Source: Candidatus Latescibacterota bacterium (GTDB lineage Bacteria > Latescibacterota > UBA2968 > UBA8231). Taken from it: DNA of 64,000 nt. How positions within the stretch are numbered: the stretch's first letter is position 1; each line of letters opens with the position of its first letter. Positions 1-64,000 of this stretch are shown in pieces. The translations under genes were made by a program, and so were the position numbers. Below the pieces are notes generated by a model. The model saw only the letters and a program-made list of their open reading frames with translations. It had not been told where the DNA came from and ran no database searches. The DNA lies in assembly GCA_965197905.1 (NCBI GenBank), contig CBDAOB010000005.1, forward strand, positions 2,240,001 through 2,304,000, given 5' to 3'.

Positions 1-2536
1 TCGGATAGGTCGGCAGCGCCAGCTTGCGGACAAGTGGTTGCTCCCGCAGCCGGAGTTCCCCCGGGGACATGATCAGCTCCTCCACCGGTCGCTCCAGCTC
101 CAGCTCTCCCAAGGTTCCGAGATCCAGCTCTTCCGGGTTCGGAACCGCCAGGTCGGGGAACTGCTCGATCAGAAACCGGATCTGCTCGTTTCCTCGGTCC
201 CCTTTGATGACCTTCTGCAGATAGAAATTCGACGAGTCCTCGCGGCCTTCCTCTATGAACGCGAAGAGCATGCGATAGTGAGCTTTGAGGAATCCCTGGT
301 TTTGTCTGAGCGCTTTGCGGTAGTACTCCTGTGCATCTTGATAATAGTCCTGGTCCCATTGAATGTTACCCAGTTGATACAACGCCTCCGGATTCTTACC
401 CCGTTCCTCCAAGCTCTGCTCGTAGTACTCCTGAGCGCCTTCGAGATCACCACGCCGATGGGCCCGCAGTGCAAAGCCGAAGTACTTTCTTCCCAGTGCC
501 ACCGAATCGACAGAATCCGGTTCCACGGCAAGGGTCTCTATCTTCTCCCCGGGACGCAGTTGCCCCCCTAGGGACTTGAGACCGCGCTCGAGCTTGGCGA
601 CCAACCCCGCCTGCGCCGATTCCGCTCGGTCGCGGACGATCGCGGCGAACGGGCTCTCCGGATATCGCTCCTCGAGTCGTGCGTAGCGGCGGGCAGCTTC
701 CAGGGAATCGCCGATTACATCCTCGATAGCTCTGGCCGCAATGAAGGAAGCTCTCGCTGCCGTTGGGGTGTCTGCGAAGCGCCCGACCAGGCTGTCCAAC
801 AGCGGCACGAAAACCTCCGCTTTGGTGGCGTCCTGGAACATGATCGCCTCAATCCGGCGAAACTCGGTGGCGGCCACCTCGTCAGCGGTCTGCCGTTGTG
901 CCAGACCCAAAAACACCCGCGCGGCGTTGGCATGCTCGGAGCTGGGATATTCGTCTACCAATACCTGGAAGACCGGCCCGGCATCGTCGGCCGCCTTCTT
1001 CAGCTCCAGGTGTATCCACCCCATGTTGTAGAGGATTAGAGGCATCTGCGCCGAATCGGGAAAACGTTCTCGAACCTGTCCATAATAGAACAAGGCTGAG
1101 TCGGCCTGAGCCAGTTGGTCCCGGTAAAGCTCCGCCAGGGAGAACAGATCCTCGAACACCTCGATGGTTCGATCTCCTCGCTCGATGGACGGTTCCTCGA
1201 AAAACCAGGCAGCAAGGGTTTCTGCGCTTGCGGCGGTCCCTGTCGTGGCACCATTCTGCCCATCCATGGCCGCGGCCGGAGTCACACTGGAGGAATCTGA
1301 GGACGACGAATCCACTAATGCAGTGCCAACCGTCGAATCGGCCGTAGCGGCAACCGACTCAACCCCCGTTCGGGCGGCCACGAGTGAATCTCGTTGAACG
1401 CCGCCGAGCGAGTCGGCGATGAAGATCCGCCGCGTCAGCCGATCCAGCTCTCCGAGGTCCTGCAGCGTGCGCTGAGCCTGGACCGCCGCCTCCGAATCGC
1501 GCTTCTCTGCGCCCACCTCCCGCAGATATTCGCGGGCCCTTTCCACATCTCCATGGTCCTGAAGGTATAACAGCGAGGTATGGTAAAGCGCCATCGCCGA
1601 AGGGGCGCTCTTTGGAAAATCGTCGCGCACCTGCTCGAATTCGTCGAGCGCACGTTCCAACTCGTTCCTGTCCCGGTAGTACTGTCCGATCTGCAGTCGA
1701 GTTTGGCCTTCGAAAACACGGAAACTACCATCCTTGAGGAGCAGCTCGTAAACCTGAAGCGCGGCCTCGCCATTCCCCATCGCATCAAGCACCTTCCCCT
1801 TGTTGAGGCGGCCTTCGTACTCGGTCTGCTTGGAAGGATTCCCCGGCAACACGTTCTCGAAAGCCTGCTGCGCTTCGGCATAGCGGCTGGAGTCCTCCAG
1901 GGCCATGAGGGATTCGCCGTATCTCAACCACAAGTCGGGAAGCAGGTCGGACCTGGGGAATGCTTCGATCGTGGCGTTGAATTCCTGTGAGGCGGCAACG
2001 AAATCTTCCGCTTCGAACGCCATCTCCCCGAGCCGATACCCGGATTTGTATCCTACGGCGCCACGTCCATCGCTGAATAGCTCCCGGTATAGTAGTTGGG
2101 CGTCCGAATACTGGCGCTGTGCTTCGAACGACAACGCCCGCCAATAGCGGGCCTCAAGAAATAGTTCGCTGTCGGGAAAATTCGCTTCCAGATCGGCGAA
2201 ACTGCGTACGGCCGTTATGTAGTCCCTACGCCAATAGAAGGCGCGACCCATTAGGAACATGGCGTCGTCGACCAGATCGCTTTCCTTGTGTTCGTCCAAC
2301 ACCTTGGAGGCGCGCCGCGCCGCAGTCTCGTAGAGGTTGTCGGTTTTGTGGACCGGTTTTCTAGGTGAACGGCGAGGGTCCTCGCCGCGATCGAGCATCT
2401 TCTGCTCGTCGACCGAGCGCGACTTCTCAGCCTGTCGGAAATACTTCTGTGCGTTGTAGTAGGTATTGAAATAAACGCAGGAGGTGGATATGAGACCTGC
2501 AGCGAGCAGAAGGAGTTTGGTTCTTCCCATACCCAT
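1..2536 (-). CDS. Large TPR-repeat lipoprotein (runs off the left edge of the window)
   Basis: Read manually; absent from the ORF track because it has no stop in the window. ATG at 2536 gives MGMGRTKLLLLAAGLISTSC (lipobox) VYFNTYYNAQKYF, then many TPR-like motifs (DDAMFLMGRAFY, EARYWRALSF, EALYQLGNIQW). The frame is open to position 2 and ends in QPLVRKLALPTYP. Confidence 0.85.
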   Translation of the reverse strand, partial: MGMGRTKLLLLAAGLISTSCVYFNTYYNAQKYFRQAEKSRSVDEQKMLDRGEDPRRSPRKPVHKTDNLYETAARRASKVLDEHKESDLVDDAMFLMGRAFYWRRDYITAVRSFADLEANFPDSELFLEARYWRALSFEAQRQYSDAQLLYRELFSDGRGAVGYKSGYRLGEMAFEAEDFVAASQEFNATIEAFPRSDLLPDLWLRYGESLMALEDSSRYAEAQQAFENVLPGNPSKQTEYEGRLNKGKVLDAMGNGEAALQVYELLLKDGSFRVFEGQTRLQIGQYYRDRNELERALDEFEQVRDDFPKSAPSAMALYHTSLLYLQDHGDVERAREYLREVGAEKRDSEAAVQAQRTLQDLGELDRLTRRIFIADSLGGVQRDSLVAARTGVESVAATADSTVGTALVDSSSSDSSSVTPAAAMDGQNGATTGTAASAETLAAWFFEEPSIERGDRTIEVFEDLFSLAELYRDQLAQADSALFYYGQVRERFPDSAQMPLILYNMGWIHLELKKAADDAGPVFQVLVDEYPSSEHANAARVFLGLAQRQTADEVAATEFRRIEAIMFQDATKAEVFVPLLDSLVGRFADTPTAARASFIAARAIEDVIGDSLEAARRYARLEERYPESPFAAIVRDRAESAQAGLVAKLERGLKSLGGQLRPGEKIETLAVEPDSVDSVALGRKYFGFALRAHRRGDLEGAQEYYEQSLEERGKNPEALYQLGNIQWDQDYYQDAQEYYRKALRQNQGFLKAHYRMLFAFIEEGREDSSNFYLQKVIKGDRGNEQIRFLIEQFPDLAVPNPEELDLGTLGELELERPVEELIMSPGELRLREQPLVRKLALPTYP

Positions 2537-2545
2537 CGTGGCGAT

Positions 2546-5500
2546 CTATCCGCCGATGTAGTCCTGTAGGGCGCAAACGGAAAGATCCTCTTGTCGAAGT
2601 GCAGCCATCCCGGCAGCTGCCGCTCGCGCCCCGGCCATCGTCGTGGTGTAGGGCACGTTGTGCAGAATGGCCGCCCGGCGAACCACATGATCGTCGTACT
2701 GAGACGGCGCATCCTGCGGTGTGTTGATTACCATATCGATCTGATTGCTCCTGATGGCATCCTCCACATGGGGCCGCCCTTCGTGGACCTTGCGAATTTT
2801 TTCTGCTTGAATTCCGTGTCGAAGGAGAAACTCCATGGTTCCCTGCGTGGCGATTAGCTTGTAGCCGAATCCGTCGAGCTCTCTCGCGATCGAGACGGCA
2901 GCCTCCTTGTCGCGATCGCCGACGCTGATAAAAACGCAGCCTTGGGCGGGCAACATCGAACCTGCTCCCATCTGCGCCTTCAGGAACGCCGCGCCGAACC
3001 CGCTGCCGATGCCCATCACTTCGCCCGTGGATTTCATCTCTGGACCCAATAGACTGTCCGCCCCCGGGAATTTGATGAATGGCAGCACCGCCTCTTTCAC
3101 CGAGATGTGTTCTGGAACGACCTCGTCGACGACCGCTTGCTGCTTCAAGGTCTTTCCGGTCATCGCCCGCGCGGCAATCTTGGCCAAGGGTCGACCGGTA
3201 GCCTTGCTTACGAACGGCACCGTTCGCGATGCCCGTGGATTGACCTCGAGCACGTACACCATCTCCTCGTGAATTGCATACTGGACATTCATGAGGCCCA
3301 CGACGTTCAGCGCGCGCGCCAGCGCATGGGTATTCTCCCTGACCGACTCGAGGTTACTCGGGGAAATATCGAATGGCGGGAGCACGCAGGCGCTGTCGCC
3401 GGAGTGGACACCGGCATGCTCGATATGCTGCATGATACCACCGATCACTACATCGGTGCCGTCGGCGACCGCGTCTACGTCGAATTCTTGGGCTCCCTCG
3501 AGGTAACGATCGATGAGCACCGGGCGCTGAGGTGACACGTCGATTGCCTCCGCCATGTAGCTTTCCAAGCTTCCGGGATCGTAGACGATCACCATTGCGC
3601 GTCCGCCGAGAACATACGACGGTCGCACCAGGACGGGATAGCCGATCTTCTCCGCTACTCCTCTCGCCTGCTCCAAACTGCTGGCAAGACCGTGTTCCGG
3701 CTGGCGAATGTGGAGTTGGCGCAGCAGATTGCCGAACCGCTCCCGGTCTTCAGCCAAGTCGATGCTGGCGGGTGTCGTGCCGATGATGGGAACGCCCGCC
3801 TCCTCCAGTTCCGCCGCCAGATTCAACGGCGTCTGACCGCCGAACTGCACGATCACTCCATCGGGCTGCTCGAGATCCACGATGTTCAATACGTCCTCCA
3901 CCGTCAGCGGCTCGAAGTAGAGTTTGTCGGCGGTGTCGTAGTCGGTGCTGACCGTTTCCGGATTACTATTGACCATGATCGTTTCGAAACCGTCTTCGCG
4001 GAGGGCGAAACAGGCATGAACACAGCAGTAATCGAACTCGATCCCTTGTCCGATTCGGTTTGGCCCGCCGCCAAGAATGACGATCTTTTTTTGGTCCGTG
4101 CGGAACGCCTCCTCCTCACGCTCATAGGTGGAGTAGTGGTACGGCGTGTGAGCTTCGAATTCGGCGGCGCAGGTGTCCACGGTCTTAAAGATCGGCCGGA
4201 TCTGGTTCTCAATTCGCCGGTTCCGCACCACCGCTTCGTCGGTATCCCGCAGAAACGCCAATTGCTTATCCCCGTACCCGTACTCCTTGGCTTGCCGCAA
4301 CAGCTTGGGGTCCTCCAACGGATCTTCTTGGCGCAATCTTTGTTCCAGAGCGAGCAACTGTTGAAGATTGTCTAGAAACCATGGATCGATGCCGGTCAAT
4401 TGGTAGAGCTCGTCAATCGAGGATCCGTTCTCCAGCGCCAGCTTGAGGTAGAAGAGCCGCTGCGAGTTAGGTGTGGTCAGCCGCTCCTGGAGCTCGCTCT
4501 TCGGCACCCTCTCGGGTCGCAGATCCTTGCCGTCGCCACCCCATCCGGCTCTGCCGATCTCCAGCGAACGCAATCCCTTCTGCAGCGATTCCTTGAAGGT
4601 TCGGCCGATGGCCATGGTCTCTCCAACAGAACGCATCTGCGTGTCTAGCGAATCGACCGAGTCGGGAAATTTCTCGAAAGCCCAGCGCGGAATCTTGGTC
4701 ACGACGTAGTCGATGGTCGGTTCGAAGGAGGCGGGAGTCTCGCGTGTTATATCGTTTGGAATCTCATCCAGGGTGTAACCAACCGCCAGCTTGGCGGCGA
4801 TCTTGGCGATCGGAAACCCGGTGGCTTTCGAGGCCAACGCTGAGCTTCGAGATACTCGGGGATTCATCTCGATGACCACCAGCCGACCGTCTTCGGGGTT
4901 CAGCGCGAACTGGATGTTCGATCCACCGGTGTCAACGCCGATGGTGCGGATGACGCGAATCGCCGCGTCTCGCAACCGTTGATACTCTTTGTCCGTCAAG
5001 GTTTGAGCCGGGGCAACGGTTATGCTGTCGCCCGTATGCACCCCCATTGGATCGAAGTTTTCGATGGAGCAAATGATGACCACATTGTCGCTGTGATCGC
5101 GCATGACCTCGAGCTCGTACTCTTTCCAGCCGAGCACCGACTGCTCTACGAGCACTTCGGTAATGGGACTCAGCTCGAGTCCATGACTGACGATGCGCTC
5201 GAATTCCTCGGCATTGTACGCCACTCCCCCACCACTGCCCCCCATGGTAAATGACGGCCGCACGATGGTCGGGTAGCCGATATCGCGTTGATGCGAATAC
5301 GCCTCGTCCATCGTATGCGCGAAGTACCCCCGGGGCATCTCCAGGCCAGCGCGGTCCATCGCTTTCTTAAAGAACTCGCGATCTTCCGCCATCTTGATGG
5401 CGTCCAGCTTTGCCCCGATCAGCTCGACTCCGTAGCGCTCAAGCACGCCCGCTTCAGCCAGAGAGACCGCCGTATTCAAAGCCGTCTGCCCCCCCAATGT

Positions 5501-5764
5501 GGGCAGCAGCGCTTGGGGGCGCTCGAGGTCAATGATCTTTTCGCAGATCTCGGGTGTAATCGGTTCCACGTAGGTGCGCTGGGCGAAGTCGGGATCGGTC
5601 ATGATCGTGGCTGGATTGCTATTCACCAGCACAATCTCGTACCCCTCTTCGTTCAGGGCTTTGCACGCTTGAGTGCCCGAGTAGTCGAACTCGCAGGCCT
5701 GCCCGATCACGATTGGTCCGGAGCCGATCAGCATGATCCGCTCTATATCCTCGCGCCTTGGCAT
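2546..5764 (-). CDS. carB: Carbamoyl-phosphate synthase large subunit
   Basis: [34 protein letters not shown], duplicated ATP-grasp halves ([41 protein letters not shown]) and a C-terminal MGS domain. Start placed at ATG 5764. Confidence 0.98.
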
Positions 5765-5918
5765 AGCTTCCCTTACCCCGAAAACGAAAAAACGAGATGC
5801 GCTTTCGCGCATCTCGAGGTGATCAGAGTAGACAGTTGGAACAAATGATAGTGCAACTAAGGGGTCTGGAGATGAAGATGAGAAGGTAGGTGGATTCTAC
5901 ACAACCTGTACATCGATG

Positions 5919-6443
5919 CTACGATTTCTGAATAAAGCTCAGGTAGATCAACAGAACGATAGCTGCTATCGTCGTCGCGTATCCGAATTTTAGCAGGAGG
6001 AATTTTGTCCGTTCCCAGTTTCCCTCGCGCTTGATCTTGATTCTGCGCGGCGCTACTTCCTTATAATCGCCCTGGAACCGCTCTTCGTCGATGAGCCGGA
6101 CCAGTTTGGGATCATACTCCGCAATCGTCTTCAAGATGAGTCGTTTGCGATGCGCCACGCGCTCGGCGAACTGCTCGCCGGGCTCCGGTGAAGCCTCCCC
6201 TTCAGGAGGGGTTACCCTTGATTCGTTTCCCGTCGATCGCTCCGAGATTAACGTGAAGGTCTTCTCGCGAGCGAGGCTTTCGGCAAGTCCGTTCACCGCT
6301 TTTCGATCGCTGACATTCGATTCGATGACCCCGTAACAGGTGTCGATGAAACTCTTGAAATCGTTGCGAATCTCCTCCTCCGACAAACCCAGCAGGTAGG
6401 ATTCTTCGATAATCGCCTCGATAGCTTCTTTGACGTCGCTCAT
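5919..6443 (-). CDS. Hypothetical protein with a C-terminal transmembrane anchor
   Basis: 174-aa ORF with a charged N-terminal region and hydrophobic C-terminus (FGYATTIAAIVLLIYLSFI). Confidence 0.65.
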   Translation of the reverse strand: MSDVKEAIEAIIEESYLLGLSEEEIRNDFKSFIDTCYGVIESNVSDRKAVNGLAESLAREKTFTLISERSTGNESRVTPPEGEASPEPGEQFAERVAHRKRLILKTIAEYDPKLVRLIDEERFQGDYKEVAPRRIKIKREGNWERTKFLLLKFGYATTIAAIVLLIYLSFIQKS

Positions 6444-6660
6444 CTGTCGTTGCCCATCAATATCGAGAGTTTCTAGGAGTTGAACGTACCACTCGCGGTT
6501 AGAGCCGCCCGGTGATTCTGCCTTGAGCCGCTAATACTGTAAGAGATACACATATCTGTGTCAAGAGAGGTCCAGCGCAACAACTTACGCATTTCGGGCG
6601 CCCCGTTCCGAGCGCGAGACAAAGATCGATTCCGCGTTTGGCGATCGCTCTACTTTCAGG

Positions 6661-8250
6661 CTAGCCCTTGTTCGCTGTCCCCTGTCCGTCCCGCACGATG
6701 TCCAGCATGGCCTTCGGGACCGCCGCGGCAATGTCCCCGGCCAAAAGACCCCACTCTCCGAGCTCGTCCCGCGCTATATCGCCGGCCCGGCCGTGGACAT
6801 ACACACCCAACTGGGCCGCCTCGTCACACCCCAACCCCTGGGCGACAAATCCAGCAATAACGCCTGCCAGAACATCTCCGGATCCCGCCGTTGCCATACC
6901 GGGGTTTCCGGTCGGATTCACCACCGCTCGACCGTCCTGGGTCGCGATCACGGTCGGCGCCCCTTTCAGTACCACAACCACCTTATGTTCTACCGCAAAT
7001 CCGCTGGCAGCGGCGACGGGATCGGCCGCGATATCGACCTTGTGGGCCTGAGCCAGCCGGGCAAATTCTCCGAGGTGGGGGGTCAGGATGGTGGGGGCGG
7101 TTCTCCCTCCCAATATATCGACCGACCCGGCGAAAGCATTCAGTCCGTCGGCATCTAGCACCAACGGCAGCTCTGCCATCGCCACGACCCGCCTGATCAG
7201 CTCAACCGTCTCCCGATGCCGTCCAAGACCGGGCCCGAGCGCCAGACAGTCCTTTTTCACCAGCAGGGCGGTCACATCTCCTATCGCTCTAAGCGAGAGA
7301 CAACGGTGCTTGCGGACCTCCGGGAGCGGCCTAGTCATCACTTCCGTAAGCTTGATTTCCATGATGTCGTTGAGGCTGGCTGGAATACCTAGGGTTGCCC
7401 GGCCAGCGCCGGAGAGCAAAACAGACTGGGCCGTCAGAGAGGCGGCCCCCGTCATCCCGACCGATCCGGCCACAACCGCCACCGCACCACAGCTGCCCTT
7501 GTAGGCATCGCCGGGACGCCGTGGAATCAATCGCGACACCGATTCTTCGCAGAGGAGCTCGGTTGTCACCCTTAACGGGTTGATGGCAGAGTCGGGGAAG
7601 CCGATATCAACCAGGCGCAAGACCCCGCACTGATCGCGACCGGGAAAAAACATCTGGCCAACCTTCGGCAGCCCGAAGGTCACGGTGATGGCGGCCCTGA
7701 CGCAGGCTCCGGGAACCTTTCCGGTATCTGCATCCACACCGGACGGCAGGTCAACCGCTACTACCGGGCGGCCGCAAGACCTGATCCGATCGATGACATT
7801 GGCAAGTTCGAGTCGCGGGGCACCTCTGACGCCCGTGCCGAGCAACGCGTCGACGACAAGCTCTGCATCCTGCAAGGCGTCATCGAACAGTTCCAGATCA
7901 CCGGCGGAGGCCAACGGTTCAACCTGGCCGCCGCCAGTCGTGAAGAGATCCAGATGATGTTTGGCAACGCCGCGAATCATGTCGGGATCGGCTGCTAGAA
8001 AGGTTCGCTGGCGCGCACCCTTGGAATGCAGCAGACGGCTTATCACGAATCCGTCCCCGCCGTTGTTCCCCTTCCCACAGACAACCACGATATGCAGATC
8101 GTCCAGGCCGTCCCACTCTTCGCGGATCGCCTCCACCACGCGGGACCCTGCTCGCTCCATCAACTCCGCGCCGCTCGCCACGCCAGCATCGATCGTCCGG
8201 CGATCGATCTCCGCCATCTGTGTGCCGGTGACGAGTTTCAGATTGGACAT
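6661..8250 (-). CDS. nnr: Bifunctional NAD(P)H-hydrate epimerase/dehydratase (YjeF)
   Basis: YjeF_N motifs CGKGNNGGDG, DALLGTG and AVDLPSG; carbohydrate-kinase motifs LDADGLN, LTPHLGEFARL and GNPGMATAGSGDVLAG. Confidence 0.96.
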   Translation of the reverse strand: MSNLKLVTGTQMAEIDRRTIDAGVASGAELMERAGSRVVEAIREEWDGLDDLHIVVVCGKGNNGGDGFVISRLLHSKGARQRTFLAADPDMIRGVAKHHLDLFTTGGGQVEPLASAGDLELFDDALQDAELVVDALLGTGVRGAPRLELANVIDRIRSCGRPVVAVDLPSGVDADTGKVPGACVRAAITVTFGLPKVGQMFFPGRDQCGVLRLVDIGFPDSAINPLRVTTELLCEESVSRLIPRRPGDAYKGSCGAVAVVAGSVGMTGAASLTAQSVLLSGAGRATLGIPASLNDIMEIKLTEVMTRPLPEVRKHRCLSLRAIGDVTALLVKKDCLALGPGLGRHRETVELIRRVVAMAELPLVLDADGLNAFAGSVDILGGRTAPTILTPHLGEFARLAQAHKVDIAADPVAAASGFAVEHKVVVVLKGAPTVIATQDGRAVVNPTGNPGMATAGSGDVLAGVIAGFVAQGLGCDEAAQLGVYVHGRAGDIARDELGEWGLLAGDIAAAVPKAMLDIVRDGQGTANKG

Positions 8251-8253
8251 GGC

Positions 8254-9495
8254 TCACTCGCCGATTTGGTGCTGCATGAATTCGGCGTAGGTGCGAGCAG
8301 TCTGCATGACATCGTGTACTCCAACCCGTTCGTCCACGGCGTGTCCGTGCTCGCCCTTGACCCCGTACGAAACGCCGGGTATGCCAGCGTCCTCGATGAA
8401 ATAGTGAAGATCGGTGAAACCGCTGGTGGTGCGAAACTCGGGTGGGCGTCGCCGTATCGTCTGCACCGCTCTGGCGAACGATTTAGGCAATTCGTGTTCA
8501 GGATCTATCGAGCAGGGTTCGATGCGCAGTCTTGTTTCAACGGAAAAGCGGGCCTTGGGCGACTGCTCGGAGGCACGTTTCAAGGTGCTCAACAGCTCCT
8601 TCTCCACCTTGGCGAGGCTCTCGCCAGGAACGAGCCTCCGATCTATGGAGAACGACGATCGACCGGGCACAATGTTTATCTTGTCGCCTTCGCTGCCACC
8701 GAAAACACCTCCCATAATCATGGTCGGCCAGCGTTCGTGTCCGTTGAAATCTCGATAGCAGCGGCGGGGCGCTTCCAACTGCTTGCGAAAACGTTTGAGG
8801 TGACTAACCGCAGAGGCCATAGCCTCGAAGGCGTTGACGCCTACCTTCGGGTTGGAGGCGTGTGATGACCTTCCCACAATTTCTACCACGAGCCAGAGAA
8901 CTCCGTTGTGGGCGCATCCCACACGCGACCCGGCCGCACCCTCGCACACGACGGCGTAGTCCGCTTCAACCAGACCGGAACGCACGATGTGCCCGGCTCC
9001 GAGGTCTCCTCCCGTCTCCTCATCCGCCGTAAAGGAGCATTCGATATTGAAGGCGGGATCGGTACCGGTGCGCCGCATCGCTTCCAACGCCATAAACAAC
9101 GCGGCAATGGAACCTTTCATATCACCGGAACCCCTTCCATAGAGGTTACCGTTGTTCACTGCCGGCTCGAAGGCACTGCCGAAACGCCACGAACCGGAGG
9201 CAGGCACGACGTCGTAGTGGGCGTTGAAGTGCACCGTGTCAGCTGCACCGACCTGCCAGCGGGCGATCAGGTTATAGCGCGGAAACTTGCTCGAGACGGA
9301 AGCTCCTTTTAACGCGTCATCAGGGACCCGGTGGACGCGGACGTCCATGCCTAGAGACGAACAGCGCTTGGCCAATAGGTCGACGATCTGTTTGTAATTC
9401 GACCCAGGTGGGTTAACCGTGGGAATACGGACCAGTTCCTGCAAAAATCGCACGAGAGCAGGTTCGCTTTTGTCTAAATACTCCCTCACCTTCAC
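8254..9495 (-). CDS. M20 family metallopeptidase (ArgE/DapE-like)
   Basis: LVRIPTVNPPG, HYDVVP, GRGSGDMKG, DEETGG and HAVDE motifs. Probable GTG start near 9495. Confidence 0.9.
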   Translation of the reverse strand: MKVREYLDKSEPALVRFLQELVRIPTVNPPGSNYKQIVDLLAKRCSSLGMDVRVHRVPDDALKGASVSSKFPRYNLIARWQVGAADTVHFNAHYDVVPASGSWRFGSAFEPAVNNGNLYGRGSGDMKGSIAALFMALEAMRRTGTDPAFNIECSFTADEETGGDLGAGHIVRSGLVEADYAVVCEGAAGSRVGCAHNGVLWLVVEIVGRSSHASNPKVGVNAFEAMASAVSHLKRFRKQLEAPRRCYRDFNGHERWPTMIMGGVFGGSEGDKINIVPGRSSFSIDRRLVPGESLAKVEKELLSTLKRASEQSPKARFSVETRLRIEPCSIDPEHELPKSFARAVQTIRRRPPEFRTTSGFTDLHYFIEDAGIPGVSYGVKGEHGHAVDERVGVHDVMQTARTYAEFMQHQIGE

Positions 9496-9616
9496 AATTC
9501 TTCTACCTCGTTTGTTGGGGGGGATAAATATAACGGAAACCGGCATCGATCCAACCGCTCAACTCCCACAGCCACACCAGCTTGGCAGTTGAGGTAGTGG
9601 AGAGGGGAAAATCGGG

Positions 9617-10519
9617 TTACTGTAGCGGAATCGGAAACCAGGCCGGGGAGGTGTCGTCTTCGATGTTTGTCGTCAACTGGACGAGATTCTCCCCATCGGG
9701 ATCGACCATAAATATCTGGAAACTTGCGAGTTCGATGGATTGGAAAGCAATGCGTAATCCATCGGGAGACCAGGCGGCCCCACCGTCGTTGCCCGGTCTG
9801 CGCGTGAGGCGCTTCAGATCGGTGCCGTCGACGTTCATCGAATAAATCTCGAAATCGGCGGCGCGGCTGGATGTGAAAGCAAGCCGTGCACCGTCCGGAG
9901 ACCACGCGGGGGAAGAGTCCCAGGCGGGATGGTCGGTGAGTCGGGCTGTCTCACCGGTGGCCATATCCATGACGTATATCTCGAAGTTTCCGTCACGCCG
10001 ACTCTCAAAGGCAAGTCTGGTGCCATCGGGAGACCACGCGGGGGAGCCATCTCGCTCCCGCCCTGTCGTCAGTTGCACCACGTCGCTGCCATCCGGATTC
10101 ATCATATAGATGTCGAAGTTACCGATCTCTTCCGCAGTGTACGCAATTCTCGAACCGTCGGGAGACCACGCCGGCGCAACATCTTGGCCCGGTCGCTCGG
10201 TAAGGCGGATCTGGTTGGATCCGCCGGCATCCATCACATAGAGCTCGAAGTCCAGATCTCGATCGGAAACGAAGGCAATCTTCGAGCCGTCGGGTGACCA
10301 GCTCGGGGAGCTATCCTGGCCGGGATGATCCGTCAGGTTCAGCTCGTTTGTACCGTCTACGTGAGCGGCGTATATCTCATGGTTGCCCCGACGTATAGAC
10401 TTGTAGGCAAAGCGATTGGCAGAGTTGAACTCAACCGCTGCCGGGCTGTTCGAGTCAGCGCAGCCGACGACTACGAGTGGAACGAGGACCGTCAACAGCG
10501 AACGGCATCTCTGATTCAT
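9617..10519 (-). CDS. TolB-like PD40/beta-propeller lipoprotein
   Basis: Lipobox VVGC and repeated PxWSPDGxxIAF.S.R..NFEIY.M motifs. Confidence 0.9.
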   Translation of the reverse strand: MNQRCRSLLTVLVPLVVVGCADSNSPAAVEFNSANRFAYKSIRRGNHEIYAAHVDGTNELNLTDHPGQDSSPSWSPDGSKIAFVSDRDLDFELYVMDAGGSNQIRLTERPGQDVAPAWSPDGSRIAYTAEEIGNFDIYMMNPDGSDVVQLTTGRERDGSPAWSPDGTRLAFESRRDGNFEIYVMDMATGETARLTDHPAWDSSPAWSPDGARLAFTSSRAADFEIYSMNVDGTDLKRLTRRPGNDGGAAWSPDGLRIAFQSIELASFQIFMVDPDGENLVQLTTNIEDDTSPAWFPIPLQ

Positions 10520-10631
10520 CCTGGCGATCTCCGACCAGCAGGCATAAAGCTCCGACGGTGATAATGGGTGGTTCGAGGCTTTTGATGCCTCGAGTTCCAG
10601 TGTCGATTCAAGATAACTTGGAGACTGCCAA

Positions 10632-11768
10632 CTAGCGATTGCGCAGGTCTGTAGAGCTCAGCTCGCTGCGGAAGCACTCGACCGGAATCGCTTCGAACAA
10701 TCCGCCGAATTCGGCGGGAAGCTCCAGGTCTTCGAGACTCCGCCACCGACCTTCGCTGCTGCGGCCGGCGACCAGGAATCTGCAGCCGGCATCGGCCATG
10801 AAAGCGAGTGCCTCCCGCAACCCGCGTTGGCCACCCTCGTAATAGCCTGGATCGAACAGCCGCACTGCGGTATCCATTCCCAACACGAAGCGGCAGTTCT
10901 CGAATTCACCGGCTTTTTCTTGAAACCGTGGCGTTCGAGTCACGATGGCCGAAAATTTACCCCTGATCGGCAGCAGGCGCCGTTCCAGGTCGTCCCTGTT
11001 CAACTCGGGTTTGTCAGCATTGACCACCGAGATCTCCATGCTCGTCGTGCGTCCACTTTGATGCTGCGCCGCCTGCGCCAACTGGACGTGCCCCTCATGG
11101 AGAGGATTAAACGAGCCCGGTAAGAGCAACCGATCGGTTCGATCGAATTCAATCCGGGGCACACCGTCGATGCCGATCTCGATAACATCGACGTTGCCCT
11201 GCAACAGCAGCCCGATCGGATCATCTGTCGGCAGAACCTTCGTTTCAGTTGCGACGAAAGCGGGCAGCTCATACCGCCCGAAAGGAAGTCCCGAGGTTTC
11301 GCAAATGAGGTCGAGGCAAAAGTTGGAGAGTGCTTCCTCTTGCTCGACCCGACCTGACCCACCGCCAAAGCGCAGTACGGAAAAGCGTAGTTCCGCCAAT
11401 CTCCTAAGCGCCACGAACGCCCGATCCTCGCCGCGGCGAATCCGGTTCGTGGCCAACGCTGCGCTGCAGCCCAAACCCATGGTTGTCGCTTTGGCTTCGG
11501 AGAATCGACAACCCCTCGAGAAAGCACGGATAGCCATGTCGCGCGCCGTGCGCTGATTCGAGCCGTGGGGGCCCGGCGCTTGCAAGTACTCCCGCAGGGC
11601 ACGATGGTGATACGGAACCCGGGCTTCCAAAATGCTCCCGGACGCTCCCGGGTGGTTCAGCAACCACGTCAGCAACTCAACACCGCCCCCCGTCGTTGCC
11701 AGAGAAAGGTAGGTTTCCGTGGAAAAGAGGGCCTCGACTTTCGTCCAGGCAGGAGATATCCCGGTCAT
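10632..11768 (-). CDS. CinA/PncC-like domain fused to an HxGH nucleotidyltransferase (NMN adenylyltransferase-like)
   Basis: N-terminal TGGG...PGASGSILEARVPY...ALAT; C-terminal LPGSFNPLHEGH, FVLGMDT and SSTDLR. ATG 11768 overlaps the upstream stop (ATGA). Confidence 0.8.
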   Translation of the reverse strand: MTGISPAWTKVEALFSTETYLSLATTGGGVELLTWLLNHPGASGSILEARVPYHHRALREYLQAPGPHGSNQRTARDMAIRAFSRGCRFSEAKATTMGLGCSAALATNRIRRGEDRAFVALRRLAELRFSVLRFGGGSGRVEQEEALSNFCLDLICETSGLPFGRYELPAFVATETKVLPTDDPIGLLLQGNVDVIEIGIDGVPRIEFDRTDRLLLPGSFNPLHEGHVQLAQAAQHQSGRTTSMEISVVNADKPELNRDDLERRLLPIRGKFSAIVTRTPRFQEKAGEFENCRFVLGMDTAVRLFDPGYYEGGQRGLREALAFMADAGCRFLVAGRSSEGRWRSLEDLELPAEFGGLFEAIPVECFRSELSSTDLRNR

Positions 11769-13201
11769 GCGGCGAGTGAACCGACCCAGTCGTAGATCCC
11801 GCGAACACCCCACCCGGTGAGGAACAATCCGCTGACAACATTGAGAACCAGCAGTCCCCAGCCCATCCGCAGGGGTGCAGGAAGAAAGCGACGATCGGTC
11901 CACACCATCAGAAAACACCATAATCCACAGGTCAGCACACCGCCAAAGATGGCAGCCGGCGTGACGATTTGCACGGGATTCCCACCCAACCACATGATCG
12001 CTATACCCCCCAATCCGCAGTAGGCAACAACCCAGGGACGCAACGCTCCAACGGTAGATTGACGAACCCGAGCAACGATTGGCCGCAGGCAGACGTGAGT
12101 CGTGCGCACGTAGAGCTCATAAGCCCCGATGATCGTGCCGAAAAACGCGGTAAAAACGCCCAACTGATACAGGTACACGAGATTGGGGTGAAGCAGGGTG
12201 AGAAATTCGGCCTGAACCGAAAGCAGCTGGATACCTGACGGGACGACTTGCTTGGGATAAAGCACAACCGCCCCCAGGACCATGAACGCGATGGTGAACA
12301 TCACGATGCAGCCAAACGAAACCGAGGTGTCGATCAACGGCGCCCGCAGCCATTTCTTTCCCAGCTCCGTATTCTCGGGATCATGCGCTACAGACACTCC
12401 GTTGGCATCGGCAGTGGAGCTGCGCCCCAGAAGACCCCATCCCTTCTCCTTCAGCATCCCGATGTAACCGAAATAATCCTGGGTGCCTCCACCAATGGCC
12501 CCCAGGTAGGTTCCCATCTCCACCCAGGCTGAACGGGCAGCAATGGTCGGATATTTGGTGGCCACCCAAGGCTCGAATACTGGAATCGAAGGTACCAGAG
12601 CTCCCAGGAACACGGCCAACCAATCTGGCTGCAGCACCAGGGCGGCGACCAGAATACTGATCAGTAGCAAGGCTACGATGAAGGTCTGAGTGCGTTCCAG
12701 CGCCGCATAGCTCTGCACCATGGTCAAGGATATGGCGGCAATGACGAACCCCGTTCCCCAGACCCGCGGATCACCCCAGAATTCAGTTTCACCGAGGTCG
12801 AACATCCACACGGTCAGGCCGCCCAACATCTTGGGCAGTCCGGAGAGCCACAGGGGAAAACAGAGCAGGGTGATCACAGCCAGTACCCAGACGGCCCAGC
12901 CCTGTGGTCCGGGAAGATAGTTCCAGCGCTCTATCGGGTGTTCGCCCGTCAAGGTCGCATAACGGGCGGCCGTATAGACCTGGACAAACTTCATCAGTCC
13001 CCCCCCGACAAAACACCAGAGCATCGTGTAACCGAAGAGGGCACCACCCCTGGACGCAAACACCGTTTCGCCGCTGCCGATGGTTACAGAGGCGATGATG
13101 GCTCCCGGCCCGAACAGACGCAGCATCGCCATGAATCCGCGATCCTTCATGGCGGGGGTTAATTCCGGATACCGTTGGGATTCTGACATGGAGCCCTCCA
13201 A
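11765..13201 (-). CDS. NRAMP-like (Mn2+/Fe2+ transporter family) membrane protein
   Basis: FGPGAIIASVTIGSGE...GALFGYTMLW...KF...RY...TGE signature and about 11 hydrophobic segments. Confidence 0.8.
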   Translation of the reverse strand: MEGSMSESQRYPELTPAMKDRGFMAMLRLFGPGAIIASVTIGSGETVFASRGGALFGYTMLWCFVGGGLMKFVQVYTAARYATLTGEHPIERWNYLPGPQGWAVWVLAVITLLCFPLWLSGLPKMLGGLTVWMFDLGETEFWGDPRVWGTGFVIAAISLTMVQSYAALERTQTFIVALLLISILVAALVLQPDWLAVFLGALVPSIPVFEPWVATKYPTIAARSAWVEMGTYLGAIGGGTQDYFGYIGMLKEKGWGLLGRSSTADANGVSVAHDPENTELGKKWLRAPLIDTSVSFGCIVMFTIAFMVLGAVVLYPKQVVPSGIQLLSVQAEFLTLLHPNLVYLYQLGVFTAFFGTIIGAYELYVRTTHVCLRPIVARVRQSTVGALRPWVVAYCGLGGIAIMWLGGNPVQIVTPAAIFGGVLTCGLWCFLMVWTDRRFLPAPLRMGWGLLVLNVVSGLFLTGWGVRGIYDWVGSLAA

Positions 13202-13488
13202 GAGCTTTAATTGCGGGGTGGGCAGATGATACCGCGCCCCGATTCCGGTGTCAACGCAGCGTCATCGGGACCAACATACCTGTTTCCAAAGGCGGAAAAA
13301 CCGTGCCGAATCCCCATTGGAAAAGGGTTGGATCACCCTTCGCCGATGCGCCAGAACCCGGGATATCGGCCTGCCACGGTCCCGTTTCTTACCTCACCAG
13401 CATATCGCTTGACACTGTCACGGCCGTCTCTATTTTAAGTATTTCGAGACACTTGCAGCCATCTACGAGCGGTTGAAGCGAGAGATAT

Positions 13489-15732
13489 ATGGGCGCCAAA
13501 AGCTGGAAGGAACAACTGGCCCGAGAGATCGATGACGACCTGGGCAGGGAGATCGACATCTTCGAAACGCAGATGTCCTTGAGGAAACAAGACAAGATAG
13601 ACGAAGTTCTGTTTGCCGAAACTCGACTTCGCCGTGGCGTGTATGGCCAACGCTACGACAACGGCCAGCGATTCGACGGATCGCAGACGCGAGCGCTGAA
13701 TTATCCAGACGCGAGCACCAAGGGACCGGACACGGTTTGGCACGCACCCGGCATGGTGCGCATCAAGATCCCATTTGGTGGCTTGACCACCGATCAGATG
13801 CACACCTTGGCCGACCTGGCCGAGGAATACTCCGACGAGATCTGCCACGTTACTACGCGGCAGGACATCCAACTCCATTTCGTTCATATCGAAGACACGC
13901 CTGACCTCATGCGCCGGCTGGCCGCCGTGGGCATTACCACTAGAGAGGCGTGCGGCAATTCGGTGCGAAACGTGACCGCCTGCCCCCTGTCGGGCATCTG
14001 CCGAACCGAAACCTTCGACGTGACGCCGTACGCCAAGGCGTGCTCCAAGTTCCTACTGGGGCATCCCGACGTCCAGGATTTCGGGCGCAAATTCAAGATC
14101 GCCTTCTCCGGTTGCAAACACGAAGCGTGCGGCCTCACGAGCATGCATGATATGGGTGCCATTGCCACCACCCGCAAGGTGGATGGAAAAGAGGTGAGAG
14201 GGTTTGAACTCTACGTCGGCGGCGGCCTTGGTGCGGTGCCGCATCAGGCCAAGCTGTTCGATGAATTCGTTCCCGCAGAGGAGCTCTTGTCGACCGCCCA
14301 GGCCATTTCACGAGTCTTCGCACGGTTGGGAGAAAAGGCGAACCGGGCGCGAGCGCGCATCAAGTTCCTGGTCGCGAAATTGGGCATCGAGGAGTTTCGC
14401 AGGTTAGTACTCGAAGAAAAAGCGATCCTGGCCGATGATCCACATTGGTCCGAGTTGGTACGCGACCTGAGCACGGGGGACGAGAAACCGCTGAAACCGG
14501 GTCAGCATCTCAACGGTCAAGACCTGCCGGACGGTTTCGCGGATTGGTATCAAACGAACGTGTACCAACAGCGGCAGCGCGGTTACGCAGTCGCCACCGT
14601 TTCATTGCCTCTTGGGGACATAACCTCGCCGCAGCTCCACGCTCTCGCCGATCTCTGCCGGCGTTTTGTCCTCGATACGGTGCGCGCCACGGTCGAGCAG
14701 AATATCGTGCTGCGCTGGGTTAGCGAGGCTGACCTGCCCGAGCTTTATACCGAGCTCGCCAAGCTCGGACTTGATCAATCTGGAGCCGGCACCATAGTCG
14801 ACGTCACCGCCTGCCCAGGCACCGACACCTGCAAGCTCGGCATTGCTTCCTCGCGCGGTCTGGCGGCAGAGCTGCGCCGACGCCTGGCCGAAAAGAGTCT
14901 CCAGTTCGATGAGTCGATCAAGGATTTGCGCATCAAGATCAGCGGCTGTTTCAATTCCTGTGGGCAGCACCACGTCGCCGATCTCGGATTCTACGGCATC
15001 AGCCGCAAGATCGGCGGATTCACGGTGCCTCACTTCCAGGTGGTTCTTGGAGGCCAATGGTCCGAAAACGCCGCTTCGTTCGGTCAACCGATTGGTGCCA
15101 TCCCGGCCAAGCGCATACCGGATGTCGTCACCCTCATCACCGAGCGTTATATCGAGGAACGGACAAAGCAGGAAAGCTTTCAAGAGTACACCCGGCGAGT
15201 GGGTAAACGGGAGATCAAGGCTATGCTGGAGGATTTGAGCCAGGTTCCCGCGCGGGAGCAGGACCCATCGTTCTTCCATGACTGGGGAGACCCACGGGAG
15301 TTCACCATCGGTGACATGGGCAAGGGGGAGTGCGCCGGAGAAGTCGTTCCGCTCATCCATTTCGAGCTTTCGGCGTGCGAACGCGAGGCTTTCGAAGCCC
15401 AGGTGTTGGTGGATGAGGGCGATTACGAAGCCGCCTGCACGACGGCGTACATGGCCATGGTCCATGCCGCCAAAGCATTGGTAAAAACCCAATTCTTAGA
15501 TATTGCAGAGGATCCGGAAAGGATCGTCGGCGAATTTCGAGCTCGGTTTGTGGAAACTCAGCTCTTCTGGGATAAGTATGCCAAGGACAAGTTTGCCAAC
15601 TACCTGTTCCGCAACCACGAGAATTCCGCGACGGAATTCACCGCCGACTCCGCACGGAGCGTGACCGAAGAAGCGGGTTTGTTTATCGAGGCGACATATC
15701 GGTGCTTCGACGCTATGGCCACTTCAGTGTGA
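13489..15732 (+). CDS. Ferredoxin-dependent sulfite/nitrite reductase (siroheme-4Fe4S) with a C-terminal HEPN-like extension
   Basis: HVTTRQDIQLH, ACGNSVRNVTAC, RKFKIAFSGC, CPGTDTC...SGCFNSCGQH. Extra helical C-terminal domain (AYMAMVHAAKAL). Confidence 0.92.
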   Translation: MGAKSWKEQLAREIDDDLGREIDIFETQMSLRKQDKIDEVLFAETRLRRGVYGQRYDNGQRFDGSQTRALNYPDASTKGPDTVWHAPGMVRIKIPFGGLTTDQMHTLADLAEEYSDEICHVTTRQDIQLHFVHIEDTPDLMRRLAAVGITTREACGNSVRNVTACPLSGICRTETFDVTPYAKACSKFLLGHPDVQDFGRKFKIAFSGCKHEACGLTSMHDMGAIATTRKVDGKEVRGFELYVGGGLGAVPHQAKLFDEFVPAEELLSTAQAISRVFARLGEKANRARARIKFLVAKLGIEEFRRLVLEEKAILADDPHWSELVRDLSTGDEKPLKPGQHLNGQDLPDGFADWYQTNVYQQRQRGYAVATVSLPLGDITSPQLHALADLCRRFVLDTVRATVEQNIVLRWVSEADLPELYTELAKLGLDQSGAGTIVDVTACPGTDTCKLGIASSRGLAAELRRRLAEKSLQFDESIKDLRIKISGCFNSCGQHHVADLGFYGISRKIGGFTVPHFQVVLGGQWSENAASFGQPIGAIPAKRIPDVVTLITERYIEERTKQESFQEYTRRVGKREIKAMLEDLSQVPAREQDPSFFHDWGDPREFTIGDMGKGECAGEVVPLIHFELSACEREAFEAQVLVDEGDYEAACTTAYMAMVHAAKALVKTQFLDIAEDPERIVGEFRARFVETQLFWDKYAKDKFANYLFRNHENSATEFTADSARSVTEEAGLFIEATYRCFDAMATSV

Positions 15733-16313
15733 GAGCAGATTTGTTGGAATCGAGTCGCTTCAATCTAAAAGTCTTTCTGGAGGTCTGGGGAGTCACGCCG
15801 GAAGAGACCTTCAAGACCTTCAACAATTGGATCTCTGAATCCTCCGGTGATACCTTGATCGACGTGGCGGACTACAGCCACGTGCACGAGGGGCCAATCA
15901 CCCTGCTCGTCGGACACGAGGCCAACTATTGCATCGAACAGAACGATTCGCGTCTCGGCCTCCTGTATTCGCGCAAGCGGCTCAACGGAGGCTCGGGAGC
16001 ACAGCTTCACGCTCTGTTCAAATCTGCCCTGACGGCCTGCTTGCGGCTCGAGCGAGAAGAGAAGCTGCAGGGTCGTGTCAGATTTGGCGGCAACCAGTTC
16101 CTGCTGATCGCCAACGATCGGCTTAACGCTCCCAATTCGGCGGCGAGCATGGAGGTGCTGCACCCTGAGTTGGAAGAGGTGCTGGGTATCCTGTTCGATG
16201 GTGCCGAATTCAGCATCGAGCGCGACCCCGACGATGGGAAGCGCATGGAATTGTCAGTCTCCACAGCCAAGGAGTGCAATGTCGGCACCCTTCTGAGCCG
16301 GCTCACCGCTTGA
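15729..16313 (+). CDS. Hypothetical protein coupled to the sulfite reductase gene
   Basis: GTGA overlap with the reductase stop; contains LIDVADYSHVHEGP and NDRLNAPN segments. Confidence 0.75.
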   Translation: MRADLLESSRFNLKVFLEVWGVTPEETFKTFNNWISESSGDTLIDVADYSHVHEGPITLLVGHEANYCIEQNDSRLGLLYSRKRLNGGSGAQLHALFKSALTACLRLEREEKLQGRVRFGGNQFLLIANDRLNAPNSAASMEVLHPELEEVLGILFDGAEFSIERDPDDGKRMELSVSTAKECNVGTLLSRLTA

Positions 16314-16401
16314 CAGTCCAAGGGGGATCGGTATCTTTGCGATATTCTCCCTTTTCTCTTGCCTATTCTACCCGAAATCCTGAACATTTTAGGAGGAAGA
16401 T

Positions 16402-16716
16402 ATGACTTACATCATCGCCGAGCCGTGCGTGGACGTGAAGGACAAAGCGTGCGTGGAGGTTTGTCCGGTTGACTGCATTCATCCGGTCGATGGCGAGGGA
16501 GAAAGCATATTGTACATCGATCCTGACGAATGCATAGATTGCGGGGCTTGTGAGCCCGAATGCCCGGTGGAGGCGATTTTCGCCGAAGAGGATCTGCCCG
16601 AAGAGTGGAGCAAGTATACCGAGATAAATGCCAAGTATTTCGAGTTGAAAGACACTCCGGATGACTGGGCTCAGTACAAACAGGAAAATGCCCAGTACTT
16701 TCAAAAGAAGGAATAG
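16402..16716 (+). CDS. Dicluster ferredoxin (FdxA-type 7Fe/8Fe)
   Basis: [27 protein letters not shown]...[16 protein letters not shown]; strong RBS AGGAGG. Confidence 0.95.
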
Positions 16717-16745
16717 CGTCGGCTCAACCTGCGATTCGATCGAGT

Positions 16746-16778
16746 AGCCGGAATGTCCAAGGCATTCCGGCTTTTTTT
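16746..16778 (+). terminator. Intrinsic terminator after the ferredoxin gene
   Basis: AGCCGGAATG-TCCAAGG-CATTCCGGCT followed by a T tract. Confidence 0.85.
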
Positions 16779-16848
16779 GTCTCCTTGACGGCGCTCGTGC
16801 CGAATCAGTACCTTCTTTGCTCTCATTTATCGTCAAGAGGAAATATCA

Positions 16849-17844
16849 ATGGCCAAGAAGAAGAAAAAATCGAAGGGCGGAGTTGCGGTCGACAAGGACA
16901 AGCTCTGGTTCATGTACCGGAAGATGAGCGAGATTCGATACTTCGAAGAGCATGTCTGGGACGTCTATACCCGGGGTTTGATGCCAGGACTGGCTCACTT
17001 ATACATCGGGGAAGAGGGCGTCGCGGTTGGCGCCTGCGCGGCATTGCGCGACGACGACTACATAACCAGCACTCACCGCGGTCACGGGCACTGCCTGGCC
17101 AAGGGCGGCCAGCTAGATCGGATGATGGCCGAGATCATGGGCAAGGAAGCCGGATATTGCCGTGGCAAGGGCGGATCGATGCACATCGCCGATATGTCGG
17201 TTGGGATCCTTGGCGCGAACGGCATCGTAGGGGGCGGATTCGGCATCGCCACCGGTGCCGCGTTCTCCGCCAAGACGAGAAAAACCGATCAGGTTGCCGT
17301 ATGTTTTTTCGGGGATGGCGCGGCGAACCAGGGCATCATGCTGGAGACGATCAATATGGCCGTAATATGGAACCTGCCGGTCATATACCTGTGCGAGAAC
17401 AACCAGTACGGCGAACACACCGCCTACGAGAAGGTCACCGGCGTAAAGAATATCGCCGATCGCGGGCTGGGGATGGGGATCGAATCCAAGATAATGGAGG
17501 GATCGGACGTATTGGAAGTTTACGGCATGGTTGGCGCAGCGGTGGACAAGGCGCGATCTGGAAAGGGACCGACACTGCTGGAGGCCAAGACCTACCGCTA
17601 TCGCGGCCACCACGTGGGAGATTCCGGATATTACCGCACCGACGACGAGGTGAAGTGGTGGATGGAAAACAAGGACCCCATCAAGCTGCTTGGCGATCAT
17701 ATGATCGCCGCTAAGGTGACGACGCAAGAAGAGTTGGATGCCTTGAGCGAGACTGTCGAAGAAGAGGTGGAAAGCGCGGTTGAGTTTGGTAGAGAAGCGC
17801 CGCTTCCGGCCCCTGAACAAGCCTACGAGGACCTATATGCCTGA
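16849..17844 (+). CDS. TPP-dependent dehydrogenase E1 alpha subunit (pyruvate/acetoin type)
   Basis: HLYIGEE, STHRGHGH, GKGGSMH, FFGDGAANQG...CENNQY and TYRYRGH. Confidence 0.93.
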   Translation: MAKKKKKSKGGVAVDKDKLWFMYRKMSEIRYFEEHVWDVYTRGLMPGLAHLYIGEEGVAVGACAALRDDDYITSTHRGHGHCLAKGGQLDRMMAEIMGKEAGYCRGKGGSMHIADMSVGILGANGIVGGGFGIATGAAFSAKTRKTDQVAVCFFGDGAANQGIMLETINMAVIWNLPVIYLCENNQYGEHTAYEKVTGVKNIADRGLGMGIESKIMEGSDVLEVYGMVGAAVDKARSGKGPTLLEAKTYRYRGHHVGDSGYYRTDDEVKWWMENKDPIKLLGDHMIAAKVTTQEELDALSETVEEEVESAVEFGREAPLPAPEQAYEDLYA

Positions 17845-18823
17845 AAAAGATATGTTGTTCAAGGAAGCCGTCATCATGGCGATGGGCGAGGAGATGCGCC
17901 GGGATGACCGAGTCTTCCTAATCGGAGAGGATGTTGGGGCTTCCGGCGGCGTGTTCAAATCGAGCGAGGGCCTGCTGGAGGAATTCGGTCCTGATCGGGT
18001 TGTGGATGCGCCCATCGCCGAAGCTGGATACGTCGGGCTTTGCGTTGGAGCCGCAATGACAGGACTGCGACCGATTTGCGATGTCATGTTCGGCGATTTC
18101 GCCTTTTTGGCGACCGATCAGATCATCAATCAGGCTGCCAAGATTCGTTATATGACTGGCGGCCAGTGCGAGGTGTGTCTGACCATCAAGACGACCATGG
18201 GCGCCGGAAGATCGTCAGCGGCACAGCATTCTCAGTCGCTGCACGCGGTCTACTCACACATTCCGGGTTTGAAGGTTGCGGTCCCCTCTTGTCCACGAGA
18301 GGCCAAGGGTCTCCTGAAGACGGCTGTTCGCGACGACAATCCGGTGATCGTTTTCGAGGACAAGATGATGTACAACGACACCGGCCCGGTACCAACCGAT
18401 GAGAACTTCTCGATCCCGTTTGGCGAGGCTGCGATTTTGCGCGAAGGCAGCGACGTGACGATCGTTGCTATCTCCAGTATGGTTGGAGTCTCCCTGAAGG
18501 CCGCCGAGATCCTATCTGGAGAAGGCATCGAAGCCGAGGTTATCGATCCGCGGACGCTCGTGCCTCTCGATACGGCGACCTTGCTCGAATCGGTGCGAAA
18601 AACCGGATACGCGGTGGTTGTCGACGAGGGTGTCCAGCGTTTTGGAGCTACCGGCGAGATCGCTTCGCTGCTCACTCACGACGCCTTCGATTATCTGGAT
18701 GGCCCCGTCGCCCGCATTGGGGCCGCAGATCTGCCCGTCCCGTTCAGCCCTTCCCTTGAAATGCCGACCATTCCGGATGAGGATCGGGTCGTTGCGACGG
18801 TCAGATCGATGCGGAGCGGGTAG
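17837..18823 (+). CDS. TPP-dependent dehydrogenase E1 beta subunit
   Basis: GEDVGASGGVF, DAPIAEAG, GLRPI, AAQHSQS, EVIDPRTLVPLD. ATG 17837 overlaps the end of the alpha gene. Confidence 0.93.
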   Translation: MPEKDMLFKEAVIMAMGEEMRRDDRVFLIGEDVGASGGVFKSSEGLLEEFGPDRVVDAPIAEAGYVGLCVGAAMTGLRPICDVMFGDFAFLATDQIINQAAKIRYMTGGQCEVCLTIKTTMGAGRSSAAQHSQSLHAVYSHIPGLKVAVPSCPREAKGLLKTAVRDDNPVIVFEDKMMYNDTGPVPTDENFSIPFGEAAILREGSDVTIVAISSMVGVSLKAAEILSGEGIEAEVIDPRTLVPLDTATLLESVRKTGYAVVVDEGVQRFGATGEIASLLTHDAFDYLDGPVARIGAADLPVPFSPSLEMPTIPDEDRVVATVRSMRSG

Positions 18824-19747
18824 GTGTCCAATCCCGTCAGCCTGGTCACCGGCTCCAGCAGCGGCATCGGCGCGGCGATCGCCTCGAGCTTCGCAGAAAA
18901 CGGTTGTGATGTAGCTATCAACTACAACACGGGCGAAGATCGCGCTGAGCAGATCGCCTCCGACCTACGCTCCAAACACAACGTTGAAACCCTGACTCTA
19001 CAAGCTGATCTTGCCCAGCGCGAGGCTGCCTTTAGCCTCGTTGACCAAACCATCTCACATTTCGGCCGCCTGGACGTCGTCGTGAGCAACAGCGGCGTCG
19101 TCAACTACGTCCCCGACGCCGAAGGGAATCTCGTCCGCTATCGCTTCGCTGAAACGCCTATGGATCATCTCGATGCAGAGATGCGCCGCGTGATGGATTT
19201 GAACCTCATGGGCGCCTATCGGTTGATGCAGCGCTCAATGCATCACATGACCGCCCAGGCCGAAAGGGAGATCGCAGACGGCAGGGAACCTCCTCATCGC
19301 AGCATTCTTGTGATCTCGTCGATCTCGGATGTCGCACCCGATGCCACGCGAATACCGTACGGGGTGAGCAAGGCCGGAATCCACCACGCCATCATCGGTG
19401 CAGCTTTTGAGGGAGGACCGTTCAACATTACCGTGAACGCGTTGCGACCCGGGGTTATCAACACACCTCTGACCTCGAGGCCATCCGGAATTGAAGATCC
19501 GCAATCAGGGAAGGAACTGACCGTCGCAGAGACCTATGCGCTCATGGCGCAAGGCGGATCGCAGGCGGTTCCCCGCATTGGCAAACCCGATGAAATTGCG
19601 TATGCGGCGTATGCGTTTACCCATATCCCGTACATGACCGGTCAGTTGGTCGCTGTCGACGGCGGTTTCACCCTGGTAAACGGGTTTCCGAATCGGGAAC
19701 TGTTTCTTCGGGAGGGGTTTCGACGCCGGAGTGGTTCAGCGGACTGA
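18824..19747 (+). CDS. SDR family oxidoreductase
   Basis: VTGSSSGIG, YGVSK catalytic motif, TGQLVAVDGG. Confidence 0.88.
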   Translation: MSNPVSLVTGSSSGIGAAIASSFAENGCDVAINYNTGEDRAEQIASDLRSKHNVETLTLQADLAQREAAFSLVDQTISHFGRLDVVVSNSGVVNYVPDAEGNLVRYRFAETPMDHLDAEMRRVMDLNLMGAYRLMQRSMHHMTAQAEREIADGREPPHRSILVISSISDVAPDATRIPYGVSKAGIHHAIIGAAFEGGPFNITVNALRPGVINTPLTSRPSGIEDPQSGKELTVAETYALMAQGGSQAVPRIGKPDEIAYAAYAFTHIPYMTGQLVAVDGGFTLVNGFPNRELFLREGFRRRSGSAD

Positions 19748-19800
19748 TTGCCGCTTCCGGAGTCGGGGTTACGGATTGCTGCGTTTCTTCGTCGAACGGT

Positions 19801-20559
19801 TCATTCGCCCCCCCGCCGAATACTACCCATCTGAATCTCGATATCCTCGCGGTCGGCGACCCGCTCCAGCCGTCCATCGCGAATCCACGCCACGCGGTCT
19901 GCGGCACTGAGCATCTTGTCATCGTGCGTCACGGTGATGATCGTGGTGCCCACATCCGACTGAAGTTGCTTCATATAATCGATGATCTCGCGTCCCGTAT
20001 TGCTGTCCAGATTTCCCGTCGGTTCGTCTGCCAGAATAATCCGCGGACGATTCGCGAAAGCGCGTGCAATGGCCACTCTTTGCTGCTGACCACCGGATAG
20101 CTCGGTCGGCAGATGGTGGGAACGGTCCCCCAACCCGACGATCTCGAGACACTCCTGAGCCCGATCCTCTCCCTCCTTGGTGCTTAGACCGGCAAAAACG
20201 GTGGGCAGAGCGACGTTCATCAGCGCGCTCATCACCGGCAACAGGTTGTAGGTCTGAAAGATGTATCCCAACTCGAAGCAGCGCACCGCGGCCAGTTTCT
20301 GCGGGCTCAAGGTGGCAAGATTTATCCCTTCGATCAGCACCTCGCCTGCCGTGGGGGTCTGAAGAGCGCCTATCATATTGAATAAGGTGGTCTTACCGGA
20401 GCCAGACGGCCCCATGATTGCGAAGAATTCGTTCTTGTGAACCTGAACCGACAAGCCGCGGAGAGCGTGAACGTGGGTTGACTCATCCCGATTCTTCGCG
20501 TTATACACCATTTTCACATCGCGCACATCGACGATGCTGTCGCGTCCGTTTTCGGCCAT
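19801..20559 (-). CDS. ABC transporter ATP-binding protein (LolD/MacB-like)
   Basis: [33 protein letters not shown] and VTHD. Confidence 0.93.
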
Positions 20560-20765
20560 TCTCGCGGAACTCCGGGCTCGTTTATTTAAACCTCAATAAA
20601 AGGGGGTGCTTGGACCTCAAGCGGCCTGAATCTACGAAGCGCCCAACCACAAGTCAAACGAACGTAACCGTAGAATCGTGCGGTCACTTACTGCAATAGG
20701 CTCTTCTATTTGCGGCAAAACTAAACAACCCGCCTAAACTGCCGATATTATCTACGAGAAATGAC

Positions 20766-20795
20766 TTGACTCTAAACACTACTATTTAGTATAAT
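20766..20795 (+). promoter_or_regulatory. sigma70 promoter with an 18-bp spacer containing a dyad (MerR-type)
   Basis: TTGACT(20766-71), 18 bp CTAAAcactactaTTTAG, TATAAT(20790-95), upstream of the MerR-REC gene. Confidence 0.6.
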
Positions 20796-20876
20796 TGCGC
20801 TGACGTTTAGCAGTTTACCCTGACTATACGTGCCCCTGGACGCGCCCCTACTCCAGGACCTGTGAGGAGATTCATA

Positions 20877-21560
20877 ATGCTTGAGGGCGAACAACTTATT
20901 GATATTAAAGAGGTTGCCGATACATTTGGCAAATCTGTAGAGTCGATCAGGAAATACAAGAACTTTGGCATAATTCGAGTTTCAGATAAACGTGGCAATA
21001 AGGATCTGTTTGATCGCGAGGAGATCTTGAGCATCCGAGATCGGATTCGCGATTTGCGTCTGAAGGGTTTGTCCCTTTCACAGATCGCCGATCAACTCGA
21101 TATCGCGCGCCGGGATGATTTTCCTCGTTCCGAGCCGAGTGCCCCCGTTCCAGGGGAGGCTCGCAATCCTGACGGGCCGCTCAAGGTTCTCGTCGTCGAT
21201 GACGAGTCAGAGGTCCGCGCCAGCTTGGGCGAGTTTCTGGAAGGAAACGGTTATGTTGTATGTGAGGCCGCAGATGGTGAAGAAGCGCTCGCCATGACCT
21301 TCACGGAGAAGCCGGATCTGATCCTGCTGGACTTGCGCCTTCCAAAGGTTGATGGCTATCAGGTTTGTCAGACCTTGAAAGGAAACCCGATTACCTCGGG
21401 AATTCCGATAATCATGATTACGGCGCTAAATGCCACCCCCCAAAAGGTGAAGGGCATCGAATTTGGCGCCGACGACTACGTGGAAAAACCGTTCGATCTG
21501 GATGAACTCGTGGCGCGGATGAAGATGGTTGCACGCCGAGTGTACACGCAGCAAGCCTAG
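20877..21560 (+). CDS. MerR-type HTH fused to a response-regulator receiver domain
   Basis: IKEVADTFGKSVESIRKY...GII...KGLSLSQIA, then VLVVDDE, ILLDLRLP, MITA and DDYVEKPF. RBS GAGGAG precedes ATG 20877. Confidence 0.88.
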   Translation: MLEGEQLIDIKEVADTFGKSVESIRKYKNFGIIRVSDKRGNKDLFDREEILSIRDRIRDLRLKGLSLSQIADQLDIARRDDFPRSEPSAPVPGEARNPDGPLKVLVVDDESEVRASLGEFLEGNGYVVCEAADGEEALAMTFTEKPDLILLDLRLPKVDGYQVCQTLKGNPITSGIPIIMITALNATPQKVKGIEFGADDYVEKPFDLDELVARMKMVARRVYTQQA

Positions 21561-21563
21561 GCG

Positions 21564-22241
21564 CTAGCCCACATCGGGAGCTATGGTGGCATCGCTGAGA
21601 ATCACGATGTTGCGACCACTGCATTCGATGTAACCCTGCTCCTCCAGCTGCTTGAGCACGCGGGTGACGGTTTCTCTGGTGGTTCTGGACATTTGCGCCA
21701 GCTGCTGGTGGGTGGGGCGATTCTTTAGCAACACCCCGTGCTCCTCCTGTTCGCCCCCCTCGTTGGCGAGCTGAAGCAAGGTCTTCGACACGCGGTTGGT
21801 TACGTCGAGCAGAGCCAGGCCCGCAATATTGTAGTCGACCTTGCGCAAACGAGAGGCCAGCTCGGTCAGCAGGCCGATTACGATCGAAGGTTTTTCCGTT
21901 ATCAAACGCAGAAAGTCCGGCCGCCTGAGCATGATGAGCTCGGTGGCCTCGGTTGCCGTCACGTCCGCCGAGCGTGGCTTGCCATCCAGTAGCGAGAGCT
22001 CTCCGAAGACCTGGCCGACCCCGAGAAGCGATAGGATCACTTCCCTTCCCCCCTCTCGCGATACGCTCACCTTGACGCGACCCTTCTGAATAATAAAGAA
22101 GGCGTCACCTTGCTGTTCTGCTAGAATGATGGTGCTGCCCCGTCCGAATCGACGGCTGGTGGTGTTCTTGGCGACGGCTGCTATCTCCTCGCCGCTCAAC
22201 CCTCTGAACAGTGAGACGTTGCGCAGAAAAGCTTCGGTCAT
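21564..22241 (-). CDS. Crp/Fnr family transcriptional regulator
   Basis: cNMP-binding FGELSLLDGKPRSADV; HTH PTHQQLAQMSRTTRETVTRVL. Confidence 0.93.
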   Translation of the reverse strand: MTEAFLRNVSLFRGLSGEEIAAVAKNTTSRRFGRGSTIILAEQQGDAFFIIQKGRVKVSVSREGGREVILSLLGVGQVFGELSLLDGKPRSADVTATEATELIMLRRPDFLRLITEKPSIVIGLLTELASRLRKVDYNIAGLALLDVTNRVSKTLLQLANEGGEQEEHGVLLKNRPTHQQLAQMSRTTRETVTRVLKQLEEQGYIECSGRNIVILSDATIAPDVG

Positions 22242-22247
22242 GATCCG

Positions 22248-24242
22248 TTAAACCGAACTCTCCGCCCGCAGGCGGGTGATCTCGTCTCTAAGATGAGCTG
22301 CCTTCTCGAAATCGAGCTCTCCCGCAGCCGCTTTCATCTGTTTCTCCAGGTCCGCCACCACCTCCTCGACATCCGTCACGACCCCATAGTCGATGGTGGG
22401 CTCGTTTGCGGTTGAGAGTTGGGCTCCCTTCACCCGCTCCAGGACAGAGGTGGTTTGCAGGATCTCCTCGCGCGTCCGATAGATCGTTTCCGGAATGATC
22501 CCGTGGTCCTCGTTGTGCTCGTTCTGAATCGCCCGGCGGCGCTCGGTTTCGCCAATCGCTCGCTGCATCGACTTCGTCACCTTGTCGGCATAGAAGATAA
22601 CCAGACCCGCCACATTTCGGGCAGCTCGACCAACGGTCTGGACCAGGGCCTGTTCAGAGCGGAGAAACCCTTCCTTGTCAGCATCAAGCACGGCAACCAA
22701 CGAGACCTCGGGAAGATCCAACCCTTCGCGCAGCAGGTTTACCCCAACCAGCACGTCGAATTCGCCCAACCGCAGATCACGGAGGATCTCCACTCGCTCC
22801 AGGGTTTCGATGTCGGAATGCAGATAACGCACCTTGATATCCATCTGTTCCAGATAGTCGGTCAGCTTTTCGGCCATCTTCTTCGTAAGCGTCGTAACCA
22901 GGACCCGTTCCCGACGCTCGGAGCGGACCCGTATCTCCTCAATCAGGTCGTCGATCTGGCCTTGCAGAGGTCGAACGACGATGGTGGGATCCACCAGCCC
23001 GGTCGGCCTGATCACCTGTTCCACAAACACGCCGTTGGAGCGCTGCAACTCGTAGGGTCCCGGCGTGGCGGACACGAATACGGTTGTTCCCATCTGCCCC
23101 TCGAATTCCTCGAAAACCAGCGGCCGGTTGTCATAGGCCGAGGGCAGGCGGAAGCCGTGCTCAACGAGCGAATCCTTGCGCGAGCGGTCCCCCCGCCACA
23201 TCCCCCTGACCTGAGGTATGGTCACGTGAGATTCGTCGATGAACAGCAAATAATCCTCCGGGAAGTAGTCCATCAGCACGTAAGGCGGTGAACCCGCTTC
23301 CCGCCCATCCATGTAGCGGGTGTAGTTTTCGATACCGGGACAGTATCCGAGCTCGCGGATCATTTCAACGTCATATTTGGTGCGAGTTTCGAGCCTGTGA
23401 GCCTCTACCAGCCTGTCATCGGTGCGCAGGTCGAGCAGGCGTTTCTCCAACTCAACGAGAATGCCCTCGCACGCTTCATTAACCTTTTCTTCATCGGTCA
23501 CGTACGCTTTGGCCGGATACAATGTCGTTTCCGACCGACGCTCGATCACGGTGCCGGCGACCACGTCCACCACCGAAATTTTTTCGATTTCATCGCCGAA
23601 AAGCTCAACCCGGATAGCTCGGTCCTCGGAGGCGGGAACGATCTCAATGATATCCCCCCGCACACGGAAACACCCGCGGCGAAGCTCGAGATCGTTGCGG
23701 TTGTAGTAGATGTCGATCAGATTGCGCAAAATCTGGTCGCGCTCGACGATCTGGCCCACCCGCAGATCTAGCTTCTGCTCCTTGTATTCCCGGGGCGAGC
23801 CGAGACCGTAGATGCAGGAAACCGTAGCAACGATAATGACGTCGCGGCGCTCCAACAAAGCGCTCATTGCCTTGAGGCGCAGACGATCGATCTCCTCGTT
23901 GAGCTCCACCTCTTTTTCGATGTAGGTATCGGTGCTGACTTTGTAGGCTTCGGGTTGATAGTAGTCGTAGTAGCTTACGAAGTACTCCACTGCGTTGTCG
24001 GAGAAATACCCCTGAAACTCCCCGTAAAGCTGGGCGGCCAAGGTCTTGTTGTGCGAGATGACCAGCGCCGGGCGTTGGAGACGCTCGACGATGCAGGCCA
24101 TAGTGAAGGTCTTGCCGCTTCCGGTCACCCCGAGAAGGGTCTGGAACTGATGCCCGGATTCAATTCCTTGTACCAGCTCATCGATCGCTTTCGGCTGATC
24201 GCCACAGGGTGTGTAATCGGATGAGAGTCTGAATTGATCCAT
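22248..24242 (-). CDS. uvrB: Excinuclease ABC subunit B
   Basis: [41 protein letters not shown] and a C-terminal UVR domain. Confidence 0.98.
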
Positions 24243-24443
24243 CAGGAAGGGTAGGAATTATGGCAAATTTACCGGCCGCCTGTCGCACTGTCAAGCGACC
24301 ATCTGCGCGGCGGCGGCTTATACCAGATACCTGCCAAATTGGCATGCATTTTCTACAACTGACACTATGACGATTTTTCATGGAGTCTAAGTAATTCTCG
24401 TAAGACGTTGTTTATATAAGCTTTGTTAGCCTCGTAATGACGG

Positions 24444-24459
24444 TGGCACTTCGATTGCT
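24444..24459 (+). promoter_or_regulatory. sigma54 (-24/-12) promoter upstream of dnaK
   Basis: TGGCACTTCGATTGCT with exact GG-N10-GC spacing; IHF-like site at 24401-24413 (reverse AAACAACGTCTTA). Confidence 0.72.
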
Positions 24460-24510
24460 ATTACCCGAACATCGACCAGGAACGAATCCAACCTCGGGAG
24501 AGAGGAATTA

Positions 24511-26436
24511 ATGGCTAAGGTAATCGGTATCGATTTGGGCACGACGAATTCGTGTGTGGCGGTAATCGAAGGCAAGGAGCCGGAGGTGATCGCCAATGCG
24601 GAGGGGGGTCGTACGACGCCCTCGATGGTGGCCTTTTCTACGGATGGGGAGCGTTTGGTGGGTCAGACGGCCAAACGCCAGGCGGTAACCAACCCGCAAA
24701 ACACAGTGTTTTCGATCAAACGTTTCATGGGTCGGCGTCACCAAGAGGTGGGCACGGAGATCACCGAGGTGCCGTATGCGGTGGTGAAAGGGGCTCGTGA
24801 TATGGCGGTGGTGGAGGCGGGGGCAAAGTCGTATAGCCCTCCGGAGCTGTCGGCGATGGTGCTGCAGAAGATGCGTCAGACGGCGGAGGATTATCTGGGC
24901 GAGGAGGTGCAGCAGGCGGTGATCACGGTGCCGGCGTATTTCAACGACGCGCAGCGGCAGGCGACCAAGGATGCCGGTGCGATTGCCGGGTTGGAGGTGT
25001 TGCGCATCGTCAACGAGCCGACGGCGGCGGCGTTGGCGTATGGGCTGGACAAACCGGGTAAGAGTGAGAAGATCGCGGTGTATGATCTGGGTGGGGGGAC
25101 CTTCGATGTGTCGATTCTGGAGTTGGGGGACGGAGTGTTCGAGGTCAAGTCGACCAACGGCGACACCCACTTGGGGGGCGACGATTTCGATCAGGCGCTG
25201 ATCGATTTTCTGGCGGACGAGTTTCAACAAGAGCAAGGCATCGACCTGCGCCAGGACCCGATGGCGTTGCAGCGTTTGAAGGAGGCGGCGGAGAAAGCCA
25301 AGTGCGAGCTTTCCTCGGCCAATCAGACCGAGATCAACCTGCCGTTTATCACCGCCGACCAGAGCGGTCCCAAGCATGTGCAGAAGAGCCTGAGTCGGGC
25401 GCAGTTCGAGCGTCTGGTGGACCCTTTGATCGCGCGCACCGAGGGTCCGTGCCAGCAGGCGCTCAAGGACGCGGGTTTGGCGGCGTCTGAGATCGACGAG
25501 GTGATTCTGGTGGGCGGTTCGACGCGTATTCCCAAGGTGCAGGAACGGGTGCAGGGACTGTTTGGGCGCGAGCCGCACAAGGGGGTGAATCCGGACGAGG
25601 TGGTGGCGTTGGGGGCGGCGATCCAGGCGGGGGTTTTGGCGGGGGACGTGGAGGACGTGCTGTTGCTGGATGTGACGCCGTTGTCGTTGGGGATCGAGAC
25701 CTTGGGTGGGGTGATGACCAAGCTGATCGAGCGCAACACCACGATTCCGACGAAGAAGAGCCAGATTTTCTCGACCGCGGCGGACAACCAGCCGTCGGTG
25801 GAGGTGCACGTTTTGCAGGGGGAGCGCGAGTTTGCCAACGACAACCGCACCCTGGGGCGTTTTCACCTGGACGGGATTCCGCCGGCGCCGCGGGGCATGC
25901 CGCAGGTGGAGGTGACCTTCGACATCGACGCCAACGGCATTCTGCACGTGGGGGCCAAGGACAAAGGCACCAACAAGGAGCAGAGCATCCGCATCGAAGC
26001 CTCCACCGGCCTGTCGGAGGAGGAGGTGTCGCGGATGCAGGAGGAAGCCGAGAGCCATGCCGAGGACGACCAGCAACGGCGGGCGCAGGTGGACAAACGC
26101 AACGAAGCTGATCAACTGGTCTACGCCACCGAGAAATCGCTGACCGAGCACGGGGACAAGCTCGAAGCGGCGGAGCGCACCGCGGTGGAGGAGGCCATTG
26201 CGGCGGTGAAGAAAGCGTTGGAAGAAAACGACGACGACGGCTTGACGGCGGTCGTGGAGCGTCTCACCGAGGCGTCGCACAAACTCGCCGAGATCCTCTA
26301 CCAGGAAGCCCAGGCGCAACAGCCCCCCCCGGGCGGCGATCAAGGGGCGCCCCCCAACCCCGACGACGCAGCTCCACCCCCGCAGGACGACGGGGCGGTC
26401 GATGCCGACTTCGAGGTCGTCGACGACAAGAAGTGA
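24511..26436 (+). CDS. dnaK: Molecular chaperone DnaK (Hsp70)
   Basis: [51 protein letters not shown] and C-terminal [11 protein letters not shown]. Confidence 0.98.
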
Positions 26437-26439
26437 ACG

Positions 26440-26470
26440 AAGAGGCCGGCCCACGGCGGGCCGACCTCTT
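26440..26470. terminator. Hairpin between convergent dnaK and Zn-dehydrogenase genes
   Basis: AAGAGGcCGGCCC-acggc-GGGCCGaCCTCTT inverted repeat. Confidence 0.6.
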
Positions 26471-27501
26471 CAATTCGGTCTCAAGAGGACTTTTATCCCT
26501 TCCCTATTCTCGGCCACAGAGAAGGCGCGCTCCCACTCACTGAGGGGGAATTCGTCGGAAATGAGGCGCTCGGCCGGGATCTTCCCGTCCCCCATCAATC
26601 GCAACGCGCGCTTCCAAGACGGACGCCGTTGGGCCAATCCGCCGGTAACCTGAAGCTCCTTGTAAGCGATCTGCTCGAAGTTGACCTCGATAGGTTTGCC
26701 GGGAAGACCCATCTGCACGTATTTACCGCGCTTGCGCACGAGATTCAACCCCAGTTGAACCGCCGCCGCATTACCTGCGCACTCAACCACAATATCGGCG
26801 CCATATCCGCCACTCAAGCGGTTGATTTCTTCTACGGGATCCCCCTCCTCTACGACGCATACATGCTGGACTCCCAAATCCTGCGCACACGACAGCCGAG
26901 GGCGATCTGACTCGGTGCCGCAGACCGCGACGGTTCCCCCTTCCGCCAGGGCCACCAGACTGGCCAGCAGTCCGACGGGACCCGGTCCCACCACGGCCAC
27001 GAAGTCACCGGCACTCACCCCGGCCTGTTCGATCACGGCGTGCACACAGCACGCAAGAAGTTCGGTTAGAGCTCCCGCTTCGAACGAAACATTTGCGGGA
27101 AGGCGATGGACGAATCTGGCATTGCAATAGGGAGCAAAACTACCATTGAACCAATATCCGAGGACCCGGCGCTGGGGACACAAGTTGTAATACTCGCTGC
27201 GACAGTAGGGACAGACCCCGCAGATGGAGATGGAAGGCTCGCCGGTAACCCGGTCCCCAAGCTCGATCGCGTCTTCGAAATCGGAACCGATGTCAACCAC
27301 CACACCACTAAACTCGTGCCCCATTACCACCGGGGTGCGTATCGGGTAGTTTATGGTGTCGTGGTAGATGTGGATGTCAGATCCGCAGATACCGGTGGCC
27401 TTGATCTCAACTTTGACCTGATCGGGAGCTAAAGGCGACTGCTCCACATCCCGGTAATCGACGAAACCGTTGCCACGCTCGTGTTTGACGACCCCCTTCA
27501 A
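26470..27501 (-). CDS. Zinc-binding dehydrogenase (sorbitol/iditol dehydrogenase-like MDR)
   Basis: GICGSDIH, GHEFSG, CGVCPYC...C and VGPGPVG. Probable TTG start at 27501. Confidence 0.9.
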   Translation of the reverse strand: MKGVVKHERGNGFVDYRDVEQSPLAPDQVKVEIKATGICGSDIHIYHDTINYPIRTPVVMGHEFSGVVVDIGSDFEDAIELGDRVTGEPSISICGVCPYCRSEYYNLCPQRRVLGYWFNGSFAPYCNARFVHRLPANVSFEAGALTELLACCVHAVIEQAGVSAGDFVAVVGPGPVGLLASLVALAEGGTVAVCGTESDRPRLSCAQDLGVQHVCVVEEGDPVEEINRLSGGYGADIVVECAGNAAAVQLGLNLVRKRGKYVQMGLPGKPIEVNFEQIAYKELQVTGGLAQRRPSWKRALRLMGDGKIPAERLISDEFPLSEWERAFSVAENREGIKVLLRPN

Positions 27502-27511
27502 GAGCGCCCCA

Positions 27512-28552
27512 CTACTGATCCTCCGCGCCCATGAGCCGCAGCCGATCGCCCGGCTGGATTTTCCCCTCACCGTCAAGTACGCGCACGCTGGCGAGGCGAG
27601 CGCCGATGATCTCCTGCACCTCTACGACGGCGATGTGCTTCCGTGTGTTCAGACGGTCCTTCTCCGCCCTGTCGGGACCGGGATACACCTTGAACCGGTA
27701 CGCTACGCGCAATTTGTTTTCGCTGCCGATGTTGATGTACACCTCGTCTTCGTGCACTGACAGAATCTCGCCAGGTTGTCCATCCATCTTCAGCGAGCTG
27801 GGTCTGAGGAGTTCCGTGAATTGTTGAATCAGAAGCTGCATGGCGGTGTCGGTCACCTGGCCAATGGCGGTGGTGGAAAACTCCTCGGAGCCGAACACCA
27901 TCTTGTGAAGGCTCATGAACTGTCTGTCCTGATCGCGAGGTTTGCCCAATAGATTCAACCCCAGTCCCCGGTCCACCGATTCCTCGTTGGCCGCCACGGT
28001 ACCCAACACAGAGCTGTCCAGAACGCGGATAGCCCGCAGCTCCAGTTCCGCGATTCCCGAATAAGACTTGTAGCCACCGACCATCGGGTCACCGACGGAA
28101 ATTCGACTCAAATCATACTCGAGAATCGTGCCCATTAGAATGATGTCGGCTTCAGCCGAATCACCGGCAGCCACGGCATTTTGGTCGGTAGGTTTCTCCC
28201 AGGGACTCGTCAGCTCATCCACCACCTTCCAGGGCACAACGTGCCAGTCGGGTGAATTGTCCATTCTCTCGCTCAGCAGGCGAGCCATTTCCCGCTCTAA
28301 ATCCCATACCCCTTTGCGGAAGCTGGATTTGTTTCGAAAAGGCATCACTGCCACGTAAGGCAGGGGAATATTCGCCGTATCGGGCAAGAGAGCTTTTATG
28401 CGCAGGTATTTCGACAACGCTTCGCGCACCGGCGCCTGCTCCTGCGTTTCCGAGTCTCCCTCGGCCGATTTGGAGAAATCGATTCCCAGTTCGCGCATGT
28501 AGGCGCAACCGGTCGTACAGACGGCCAGTGTTAGGGCGAGCAGGCGGATCAT
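27512..28552 (-). CDS. Lipoprotein with a CsgG/FlgT-like fold
   Basis: Lipobox TTGC; VAVMPF.N, ADIILMGTILEYD; C-terminal VYINIG...GDRL resembling the FlgT C-terminal domain. Confidence 0.65.
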   Translation of the reverse strand: MIRLLALTLAVCTTGCAYMRELGIDFSKSAEGDSETQEQAPVREALSKYLRIKALLPDTANIPLPYVAVMPFRNKSSFRKGVWDLEREMARLLSERMDNSPDWHVVPWKVVDELTSPWEKPTDQNAVAAGDSAEADIILMGTILEYDLSRISVGDPMVGGYKSYSGIAELELRAIRVLDSSVLGTVAANEESVDRGLGLNLLGKPRDQDRQFMSLHKMVFGSEEFSTTAIGQVTDTAMQLLIQQFTELLRPSSLKMDGQPGEILSVHEDEVYINIGSENKLRVAYRFKVYPGPDRAEKDRLNTRKHIAVVEVQEIIGARLASVRVLDGEGKIQPGDRLRLMGAEDQ

Positions 28553-28701
28553 AGTCTATATTCCAACGGAGTTTAGGTTTAACGTGAGCGACAACGCGCT
28601 CTTAGTATAGCAGAGCACGTTCGTTAATACAAAAAGCACCTTCCGATCCAAAATCAACACCATGGGCACCTCCACAAACACGCCGGGATCGCGCCGATAG
28701 C

Positions 28702-30743
28702 ATGAACTCATTCGAGTCCTCCGAATTGGGTAGTGCGCTCAAAGCACGCTCGAAAACAGGAGTTCTCCTCACCCTGCTGTTTGCAGTTAATCCGACCGGT
28801 GCGGAGATCGACCTCACCCACTTGAGCATCGAGCAGTTGATGGAAGTGGAAGTCGAGCTGGCCTCCAGAAAGCCACAAAGAATCAGTGACATCGCCGCCG
28901 CCATCTCTGTTCTGACGGACGAGGACCTTCGCCACTCGGGCGTTCGCACCATCCCCGACGCGTTGCGCGTTGTGCCGGGCCTCCAGATCGCGGCTGTTGA
29001 CGCTAACAAGTGGGTCGTCACGGCGCGCGGCTTCACCGGCCTCTTCGCCAACAAGCTGCTGGTTCAGATCGATGGTCGCACGGTCTATACGCCTTTTTTC
29101 TCCGGAGTGTTTTGGGAATCTAAGGATGTGGTTCTCGCCGACATCGATCGCATAGAGGTGATACGCGGACCCGGCGGCACCATGTGGGGGGCCAATGCGG
29201 TGAACGGCATCGTGAATGTTGTCACCAAGAGTGCTGCTGAGACACCCGGCCTCTTGTTCGAAGGCGGCGCCGGCCTCGAGGAAGAACGCTTCGCCACCTT
29301 GCGTTACGGCCGCCGCGTGAGGGAGGACGTCGCGGTGCGCGGATACGTCAAATATTTTCGCCGAGACGCTTCCACGGCTGCTGGGGTCCACCGCGTAGAA
29401 GACGGATGGGACGCGGGACGGGCCGGTTTGCGCATGGATTGGGCGGCCACCAAAACCGACGAACTCACCCTCATTTCGAATGCGTACCGGGGTACAATAG
29501 GGCAGGGCGTCTCTCTCATCACCTCGCCCTCTGCGCCGTTTGATCAGCCGGTGTACGCCGATGCCAAGATCAACGGACAGGCTGTGTTGGGACGATGGCA
29601 GCGGAAGCTGCATGGCGAATCGGCTGCCACCCTCCAGTCTACCTAGATCGATCCGAGCGCAAAGATATTCGGATTTCCGGAATCGTCGAGAATGCAGACT
29701 TGGACTTTCAGCATCGGTCCCACCCGATCGAACGCCACGATCTCGTCTGGGGGCTCGGCTATCGACGAACCAGCGACGATTTCAAGACAGTCTTTCCCAT
29801 ATCGTTAACGCCTCGAAGCCGCAGCATGCAGCTATTCAACGGGTTTCTGCAGGACCAAGTAACCCTCGTTCCGCAGAAACTCAGACTTGCTGTCGGCTCC
29901 AAATTGGAACACAACGACTACTCGGGATTCGAGGTACAGCCCAGCATTCGATTGTGGTGGTCTCCGCGAGGCCACCACGTGTTCTGGGCTTCCCTCTCCC
30001 GCGCCCTGCGCACCCCATCCAGGGCGGACAACGACATCCACGCGATCGTCAATGCGATCCCGGCCGGCAGTCTGTACGACGGTTCTCCGGTGAGTCTCGT
30101 CGAATTGCGCGGAAGCCGGGAGTTTGATTCCGAAACAGTGCGCGCCTTTGATATCGGGTACCGGTCGCGCATCGGCACTCGTCTACTGTTCGACCTGGCT
30201 GGATTTCAGTACTCCTACGGCAAGCTGCGCACCAATGAGCTGGGCGCAACCGTGCTACGAGACGAGCCTAGCCCGTACGTCTTGTTGCCCATCATCATCG
30301 GCAACGACGCAGATGGAAATACGGCAGGTGTCGAATGGTCGCTCGAGTATCGTCCTACATTGAACACCCGCTTGCAGTTGGGTTATACCTACCTGCACAT
30401 GAGCCTCAATGTTGTCGAGGACGGCATCAGCGGTTTTACCGTGGACTCGGAGAAGGAGTCGCCCACACAGCAAATCGTCATGCGCTCGTCTGCCGATTTG
30501 TTCCGCAACGCCCACGTCGATCTCATCGCCCGCTACGTGGACGAAATCCCCGTCCAGAACATATCCGATTACCTGGCGTTGGATATTCGCCTGGCATTGC
30601 GCACCAGCGATACAACTGAGCTCTCCGTCGTTTCCCGCAATCTGCTCGCTGGCACACACGCCGAGTACATCGCACCGGCTTCGGGGACCTTGCCCGCCAA
30701 GGTGCAGACGAGCCTCTTCGCCGTTTTGCGACTGAGACTGTAG
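28702..30743 (+). pseudogene. TonB-dependent receptor, frameshifted near 29638 (possibly a sequencing indel)
   Basis: Plug motifs LSIEQLMEVEV, DALRVVPG, IDRIEVIRGPGGTMWGANAVNG in ORF 28702..29646. The barrel continues in ORF 29595..30743 (YLDRSER...LFAVLRLRL). Confidence 0.85.
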
Positions 30744-30746
30744 CGC

Positions 30747-31316
30747 ATGGCTCCCGTATTTAGAGTTGTCTCGTCCCCACGCCGTGGTTGGCTGTGGGCG
30801 ATCGTTGCTGCCTTTCTGTTATATGCTCCGATCCATGCCCAACAGCCGTCGGAGTACGAGGTCAAGGCAGCGTATCTCTACAACTTCGCCAACTTCGTCG
30901 AGTGGCCCGAGACATCACATCCAGAAACCTCCCCTACCCTGAACATCGGAATCCTTGGGAGCGACCCGTTCGGCTCGGCCTTCGAAACCATTAAAGGCAA
31001 GAAGATTCGCGACAAGACCGTCGCGATCCATCGTTCGCATAGACTCGCCGATCTACGGGATTCTCAAATCCTGTTCATCGGTAACTCCGAGCGTGGTTTC
31101 CTACCGCAGATCCTCGCCGAGCTTAGTGGCCGCAGCGTGCTCACCGTGGGTGAATCGGAAGGGTTTACCGAGCAGGGTGTGATTATCGACTTCTACACGA
31201 TTGACAATAAGGTTCGCTTCAAGATCAACGTAGAGGCGGGCACTCGGTCCGGGCTGAAACTGAGCTCGAAATTGCTGAAGCTCGCGCAAATCGTCACGAC
31301 GCAGGAGAAGCCGTAG
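30747..31316 (+). CDS. YfiR family periplasmic protein (DUF4154)
   Basis: SEYEVKAAYLYNFANFVEWP...GSDPFG...KVRFKIN...LSSKLLKLA. Confidence 0.9.
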   Translation: MAPVFRVVSSPRRGWLWAIVAAFLLYAPIHAQQPSEYEVKAAYLYNFANFVEWPETSHPETSPTLNIGILGSDPFGSAFETIKGKKIRDKTVAIHRSHRLADLRDSQILFIGNSERGFLPQILAELSGRSVLTVGESEGFTEQGVIIDFYTIDNKVRFKINVEAGTRSGLKLSSKLLKLAQIVTTQEKP

Positions 31317-32717
31317 ATGCCGCGGTTCGAAGACATCTCGATCAAGAGACGGCTGACATTGATCGTCATGTTGACCAGCAGCGTGGCGTTGCTGCTGGCC
31401 TGTATCGCCTTCGTGACCTACGATTGGATCTCATCCAAAGAAGCCCTCGTCCGGCGATTGGAAACCATGGCGGAGATCATTGGATCCAACAGCAATGCGG
31501 CGCTGATCTTCGACCACGAGCAAGATGCGATCGAGACCCTTGCGGCGCTGCGGTCAGAACCTCATGTGGTATCAGCCTGCATATACGATGCGTCCGGCGC
31601 CGTGTTCGCCGGGTATCATCGCGACAACGTCGCCTTCGACCCGCCCCCTCTGGAAGCAGACGGATACCGCTTCTCCAAAGACTATCTGGTGTTGTTCAAG
31701 GAGATCGTTGTGGGCGGACCTATCGGAGCAGTCTACATCAAGATGGAGCTGGTGGAGATGCAACATCGGCTGACTCGTTACGCAGGCATCGTCGCCACCT
31801 TCATTCTCGTCTCATCGTTGGCGGCGTTTCTCGTCGGTTCCCGACTTCGAGAGTCCATATCGCAGCCGATTCTTCACCTCGTTCAACGGATGCGCCAGGT
31901 TTCCGAAGACAAGAACTTCACCGTGCGCGCAACGAAGACGAGCCGCGATGAGCTCGGGCAATTGGTGGATGGGTTCAACGAGATGCTGACACAGATTCAG
32001 GATAGAGACGCGGCGCTGCAACTCGCTCGTGACGAGCTGGAACTGCGAGCTTCGGAATTGCAGATCGAGCTGGGAGAGCGCCTCCGGGCGGAGGAGCGCA
32101 TCAAGACATCCCTCGATGAAAAGGAGATTCTTCTTAAGGAAATTCACCACCGAGTTAAGAACAACCTGCAGGTTATCTCGAGTCTTCTCGATCTCCAGTC
32201 CTTGCACGTGGAGGACGATCGGGCGCTGGAAATGTTCAAAGACAGTCAGAACAGAATCGAATCAATGGGACTCATTCACGAACGGCTATACCAATCTGAA
32301 GACTTCGCACGCATCGATTTCGATGAATATATTCACGAGTTGCTGGTCCACCTCAGCCATTCCTACAGCGTGCCATCCAACAGGGTGACCATCGAAACGA
32401 AGGTCGAGAAGTTGGTGCTCGATATTGCCACCGCCATACCGTGCGGTTTGATCGTCAACGAACTCGTATCGAACTGCCTGAAGTACGCGTTTCCGGCGTC
32501 GGGCAGCGGCATGATTGAGGTCGGACTGAGGCCTGGCTCCGGCGCGGACACGCACCTTTTGTATGTGAGGGACGATGGGGTGGGCCTACCCGATGGTTTC
32601 GATTTTCGCAGGACATCCTCTCTCGGATTAAAGCTCGTCAATGCCTTAGTGAAGCAGCTTGGTGGACGGATCGATTTGGTGCCGCATCGTGGGACGGAGT
32701 TCGAAATCTCTTTCTGA
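31317..32717 (+). CDS. Membrane sensor histidine kinase (CHASE8-like periplasmic, HAMP, HisKA_2)
   Basis: Two TM segments, HAMP DELGQLVDGFNEML, EIHHRVKNNLQ, NELVSNCLKYAF and DDGVG. Confidence 0.9.
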   Translation: MPRFEDISIKRRLTLIVMLTSSVALLLACIAFVTYDWISSKEALVRRLETMAEIIGSNSNAALIFDHEQDAIETLAALRSEPHVVSACIYDASGAVFAGYHRDNVAFDPPPLEADGYRFSKDYLVLFKEIVVGGPIGAVYIKMELVEMQHRLTRYAGIVATFILVSSLAAFLVGSRLRESISQPILHLVQRMRQVSEDKNFTVRATKTSRDELGQLVDGFNEMLTQIQDRDAALQLARDELELRASELQIELGERLRAEERIKTSLDEKEILLKEIHHRVKNNLQVISSLLDLQSLHVEDDRALEMFKDSQNRIESMGLIHERLYQSEDFARIDFDEYIHELLVHLSHSYSVPSNRVTIETKVEKLVLDIATAIPCGLIVNELVSNCLKYAFPASGSGMIEVGLRPGSGADTHLLYVRDDGVGLPDGFDFRRTSSLGLKLVNALVKQLGGRIDLVPHRGTEFEISF

Positions 32718-32727
32718 GGGAGCTTAG

Positions 32728-34330
32728 ATGGAAAACGCTCAGATTCTTGTGGTGGAGGATGAAGCGATCGTCGCGCTCGACATACAGAGCAAGCTGCGTA
32801 GTCGCGGGTATGAGGTTCCCGCACTCGCCTCTTCGGGAAAAGAAGCGGTGGAAATAGCAGACGCACTGCGACCTGACCTGGTCCTGATGGACATACAACT
32901 GGAGGGTGATGTCGATGGCGTGGAAGCTGCCGAGCAGATCCGCCGCCGCTTCGGCACTCCAGTCGTTTATCTGACCGCCTTCTCGGACGATCAAACCTTG
33001 CAAAGGGCAAAGGTCGCGGAACCATTCGGGTACCTTCTGAAACCGTTTGAAGAGAGGAAGCTTCACGTTGCTATCGAGGTGGCTCTCTACAAGAGTAGGA
33101 TCGACCAGGAAAAGGCGGCGTTGGAGGAACGATTGAGCCAGGCTCACAAGATGGAGGCGATTGGAGAACTCACCACGGGCGTGGCGTTCAATTTCAACAA
33201 CATGCTGCACGGGGTGGTAGGTCACCTCGACTTGGCCCTGTTGCGGGCCCCCGATGAGCTGAAGCCGTACCTGGAAGCGGCGGAATTCGACGCCCAACGC
33301 GCCGCCAAGTTGGTGCAGCAGCTGATGCGTTTTGCTGGCCCGAAAACGCACACACGGAACTTGTGGCACCCGAAGACATCGCCGCGGAGGTCGTTTCTCT
33401 CTTTCGTCAAATTCTCGCCCGGAAACCAGGGAGAGAGATAGAGGTGCTGTTTAGCGCTGGCCCTGACATCGCCCCGGTGCTCGGAAGCGCGAGCCAACTG
33501 AAGCAATGTTTGTAAATCTCTGCACCAACGCGCAGGAGGCGCTTGACCAGGTTCAGGATTCGCAGCCCCTCAAAGGACGGATCGAGCTGTCGGTTGCCAT
33601 GGCCCGGAGGGAGGCGGAGGCAAAAAGCTCCCCGGCCGAAACCGCCCGCTACGTGGTCATAGAGGTTTCCGACAACGGTGTTGGCATCGACCCGCAAGAT
33701 CAAGACCGCATCTTCGAGCCGTTTTATTCGACGCGAAAGTTCCAGGACACAAACCAGGCCACTGGACAGGGAAAAGGGTTGGGGCTGGCTACGGCTTATA
33801 GTTATGTCCGCGAACACCAGGGTTGGATAGAGGTGCATAGTGAACCTGGGTCAGGGGCGGTCTTTTCGATCTATCTCCCGGCATCAGATTCACCTATACA
33901 CACGGCGCCCGATGAGAGGGAAGAGGTCGTGCCGATCTTGACGCCTGGGGAGGGAGAAGAGCAATTTCCTTCGCAAGGCAACGAGACCGTGCTCGTGCTA
34001 GCAGATGTAGATCGATTTCGTCGAATACTGACCGAGATGCTGGAACACAACGGCTACGAGGTGCGCATAGGGATAGGGGTCAGCGATGGCTTGGCGCTCA
34101 TCGAGCACGACGCGGCGATAGACCTCGTTGTTGTGGATGTTTCCGCTTCGGGGACGTCCAGCTCGGAAGCCGTGGCGCAGATTGTGCACGCCCGCCCCGA
34201 GCTAAAGATACTCGTCGTTACGGGGTTGGCACGGACGGGTACTGCATGGAAAGGCGCAAAGGGCGTACTTAACAAGCCGTTCACAACAAATGAGCTGATG
34301 ACTGCCGTGCGGTCTACGCTCGATTCCTGA
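32728..34330 (+). pseudogene. Hybrid REC-HisKA-HATPase-REC protein with two single-base frameshifts (near 33332 and 33505)
   Basis: REC (LVVEDE, LMDI, KPF), then KMEAIGELTTGVAFNFNN. A bridging frame reads PEDIAAEVVSLFRQ...GSASQLKQ, followed by FVNLCTNA, DNGVG, FEPFYST, GLGLA and a terminal REC. Confidence 0.8.
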
Positions 34331-34337
34331 GGACCGC

Positions 34338-35304
34338 ATGGCCGACATTCAACTGGGAATCATCGGATCGGGTGGAATGGCCAAAAGCCATGCCGCCGCG
34401 TTTCACGGACTTGATGGCATTCGAATACGTGCGGTCGCCGCGCGCAACCCGGACACCGGACCACAGTTGGCGGAGCAGTTTGGAGCCGATCTCTTCACGG
34501 ATTGGGAATCGCTGATCAGCCAACCTGACCTGGATGCGGTGGCTGTATGCACCAACAACGACAGCCACGGCCCAATAGCTATCGGTGCCATCGAGGCCGG
34601 CAAACATGTGTTTGCGGAATATCCGCTGGCGAGAAGGATCGACGAGGCCAACCGATTGGTGGAACTGGCCAGGGCGGCGCAAACCGTTTTTCGCATTACC
34701 CACCAGGGATTTCCATTGGAGATTAAGCGAGCGGCCGCCGAACTCGGTCCGTTGATGGATGCCATTTTCGTGCGTTTGACCCCCGGCCGTGGAGGTCGTC
34801 CGGAGACACTTTTCAATCTGAATATCTCGGGACCGCCCGCCCTGTTCTTCGTCTACCACCTCTTTCCTCTGGTGGAGCTTTTCGGCCGTGCGGCGTGGGT
34901 CAACGCCAGTTCCCACTACGTCGAACTAGTGGAGAATGGTGGGTATCGGCGTTTTCGCCAATTCGGTTGCTGCGGGTTTTTCAGGCGGTGGTCTCGCTCA
35001 GTGGACCTGGGCGGGAGGCATCGAGGTCGAACAGGCGGAGGAGTTTCAACGCATCATTTTTGCAGGTGGCACCCTGGTTCGGCAGGAGGGCGGTTGGCTG
35101 CTTTCCAGCAGCGAGGGTGTGAAGCCCCTGCCCGTAAACATGGAACCGCGACCTTCTCTGCACGAAACGTTTGTCGCGGATATCCGAGGGGCCGGCGGGG
35201 ATTGGCGAAACGAGTTAGAGAAAGCGCATGCTGCAGTGAGCATCTCCCTCGCCGCCGAGCAGTCGATGCGCGAGGAAAAGCGCATCTTCCTGGAATCACG
35301 GTAA
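34338..35304 (+). pseudogene. Gfo/Idh/MocA oxidoreductase, frameshifted near 34953 (extra T in a T run)
   Basis: GIIGSGGMA, GKHVFAEYPLA; the C-terminus continues in ORF 34936..35304. Confidence 0.78.
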
Positions 35305-35637
35305 CTCCCGCAGCCCTCTGCGATCGAGGTAATGCTGCAAGCTGTATCTGCCTACCTGGTGCTGCAGGAGGTGGATACAGACCCCCGACAAACAAAGGTT
35401 TTTGACCAGGTTGCTTCGCTGCAGAATGTCCCAGATCCACTGACAGTCAGCGGCAAGCCAGGCAGGATGGCCGAGCACACCTGGGACATGCACGAACACG
35501 GTGACGGCCGCAACAAAAAGGCCAAGAGCGATTGCGGCCCAGCACAGGTGCCAACCAGCGAGCAACAAACTTCCCCATGTTATCAACCATACCTCGCAGC
35601 CGGAAACCAGACGTTTCGAAGGCACCCAGTCCGGCAT
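35296..35637 (-). CDS. Small membrane protein, DoxX-like (possibly truncated)
   Basis: Hydrophobic ORF containing LLLAGW...AAIALGLF...TVFVH...KNL...GRYSL. Confidence 0.4.
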   Translation of the reverse strand: MPDWVPSKRLVSGCEVWLITWGSLLLAGWHLCWAAIALGLFVAAVTVFVHVPGVLGHPAWLAADCQWIWDILQRSNLVKNLCLSGVCIHLLQHQVGRYSLQHYLDRRGLRELP

Positions 35638-35671
35638 CAGCCGTTGAATCGACTGATAACAGCGCGGTTCA

Positions 35672-35890
35672 TCAAACCCTCGATGAAGGTGCCCATGGTG
35701 AGGTCACATCCATCGGCCTCAACATGAAACGATCGTTGTCCTCGAAGGACTCCCCCTCCCAGCGCTCGGTCACAGGGGTACGCGCCGTAGCCACCACCCG
35801 GTAAGCACAAGACCATAACCGGCGAACCAGGGCGAGACTGACCCCCGAACCCGCACCCGTAACGAGTATGGTTCGTTGTGTATCGATTTT
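35672..35890 (-). pseudogene. SDR N-terminal fragment
   Basis: Manual translation TILVTGAGSGVSLALVRRL...RVVATAR...PMDVT then stop; no clear start. Confidence 0.45.
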
Positions 35891-36058
35891 TCGCGCGATG
35901 AATGGGCGGTACGGCCATTCATCGCGTAAGTAGATACTCGAACCAGATCCGCCACATACGGCGGCGGAGGGCGAAGAGGCGGTTCGCGAGGCTCAGTTCA
36001 CGCTCGGAGCGTCTCTGTTGCTCCTTTTTTGCACCAGAATTATCTTTGATTCGATAGA

Positions 36059-36134
<76 letters not shown>

Positions 36135-36199
36135 AGTTTTAGTGGTTGATATTAAAGCACTTGCGGGAAGGAAGTCTTTGTTTCTCGTAGGTGCTTTTC

Positions 36200-36334
36200 T
36201 TATGCCTCGGCCAGCTTGGTGTCCATATAGTGCCCATTTTCGTACCGAAGGCGCTGAATTGCAGCCTTCTCATGGGCTGGGGCCACGTGAGAATAGCGGA
36301 GTGTTGTTTTGAGATCTTTATGCCCCAGAACCAC
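36200..36334 (-). pseudogene. Tyrosine recombinase/integrase C-terminal remnant
   Basis: Manual translation VVLGHKDLKTTLRYSHVAPAHEKAAIQRL...* carries the LGH...TT.RY.H box-II motif and points toward the tRNA 3' end. Confidence 0.75.
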
Positions 36335-36441
36335 TCCTTGCGTTTGCTCAGGGCCTCGCCGTGTACGCCGTAGTATGAGAAGGCGAAAACGGATTCGAGG
36401 TCGTCCCAGAGAGACAGGAGAACTGTCGCCTTCGTCGATAT

Positions 36442-38202
36442 CTAGCGGTTGCTAGTGCTCGCCATCCTCGATAGAGACACCCTGAGCCTTTTGGCAATAT
36501 TCTGCTGTTCTGGCGAGAAGATCAATGCCCTGCGGTACGCAATGACTGCCCCTCCGAAATCGCCTCTGGTGTGGAAACCGAGACCGATATGGAGATAGGC
36601 TTGAGCCATCACGCTGCGGAAAGATTCTTCGAGAATATGTGGATTTGTTGACGCTGCTTCGATCTGGCCTACGGCCAAGCTTTTCTTCGTCGAATCGGTG
36701 CCCATTGACTCAACCGCTAGTTTGTAGAAACGAAGAGTGGAATTCTGCGGGAACTGATCCAAGGCAGCGTCCACGACCGCGTCGCTGTCTTCACCCAGAC
36801 CCATCGCCAAAAGGCAGAGCCGCATTTGGACATCTTCCTGATCCAAAACATCTCGCCCTCGATCAATGGCACGGCGGAGTTGTTGGGCGGCATTTTTGAG
36901 ATCCGAATTTATGTGGTAGCTTCTGCCGGAGGTGTAAAGGGACAGGGCTTCAGCCTTTTTAAGCGAGAAATAGCTCGAGAAGGCAATTGTCGCCAGCAGA
37001 CCCACTTTTATATACCTACCCGATTTTGAAAAACAGCGGCTGGCAACATTGATCAGCCAAGCAAACAGCAACGAGATTCCAGCGCTAGCTGTATAGAGAT
37101 AACGGGGCGGGCCGGCAGGCAAGTAGGCAAGAAACACCTTCTCTGCGAGCAGCAGAAATGGTAGCACCGAGAATAGAATCCAGAAAGCCGCAAGGGAACC
37201 TACAGGTGAGTTCTTCCAAATCAGAACAGCCAGGCAACTTAAAATCGAAGCGCCTAGCCACAACTCCCAAGGGGCCAGTTTGTACATTGGTAAAGGAAGC
37301 CAATGGGCTGTGGTCACTACTCGGCTGAGCAGCCAGAGTAAAACTCGGCCCGCACCCATGATGACTTCGATGGTCTCGAGTCTCCCGCGAATTTGCATTG
37401 ATTCCAGGAAATTGGTCTGCCGTGGTTCGGCGGGGAGGATCAGGACCAACAAACATGCAAAAAAGAGCACTGGCGGCATTAGCTGGCGAAGGGTTGTTGT
37501 CGTGCGCACTCCGTTTCTCCAGGACCATTGCAGAGCAAGGAGCCAAAGGCTTGCAATCGCGGGATGGAACATGAGTCCGGTTATGAGGAAACCGCAGAAC
37601 GCTAGATATTGTGACATCCGTCGGGCCGCTAGAAATCGCACGTAAAATATTAGGGCCGCACATCCGCAAGACACAGCCATGGAGTATGAAAGTGCTGTAA
37701 TCCAATGGATAACCTCGTAGTGACCAACGTTAATAAGAAACAGCAGCCCTGCCATCATGCTGAGCTCCAGGCTGAGTCCAAAATTCCGGAATAAATACGC
37801 GAGCAGGAGAGCGTTCAAACCGTGAATTCCGACGCAAAGCCAGTGATACCAGGTTGGCTCGTTGCCCCAAATCAGGTAAACCACCCACTTGAACAATGTG
37901 TCGGCCGGACGGAGGGCGAGTTCTCTGTCAGATGAAAAAAAGAACGAGAAGTCTTCGCTGATTGCGACGTGGTCCCGGAATGTCTCGATATCGTGGCTAT
38001 CGAGAAGATGCGCGGAAAGGCTGCTGAAGAAAATCCAGGAGACGGCGCAAATGAGGACTGCGAAAAAGAACCATGTTATTCGAGTCTGCTGCGGCTGAAA
38101 TCTGCTTGCAATGTCGCTCAAGACATGGCCGTTGTGGAGACGTGGATCAATGATATATCGTGAGCAGTCCCGGATTCTGTGGCGCCTACCTTGCTGCTCC
38201 AT
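36442..38202 (-). CDS. Multi-pass membrane protein with C-terminal TPRs (GT-C/TMTC-like)
   Basis: LRP...WGNEPTWYH...HGLNALL, HYEVIHWI, RYLY, then TPR AYLHIGLGFH...AYRRAL. Confidence 0.7.
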   Translation of the reverse strand: MEQQGRRHRIRDCSRYIIDPRLHNGHVLSDIASRFQPQQTRITWFFFAVLICAVSWIFFSSLSAHLLDSHDIETFRDHVAISEDFSFFFSSDRELALRPADTLFKWVVYLIWGNEPTWYHWLCVGIHGLNALLLAYLFRNFGLSLELSMMAGLLFLINVGHYEVIHWITALSYSMAVSCGCAALIFYVRFLAARRMSQYLAFCGFLITGLMFHPAIASLWLLALQWSWRNGVRTTTTLRQLMPPVLFFACLLVLILPAEPRQTNFLESMQIRGRLETIEVIMGAGRVLLWLLSRVVTTAHWLPLPMYKLAPWELWLGASILSCLAVLIWKNSPVGSLAAFWILFSVLPFLLLAEKVFLAYLPAGPPRYLYTASAGISLLFAWLINVASRCFSKSGRYIKVGLLATIAFSSYFSLKKAEALSLYTSGRSYHINSDLKNAAQQLRRAIDRGRDVLDQEDVQMRLCLLAMGLGEDSDAVVDAALDQFPQNSTLRFYKLAVESMGTDSTKKSLAVGQIEAASTNPHILEESFRSVMAQAYLHIGLGFHTRGDFGGAVIAYRRALIFSPEQQNIAKRLRVSLSRMASTSNR

Positions 38203-38530
38203 AAACGGATTGGCGCCGATGAACTATGATCGACCAAAAACTCAGGGTGATGGTCGCCGACAACCTTGGATGCGAAGCCGTCAACTATTGCGGCGAAGCA
38301 CATATGAAATGCCCCAGCTTAACATCTGACCATCCGCAGAGGATAGGGCGAATAAACGCCATTATCGTTAGTCGCAGCAAGGATCGGTCGGTAGGCTGCC
38401 CGACATTTTTTGGAAAGACAGATAGGGATGGAGGAAGCGACCAAGGAACGCGACGGCGAACTTCTACGCACGGGTCGATTTCGGGACTCAACTGCTCGCG
38501 TCTAGTGAGATTTCACTGGAGGATGGATCG

Positions 38531-38719
38531 ATGACGGAGACAGAGGAAGGTGAGGGAACATTCACGAGTATTCAGCAGCATGTTGGTCGGCCCTGTACCA
38601 AGCAAACGCTTGTTAGCCGAGCAAAGATCCTGCGGGAATCTGGTAGGTCGATAAGAGAAGTGGCCAGGGAATTGAGAATCTCTCCGGCCACCGTTCAGAA
38701 GTACTGTCGCGCTGCCTAA
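38531..38719 (+). pseudogene. Serine resolvase/invertase C-terminal HTH remnant
   Basis: HVGRP...LRESGRSIREVARELRISPATVQKY (GRP plus HTH); no catalytic domain seen. Confidence 0.6.
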
Positions 38720-38768
38720 TCGATATTCTGGGTGCACCTAAGCCGGATGTATGCTGGTCTCACCGAGG

Positions 38769-40716
38769 CTATTCAGAACCATTCCCCTCTATGGTAATCT
38801 CTCCTTCGTAACCAGCCTCAACCAAGCGATCTGCTAATGCCTGCGCCGCACTTGTCGGTAGCGAAGCATTCCCCGTAATACTTAGGTCTTTTGCCACTCG
38901 CAGCAGATTAGTGAATCCCTCTAGATCACCCAATGAGACATTATTTCGGACAGTAAGATCCTCTCCAACTGTAATCAGATTCTCAAATCCATCCACATTC
39001 AACAAGGCCTCATTTGACCCGATAAAGAGATCCTTCCGAATCGAAGCAATATTGTTCAATCCGGTAATTGTGGTCAGTGCAGGGTTCTTATCAATCCGCA
39101 CATTACCAACACTCTCAACCATCTCCAATCCCGCCAGGCTACGCAACGCATCGTTTGATGCTACGTTGATCCGGCGCTCGATTATTGCAAGGCCTCCAAA
39201 GCCTTGCAAACTGTTCAGCGCAATATTGTGAGTAATATTGAGATCGCCTGTGATGCGACCCAGACTGTTGAATCCTAACAAGATGGTCAATTTGTCATTG
39301 GACAGTATCGATACGGAACGACCGACATTACTTAACCGGCTCAGATGTTCGGTACTGGTCAGGGATCTGTTCCCACTAATCCTTACGCTGGTACCGACGT
39401 GTGTCAGATTGCTCAGCCCGTTGAGACTCTCCAGTGAAGGATTTCTTTCTATCAGTAGGCTACCAAGGACTCTTGTAAGACCATCCAAGCCCGTCAGACT
39501 TTCCAACGCACTGTTGAGACCTATTGAACCTGGTGGTGGTCCAACAATCAAATCACCGCCGATACTGACCAGGCTGTTTAGGCCCTGCAGAGTCTTCAGC
39601 TTGCTGTTGTCATTGAGGGATAAAGCTCCTCCCACCTCGGTAAGGCTGTTGAGACCCTCAACTGTTGCCAAAGAAGGGAGACCCCACATAGTGAGGTCGC
39701 CTTGCACTAAGGTGAGGTTGCTCAAGGCACCAAGAGTGCTAACTGGAGACCTTACTATTGAAAGCTCTCCCCTCAATTCAGTCAGGTTGTTCAGTCCTTC
39801 GAGAGTCTCCAACGAGGTGCCGTAAATGCTCAGCCCACCCGCAGTGCTAAGATTATTCAGAGCCTCCACACTATTTAGCGGGTGATTGTTGAAAAGCGAG
39901 ATTTCTTTTCTGACTTCGAGAAGGTTGTTCATGCCATCCAGCGTCGTTAGGGAGAGATTCCCTTCGATAATTAGTTCCCCACCAACTCTTTGAAGGCTCT
40001 CCAACCCATCCAGGCTCGTCAGTTTTCGGTGACCCTCAATCCTAAGCGACCCGCCGACTTCCGACAGACTCTGCAGACCTCGCAGGCTAGTTAGACTGTC
40101 CTTCGACCATATTCCTCAGTAAAATTTCACGCGAGGTGTCTCATTCTACTTGACACGGTCCGCGCCTAAGATTATTCAGAGCCTCCACACTATTTAGCGG
40201 GTGATTGTTGAAAAGCGAGATTTCTTTTCTGACTTCGAGAAGGTTGTTCATGCCATCCAGCGTCGTTAGGGAGAGATTCCCTTCGATAATTAGTTCCCCA
40301 CCAACTCTTTGAAGGCTCTCCAACCCATCCAGGCTCGTCAGTTTTCGGTGACCCTCAATCCTAAGCGACCCGCCGACTTCCGACAGACTCTGCAGACCTC
40401 GCAGGCTAGTTAGACTGTCCGAAGGGAACAACCCGTTTCCTATCACTAGGTCTCCGCCGACTCGGGTCAATTTGCGGAGTCCCTCCAACGAAGTGACGCG
40501 GGAAGGTTGTATATCCAGTGTCCCCGTTATCTCGAAGGCACGTCCCCCCTCGGCGATCAAGCCATCAAAGTCGTCCTGAGAGCGGATCGTATAATCCCCT
40601 TCCAATGTCCTGATGTCACCAGACACTGGATCAAAAGGGTTGCTCTTCGGTGCATCATGACACGAGTAGATGGACACGCTGAGAAACACCAGAGCAACCT
40701 TAAAATAACGAATCAT
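38769..40716 (-). pseudogene. Receptor-L-domain/LRR repeat lipoprotein, split by a 255-bp duplication and 64-bp insert
   Basis: MIRYFKVALVFLSVSIYSC lipobox and repeats LxxLxGLxxLxxVGGxLxIxxN. Removing 319 bp gives a 1629-bp frame ending ADRLVEAGYEGEITIEGNGSE*. Confidence 0.85.
39847..40420. repeat. Direct repeat of 255 bp (39847-40101 and 40166-40420), identical by eye, with a 64-bp unique spacer
   Basis: Both copies run CTAAGATTATTCAGAGCCTCC...GGCTAGTTAGACTGTCC. Confidence 0.9.
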
Positions 40717-40722
40717 ATTCGG

Positions 40723-41567
40723 TTACTCTGAACCATTGTTCTCAATGGTAATCTCGCCTTCGTAGCCTGCAGCAACTAACCTATCTGCCAATACCTGAGC
40801 CTGACTTTCTGGTAGCGAAATGTTGCCAGTTATGGTCAGGTCCTTCGCTAATCGGAACAGGTTTGCCAACCCATCGAGATCGCGAAGAGCAGCGTTGTCG
40901 CGAACAATCAGATCTTCCCCGACAAATACAAGGTTGTCCAACCCGTTAAGGTTGTGCAGTGCGTCATTTTGGCTGATGAACACGTCCCTGGCTACCGAAG
41001 AGAGATTGTCCAGGCCAGAAAGGGTGGCGAGTGTCGAGTTCTTCTCGATGCGAAGGTCGGCGACGTTGGTCAGATTACTCAGACCATCCAAGGCTGGAAG
41101 CGAGTCGTTGGAGGCGACTCGTAGACGACCCTCGACGATCGCAACATTATTAAGCCCGGCCAAGCTCGTTAGCGCGCTGTTGTCCGTGATATTCAGATCT
41201 CCCTGGATCCGGCTCAGACCTATCAAACCGGACAGGCTCGGCAATGAGCCGTTGAGGCGGACGGCCACGGTCCCGCTGACCTCTTGAAGATTGCTCAGAT
41301 GCTGGATATCTCGGAGATTGGCGTTCTGAATGATCCTTAGTTCCCCACCTACGAAGTCCAACCCTCCAGCCCTGTCAGGCTTTCCAGCGCAGGGTTTCGT
41401 CGTATCTGCAGTTTACCGCGAACCTGCGACAGGCGCTCCATTCCTTTCAGGCTTTTCAACGATCGATTAGTAGTACTTAGTACGTTTTCCTCCGGTGGTC
41501 CAATAAGGAGATCGCCACCTACCAGAGTAAGGTGACTGAGACCCGTCAGACTCAACAGACTATTACT
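40723..41567 (-). pseudogene. C-terminal half of another L-domain/LRR paralogue (5' end lost; frameshift near 41362)
   Basis: SNSLLSLTGLSHLTLVGGDLLIGPP... is fused in frame to IS3 orfB. It continues in ORF 40723..41361 and ends ADRLVAAGYEGEITIENNGSE*. Confidence 0.8.
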
Positions 41568-42440
41568 GGCATCTAGCACCAACTCGGTACGCAGATGTGT
41601 GGCCATGGCCCAACCGACAATGCGACGGCTCCAGGCGTCCATTACCACGGCCAGATACAAGAAACCGGCCCAGGTGGGTACGTAGGTGATATCGGAGACC
41701 CAGAGCTGATCGGGGCCATGGGCAGTGAAGTCGCGTGAGACCAGATCGGGTGCGATGGCGGCATCGCGTTCGCGGCGGGTGGTGTAGGTACCTTTGCGGC
41801 GGCTTACACCCGCCAGACCGGCCGCCCGCATCAATCGGGAGATGCGCTTGTGGTTCACGCACTTGTCGCGGGCCATGAGCTCGTCGCGCATCCGTGGTAC
41901 GCCGTAGGTACCGCGAGACCAGGTATGGATTTGTTTGATCATCTCGGTCATCTCCGCATCCGAGCGTGAGCGCGCCGATGCAGGTCGTTTCAGCCACGCA
42001 TAGAAGCCGCTGGTGGAGACTTCCAGCATACGGCACATGGTAGCGACGGAGTAGGAGGCCTGATGCGCTTTCACGAACTCGAAGAGCTGGACGGTACCGA
42101 GTCGGTCTCCCGAGCGAACCAGGCCGCGGCTTTTGCCAGAATTTCACGCTCGGTGCGCAGCTGCCGATTTTCCCGGCGCAGGCGACGGAGTTCGGCCTTT
42201 TCGTCCGTAGTGAGGCCATCATCTCTCGAGCCGTCATCCACACTCGCTTGGAACAACCAGTTGCGAATGGTCTGCGCAGAGGGCTCGAATTCCTTTGCGA
42301 GTTCATCCGGCGTCCGACCCGCTCTTACGAGCGCAACCATCTGCTCGCGGAAGTCAGGCGCATACGGTGTACGAGTTCGGGGCATGGGACATCCTCCTTT
42401 TCACAAGAAATGAGGTGTCCACTAAACGGGGTCAAGTCCA
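41568..42440 (-). mobile_element. IS3-family insertion sequence, right part deleted
   Basis: Left end TGGACTTGACCCCGTTTAGTGGACA at 42440. orfA 42071..42385 (YAPDFREQMV...ELRRLRRENRQLRTEREILAKAAAWF). orfB from 42074 (WVSDITYV..WAGFLYLAVVMDAWSRRIVGW) is cut after ELVLDA. Confidence 0.92.
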
Positions 42441-43611
42441 TGATATGAGAATCGTTCGGGATTCGGCCCAGTGCGTCCAAACCTGACAGGCTAAGCAACG
42501 CCTCATTGTTCACGATACCAATGAGACCACCGACATTGCTCAGCTGGCTCAAGTCCTCAATGCTGGTCAGTTTTGGATTTCCATTGATGGTTACGCTACC
42601 AGAAACGATCGCCAGGTTGTTCAGTCCGTTCAGGCTCTCGAGGGAAGGATTGCGTTGCACGATTAGGCTTCCGACGATCCTGGTTAGGCTTTCCAAACCC
42701 TCCAAACTCTCCAATGAAGAATTCCGTCCGGTTTGGTTGCCTGAAGGTCCGATTATCAGATCGCCTGCGACATTAACCAGATTGTTTAGGCTCTGAAGAG
42801 TCCTCAGATTTTGGTTGCCCCATACCTCTGCAGATCCGTCAACTTCAGTTAAATTCTCAAAGCCCAGAAATGACTGAATTGAGGGATTACTATGAATAAT
42901 TAGGTGGTCTCCTACGCTGGTGAGGTTGCTCAATGCGCCGAGAGCCTCCAGATCTGGATTTTGATGAATTGACAGACCCTTTTCTAAGTCATCGGAAATG
43001 TTGTTTAGGCCTTCAAGGCTTTTCAAACCGGTTACGCCAATTGTTAGTTGCCGCAATTTGGTGAGGTTGGTAAGAGCCGCCAGCGTCCCCAAGGCTGGAT
43101 TTACCTGGACATTCAAGCTCCCTACCTCTCGAAGGTTGTTCAAGCCCTCCAGGCTCTCCAAAGTAGGGTTACCCTGAATAAGGAGGGCCTCACCAACTCG
43201 TCTCAGACTTTGCAAACCGTCCAAACTCGTCAGATTTCGTTGACCCGCAATATGGAAGGAGCCTTCCACCTCGCTCAGGTTCTCCAGTCCCGTTAGACTG
43301 GTCAGATAGTCGACAGGTTGAACCCATGCTGTTCCTACCAAGACGTCTCCACCTATGCGAGTTAGATTTCTTAGGCCTTCTAATGTGGAAACGACGGGCT
43401 GAGCTAGGTCCAGTGTACCGGTTATCTCAAAAGCGCGACCACCTTCTGCAATTAGGGCATCAAGATCCTCCTGACAGCGGATCGTATAATTCCCCTCCAG
43501 TGTCTTGATTTCACCACTGACTGGATCGAAGGGATTTTGTCTGGGAGAATCATGACACGAGTACAGTGTCAAGCTGAGAAATACCAGAGCAACTCCTATA
43601 TAACGAATCAC
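42441..43611 (-). pseudogene. L-domain/LRR repeat lipoprotein interrupted by IS3
   Basis: MIRYIGVALVFLSLTLYSCHDSPRQNPFDP; repeats continue to LGRIPNDSHI, then read into the IS left end. Confidence 0.85.
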
Positions 43612-43982
43612 TCTGGTGTCAGCAGCGAGTCATTCGTCTGAAGCCAAAGATCTCTGCCCACCGTAGTCAGGTTATTAAGACCTTCTAAACTTTCGAGGGA
43701 GTCATTGTGGGTAATGAGCAGATCATCTCCAATTTCAGTCAGGCTGTTTAAACCTTTCAGCGACTTCAGAGTGGATCGTTGAATCAGTAGCGAACCAGTT
43801 ATCTCGAAAGACCCAGCACCCTGATTGATTAGTGCCTCCAAGTCTTCCTGGGTCTTGAGTTCAACATCCCCTTCGATTGTCCTACGGTCCGCAACAGCAG
43901 GATCAGCGGGATTCTTGCGAGGGGAATCGTGACAAGACACCAAGACCATGGAGAGGATTACGACAAACAGCGATCTATACAT
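43608..43982 (-). CDS. Short L-domain/LRR lipoprotein paralogue
   Basis: MYRSLFVVILSMVLVSCHDSPRKNPADP...EGDVELKTQEDL...LKSLKGLNSLTEIG; its stop overlaps the next ATG. Confidence 0.75.
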   Translation of the reverse strand: MYRSLFVVILSMVLVSCHDSPRKNPADPAVADRRTIEGDVELKTQEDLEALINQGAGSFEITGSLLIQRSTLKSLKGLNSLTEIGDDLLITHNDSLESLEGLNNLTTVGRDLWLQTNDSLLTPE

Positions 43983-44019
43983 TCCACTTTTTCGGACATG
44001 GAGGTAGTCCTCTATACCA

Positions 44020-44036
44020 TGGCAAGCACTATGCCA
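44020..44036 (-). promoter_or_regulatory. sigma54 promoter upstream of the L-domain lipoprotein array
   Basis: Reverse strand TGGCATAGTGCTTGCCA (GG-N10-GC), about 40 bp before ATG 43982. Confidence 0.6.
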
Positions 44037-44359
44037 TAGATAGGTTAATGCACCTAAATCAATGTTACGTGTGGGGGTAAGAACGGGGAAAGGGTACATC
44101 TCAGACCCCCTCAGAAGTCCACTATTCAGGACGGTTTACTGCAATGAGATATACGAACTGTTGGAGGGAGAGGCTACCTAGTACTCGTACGTACGGGGCC
44201 AGGAGGGATAGATTTAATTCAGAAGTGGGTCCCCATATTCAACTCAAATCAGAAAGACCTACCCATCCTTGTGGGGGAAGACCAGGTATGAGCATATTGG
44301 GCAACACGGAGACGGATCCGTAGGACGCTAACCCTCGACTATCACTAGGGAGTGATGTT

Positions 44360-44839
44360 ATGAAATATTCAATTAACACTTTGCTATTTGTCCCGTTCTT
44401 ATTCTTCGCGCTACTTTCTTGCGCCAAACCCTCAATGGATGTGACTGCGGTTCGTAAGGCCATTGAGGACGCGGAAGCCAAATTTACTGTGGCGTTCAAT
44501 CAAGGTGACGCCGCAGGTGTGGCCGCACTGTACACAGAAGACGCGACCTTGTTACCACCGAACAGCCAGATGATTCAAGGCAAGCAAGGAATTCAAGATT
44601 TTTGGAACGGTGGCTTCCAAATGGGCCTCAAAGATGCGACCCTAACCACTGTAGATGTTGGCGGTAGTGGTGATACCGCTTACTCAATTGGTAAGTACAC
44701 CCTCAAAATCCAACCAGAGGGCCAAGAAGGAATGTCGGACTCAGGCAAGTATGTAGTAGTCTGGAAACGGCAGGCTGATGATACGTGGAAGTATCACGTA
44801 GATATTTGGAACAGCAGCATGCCGATGCCCGCGCAGTAA
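44360..44839 (+). CDS. NTF2-like/SnoaL (DUF4440, YybH-type) lipoprotein
   Basis: Lipobox LLSC; AFNQGDAAGVAALYTEDATLLPPN...GKYVVVWKRQADDTWK...DIWN. Confidence 0.85.
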   Translation: MKYSINTLLFVPFLFFALLSCAKPSMDVTAVRKAIEDAEAKFTVAFNQGDAAGVAALYTEDATLLPPNSQMIQGKQGIQDFWNGGFQMGLKDATLTTVDVGGSGDTAYSIGKYTLKIQPEGQEGMSDSGKYVVVWKRQADDTWKYHVDIWNSSMPMPAQ

Positions 44840-44916
44840 GCTGACCGCAGGCTAGATTATTCACCTGACAGTTATCCATTGAATCGCGGCGATTCGGTGC
44901 TCTTCGCAATTCGATC

Positions 44917-45171
44917 CTAGGAGTCGGCCTCGTAGCCGTCGCTCATGTAATCGATGGTAATCTGTAGCAATCCGCGCCAGAGCCTCTCCAGTTCGGAGTC
45001 GAATTCCGGTTCCACTTCGTGAAGTGTGGTCATCAGGCTGTCCACCCAGTAAACGTACATCCGAGGAGGGATATCATGACGTTTCTTGCCGCCCGCAAAC
45101 TTCGTGCGAACGTCAGGCGCTTTGGCCATGAACAGCTCGTAGAATCTGGGGATCAGTTGCCGGGCAGTCAT
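44917..45171 (-). pseudogene. Globin-like protein with an internal deletion
   Basis: FYELFMAKAPDVRTKFA is joined directly to KKRHDIPPRMYVYWVDSLMTTLHEVEPEFDSELERLWR; the E/F helix region is missing. Confidence 0.55.
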
Positions 45172-45176
45172 AGCGC

Positions 45177-47507
45177 TTAACGTTCTTGGCCTGCCAGATC
45201 GGCGAAGAGGAAAAAATCGACATGGTGGATATGGCCGTCATCATCCAGGTCGAAACGGGGCTCGGCCGGCGGCACCCGGCGATTGAATTGATCGGCGAAT
45301 AGCAGGAAATCATTCATGTCGATGCTGCCGTCGGCATTGAAATCTCCTGCCTTAACAAGCTCCACATTGGCAGCCGTTATGTTGGCCGGCGCAAAAACGA
45401 CGCTACGATCGAGCCCGACTTCGTCGTCCCGATGCCAAATAACGCGGCTGACCGCCAGCTCGGTTTGACCTGAGAATCCGTCTAGGACCTGAAATGATAG
45501 TGTTCCCAGGATGCCGTTACCGGAGGCGGGAATCTCCTCTGCAAGGATGGTGCCCCCGATTTCTACACTGTTGCTGCTTACCTGTTCGGTAGGGTTCAAT
45601 CGGTCGAGAAACCGACCTGGAACGAAGCTTCCTTCAACATATGACAATTCGTCGGGGTTGAAATCGATACGCACGTTCCAACCCACCACCTCCGGAGCAC
45701 CCTTGGCGTGAAGCTGAAGCATGTGGATCGAACCCGGGACCGCGCCGCCAAGGAGTCTCTGTTGCTGGTTCCCAAGGTCCAGGTTGAAGTCGATAGCAAC
45801 CAGCCCTTCTTCCGGTTCACGTCCCTGGCACCGCAGCAGAATAGTCGATTGCCCTTCCTCATGTGCTAACGTCAGCACAACTTCGACCGGGTCGGTTGTC
45901 ACCGGCACGAAGAAAAGGCGTACCGTATGCTGTTCGCCGCCTGAAAAGTTGAGACTCGTCGGCTCGACGCCGAAAGGAGATTCAACAGGAAGTTCAGCAT
46001 CGATCTCAAGCGGCAGATTCCCGGGATTGGTCAAAACCAGCGTCCGCCACAGGGTGTCGCCGATCACGGCTGGGAAAAAGGAGATGTTATCGCTCTCTGC
46101 GACGAGTCGGCGCCATACACTCCGTCCCACGGCCGCTACCTGAACGGTACCTAACTTTGTGGCGCTGGTCAGCTGGGCGGTCTGCACGTCGGCGATATCG
46201 TCGGTGGCAGAAAACCGCGCGACGATGTCAATCTTCTCACCGGACTGCAGAATCATCGGCAATACAGGACTGTGCACGTTCAGATGGGGGGATGTACTGG
46301 AAAACGGGACCAGCTCCATTGTGACGGGGTGGTCGTTGGTCAAGGCGAACGACCGATCCACCGTCTCCCCCGCGGGGACATCGCCAAATTCCAAAAGACT
46401 CGGCTCGGTCATCAACACCGGCAGCGGAGCTTCGGCCACCTGTATATCCAGGCGCAACCGACTGGTCCCTCCCTGGCCGTCCTCGTAGGTCACAGCGAGC
46501 GGATAGATTCCTGCTTGGTCGTAAAAGGGGAACCACTTGAGCATCGTGCCTTCTAGTGCAGCCCCAGGGGGCAGTGCCGTTACTGTCATCTGGATGGCGT
46601 CGCCTTCTGGGTCGGTGGCCGCCACATCCAGCACCAAAAACTCTCCTTCCTTTATGTGCTGATTTTCGATCGACGGGATTATGGGGCCGTCGTTAAGCGC
46701 ACGAACGGCAAATCGCAACCAGGTGCGGGCAAACTCTAGACCACTGCCATCAACAACGCTGAAGCTAAGACTGTCGCGCTGGGTTTCTGAGCCATCGTGC
46801 ACATAACTCACCAGTGAATTGTCGATGTCCGCTTGAGTGAACGCGCTTCGGTTAAGACGGCCGTGAGACGGACCGGAGTTAACCGTAAACGCCAACTGGT
46901 TGGTTGGGGTGTCGGGATCCAGAACGCGCAGATACCCATTGCTGACAACAACAGTCGCACCTTCGTCAACCGGTACCGTTTGGAGTACGTCGATGGCGCC
47001 GATCGATGCCGGGACCTGCGCCCCGTTCTCCTGGGGGAAACTCGAAGCATCGCCTGGCTTAGAGACCAGCAACGCCGTCGCCGGGGCCGCCTGGCCCGGT
47101 CGCCAAGCGCCATTCGGATCCTGTAGCTCCCGACCGTTGGTAAACCCGTCTCCATCGGAGTCCAGGGCCGCCAGTTCCGGCCCCCAAAACTCCTGACTCC
47201 CTCCCGGAGTGACGCGAGCCTCCACAGCCAGTCCGAACGGGTTGCGGGGCGAGCCCCCTCCACTGGTATGGCAGGTATTGCACCCGGCAGGGGCGTACGG
47301 AATCATACTGGTACGGAACGATCGCGCTTCGACTTGTTCTGCTTGAGTGAGTATGAATGATCCAGCGAGGAGGAGGCAGAAGAAACGCTGCCCACCACCC
47401 ACCCCGACTATCACAGGTCGACGCAGCAACCGACGTTTCGCAAGCCGGAGCAAACAGCAGGACCTGGTTCTATGCGACAAGTGATCCGGTCGGCTATGCA
47501 TAGGCAT
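45177..47507 (-). CDS. Secreted multidomain protein: CxxCH temptin-like N-domain, cadherin/Ig-like repeats, cohesin-like domain and dockerin/EF-hand tail
   Basis: GCNTCHTSGGGSPRNPFG...LDSDGDGFTNGRELQDP; FTQADI...YVHDGSET; ATDPEGD; LEFGDV; GDFNADGSIDMNDFLLF...DLDDDGHI. True start is uncertain and probably downstream of 47507. Confidence 0.78.
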   Translation of the reverse strand: MPMHSRPDHLSHRTRSCCLLRLAKRRLLRRPVIVGVGGGQRFFCLLLAGSFILTQAEQVEARSFRTSMIPYAPAGCNTCHTSGGGSPRNPFGLAVEARVTPGGSQEFWGPELAALDSDGDGFTNGRELQDPNGAWRPGQAAPATALLVSKPGDASSFPQENGAQVPASIGAIDVLQTVPVDEGATVVVSNGYLRVLDPDTPTNQLAFTVNSGPSHGRLNRSAFTQADIDNSLVSYVHDGSETQRDSLSFSVVDGSGLEFARTWLRFAVRALNDGPIIPSIENQHIKEGEFLVLDVAATDPEGDAIQMTVTALPPGAALEGTMLKWFPFYDQAGIYPLAVTYEDGQGGTSRLRLDIQVAEAPLPVLMTEPSLLEFGDVPAGETVDRSFALTNDHPVTMELVPFSSTSPHLNVHSPVLPMILQSGEKIDIVARFSATDDIADVQTAQLTSATKLGTVQVAAVGRSVWRRLVAESDNISFFPAVIGDTLWRTLVLTNPGNLPLEIDAELPVESPFGVEPTSLNFSGGEQHTVRLFFVPVTTDPVEVVLTLAHEEGQSTILLRCQGREPEEGLVAIDFNLDLGNQQQRLLGGAVPGSIHMLQLHAKGAPEVVGWNVRIDFNPDELSYVEGSFVPGRFLDRLNPTEQVSSNSVEIGGTILAEEIPASGNGILGTLSFQVLDGFSGQTELAVSRVIWHRDDEVGLDRSVVFAPANITAANVELVKAGDFNADGSIDMNDFLLFADQFNRRVPPAEPRFDLDDDGHIHHVDFFLFADLAGQER

Positions 47508-47661
47508 GGACGGGTGTCTGATGTAAAACCTTGGCGCCGGATCTGCTCATGGGTGCCCCAGGGGTGGTTTCCGCGGGTCCATTACGGGACCTTCATATCG
47601 CCACAAAACGGCATTGACGGTTTTTGGTTCGCTACCGACTGGCACGTGAAATAGACTGTGG

Positions 47662-48573
47662 TCACTCACCCTTCAAAGCCAGCCACCAGGTCGCCACCAG
47701 GATCAGCAGCGCCGCACCAGCCGATACCCCCTGTCCCCGAAGGTTCAGACGCCAGCTGCAAGCTATTCCGCCAGCCGCCCATCCCATCACCAGCCCGACT
47801 GCCACACCGGTCAGATGCGCCATCACATCCGTGCGCTCGCCAGAAGTGCCCAGCAGCCCCAAGAACACCGCTCCGATCACCGGTGGCGCCCAGCGCCGCA
47901 ACAGGCTCCCGCGTGCCGCAACCGGTTTCCGCCACTGGAGCCCCATGAGCATACCGACTACGCCGAAGACGCCGGTCGAGGCGCCGATCGAAGCGTGCTC
48001 GGGTGGCTGGATCCAGGCGTTTAGACCGTTGCCCAGAGCGCCGCTCACCACCATCGCCAGCCATGCCCAGCCCACCCCCCTCTCCTGGGCCAGCAGCACG
48101 CCGAACAGCGAGCCGAAGACCAGATTGTTCAGCAGATGCGACCCGTCTGCATGGAGCGTGAGCGCCGTCACCGTCCGCCACCACTCGCCCTGGCCGACAA
48201 GCAGTGCGTGTGCTCTGCCGGCTTCCAGCCAGTCCGATCCGAAAACCCGATGCTTGTCGAAAGCGCCGAAAGTCAGCAGCGCACACCAGTACCCCGGCAG
48301 GAACCCCGAACCACTGCCTACCTCCGGCGCCTTCGGTTCCACCGGTTGCGGCTCTTCGGCCTCGGCCTCGTACTCGGCCAATTCTCGCCGCGCCCGCTCC
48401 GCCTCCTGCACCGGTACCAGCAGACGGTAGCCCTCCTCCTGGTCCAGCCAGTGGTCGATGCCCAGCGCCTCCAGCACCAGGGCTAACTCCAACCACCGTT
48501 CGAGCTCCGGGCCGCGGTAGACATCGATCCAGCTGTCCTCTTCGCCTGGAAAGATCCTCTGAAATTTGTTCAT
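47662..48573 (-). CDS. Rhomboid family intramembrane serine protease
   Basis: EWWRTVTALTLHAD..HLLNN, GASTGVFG (Ser), DVMAHLTG (His). Confidence 0.9.
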   Translation of the reverse strand: MNKFQRIFPGEEDSWIDVYRGPELERWLELALVLEALGIDHWLDQEEGYRLLVPVQEAERARRELAEYEAEAEEPQPVEPKAPEVGSGSGFLPGYWCALLTFGAFDKHRVFGSDWLEAGRAHALLVGQGEWWRTVTALTLHADGSHLLNNLVFGSLFGVLLAQERGVGWAWLAMVVSGALGNGLNAWIQPPEHASIGASTGVFGVVGMLMGLQWRKPVAARGSLLRRWAPPVIGAVFLGLLGTSGERTDVMAHLTGVAVGLVMGWAAGGIACSWRLNLRGQGVSAGAALLILVATWWLALKGE

Positions 48574-48814
48574 ACTCTTGGAAAAAGACCGTCACAAACG
48601 CCTACTCAACTCGTCATCGCGCACTCAATTCACCGAATATACGCTCTGCAGCCTGATCATAGCATTGGCCGAATCCTGGCGTCTGAGCTCCTACGGAATC
48701 CTCGTCGGATCCGCATTTCCGTTGCGAGGCCTTATTTGGAGACCGAACCCTCGAATTAAATGAAAAAGAATAGCTACGAATTTCCTGGGAACAACGGAAA
48801 TAGGGAGCTATTCT

Positions 48815-49000
48815 ATGGAGAAGAAAGAGGTGATTGTTACGGTGCGCTTGAACCGCGAGGGGTTGGGGCGCTGGACCAGCTAACGGTGGGAAGTACAGCC
48901 GTTCTCAGATAATGAGGATCGTGTTGTAAGACTTCCTGAAGAAGCCTGAGAAGGAACAACGGAAGTTTATTACGAGTTGGCTTCAAGTATACACGGGAAA
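48815..49000 (+). pseudogene. Degraded ribbon-helix-helix (CopG-like) gene
   Basis: Across frameshifts and a stop it reads MEKKEVIVTVRLNREGL..LDQL..GKYSRSQIMRIVL*DFLKKPEKEQRKF. Confidence 0.45.
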
Positions 49001-49225
49001 CGGTTGTACTCTCCGCATGACAGCGTGAACTCCTTCCTGCCCCAGAGCGGGCTCCAAAGGTTAGTTGAGTTCCTTTGGAAGGTACTTCACGCTGTTTCTT
49101 TTTGCAGAAAACCTAGGACATTACCCGGCAAGACCGAGGTATCGCTTTCTCCGCACGATTGAGCAACATCAAGAACCAGCTGATTGTAATATGGAGACTC
49201 ATCCTCACAGAGAGCTTACCAGGTT

Positions 49226-51202
49226 GTGTCAATAGATCCCGATATGCCCGAAAGCACAAGGTCAGGTTCATCGCACCGTGCCGATCGGTGGGCGATCACC
49301 CTCCGCAGCCTGGTGATCGGCGCATTCTCAGCCCTGAGTATCGCGCTGATCCTGCCGTACACCATCAACGTGATCCACGGCTCGCGCATCGGTCTCAGCT
49401 CCTGCACGCCGGCCGCTTTTATCCTGTTTTTCGTCGTGCTGCTGACGGTGCAGGTGGTGCTCACCTTGCTGAAACGAAACTGGCATCTGCGCCCCGGGGA
49501 GCTTGTAGTAATTTTCAGCATGATGGCGGTGGCGACGCACATTCCCAACCGCGGCGTATCGGGGAGGCTCGTGGTCGGAGTTACTGGGAGTAGCTTCTAC
49601 GCCACCCCCGAAAACAACTGGACGGAGCACGTCGATTTGATACGGCCGGACTGGCTCGCGCTCGACGATAGCCGGGCGGTCCGGGATTTGTACCACGGTG
49701 GGGACGTCGACCGGATTCCCTGGCATCTGTGGCTGCCGGTTCTGTCGCGCTGGTTTGTCCTCATTGTTGCCTACCACCTCATGCTGCTGAGCGCGTTGGT
49801 GATCCTGCGGCGACAGTGGGTGGAAAACGAGCGCCTGGCGTTTCCCATGGCCCAGGTGCCTCTGGCCATGGTGCAGGACAACGGCAGCCCCAATTCGATC
49901 ATCAAACCGTTCTTCAAGAATCCGGTCATGTGGGCCGGCTTCCTCTTCTGCTTTTTGATCAATAGCACCAACATTTTGCACAACTATGTCCCCTGGATTC
50001 CCGCCTTCATGGGACAAGCCGAGTTCATGATTTTTCGGGAACAGATCCAGATCCAACTTCGCATCAACTTTCTCATGCTGGGTTTTGGCTATTTCATCAA
50101 CACCGGCGTGGCCTTCAGCATCTGGTTCTTCTACCTCCTCAAGCTCGCCCAGCAAGGTCTCTTCATGACCCTGGGCATCAATCCGTACCAAAGCCTGAGT
50201 CCCGGCAGCGGGTCGATCTTCGGCCACCAGATGATGGGTGCATTGATCGTGCTGGTGGTCTTTGGTCTCTGGACCGCACGGTCCCACCTCAAGGAGGTTT
50301 TGCTCAAGGCTTGGAACAGCGATGCACCGGTGGACGACTCGCGGGAAATCATGTCGTATCGGACTGCCGTACTCTGCTTTCTGGGCGGCGCGGCGGTCGT
50401 GTTCGTCTGGTTGTGGCAATCGGGCTTTCCGGCCTGGGCCGCGCCGGTCTTCATCTTTGCCATCCTGGTAATCATGATCGGACTGGCGCGGGTCATCGCC
50501 GAGACCGGTATACCCACCGTCACGCCCTCCATGGGGCCGGCTACCTTCGTAATGTCCAGCATCGGCGCAACGGCTCTGGGCATGCAAGGGGTGGTGGCAG
50601 CAGGGTACACGCTGGTGTGGGCGGGCGGTTTTCTAACCTTCGTTACCGCGCCCATGGCCAACGCGCTACGTCTGGGCTCGGAGATCACCCGGCATCGACG
50701 GGCCTTGGTGATCGCCATCATGGCGGCTTCGGCGATTGCCATCGCGGCCGGTACCTGGTATTGGATCTATCTGGGGTACGAACACGGAGGTATCAACCTC
50801 AATTCCAGATATTACCAGGTCTACTCGCAGTCAGCACCCCGCTTCGCCGAGGCCGGGATCGCTAGCGCGACGGGGACCAACCTGGTCGGGTGGATCTGGT
50901 CCGGAATTGGGGCGGCAGTCATGATCGGTCTGATGATCGCGCGCCACACCTTTGCCTGGTGGCCTTTTCATCCCATCGGCTTTGTCATCAGTACCTCGTG
51001 GGTGTTGACCGCTACGTGGATGTCGACGCTGTTGGCCTGGCTGATCAAGCTAGCGGTGTTGAAGTATGGCGGACCTGCGCTCTACGAACGAACCAAGCCG
51101 TTTTTCATAGGGATTATTCTGGGCCAGTTCGTGGCGGCGGGTTTCTGGCTGCTGGTGGATACCTTTACCGGTGTGAGATACAATCATATCCGCGTGTATT
51201 AG
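49226..51202 (+). CDS. DUF6785/DUF6784-type multi-pass membrane protein (putative peptide transporter)
   Basis: ELVVIFSMM, FYATPENNW, LRRQWVENERLAFPMAQVP, WWPFHPIGF, LIKLAVLKYGG...KPFFIGIILG. Confidence 0.75.
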   Translation: MSIDPDMPESTRSGSSHRADRWAITLRSLVIGAFSALSIALILPYTINVIHGSRIGLSSCTPAAFILFFVVLLTVQVVLTLLKRNWHLRPGELVVIFSMMAVATHIPNRGVSGRLVVGVTGSSFYATPENNWTEHVDLIRPDWLALDDSRAVRDLYHGGDVDRIPWHLWLPVLSRWFVLIVAYHLMLLSALVILRRQWVENERLAFPMAQVPLAMVQDNGSPNSIIKPFFKNPVMWAGFLFCFLINSTNILHNYVPWIPAFMGQAEFMIFREQIQIQLRINFLMLGFGYFINTGVAFSIWFFYLLKLAQQGLFMTLGINPYQSLSPGSGSIFGHQMMGALIVLVVFGLWTARSHLKEVLLKAWNSDAPVDDSREIMSYRTAVLCFLGGAAVVFVWLWQSGFPAWAAPVFIFAILVIMIGLARVIAETGIPTVTPSMGPATFVMSSIGATALGMQGVVAAGYTLVWAGGFLTFVTAPMANALRLGSEITRHRRALVIAIMAASAIAIAAGTWYWIYLGYEHGGINLNSRYYQVYSQSAPRFAEAGIASATGTNLVGWIWSGIGAAVMIGLMIARHTFAWWPFHPIGFVISTSWVLTATWMSTLLAWLIKLAVLKYGGPALYERTKPFFIGIILGQFVAAGFWLLVDTFTGVRYNHIRVY

Positions 51203-51229
51203 CAGTGGTCCTAAAGGGGTCGACTGACT

Positions 51230-51712
51230 CTAGTCTAGAGTCTGCTTTTGCGGGTCATCCTCGGGGTTGAGATAGAAGATGCCCCACGGACCCACACCGT
51301 TGAGCTGTATTACAATCTCTTTTTCGCAAAAGGCGTACATCGGCATCCCCGTGGGCATGACGAGGAGGCTGCCGGCAGGGAACGCCTTGGTCTTGGATCG
51401 GTCGAACTTGGCACCGTGAGCGAAGTGAAGCGTGCCTGAAATGACCGTCACACGTTCCGTGGTAGGGTGGGTGTGAGGTGCAATATCGACGCCAGCTGGC
51501 ACCATGATCCTGGCTGTAAAGTGTGCGGGTTTTGTCATGTCTCCCTCGAGAACGACGATCTTGGCGCCAGGGGCGATCGAAGGAGCGTCCTTCCAGGCGA
51601 GTTCCTCCGGCGTTGCGTATATCGGCTGGGAGGGGCCGGTTTGTCCCATTGTGCTGTCTGCGCCGAATCCGATCAGCGTCATGGAAAGTAAAACTAAGGT
51701 AAATTTCCGCAT
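51230..51712 (-). CDS. Secreted cupin-domain protein
   Basis: Signal peptide; LEGD, PHTHPTTERVTVISGT, GPWGIFYLNPEDDP. Confidence 0.85.
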   Translation of the reverse strand: MRKFTLVLLSMTLIGFGADSTMGQTGPSQPIYATPEELAWKDAPSIAPGAKIVVLEGDMTKPAHFTARIMVPAGVDIAPHTHPTTERVTVISGTLHFAHGAKFDRSKTKAFPAGSLLVMPTGMPMYAFCEKEIVIQLNGVGPWGIFYLNPEDDPQKQTLD

Positions 51713-51891
51713 TTCCTGACCTCCTGTAACTGGTTCCGAGGAACTGATGGGAGAGGTTATGACTTTCCGCGAATATCAGCGAAAATGAGGGGTGGCACAA
51801 GAACGAGGCGGTCGGGAAGGTTTTGCAGGAGATCACCGAGCCGGCGATGTGCCTATCGTGGCGCACGCAGAAGATCGCGAGCCACCTGTGT

Positions 51892-52146
51892 CTAGGTCGT
51901 AGCCTTGACCGTGAAGCGGATTTGCACTTCGGGATTTTTGGCGCTCAGAATCGCTTTGACCTTCGACTTCGCGTCGTCGATAGCTTCCGATTCCGTCGGA
52001 AACAAATCCTGTTTCAGTTCGATGATCTGGGTCTGAAACGAGTTTCTCTGTCGGCGCAAGATGGTGACGGAAGCGCTGTACAGTGACCCTTCGCGCTTCT
52101 TCGACAGGATATTGACCATGTAGGTTAGATCGTCAAGCGTAGTCAT
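51892..52146 (-). CDS. Hypothetical protein
   Basis: 84-aa ORF with plausible composition; no motif recognised. Confidence 0.4.
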   Translation of the reverse strand: MTTLDDLTYMVNILSKKREGSLYSASVTILRRQRNSFQTQIIELKQDLFPTESEAIDDAKSKVKAILSAKNPEVQIRFTVKATT

Positions 52147-52263
52147 GCAATACTTCGAGCTACAAAGGGGGCCAGCGTTGAACGTAAATCGTGGGGGAAA
52201 TTACTGTTACTGTTCGGGGGGTGTTGTTAAGATAGGTTCAAGTATGGATCTGTGCCAGTCTTG

Positions 52264-53319
52264 TCACGCCCAGCTGGAACGCAGCAGTTCGATCCAATTG
52301 CCGTGCATAATACCGGCGATCTCCTCCTCCGAATAGCCGCGCCGCTGCAGAATCGGAGACAACCGCTGTAGATCGGCGATGGTATCCATATCCGCCGGGG
52401 ATTGCTCTTTGCCGTATCCGCCATCCAGATCCGTTCCTATTGCGGCATGGTTGGCATTCCCGGTAACCTGGCAAACATGGTCGATATGGTCGGCCACGGT
52501 CTCCAGGGTGATCTGGCTGTTGTCCTGCGCGTCGGCATCCCACAGCGGTGACAACATCCAAATGTCCATGGCCGTGCCAATCACTCCGCCTCGCGCTGCC
52601 AGAGCGGCGATCTGCTTGTCGTCGATCTGCCGATCGTGATCGCATAACGCGCGGCAACCGTTGTGGGTTGCCAGCACCGCACCACCAAAGCTGTCCATTG
52701 CTTCCCAAAACGCCTGCTCCGCCAGGTGACTGGTGTCGAGAATCATGCCTCGCTCTTCGAGGGCGCGCAGCAGCGGGCGGCCGCGCTCGGTGAGACCGCC
52801 GGGGGCCTGGGTGCCGTGGGCGTAGGAACTGATTCCGTAGTGGACCAGGCTCACCACCCGCAGACCCTCCTCCCACCACTCGCCCACCTGATCGGGGGAG
52901 ACGATGCCATCGGCCCCCTCCATGGTGAGCACGAAACCGAGCGGGGTCGAATCCGCACTACTCTCCCAATCGGCGAGATGTTGGTCGAGCGATCCACGAT
53001 CGCGGACCTGCCGCAGAACGCCCTTCTTCTCCATCAAGCGGTAATAAGAAAGCTCTCCCATGCATTTGGCGTAGGCGATGTCCTGGGTGCGAGCCCCCGG
53101 GAATCTGCGCCCTACCGAGGCCAACCTGCAGTGCACGGTAACGAAGAACAGACCGAGCTCTCCCTTGCGGAGCTCGGGGAAACTGACCAGACCGCGACCG
53201 CGCCCCTGTTGGCCCATGCCCGCCTCCGATTCGCGGATCGCCGGAATCTCTTGCAGCAGATCCCGATTCCACTCCAGGGCGCCGTAGGCGATATCGAGGT
53301 GGGAATCGACTATTAGCAT
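52264..53319 (-). CDS. Membrane dipeptidase (M19 family)
   Basis: MLIVDSHLD, MEGAD, LDTSHL, ATHNG, HAAIGTDLDGG, GIMHGNW. Confidence 0.92.
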   Translation of the reverse strand: MLIVDSHLDIAYGALEWNRDLLQEIPAIRESEAGMGQQGRGRGLVSFPELRKGELGLFFVTVHCRLASVGRRFPGARTQDIAYAKCMGELSYYRLMEKKGVLRQVRDRGSLDQHLADWESSADSTPLGFVLTMEGADGIVSPDQVGEWWEEGLRVVSLVHYGISSYAHGTQAPGGLTERGRPLLRALEERGMILDTSHLAEQAFWEAMDSFGGAVLATHNGCRALCDHDRQIDDKQIAALAARGGVIGTAMDIWMLSPLWDADAQDNSQITLETVADHIDHVCQVTGNANHAAIGTDLDGGYGKEQSPADMDTIADLQRLSPILQRRGYSEEEIAGIMHGNWIELLRSSWA

Positions 53320-53327
53320 GGTTGGTA

Positions 53328-53690
53328 TTACTGCTGATTCCGGTCCGAAAGTCGCTCCGAAGATTCGGATTCTTCCTCCTCTGCGGGTCGGCGTTGCTTC
53401 ACAGGTTGCATCGGTTGCCTTTGCGGCCATGAGGCGGTAGAGTGGTCCTGCATCGCATCCGCCTCTACCAGGCGACCACGCCCATCAGCAGAGCACTGGC
53501 AAACCCACCCAGCGCTGGTGTACCACCACAGATCGGATGCTCCACAGGATGAACAGACCTGCTCCGGTAAGCCGACGTGGCTCTGCACCAATCCGCCGAA
53601 CCGCTGCCGTTCCTGTTCAGACAGGGACCATAGCAGCTCCTTCCGTTCCAGTTCTTCCCATTCCGCGGCTTCGCGAGATTTCTCTTGCAC
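53328..53690 (-). CDS. Hypothetical protein with a possible Zn ribbon
   Basis: CSSC...CQC; fills the gap between ku and the dipeptidase gene on the same strand. Confidence 0.4.
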   Translation of the reverse strand: MQEKSREAAEWEELERKELLWSLSEQERQRFGGLVQSHVGLPEQVCSSCGASDLWWYTSAGWVCQCSADGRGRLVEADAMQDHSTASWPQRQPMQPVKQRRPAEEEESESSERLSDRNQQ

Positions 53691-53722
53691 CTTCGATCTC
53701 CTGGATTCAGATCGAGCGCGAT

Positions 53723-54580
53723 TCAGGCGCTCTTCTTTTTTCGTTTGGGTGCGGCTTTCTTCTTCTTCGCGGCGGCCGGTTTCTTCTTGGCCCGCTCCAT
53801 CGGCTTGCGCGAGCCTTTCGCCTGCGAGATGCTCTCGCGCAGAGCGGTCATGATGTCGACCACGGGCTTTACTTCCTCAAGGACTGTAAGCACCTCTTTG
53901 CCCTCGACCTTGGCAGTAACCATATCCTTGACGGCCTGTTTATAGCGATCGGCAAGATCGAGATCGGCGATCGACGCAGACATGGAGTCGACCAGAGTAT
54001 TGGCCAACTCAACCTGTTCCGGTTCGGCCTCGGCTCCTCCCGTCTTGGGCACGTCTGCAATATTCCGCAACGTCGCCGGGTTGCGGAGTTTGTACATGAC
54101 CAGACCGTCATCCACGGTGCCCAGGATCACGATCTCCTCCCGATCGCGCAGGACCACCCGGCCGATCCCCAGTTTGTCCGCACTTGCCAACGTCTCCCGC
54201 AGCAGACCGTAGGTCTTGCCCGCCACATCCCCGTCTGGCCCCACGTAATAAGGAGTATCATACCACATGGGATGGATCTCCGACGCCTCCACGAACCCTT
54301 CCAGCTCGATCACCTTCGTGCTCTTAATCTTGATCTTGTCGAAATCGTCGTTTTCGAACACCACGTACTGATCGGGCTCGTACTCGTACCCCTTTACGAT
54401 ATCATCGTTGGGAACCGGATTTTCACATTTCTTGCATTTCTTGTCGTACCCTACCCGGCCGTTGCAATCGCGGTGCAGCTGATTGAACTGCACTGATTCT
54501 GCCGAATCTACCGCACTGAAGATGCGTATGGGGATAGTCACGAGAGAGAACTGAATATGACCTTTCCAAATAGATCGCAT
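53723..54580 (-). CDS. ku: Non-homologous end-joining protein Ku
   Basis: MRSIWKGHIQFSLVTIPI, FNQLH, IVKGYEY, VVDIMTALRESI and a basic tail. Confidence 0.95.
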   Translation of the reverse strand: MRSIWKGHIQFSLVTIPIRIFSAVDSAESVQFNQLHRDCNGRVGYDKKCKKCENPVPNDDIVKGYEYEPDQYVVFENDDFDKIKIKSTKVIELEGFVEASEIHPMWYDTPYYVGPDGDVAGKTYGLLRETLASADKLGIGRVVLRDREEIVILGTVDDGLVMYKLRNPATLRNIADVPKTGGAEAEPEQVELANTLVDSMSASIADLDLADRYKQAVKDMVTAKVEGKEVLTVLEEVKPVVDIMTALRESISQAKGSRKPMERAKKKPAAAKKKKAAPKRKKKSA

Positions 54581-54608
54581 GGTTAACTCCGCAGCGTGAT
54601 AGGTTTGG

Positions 54609-56912
54609 TCATTCTTGCAAGTCGGACAGATCGGGACGCAGTCGCTTCAACCGGGCGTTCCGCAGCAACCCCTTGGAGGTGCGAGCGCTGTATTCCACTT
54701 CGCAGATCAGTTTCGGTTCCAACCAGGTTGTGACCCGCTCGTCTGCCACTGTTGCTCTTATCGGCTTTTTCACCGCAATCAGCCCCTTAAATAGATCGGC
54801 CGCCTGGACCAATGTTGCATCCGAGAAACCGGATCCCACCTTGCCGATGTAGCGCAGAGCTCGACCACTCTTTTCCGCCAGATGCAGGGCCCCGATTCCC
54901 CCAGCCCGATCTCCCTTCCCGGCGGTAAACCCGACCACCAGGCAGTCGACCGATTGGCTGACCTTGATCTTGAGCCAATCACTGCTGCGGATACCGGGCC
55001 TGTAGGTGCTGTCGCGGCCCTTGGCCATGATGCCTTCAAGCCCCAAGCTGCCGGCTGCAGCGAAAAGCTCGTCGCCCTGTTCCTCGGCGAGGCTGAGCCG
55101 GAATCGGGAGTCGACGGGCACCGCGTCCGCCAGCAATTCCCGCCGCCGTTCCAGGGGCTCTCCGGTAAGGCAAACGCCGTCAAGATACAAACAATCGAAC
55201 AAATAGCAAAAGGCTTTATTTATATTGACCTTGCGACCACTATGCAACCTGCTGAGCACGGTTTCGAACTGCGGTCTGCCCGCGTCGTCCAGACAGACGA
55301 TTTCACCGTCGAATACCGCGGTCGACGCCTTAAACGCCTCGGCCTCATCGACCAGCTCCTGGAAGTGTTCTGTCATATTCTTTTGGTTGCGGCTGCGAAT
55401 GGTGAGTTCGCCGTCGTCCAGGCTGACCAAAGCCCTGAGGCCATCCCACTTTACCTCGAAAAGATAGTTCGCATCCGACGGTGGATGTGCGACACTTTCC
55501 GCCATCATCGGCTCCAGCGGATCGCGGGTCCAATCGATCTGCGGCTCGTCGATCCGCTCCAGAAGCCAATCCTTGCCCCGGGTGTTGATGAGCCGGAACT
55601 CGGCATCCAAACCCTTGCTGGCAACCCGGATGTAGATCGAGTCCTTCTTGTCTTTGGTTACCTCGTATTTGCCTCGGGCGAGAATCCACATCGGCCCGGC
55701 GCCATACTCCCCTTTTGGAATCCGCCCTTCGAAATCGGCGTATTCGAGCGGATGATCCTCCACCTTGACGGCCAGGCGTTTGATCCCCGGACGCGGCGGC
55801 ATCCCTCTGGGTACCGCGAAGGACCAGAGCACGCCATCCCGTTCAAGGCGCAAGTCGCAGTGCACATTGCGCGCATGGTGCCGATGAACGACAAAATCGT
55901 TTTTCCAGGTTTTGGAGGCTTTTCCCGCCGGTTCGGGGGTTTTCGCGAACCGCCGTTTTCCCTCGTACTCGATAAGCTGTTTGGCGGTTTTCGATTTGCC
56001 GGCGGACCGCACCTTTTTCTTTCCCGCAACCTGGGTCGGACGTTCGGTGTGCAAGCCCGTGGCATACGCCTCTAGGCCTTCCCAGGCATCCCCATCCCGC
56101 CGCAGCAAGTCGGGAACCTTTTGAATGTTCAATACCAACTGATCCTCGATCTCGTCGAGCCCACTCCACGGCAGCGGATACGAAACGGCTGCGCTCTCAT
56201 TGGCTCGAAGGCTGTACGGCGCCACGATCGTCTGTCCCGGTCGATTTCGGTAGATGTCCACCAGAACCTTCTCCACCCTCGCCGCTTTGGTGATTCTCAG
56301 GGTCGTTGTGGAGCCGTTCTCGGCGACAAACCTCCTGGCGAGATCTTGGGCGGCGGCGAAGACCCGGTCGCTGCCGAAGCTCCTCTCGAGGGGAGCGACG
56401 AGGTGCAGCCCCTTGCTGCCGGTAGATTTCGCGAACAGGTGATAGCCGTGATTCTCCACCAGAATCTTGAGTGCCAAAGCGAGCTCGACCACCGCCGCGA
56501 AGGGCGTGCCGACGGGGGGGTCGAGGTCGAAAACCATATAGTCCGACAGTTCGAGGTCTGGCCGACGAACCGGAAGCTGATGGATCTCCAAACACGCCTG
56601 GCTGGCCAGCCAGACCAACGTGGCGGCATCGTTGCAGATCACCTGATCCGTCTTGGAGACCAAACAGTGTTCTACCCATTTGGGTGCGGTAGCCGGTATG
56701 TTCTTTTGGAAAAAGCTTTTCTCCTGGACTCCTTCGGGGAAACGGACGAGGGTCAGCGGTCGATTCCTGATATGTCGCAGGATTGTCGGTGCAATATTGA
56801 GGTAGTATTCTATGACCTCGGCTTTGAGAATCTGCAACTCGGGGAAGAGAACCTTGTCCAGATTCGTCAGTTCCAGCTGTTGCTTGCCGACTTGCGTGAG
56901 TTTGGATTTCAA
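54609..56912 (-). CDS. ligD: DNA ligase D (polymerase-phosphoesterase-ligase order)
   Basis: LTNLDKVLFP, FDLDP, STGSKGLH (Pol); FVVHRHHAR..HCDLRLE...EDHPLEY (PE); EVKWDG, DGE, EGIMAK, WLKIK (ligase). Confidence 0.95.
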   Translation of the reverse strand: MKSKLTQVGKQQLELTNLDKVLFPELQILKAEVIEYYLNIAPTILRHIRNRPLTLVRFPEGVQEKSFFQKNIPATAPKWVEHCLVSKTDQVICNDAATLVWLASQACLEIHQLPVRRPDLELSDYMVFDLDPPVGTPFAAVVELALALKILVENHGYHLFAKSTGSKGLHLVAPLERSFGSDRVFAAAQDLARRFVAENGSTTTLRITKAARVEKVLVDIYRNRPGQTIVAPYSLRANESAAVSYPLPWSGLDEIEDQLVLNIQKVPDLLRRDGDAWEGLEAYATGLHTERPTQVAGKKKVRSAGKSKTAKQLIEYEGKRRFAKTPEPAGKASKTWKNDFVVHRHHARNVHCDLRLERDGVLWSFAVPRGMPPRPGIKRLAVKVEDHPLEYADFEGRIPKGEYGAGPMWILARGKYEVTKDKKDSIYIRVASKGLDAEFRLINTRGKDWLLERIDEPQIDWTRDPLEPMMAESVAHPPSDANYLFEVKWDGLRALVSLDDGELTIRSRNQKNMTEHFQELVDEAEAFKASTAVFDGEIVCLDDAGRPQFETVLSRLHSGRKVNINKAFCYLFDCLYLDGVCLTGEPLERRRELLADAVPVDSRFRLSLAEEQGDELFAAAGSLGLEGIMAKGRDSTYRPGIRSSDWLKIKVSQSVDCLVVGFTAGKGDRAGGIGALHLAEKSGRALRYIGKVGSGFSDATLVQAADLFKGLIAVKKPIRATVADERVTTWLEPKLICEVEYSARTSKGLLRNARLKRLRPDLSDLQE

Positions 56913-56975
56913 AGCTGACCTTCGCTAGTGAGCTATTGGGAGCAATCATAATGAAAATGGCCCTCAGGGTTCAAC

Positions 56976-57656
56976 ATGCAAACTGCGCCCACTGAAACCG
57001 AAGGTCGGTTCGTCGCCACCCCGGAAAAGGGTGAAGTTTCCTTTCTGCTGCTGGAACCGCCACAGGCAACCTGGTGTCTGATTCTCGGTCACGGGGCCAG
57101 TAGCCATTTTCGCCATCGCACTGTAACATCCGTTGCGTCCGCTCTCGCCCAAGTAGGCATTGCCAGTTTTCGCTACAATTTTCCCTACTCCGAGAGCGGT
57201 AGCGGGAGAAATTCGAACGAGGTCTGCATAGCGACGATCCGGTCTGCGGCGAAAGCTGCCCACGCCGCCGTCCCCAAGCTCTCACTGCTCGCTGGGGGGC
57301 ACTCCTTCAGTGGACGCATGACCTCCATGGGCGCCGCGGAAACGTCCCTTCCCAACGTTCGCGGACTGGTGTTCTATTCGTTCCCCTTGCATCCCGCGGG
57401 GAAACCAGGTACGGAACGCGCCGAGCATCTATCCAAGGTCGGACATCCGATGTTGTTCTTGAGCGGAACCCGCGATGCCCTCGCCGATCTCGAACTGCTT
57501 GAGCCTGTCTGTTCGGACCTGGGAGATCGCGCCCAGCTGCACCTGCTAGATACGGCCGATCACAGCTTCAAGGTCCTCAAACGCTCGCGCCGAACCACCG
57601 AGGACGTCTACGAGGAAATGGCCCGGATCGCCCTACAGTGGACAGAAACGATTTGA
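56976..57656 (+). CDS. Alpha/beta hydrolase family protein
   Basis: GHGA, GGHSFSGR nucleophile elbow, FPLHPAGKP, GTRD, ADHSF. Confidence 0.85.
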   Translation: MQTAPTETEGRFVATPEKGEVSFLLLEPPQATWCLILGHGASSHFRHRTVTSVASALAQVGIASFRYNFPYSESGSGRNSNEVCIATIRSAAKAAHAAVPKLSLLAGGHSFSGRMTSMGAAETSLPNVRGLVFYSFPLHPAGKPGTERAEHLSKVGHPMLFLSGTRDALADLELLEPVCSDLGDRAQLHLLDTADHSFKVLKRSRRTTEDVYEEMARIALQWTETI

Positions 57657-57774
57657 AAACCGACCGCGGTCTCACCTCCACCATTGACGAGATCTCCGCG
57701 GCAAACAATAGTATCGACTGGCAGCCGATACCCCGGGCGTTGTCGTTGCCTAACAACTCTTCTAAGGGAAAACC

Positions 57775-58533
57775 ATGCTGAAAGATCCGTTTAGTCTGGC
57801 AGGCCAGATTGCACTCATCACCGGCGGCGGGACCGGCCTTGGATTGGGAATGGCCAAGGCGTTCGCAGCGCAGGGCGCCAAGGTGATCCTTGCCGGCAGG
57901 CGAGAAGAGGTCTTGCAGAAAGCGGTAAAAGAGATCGGCGAAGCCGCCGATTACCGGGTTCACGATGTGGTCGACTTTGCCAAATCCGGCACTCTAATCG
58001 AATCGGTGGAAGAGCAGCACGGCTCCCTTACCACGCTGATCAACAATGCCGGCATCGGCATTCGCAAAGCGACTGAAGAGGTAGAGGAAGAGGAGTTCAT
58101 GGAGGTTTTGAACGTCCATGTTATGGGGGCCTTCTCTCTGTCGAAGTGGGCCGCGAGAAGTATGCTTAAATCGGGCGGCGGCAGCATCTTGTTCACCGCT
58201 TCCATGACCTCCTATTTCAGCGTACCGGCTGTGACCTCTTACGCCGCGGCCAAGTCGGCCTACCTGGGCATGGTGCGCAACATGGCCGATGAATGGGCGG
58301 ACAGAGGAATCCGGGTAAATGCCATCGCGCCGGGCTGGATCGAAACCGATCTGAGCCGGCCGACCATCAAAGATCCGGTGAAGAGCGCCAAGATATTGGG
58401 AAGAACTCCCATGGCGCGCTTCGGGGAAGCGGAGGATATTGGCTGGGCGGCGGTCTACCTTGCGTCACCCGCGGCGAAGTTCGTGACGGGTGTCTGTCTA
58501 CCTGTGGACGGCGGAGTTTTGATCGGTCTGTAA
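57775..58533 (+). CDS. SDR oxidoreductase (gluconate 5-dehydrogenase-like)
   Basis: ITGGGTGLG, NNAG, YAAAK, RVNAIAPGWI, LPVDGG. Confidence 0.88.
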   Translation: MLKDPFSLAGQIALITGGGTGLGLGMAKAFAAQGAKVILAGRREEVLQKAVKEIGEAADYRVHDVVDFAKSGTLIESVEEQHGSLTTLINNAGIGIRKATEEVEEEEFMEVLNVHVMGAFSLSKWAARSMLKSGGGSILFTASMTSYFSVPAVTSYAAAKSAYLGMVRNMADEWADRGIRVNAIAPGWIETDLSRPTIKDPVKSAKILGRTPMARFGEAEDIGWAAVYLASPAAKFVTGVCLPVDGGVLIGL

Positions 58534-58562
58534 TCGGCTGCAAACGGGAGAGACATTTCTTC

Positions 58563-60392
58563 ATGCTGGAAATCCTTGCCATCGTCGTCGGCGTAACCAT
58601 CCTGCTGTTCCTGATAACCCTGGCACGTGCGCCCGACAGCGACGACGCGCTCTGCTACGACACAAGCGACGGAACCCGTGATCCTCACAAGTGGGGCTAC
58701 ACCGACACTCGCTTCGAGTTCGACGGCCCGCGTGCCGTCCGGGTGACGGGAGACCGCTATCCCATGGCCGGCTACAGCATGCCATATTTCGTCGACTTTG
58801 CCGAGGAGGTTCTAGGAATACCGATCCGGGCCGAGGATGCAGTCGCCGAAGCAGTGCCCGAAGCTGCGCCAGCTCCGGTCTTGAATGAGCCTTTTCTGGA
58901 GGGGTTGCGCGAGGCGCTCGATGCAGACCAGATCTCCCAGGAGGCCTCTGACCGGCTGGTGCACAGCCATGGCCAGCTCAGCGTCGACGAGGTGTATCGT
59001 CTATTGCACGGCAAGTCGCTGGAGCGCATCGTCGATATCGTCCTCTATCCCCGGAAGGAAGAAGAGGTGACCTCGATAATCCAGCTGGCAAACCTGCACG
59101 GCGCCTGCCTAGTGCCGTTTGGCGGCGGCACCAATGTCAGCGGTGCCGTGGCCTGCACCTCAACCGAACAGCGCTGTATAGCATCCGTCGATATGCGCCG
59201 TATGAAACGTATCCTGTGGCTTGACGAGGAGAATCTGCAGGCCTGTGTTGAAGCGGGGATTTCGGGCAAGGAGCTGGAACGGGAGCTGGACGTAAGGGGG
59301 TATACTTCCGGCCACGATCCCGACAGCATCGAGCTATCGACGCTGGGCGGGTGGATCTCCACCAACGCCAGTGGCATGAAGAAGAACAAGTATGGAAACA
59401 TAGAGGATATCGTTCTCGAGGCGACGCTGATCACTCCTACGGGCGAGGTCGAGGCACGGCGCGCAACCCCGCGCAATTCCGTAGGGGTGCCGCCGCGGGT
59501 CTTCCTCTTCGGCAGCGAGGGCAACTTGGGCATCATCACCAAAGCGATCATCAAAGTCCATCCGCGACCTGAGGTGCGGCGTTACGGATCGCTAGTTTTC
59601 CCGTCGCTTCAGCACGGGGTTCGTTTCCTCAAGGAGATGCGTCGGGTGGGGGCAGTGCCGGCCAGTATTCGCCTGGTGAGCAACGTGGAATTTCGTTTCG
59701 GCCAGGCATTGAAACCGGCGCCCGGTTTCCTCAAAGGCATCGCCGCTTCGGTGCAGAAGCTGTTCCTGTTCAGGATCCTGCGCTACAAACCTCTGGAGAT
59801 AACCGCGAGCACGATCGTCATGGAGGGCACCGAGCGCGAGGTGGAGCATCAGTCGGAGACCTTGTTCTCCACTGCCAAGAGATTCAAAGGGGTCAGCGGG
59901 GGCGCCGGCAACGGGCGTCGGGGGTATATGCTGACCTTCGGCATCGCCTACATACGAGACTTCCTCAGCCAGTTCCAGATTCTCGGTGAAACCTTCGAGA
60001 CCTCGGTCCCCTGGGACCGGATCGAGACCGTTTGCGAGGCGGTGCAAAGCGAGCTGATTTCCCAGTGTCGATCCTACGACGTGCCGGGAAAACCGTATCT
60101 CGCATACCGGTTAACCCAAACCTATCATACCGGAGTGTGCATCTACTTTACCATGGGGTTTTGCGGTAAGGGACTGGAGAATCCGGAAGAGGTCTACCAC
60201 AACATCGAGCGTGCCCTGCGGCAGGTGATTCTGGACAACGGCGGCTCTCTCTCCCACCACCACGGCATCGGCAAGATTCGCCGCAACTTCCTGCCGCAGA
60301 TTCAAACGGAAAACAGCACCCGCGTGCTGCGCGACATCAAGAGCTCGATGGATCCCAACAATGTCTTCGCCGTTGGCAACGGCCCCTTCTAG
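58563..60392 (+). CDS. Alkyl-dihydroxyacetonephosphate synthase (AGPS)-like FAD enzyme with an N-terminal membrane anchor
   Basis: WGYTDTRF, PFGGGTNV, GHDPDSIELSTLGGWISTNASGMKKNKYGNIED, GSEGNLGIIT, PASIRL, GYMLTFGIAYIRD, ETFETSVPWD, TQTYHTGVCIYF, SHHHGIGK. Confidence 0.88.
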   Translation: MLEILAIVVGVTILLFLITLARAPDSDDALCYDTSDGTRDPHKWGYTDTRFEFDGPRAVRVTGDRYPMAGYSMPYFVDFAEEVLGIPIRAEDAVAEAVPEAAPAPVLNEPFLEGLREALDADQISQEASDRLVHSHGQLSVDEVYRLLHGKSLERIVDIVLYPRKEEEVTSIIQLANLHGACLVPFGGGTNVSGAVACTSTEQRCIASVDMRRMKRILWLDEENLQACVEAGISGKELERELDVRGYTSGHDPDSIELSTLGGWISTNASGMKKNKYGNIEDIVLEATLITPTGEVEARRATPRNSVGVPPRVFLFGSEGNLGIITKAIIKVHPRPEVRRYGSLVFPSLQHGVRFLKEMRRVGAVPASIRLVSNVEFRFGQALKPAPGFLKGIAASVQKLFLFRILRYKPLEITASTIVMEGTEREVEHQSETLFSTAKRFKGVSGGAGNGRRGYMLTFGIAYIRDFLSQFQILGETFETSVPWDRIETVCEAVQSELISQCRSYDVPGKPYLAYRLTQTYHTGVCIYFTMGFCGKGLENPEEVYHNIERALRQVILDNGGSLSHHHGIGKIRRNFLPQIQTENSTRVLRDIKSSMDPNNVFAVGNGPF

Positions 60393-60400
60393 CCCCGGCC

Positions 60401-61207
60401 ATGTTCCGCGACAAGGTAGTGATCGTGACGGGGGCTTCCTCTGGACTGGGCGCAACGTTGGCGACCGAGTTCGCTGCCACCGGCGCCAAGGTTGCGCTGT
60501 TTTCACCGGAGGAAGAGAAGCAAGCGGAGGTGGCGCGGCAATGTGAAACGGCGGGTGGCAAAGCGTTGTCGGTGGTGGGCGACGTAACCCTGGAGCGTGA
60601 CTGCAAGATCCTGGTCGAGGAGACGCTGAGCTCCTTCGGTGGGATCGATTACCTCATTGCCAACGCCGGCATCAGCATGTGGGCGCCCTTCGCCGATGTG
60701 GACGATCTTCAGGTCTTTCGAAAGCTGGTCGAGGTGAACTATCTGGGCGCCGTGAACTGCATTCACTACGCCCTGCCCCATCTGATTGCCAGCAAGGGCA
60801 TGGTGGTCGCTATTACCTCGATCCAGGGTAAGATCGGGGTTCCTCTTCACACCGGATACGTCGGCTCCAAACACGCCCTTCAAGGCTTCTGCGAGTCGTT
60901 GCGTATGGAGCTTGCCGGCACCGGCATGGGCGTCCTCACGGTGCTGCCACACTGGTTGCGCGGTACCGATCTGAGAAAGAACGCCTTTGGCAAGGACGGC
61001 CGCGCCCTCGGCACCTCCTCCCGGCGCCACAGCAGCGAGTCGATATCCCTTGAAGTGGCGGCTCGCGCAATCATGAAGGCGACCCACAAACGCAAACGCA
61101 CTCTGGTTATTCCCTGGAAGCTGCGGTTGCTGCTGGCCCTCAACCTGTTCAATCCGGGGTTGGCCGAGTCGCTGATCACCGGTGCGGTGAAACACCAGGA
61201 TGACTAG
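60401..61207 (+). CDS. SDR oxidoreductase, DHRS7/DHRS7B-like
   Basis: VTGASSGLG, NAGIS, VNYLG, AITSIQGKIGVP.HTGYVGSKHALQGFCESLR; starts 8 bp after the AGPS stop. Confidence 0.85.
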   Translation: MFRDKVVIVTGASSGLGATLATEFAATGAKVALFSPEEEKQAEVARQCETAGGKALSVVGDVTLERDCKILVEETLSSFGGIDYLIANAGISMWAPFADVDDLQVFRKLVEVNYLGAVNCIHYALPHLIASKGMVVAITSIQGKIGVPLHTGYVGSKHALQGFCESLRMELAGTGMGVLTVLPHWLRGTDLRKNAFGKDGRALGTSSRRHSSESISLEVAARAIMKATHKRKRTLVIPWKLRLLLALNLFNPGLAESLITGAVKHQDD

Positions 61208-61391
61208 GTCAGGTGAAAACGAGCGGCCCAGAGTGGTTTCCCTCCCGTTTTCACTATAACCTACCATCCAGTCGCCACGCACGGCTGTTCCCGACCCGAG
61301 CTGACCTGGAACTCCGTGGCAATCCGCGGCGTTTCTCGTTCTGACCTGTTAGGCAAGGTTCGGAACAACATCTTGAGTTGCAGATCGAGGA

Positions 61392-62273
61392 ATGTTTAGG
61401 CTGACTTCAGTTTTTCTTCTTGTGCTACTGATCTCCGGTTCGGCCGTGGGCCAGGATCCGGATACCTTGCTGACTGTTGCGATTCCGAATGGGGAGTTCA
61501 TGCAGTTCGCCTGGATCGAGCCGGGTAACTTCCTCATGGGAACGGAGGATGAGGACCTACCGAACGGATCGGATGAGGTTCCGGCCCACGAGGTCACGAT
61601 CAGCACCGGTTTCTACATGAGCATCTTCGAAATAACTCAAATACAGTGGGGCGCCGTTATGGATACCAAGCCCTGGCGGTTCGAGCGCTACACCATTGAG
61701 CACATTCACAGCCCGGCGAGCCATATTTCCTGGGATGATATGCAGGAGTTTATTGCGGTTTTGAACGAGTTCGAGGGCGGGTCGGTGTATCGCCTTCCCA
61801 CCGAAGCGGAGTGGGAATATGCAGCCCGTGGTTTCACCAGCTCACTCTGGTTTTTTGGCGATTCCCCCAACGCGTTGCAGCTCTACGCCTGGTATTGGAG
61901 GAACGCCTGGGACCGAGGGGAGTCGTTCGCGCATTTGGTGGGCTCTAAACTGCCCAATCAATTCGGTCTCTACGACATGCATGGCAACGTGTGGGAGTGG
62001 GTCCAGGATTGGTACGGACCGTATTCTGCAACGGCCAAGACTGATCCCGAAGGTCCGACCGAAGGAACCCGAAAGGTGCTGCGCGGCGGCGGGTTTGTGA
62101 GCCCTTTCTACGAGGCCCGCTCCGGCGTGAGAAGCAGCGAAGCCCCCGACAGTCGCTTTTCGGACATCGGCGCACGCATCGTTCGCCGCAACCTGCCAAC
62201 CTCTGTACGCCAGGAGAGCTGGGGTCGGGTCAAAGCTCGCCTCCGACCCGGCGAGAATCCCTCAAGTCCGTGA
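61392..62273 (+). CDS. Secreted formylglycine-generating-enzyme (FGE-sulfatase) domain protein
   Basis: Signal peptide; FLMG, PAHEVTI, RLPTEAEWEYAAR, FGLYDMHGNVWEW, RGGG; C-terminal PTSVRQESWGRVK. Confidence 0.9.
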   Translation: MFRLTSVFLLVLLISGSAVGQDPDTLLTVAIPNGEFMQFAWIEPGNFLMGTEDEDLPNGSDEVPAHEVTISTGFYMSIFEITQIQWGAVMDTKPWRFERYTIEHIHSPASHISWDDMQEFIAVLNEFEGGSVYRLPTEAEWEYAARGFTSSLWFFGDSPNALQLYAWYWRNAWDRGESFAHLVGSKLPNQFGLYDMHGNVWEWVQDWYGPYSATAKTDPEGPTEGTRKVLRGGGFVSPFYEARSGVRSSEAPDSRFSDIGARIVRRNLPTSVRQESWGRVKARLRPGENPSSP

Positions 62274-62385
62274 AAAACAACGAAATTCGCCGGAAATTGA
62301 TGGATTTTTGCGGCAGTGGCGCCCCGACAATCCAGGCCTCGTAACCTTACCTGTTTCAACAAGTTCCGCACCTAAAAAACAAATT

Positions 62386-62515
62386 GTCGCATTTTTGCGA
62401 CGATCGGTCTCTTCGACCGCAATATCGATAGTGTTTCTCGGCTACTCGCAAAGCGCTATTAAACAATTACTTACGCACTTTCGACCGAACAGCGCATAGT
62501 GGCACACATCTTGCC
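62386..62515 (+). promoter_or_regulatory. sigma54 promoter module: palindromic enhancer, IHF-like site and -24/-12
   Basis: GTCGCA-TTTT-TGCGAC (62386-401); AAACAATTACTTA (62461-73); TGGCACACATCTTGC (62500-514). Confidence 0.7.
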
Positions 62516-62566
62516 AACATCTTGGTGGTCCTCAAACGCCCGAGAACCATCAGGAGTCAGGTGTTC

Positions 62567-63421
62567 ATGCGTGAAACGATCGACGGAAGCAGGGATTCGG
62601 TGCTGGCTTCGTATTTCGCCTACATCGCGGAGTCTCATCCGCTGTCGAGGGATCGAGAGCGAGAGTTGGCAGAGCGCATCCAGCAAGGAGACATGGATGC
62701 GCGGGATGAGTTGGTGCGAGCCAATCTTCGTTTCGTCGTCAGTATCGCGATGAACTACCTGAACCGGGGTATGAGCCTGGCCGACCTCATTAGCGCTGGA
62801 AATATGGGTTTGCTCACTGCTGCCGAGCGTTTCGATGCGGGGCGCGGATTCAAGTTCATTTCCTATGCGGTCTGGTGGATTCGCCAGTCGATCATCCAGA
62901 GCATGGTGGATCAATCGCGGGCCGTGCGACTCCCCGCAAACAGGATTGCCCTGCTGCGAAACATCACCAAGACCTCGCAGCGTCTCGGCAAGAATCTCGA
63001 AGTAGAGCCAGCGCTGGAGGATATCGCGGACGAACTGGAGCTACCGGTCCAGGAGTTGCTGAATACGGTGTTGAGTGCCCGAGTAGTTTGCTCTCTCGAC
63101 GATAGCGACGAGGAATCACACACGACCCTTTTGGATAACCTGCCTGACCGGTCGCAACGAGCTCCGGATGAAGATGTGGTGAGGTCGTCGGATAGTGTGG
63201 AACTCGGACGTATCCTCTGCACCTACCTCGATTACCGAGAACGGCGGATCGTTCAACTCTATTTTGGCTTCGACGGCAGCAACGCGATGACCCTGGAGCA
63301 GATCGGTACGATACTTGGTCTTACCCGCGAAAGGGTGCGGCAGATCAAAGAAGACGCCCTGGCGAAATTGCGCCGTACCCGGCAGACCTCCGGTCTCCAA
63401 CCATTAGTTGAAACCTGTTGA
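62567..63421 (+). CDS. sigma70-family RNA polymerase sigma factor (RpoD/SigA-like, lacking region 1.1)
   Basis: ANLRFVVSIA, GFKFISYAVWWIRQSI, RAVRLP, MTLEQIG..LGLTRERVRQIK; RBS AGGAG. Confidence 0.93.
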   Translation: MRETIDGSRDSVLASYFAYIAESHPLSRDRERELAERIQQGDMDARDELVRANLRFVVSIAMNYLNRGMSLADLISAGNMGLLTAAERFDAGRGFKFISYAVWWIRQSIIQSMVDQSRAVRLPANRIALLRNITKTSQRLGKNLEVEPALEDIADELELPVQELLNTVLSARVVCSLDDSDEESHTTLLDNLPDRSQRAPDEDVVRSSDSVELGRILCTYLDYRERRIVQLYFGFDGSNAMTLEQIGTILGLTRERVRQIKEDALAKLRRTRQTSGLQPLVETC

Positions 63422-63526
63422 GCAGTCGAGACGCCTCAAGAGCGCCAGCACCCCCATTGGCGTAAGCATCTGACCCCACGTCGATCCACGCAGTAGCTGG
63501 CTTTATCTCCTTCCCGCAAAAACCGC

Positions 63527-63555
63527 TTTACAATATTCACAGCCCCCTATATTAT
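63527..63555 (+). promoter_or_regulatory. sigma70-like promoter
   Basis: TTTACA-17 bp-TATTAT upstream of ATG 63593. Confidence 0.45.
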
Positions 63556-63592
63556 TGTATATATTGATCTTGTGGGGAGCTTCAAGTTACTG

Positions 63593-64000
63593 ATGACAAC
63601 TGGTTTTTGGGTCCTTGCTACCGTTTTTCTGGCTGCCCCGAGCGCCCTCGACGCCATCGCCTACCACAAGGGATCGCAGCTGCATCTGGCAATTCTGGGT
63701 TCGCGGGTAAAGTTTCCGATCTTTACCAAGGAGTTCGCTGAGGGGGAGAACGTGGTGACCGTGGGGGGCATCCGTGAGTTATGGCTTGCCGATCAAACCC
63801 AGACCTTTGGATTTCGCATGGAGCTGGACCGCATCCGGGCAAACGGCTCCGGCCTGGGGGTCGGCCTGACTTATTGGCGCACCGAGTTTGCCAACGCGTC
63901 CTTTCTGTACGACCGCGAAGGGGAATGGAACCGGATCGCCGAATACCGCGCGCCGCAGCACCAGTTCTTCTTTCTCGACCTCAACGGGATTCTGATTCCA
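63593..64000 (+). CDS. Hypothetical exported protein (runs off the right edge)
   Basis: Manual translation MTTGFWVLATVFLAAPSALDA... is open for 136 codons to the window end. Confidence 0.6.
   Translation, partial: MTTGFWVLATVFLAAPSALDAIAYHKGSQLHLAILGSRVKFPIFTKEFAEGENVVTVGGIRELWLADQTQTFGFRMELDRIRANGSGLGVGLTYWRTEFANASFLYDREGEWNRIAEYRAPQHQFFFLDLNGILIP

Follow-up and report, generated by a model that had tools for sequence, protein, structure and literature searches.

The window analysed here, a 64,000-nucleotide stretch of a Candidatus Latescibacterota genome, encodes an AGPS, or alkylglycerone-phosphate synthase, the enzyme (EC 2.5.1.26) that converts acyl-DHAP and a fatty alcohol to alkyl-DHAP, followed by a classical SDR, and we consider it likely that the two catalyse the third and fourth steps of a route from dihydroxyacetone phosphate (DHAP) to ether lipids, yielding 1-O-alkyl-glycerol-3-phosphate. 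This role is supported because a fatty acyl-CoA reductase (FAR) and an acyltransferase are encoded in the same genome and stand in one operon with the pair in relatives. Judged by gene content, the genes with which bacteria usually begin to build membrane lipids seem to be missing from the entire class, and the DHAP route is possibly its main entry to these lipids.

The AGPS homologue

The two adjoining genes described in the first-pass annotation were recovered as open reading frames at 58563-60392 and 60401-61207, on the same strand and 8 bp apart. The features of the window are as follows.

57775..58533, forward strand: upstream SDR, 29 bp before AGPS; best NCBIfam matches PRK07231, PRK06124 and KduD
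58563..60392, forward strand: AGPS homologue (alkyl-DHAP synthase), 609 aa; domains FAD_binding_4 and FAD-oxidase_C
58563..58631, forward strand: hydrophobic N-terminal segment of AGPS, probable membrane anchor; Kyte-Doolittle 19-residue mean 2.77
59670..59672, forward strand: Arg370 of AGPS, corresponding to guinea-pig Arg419, which is replaced by His in mutant structure 4bc7
59955..59957, forward strand: Arg465 of AGPS, aligned with guinea-pig Arg515
60144..60146, forward strand: Tyr528 of AGPS, corresponding to guinea-pig Tyr578, which is replaced by Phe in mutant structure 4bca
60255..60263, forward strand: His565-567 loop of AGPS, aligned with guinea-pig His615-617
60401..61207, forward strand: classical SDR, proposed acyl/alkyl-DHAP reductase, 268 aa; NF004825/PRK06181 above cut-off
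60818..60871, forward strand: SDR catalytic stretch Ser140 - Gln142 - Tyr153 - Lys157

Searches of PDB sequences (phmmer) with the window AGPS gave 511 bits (E 2.8e-152, residues 43-603) for the guinea-pig enzyme 4bby and 301 bits for Dictyostelium AGPS 2uuu. The next PDB protein after the AGPS structures was a D-lactate dehydrogenase at 87 bits, and the GlcD model scored far under its cut-off, bearing out the claim that the protein is far closer to AGPS than to a generic GlcD/D-lactate dehydrogenase. The AGPS motifs and the catalytic Arg, Tyr and HHH residues that had been listed for it are present in the translation. Furthermore, the catalytic R/R/Y/HHH set was found in 121 of 121 aligned rows (the window protein plus 120 locus proteins, some loci having been fetched twice), with a spacing in the window protein similar to that of R352, R447 and Y508, which are named as important in Dictyostelium AGPS (PMC3509576). 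By sequence and catalytic residues the window oxidoreductase is an AGPS, with exchange activity predicted; the genome holds one copy (E ≤ 1e-20).

The mechanical open reading frame starts further back, at 58293, which would give a 699-aa product and an overlap with the upstream gene. Close homologues (L001, L004) align from residue 1 of the start at 58563, and the purine-rich GGGAGAGA lies directly upstream of it. The N-terminal hydrophobic segment recurs (mean at least 1.8) in 95 of the 99 close AGPS homologues whose N-terminus is long enough. As this segment is unlike the mammalian enzyme, it could point to an AGPS homologue in which another nucleophile replaces the long-chain fatty alcohol and whose product is not a membrane component. 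We regard such a function as scarcely credible, since the similarity spans the full length, every catalytic residue tested is kept, and AGPS is linked to FAR.

The module had also been called eukaryote-type. For its AGPS that label goes too far: against the guinea-pig enzyme, a Myxococcota locus AGPS scored 544 bits, higher than the window protein at 511, with Fidelibacterota at 487, so that by score alone a special closeness to animals is ruled out. The phylogenetic signal of AGPS is too weak according to 10.1101/2025.10.10.681575. Contamination with eukaryotic DNA is unlikely, as the genes lie on a 2.68-Mb contig amid bacterial genes and recur across the class; the GC content of the pair is 0.60-0.61 versus 0.58. 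Nor is the lineage, which had been singled out as notable, new for AGPS, since matches in Latescibacterota are already in print (PMC11868695; 10.64898/2026.06.23.733905). We found no published report of the reductase pairing or of PlsY/GpsA loss, and supplementary tables of these surveys may list agps neighbours.

The paired SDR and its relation to DHRS7B

The paired SDR matched the whole NF004825 (PRK06181) model at 282.8 bits (cut-off 215), contains AITSIQGKIGVPLHTGYVGSKHALQGFCESLR, and has the classical-SDR elements TGxxxGxG, N113, S140 and Y153xxxK157. Across 30 aligned AGPS-adjacent SDRs, Q142, Y153 and K157 were invariant. The AGPS-linked SDRs are of the PRK06181 type, whose family description names no substrate; they group as a clade of their own (100/100 support, IQ-TREE) with the signature W94, Q142, H150, W185, T189 and R192. 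Of 45 paired bacterial SDRs, 27 have Arg at the position after the second strand that determines NADPH use, as do the arthropod proteins discussed below; the window protein has Pro36 there, and its cofactor may be NADPH or NADH.

A resemblance to DHRS7B had been proposed for this SDR, which would imply membership of a common clade. The resemblance was borne out: the DHRS7B-type motif occurs in the arthropod 'SDR family protein 7-like' sequence P0340, and the SIQGK-type motif (S-S-I-Q-G-K...P...Y-x-x-S-K-H-A) is common to the paired SDR and four arthropod 'protein 7-like' sequences, which we take to be DHRS7B orthologues. The clade membership was not. An AU test rejected a joint clade of the paired subfamily and the DHRS7B-type proteins (p = 0.000275; IQ-TREE, 43 rows), and FastTree likewise gave separate clades (167 rows), in trees whose taxa are skewed toward matches of the bacterial profile and include no vertebrate DHRS7B. 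Identity to the four arthropod proteins was 32-37%, with vertebrate DHRS7 and a Bacteroidota SDR at least as close, and the window protein has no N-terminal hydrophobic extension. DHRS7B orthology was accordingly rejected on the trees, the AU test, identity levels, the missing extension and Pro36.

The best 150 of 1.84 billion representatives included no named animal DHRS7B (20 of the 150 checked by name), and the commonest named animal matches were vertebrate DHRS7 proteins; the ESM Atlas returned bacterial SDR clusters only, and the PDB matches of the SDR profile contained no DHRS7 structure, with 11-beta-HSD1 among the best. On these comparisons the paired SDR is a separate bacterial subfamily in the same broad group as DHRS7/DHRS7B. 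Substrates of SDRs are hard to foresee from sequence, and with orthology rejected the substrate of this one rests on context. Acyl/alkyl-DHAP reductase activity is reported for both DHRS7 and DHRS7B (PMC13200781).

Gene linkage, partner genes and the proposed pathway

Conservation of the pair was surveyed across AGPS loci. The SDR lay within 150 bp of AGPS in 36 of 41 loci with AGPS identity of at least 60% and in 43 of all 79 AGPS loci, with 2 more within 2 kb; the paired type was missing from 31 of the 38 more distant loci. Viewed from the reductase, an AGPS-like neighbour was present at 44 of 50 SDR loci with Gln142 versus 0 of 30 related SDRs without it. The AGPS-linked SDR loci, labelled Latescibacterota, Fidelibacterota, Verrucomicrobiota, Acidobacteriota, Planctomycetota, Calditrichota and Ignavibacteriota, have AGPS and SDR as constant members; what differs between them is the acyltransferase and the source of alcohol, either a FAR or a protein of the HMGR fold. 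FAR, acyltransferase, AGPS and SDR form a single cluster in relatives (e.g. L003, L011, L019, L039, L052), while in Fidelibacterota, Verrucomicrobiota and others HMGR-fold genes lead the AGPS-SDR operon. These recall FcrA, an HMG-CoA-reductase-like fatty acyl-CoA reductase for which genomes with AGPS have been noted (PMC11948995); the window's class differs in using a PF07993/PF03015-type FAR.

Some AGPS loci (L043, L072) have a different SDR, whose best match was mycolate reductase, under cut-off; its assignment to the Ayr1/PRK05693 type was not supported. No AGPS-SDR fusion was seen among 6 matches from 5166 longer candidates, a count that weighs little. The upstream SDR is probably co-transcribed with AGPS here; it was seen in this position at L001 and L004 alone, the nearest two loci, and was rejected as a member of the conserved module. 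Promoter-like (2 vs 1.4 in shuffles) and terminator-like (8 vs 4.2) sites were uninformative.

Consistent with the first-pass annotation, no acyltransferase or FAR family was detected among the 41 window open reading frames scanned (Pfam), and all genome-wide matches to PF01553, PF03015 and an orphan acyltransferase lie outside the window. The genome (G000, 91% complete) supplies two candidate partners.

G000:C5, about 2.028-2.031 Mb: stand-alone FAR of the PF07993/PF03015 type
G000:C4:1604975-1606909: orphan acyltransferase, 645 aa

Of the partners that had been anticipated, a FAR and an acyltransferase are thus present, the latter of an orphan type with an HX4D stretch (H443-D448), but not one of the PlsB kind: the C-terminal domain of PlsB and other GPATs, PF19277, was not found in this genome, with a positive control in E. 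coli. PlsX was not found in it either. A model of the orphan acyltransferase (pLDDT 75) best matched PlsC and GPAT structures, weakly (E 3.1e-4, one match at E ≤ 0.001), and this predicted fold does not separate DHAP from glycerol-3-phosphate (G3P) as acceptor. Two further PF01553 acyltransferases and a glycerol kinase (GlpK) are also encoded; the CarF/PEDS1 desaturase family PF10520 had no match in this genome, and none in the controls either.

In the proposed pathway, the stand-alone FAR would produce the fatty alcohol (step 1), the orphan acyltransferase would acylate DHAP (step 2), the putatively membrane-anchored AGPS would exchange the acyl group for the alcohol via a flavin-bound intermediate to give 1-O-alkyl-DHAP (step 3), and the SDR, acting like DHRS7/DHRS7B, would reduce the C2 ketone to 1-O-alkyl-glycerol-3-phosphate (step 4). 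The SDR probably also reduces acyl-DHAP to lyso-phosphatidic acid, and a PlsC-like enzyme, then CdsA, would carry on the ordinary pathway to alkyl (plasmanyl) lipids as the predicted end product.

The same four steps, if correctly assigned here, make up the animal peroxisomal pathway (FAR1, GNPAT, AGPS, and DHRS7B/PexRAP plus DHRS7, EC 1.1.1.101), with which the bacterial system shares the AGPS catalytic residues and an SDR that falls in the same broad group and carries S-x-Q ahead of YxxxK. It differs in that its SDR is not a DHRS7B orthologue and has no counterpart of the N-terminal hydrophobic extension of the animal proteins, its AGPS has a probable membrane anchor, and no GNPAT-like domain was found. 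The Myxococcus xanthus operon MXAN_1676-1675-1674 is described as AGPS, a FAR-GNPAT fusion and an NAD-dependent epimerase/dehydratase (PMC9131029; 10.1101/2025.10.10.681575). Its AGPS, at about 42%, is roughly as near to the animal enzyme as the window protein with its 511 bits, and FAR and acyltransferase likewise occur in the same genome. Here, however, they are separate genes elsewhere, the acyltransferase is of an orphan family without PF19277, AGPS is followed by a classical SDR of the PRK06181 type, and neither PlsY nor GpsA was found in the class.

Step 4 could be assigned otherwise, with AGPS forming alkyl-DHAP while the SDR reduces fatty acyl-CoA or aldehyde for the alcohol, or an unrelated ketone, and another enzyme reduces the DHAP ketone. 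The rejected orthology is compatible with this, as are the different SDR at L043 and L072, the reported inclusion of Acr1-type acyl-CoA reductases in the SDR family (PMC11948995) and the myxobacterial-type loci, where a FAR fusion and a gene of the epimerase family take the SDR's place (PMC9131029). We nevertheless find it unlikely: an alcohol supplier, FAR or of the HMGR fold, is already present in operons with this pair; with no GpsA found in the class, some enzyme must carry out C2 reduction, and the linked reductase is this SDR; and the Gln, His and Arg that are invariant close to its active site would fit a substrate that is polar and phosphorylated. The pair might instead act in the salvage or breakdown of ether lipids from a host or the environment, where the SDR would oxidise alkyl-glycerophosphate and AGPS would exchange the chain. 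In favour of this, sponge holobionts are reported to be rich in ether lipids and sponge Latescibacterota to have agps matches (10.64898/2026.06.23.733905), and the window's own pair is located apart from FAR and acyltransferase. This reading is very improbable, given that the biosynthetic partners share the operon in relatives and occur in 77 of 77 class genomes, and that near-universal single-copy retention fits a core function better.

Entry to membrane lipids across the class

Bacteria as a rule start phospholipids from G3P via PlsB or PlsX/PlsY. Among 77 genomes of the class, neither PlsY nor GpsA was found in any (0/77 each), whereas AGPS was present in 73, the SDR in 70, and the orphan acyltransferase and FAR domain in all 77. 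The 24 genomes of other Latescibacterota classes showed the reverse, with PlsY and GpsA in 21 each, AGPS and SDR in 1 each, the acyltransferase in 2 and the FAR domain in 3.

On this pattern we tentatively suggest, as a conceivable though not yet probable extension of the pathway above, that the class dropped G3P entry (GpsA, PlsX/PlsY) and begins its membrane lipids from DHAP: the orphan acyltransferase would acylate DHAP, AGPS would turn part or most of it to ether lipid, and the SDR subfamily would serve as acyl/alkyl-DHAP reductase (EC 1.1.1.101) in GpsA's place, setting the glycerol backbone and its handedness. A somewhat more doubtful alternative is that the enzymes act as proposed in a minor side route, as in M. 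xanthus, where MXAN_1676 disruption is reported to have lowered ether lipids just slightly (PMC9131029), and that bulk phospholipids derive from G3P, which GlpK or a dehydrogenase not recognised as such would supply and which the orphan acyltransferase or another of 445 aa would acylate. GlpK is encoded in the window's genome and in 25 of 41 class genomes, yet it was found in just 5 of the 19 further genomes from the window's family, and 6 of 41 class genomes have the 445-aa acyltransferase; both are too patchy for a class-wide G3P route. Pair-bearing genomes of other phyla keep GpsA in 3 of 5 cases and PlsY in 2 of 5, and loss of GpsA is therefore no general trait of such genomes. In four genomes (G024, G099, G026 and G043, the last 99% complete and from another class) the acyltransferase and FAR domain are present, yet neither PlsY nor GpsA was found, nor AGPS, nor the paired or the alternative SDR, so that another route must exist there. 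The question of a minor route concerns the weight of the pathway and is compatible with the enzymology proposed for DHAP.

No enzyme was named as a bacterial alkyl-DHAP reductase in the literature that we found, and the SDR subfamily described here provides a small soluble candidate, whose signature residues can be used to predict an AGPS neighbour. Should the DHAP route be the main entry of the class, it would be an exception to the PlsB or PlsX/PlsY rule in which a reductase other than GpsA sets backbone chirality. Two surveys (PMC11868695; 10.64898/2026.06.23.733905) call the producers of the alkyl ether lipids found in sponges and in marine water columns unresolved; the AGPS-SDR route offers a testable source for these lipids, and, if the proposal is true, sponges and the sea would have in this class a source of short-chain alkyl glycerol ethers.

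The AGPS–SDR gene pair

The window spans positions 2240001-2304000 of contig C5 in the source genome G000 (6.69 Mb, 5 contigs, 91% complete), and the pair occupies two of its frames:

58563-60392, + strand: AGPS, alkyl-DHAP synthase homologue, 609 aa
60401-61207, + strand: SDR, reductase, 268 aa, 8 bp after the AGPS frame

A longer, mechanically called AGPS start at 58293 runs into the upstream gene; homologues align from 58563. AGPS carries FAD_binding_4 and FAD-oxidase_C domains, scored far under the GlcD model cut-off, and against the PDB matched guinea-pig AGPS at 511 bits and Dictyostelium AGPS at 301, with the next protein at 87. Alignment to guinea-pig AGPS paired R465 with R515 and H565-567 with H615-617, and placed R370 at position 419 (His in 4bc7) and Y528 at position 578 (Phe in 4bca). 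All 121 aligned rows (the window protein plus 120 locus proteins out of 159 loci examined, some genes being represented twice) conserve these six residues, among them ten distant homologues at roughly 30% identity. By sequence, the first protein of the pair is thus identified as AGPS, as the first-pass annotation had claimed from motifs. AGPS has an N-terminal hydrophobic segment, as do 95 of the 99 close homologues whose N-terminus is long enough. One Myxococcota AGPS scored 544 bits against the guinea-pig chain and one Fidelibacterota AGPS 487, and on these scores the window AGPS is not unusually animal-like. According to PMC3509576, AGPS swaps acyl for alkyl via a flavin adduct with zero net redox change.

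Downstream of the pair lie an FGE-sulfatase-domain protein (61392-62273, +) and a sigma-70 factor (62522-63421, +), with no tie to the module seen. Elsewhere, the window holds an ordinary Ku and LigD end-joining pair (53723-56912, -), Receptor L domain (PF01030) matches in two proteins (38769-40004 and 42325-43611, -) and a cadherin/Ig-like protein (45177-47507). A 648-aa frame (24508-26454, -) antisense to dnaK (24511-26436, +) matched PF10712 NAD-GH, presumably the familiar antisense artefact, and is most likely not a gene.

Relationship of the SDR to DHRS7B

The SDR is a classical SDR scoring above the NF004825/PRK06181 cut-off. W94, Q142, Y153, K157, W185, T189 and R192 were invariant across 30 aligned AGPS-adjacent SDRs (the window SDR and 29 of 43 complete ones). 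Searching 1.84 billion representatives with a profile gave a block with the SDR signature, together with generic bacterial PRK06181-like and some protist proteins; none of the 20 matches looked up was an animal-named protein. A length-filtered search returned vertebrate DHRS7 and four arthropod SSIQGK-motif proteins, three of them named "SDR family protein 7-like", which we take to mean the insect DHRS7B orthologue.

The first-pass annotation had read the reductase as DHRS7B/PexRAP-like. The comparison set for DHRS7B consisted of the arthropod proteins, with no vertebrate DHRS7B among the sequences obtained; these shared 32-37% identity with the window SDR and scored 163-172 bits on the bacterial profile, under its 150th match (211.9). 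In both FastTree (167 rows) and IQ-TREE (43 rows, LG+G4) analyses, whose sampling is tilted to matches of the bacterial profile and whose outgroup is weak, AGPS-linked SDRs formed a separate clade (100/100 support), and DHRS7 and the arthropod proteins clustered elsewhere. A forced joint clade of bacterial SDRs and arthropod proteins was rejected (p-AU 0.000275), and orthology to DHRS7B was discarded on this value and the tree placement. The Gln common to the SDR and the arthropod proteins is real, but the SDR should not be filed as DHRS7B. The broader kinship still fits the proposed activity, since DHRS7 and DHRS7B both reduce acyl- and alkyl-DHAP (PMC13200781). At a position tied to NADPH use, Arg occurs in 27 of 45 paired SDRs, and the window SDR has Pro36.

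Several SDRs close to the bacterial subfamily (P0278, P0267, P0253, P0209, P0271) carry a C-terminal SKL, SRL or AKL, presumably peroxisomal targeting signals. Two have species names, Cavenderia fasciculata and Eimeria flavescens, and the group may be protist acyl/alkyl-DHAP reductases.

Conservation of the linkage

The conservation of the pair, proposed as a check in the first-pass annotation, was borne out. AGPS of at least 60% identity occurred in 41 of 79 AGPS-seeded loci; the SDR lay within 150 bp in 36 of these and within 2 kb in 2, two loci ended too soon, and one had no SDR. Among the 38 more distant AGPS loci, 7 had the SDR and 31 did not. Of 80 SDR-seeded loci, 50 had Gln142, which marks the AGPS-linked subfamily, and an AGPS-like gene lay within 5 kb in 44 of these 50 versus 0 of the 30 without Gln142 (26 of which have at least 1.5 kb of upstream DNA), counts that include at least 4 loci from the seed alignment and relatives that are not independent. 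Eleven of the 44 neighbours were of the distant type, and two of the six Gln142 loci lacking a neighbour have hardly any DNA upstream. G017, G087, G091 and G025 are class genomes that carry both genes without linkage.

The closest AGPS loci were 91% (L004, labelled Candidatus Latescibacterota) and 83% identical (L001, uncultured Gemmatimonadaceae); the 45 loci with the pair include 20 labelled Latescibacterota, 8 Gemmatimonadota and 8 without phylum. Despite these conflicting labels, we treat the source organism as a member of Latescibacterota. Across phyla the pair is constant, whereas the acyltransferase and the alcohol supplier, either a fatty acyl-CoA reductase (FAR) or an HMG-CoA-reductase-fold gene, vary; the latter resembles FcrA as described in PMC11948995.

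At loci L043 (521-9322, Latescibacterota) and L190 (6225-8833), FAR, the orphan acyltransferase described below and a 45%-identity-type AGPS are followed by a different SDR, whose best match, mycolate reductase, was under cut-off; the reductase slot looks replaced. In Acidobacteriota loci L040, L041, L048 and their kin, AGPS lies among other conserved genes, one of them an acyltransferase-like gene immediately downstream, without the AGPS-linked SDR.

A possible entry into lipid synthesis

A genome search for an acyltransferase and a fatty acyl reductase, also proposed in the first-pass annotation, yielded a candidate and a FAR outside the window:

C5 near 2.029 Mb: FAR, 554 aa, PF07993 and PF03015
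C4 1604975-1606909: orphan acyltransferase, 645 aa, HQSVLD (HX4D)

The orphan enzyme is 44-47% identical to the gene between FAR and AGPS in relatives; no NCBIfam model matched it at E<=1e-30, and a PF01553 search missed it. Its predicted structure (10 sequences; pLDDT 75.2, pTM 0.76) had PlsC, GPAT and PatA among the best fold matches, PlsC alone at E<=0.001. Directly after FAR, on the same strand, lies lgt, encoding prolipoprotein diacylglyceryl transferase (L080, 661-3105). The G000 FAR stands alone, whereas many genomes in the window's family carry the FAR domain inside an open frame of some 1400-1500 aa, ElbD-like in size.

Table. Genes found in 101 phylum genomes at least 85% complete (window's class, including G000; other classes). 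Absences mean not found in the genomes searched, which are related and incomplete.
AGPS: 73/77; 1/24
SDR: 70/77; 1/24
Orphan acyltransferase: 77/77; 2/24
FAR domain: 77/77; 3/24
PlsY (control matched): 0/77; 21/24
GpsA (control matched): 0/77; 21/24

In G000, the searches found CdsA and GlpK but neither PlsX nor the PlsB C-terminal domain. GlpK occurred in 25/41 class genomes and a 445-aa acyltransferase in 6/41.

Several genomes complicate this picture. The orphan acyltransferase and FAR domain occur in G024, G099, G026 and G043, where neither AGPS nor the AGPS-linked SDR was found; G056, of another class, has both routes, PlsY and GpsA included; in G013 and G028 an AGPS of 45% identity precedes a different SDR; and five other-phylum genomes carry the pair, of which three retain GpsA and two PlsY. 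In two of these five, both Acidobacteriota (L131, L153; chromosomes of G114 and G115), neither PlsY nor GpsA was found. The G056 cluster (L191, contig C112: FAR, acyltransferase, AGPS) may reflect transfer or mis-binning; the SDR match in this genome spans residues 120-266 only. AGPS-less clusters in G043 (L188, 6060-17609) and G026 (L189, 1698-11964) run FAR, orphan acyltransferase, HAD-like gene, zinc-dehydrogenase-like gene (397 aa) and 515-aa gene, with a DAG-kinase-like gene added in G043 and an acyl-CoA-synthetase-like gene in G026, labels other than the first two being assigned by eye; the zinc-dehydrogenase-like gene could be an alternative reductase.

The pair is a real, conserved module of a proposed bacterial DHAP route to ether lipids. 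We consider it probable that four steps lead to 1-O-alkyl-glycerol-3-phosphate: FAR would supply the fatty alcohol, the orphan acyltransferase acyl-DHAP, AGPS would form alkyl-DHAP, and the SDR would reduce it. Plasmanyl lipids are the cautious expectation because CarF/PEDS1 was not found in G000, a search in which control genomes gave no match either. A bolder reading, which we advance tentatively, makes the DHAP route the principal starting point of all phospholipids in this class.

The Myxococcus xanthus AGPS operon and its minor role are described in PMC9131029 and 10.1101/2025.10.10.681575. AGPS homologues in Latescibacterota are already published (67/92 MAGs in PMC11868695; 10.64898/2026.06.23.733905, in whose main text "DHRS" is absent); for the AGPS-linked SDR pairing or the PlsY/GpsA loss, no paper was found among the titles listed, in literature mostly outside subscription journals and excluding supplements. 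The points of interest are an AGPS-linked SDR subfamily that is a candidate bacterial alkyl-DHAP reductase, and a class without detectable PlsY and GpsA.
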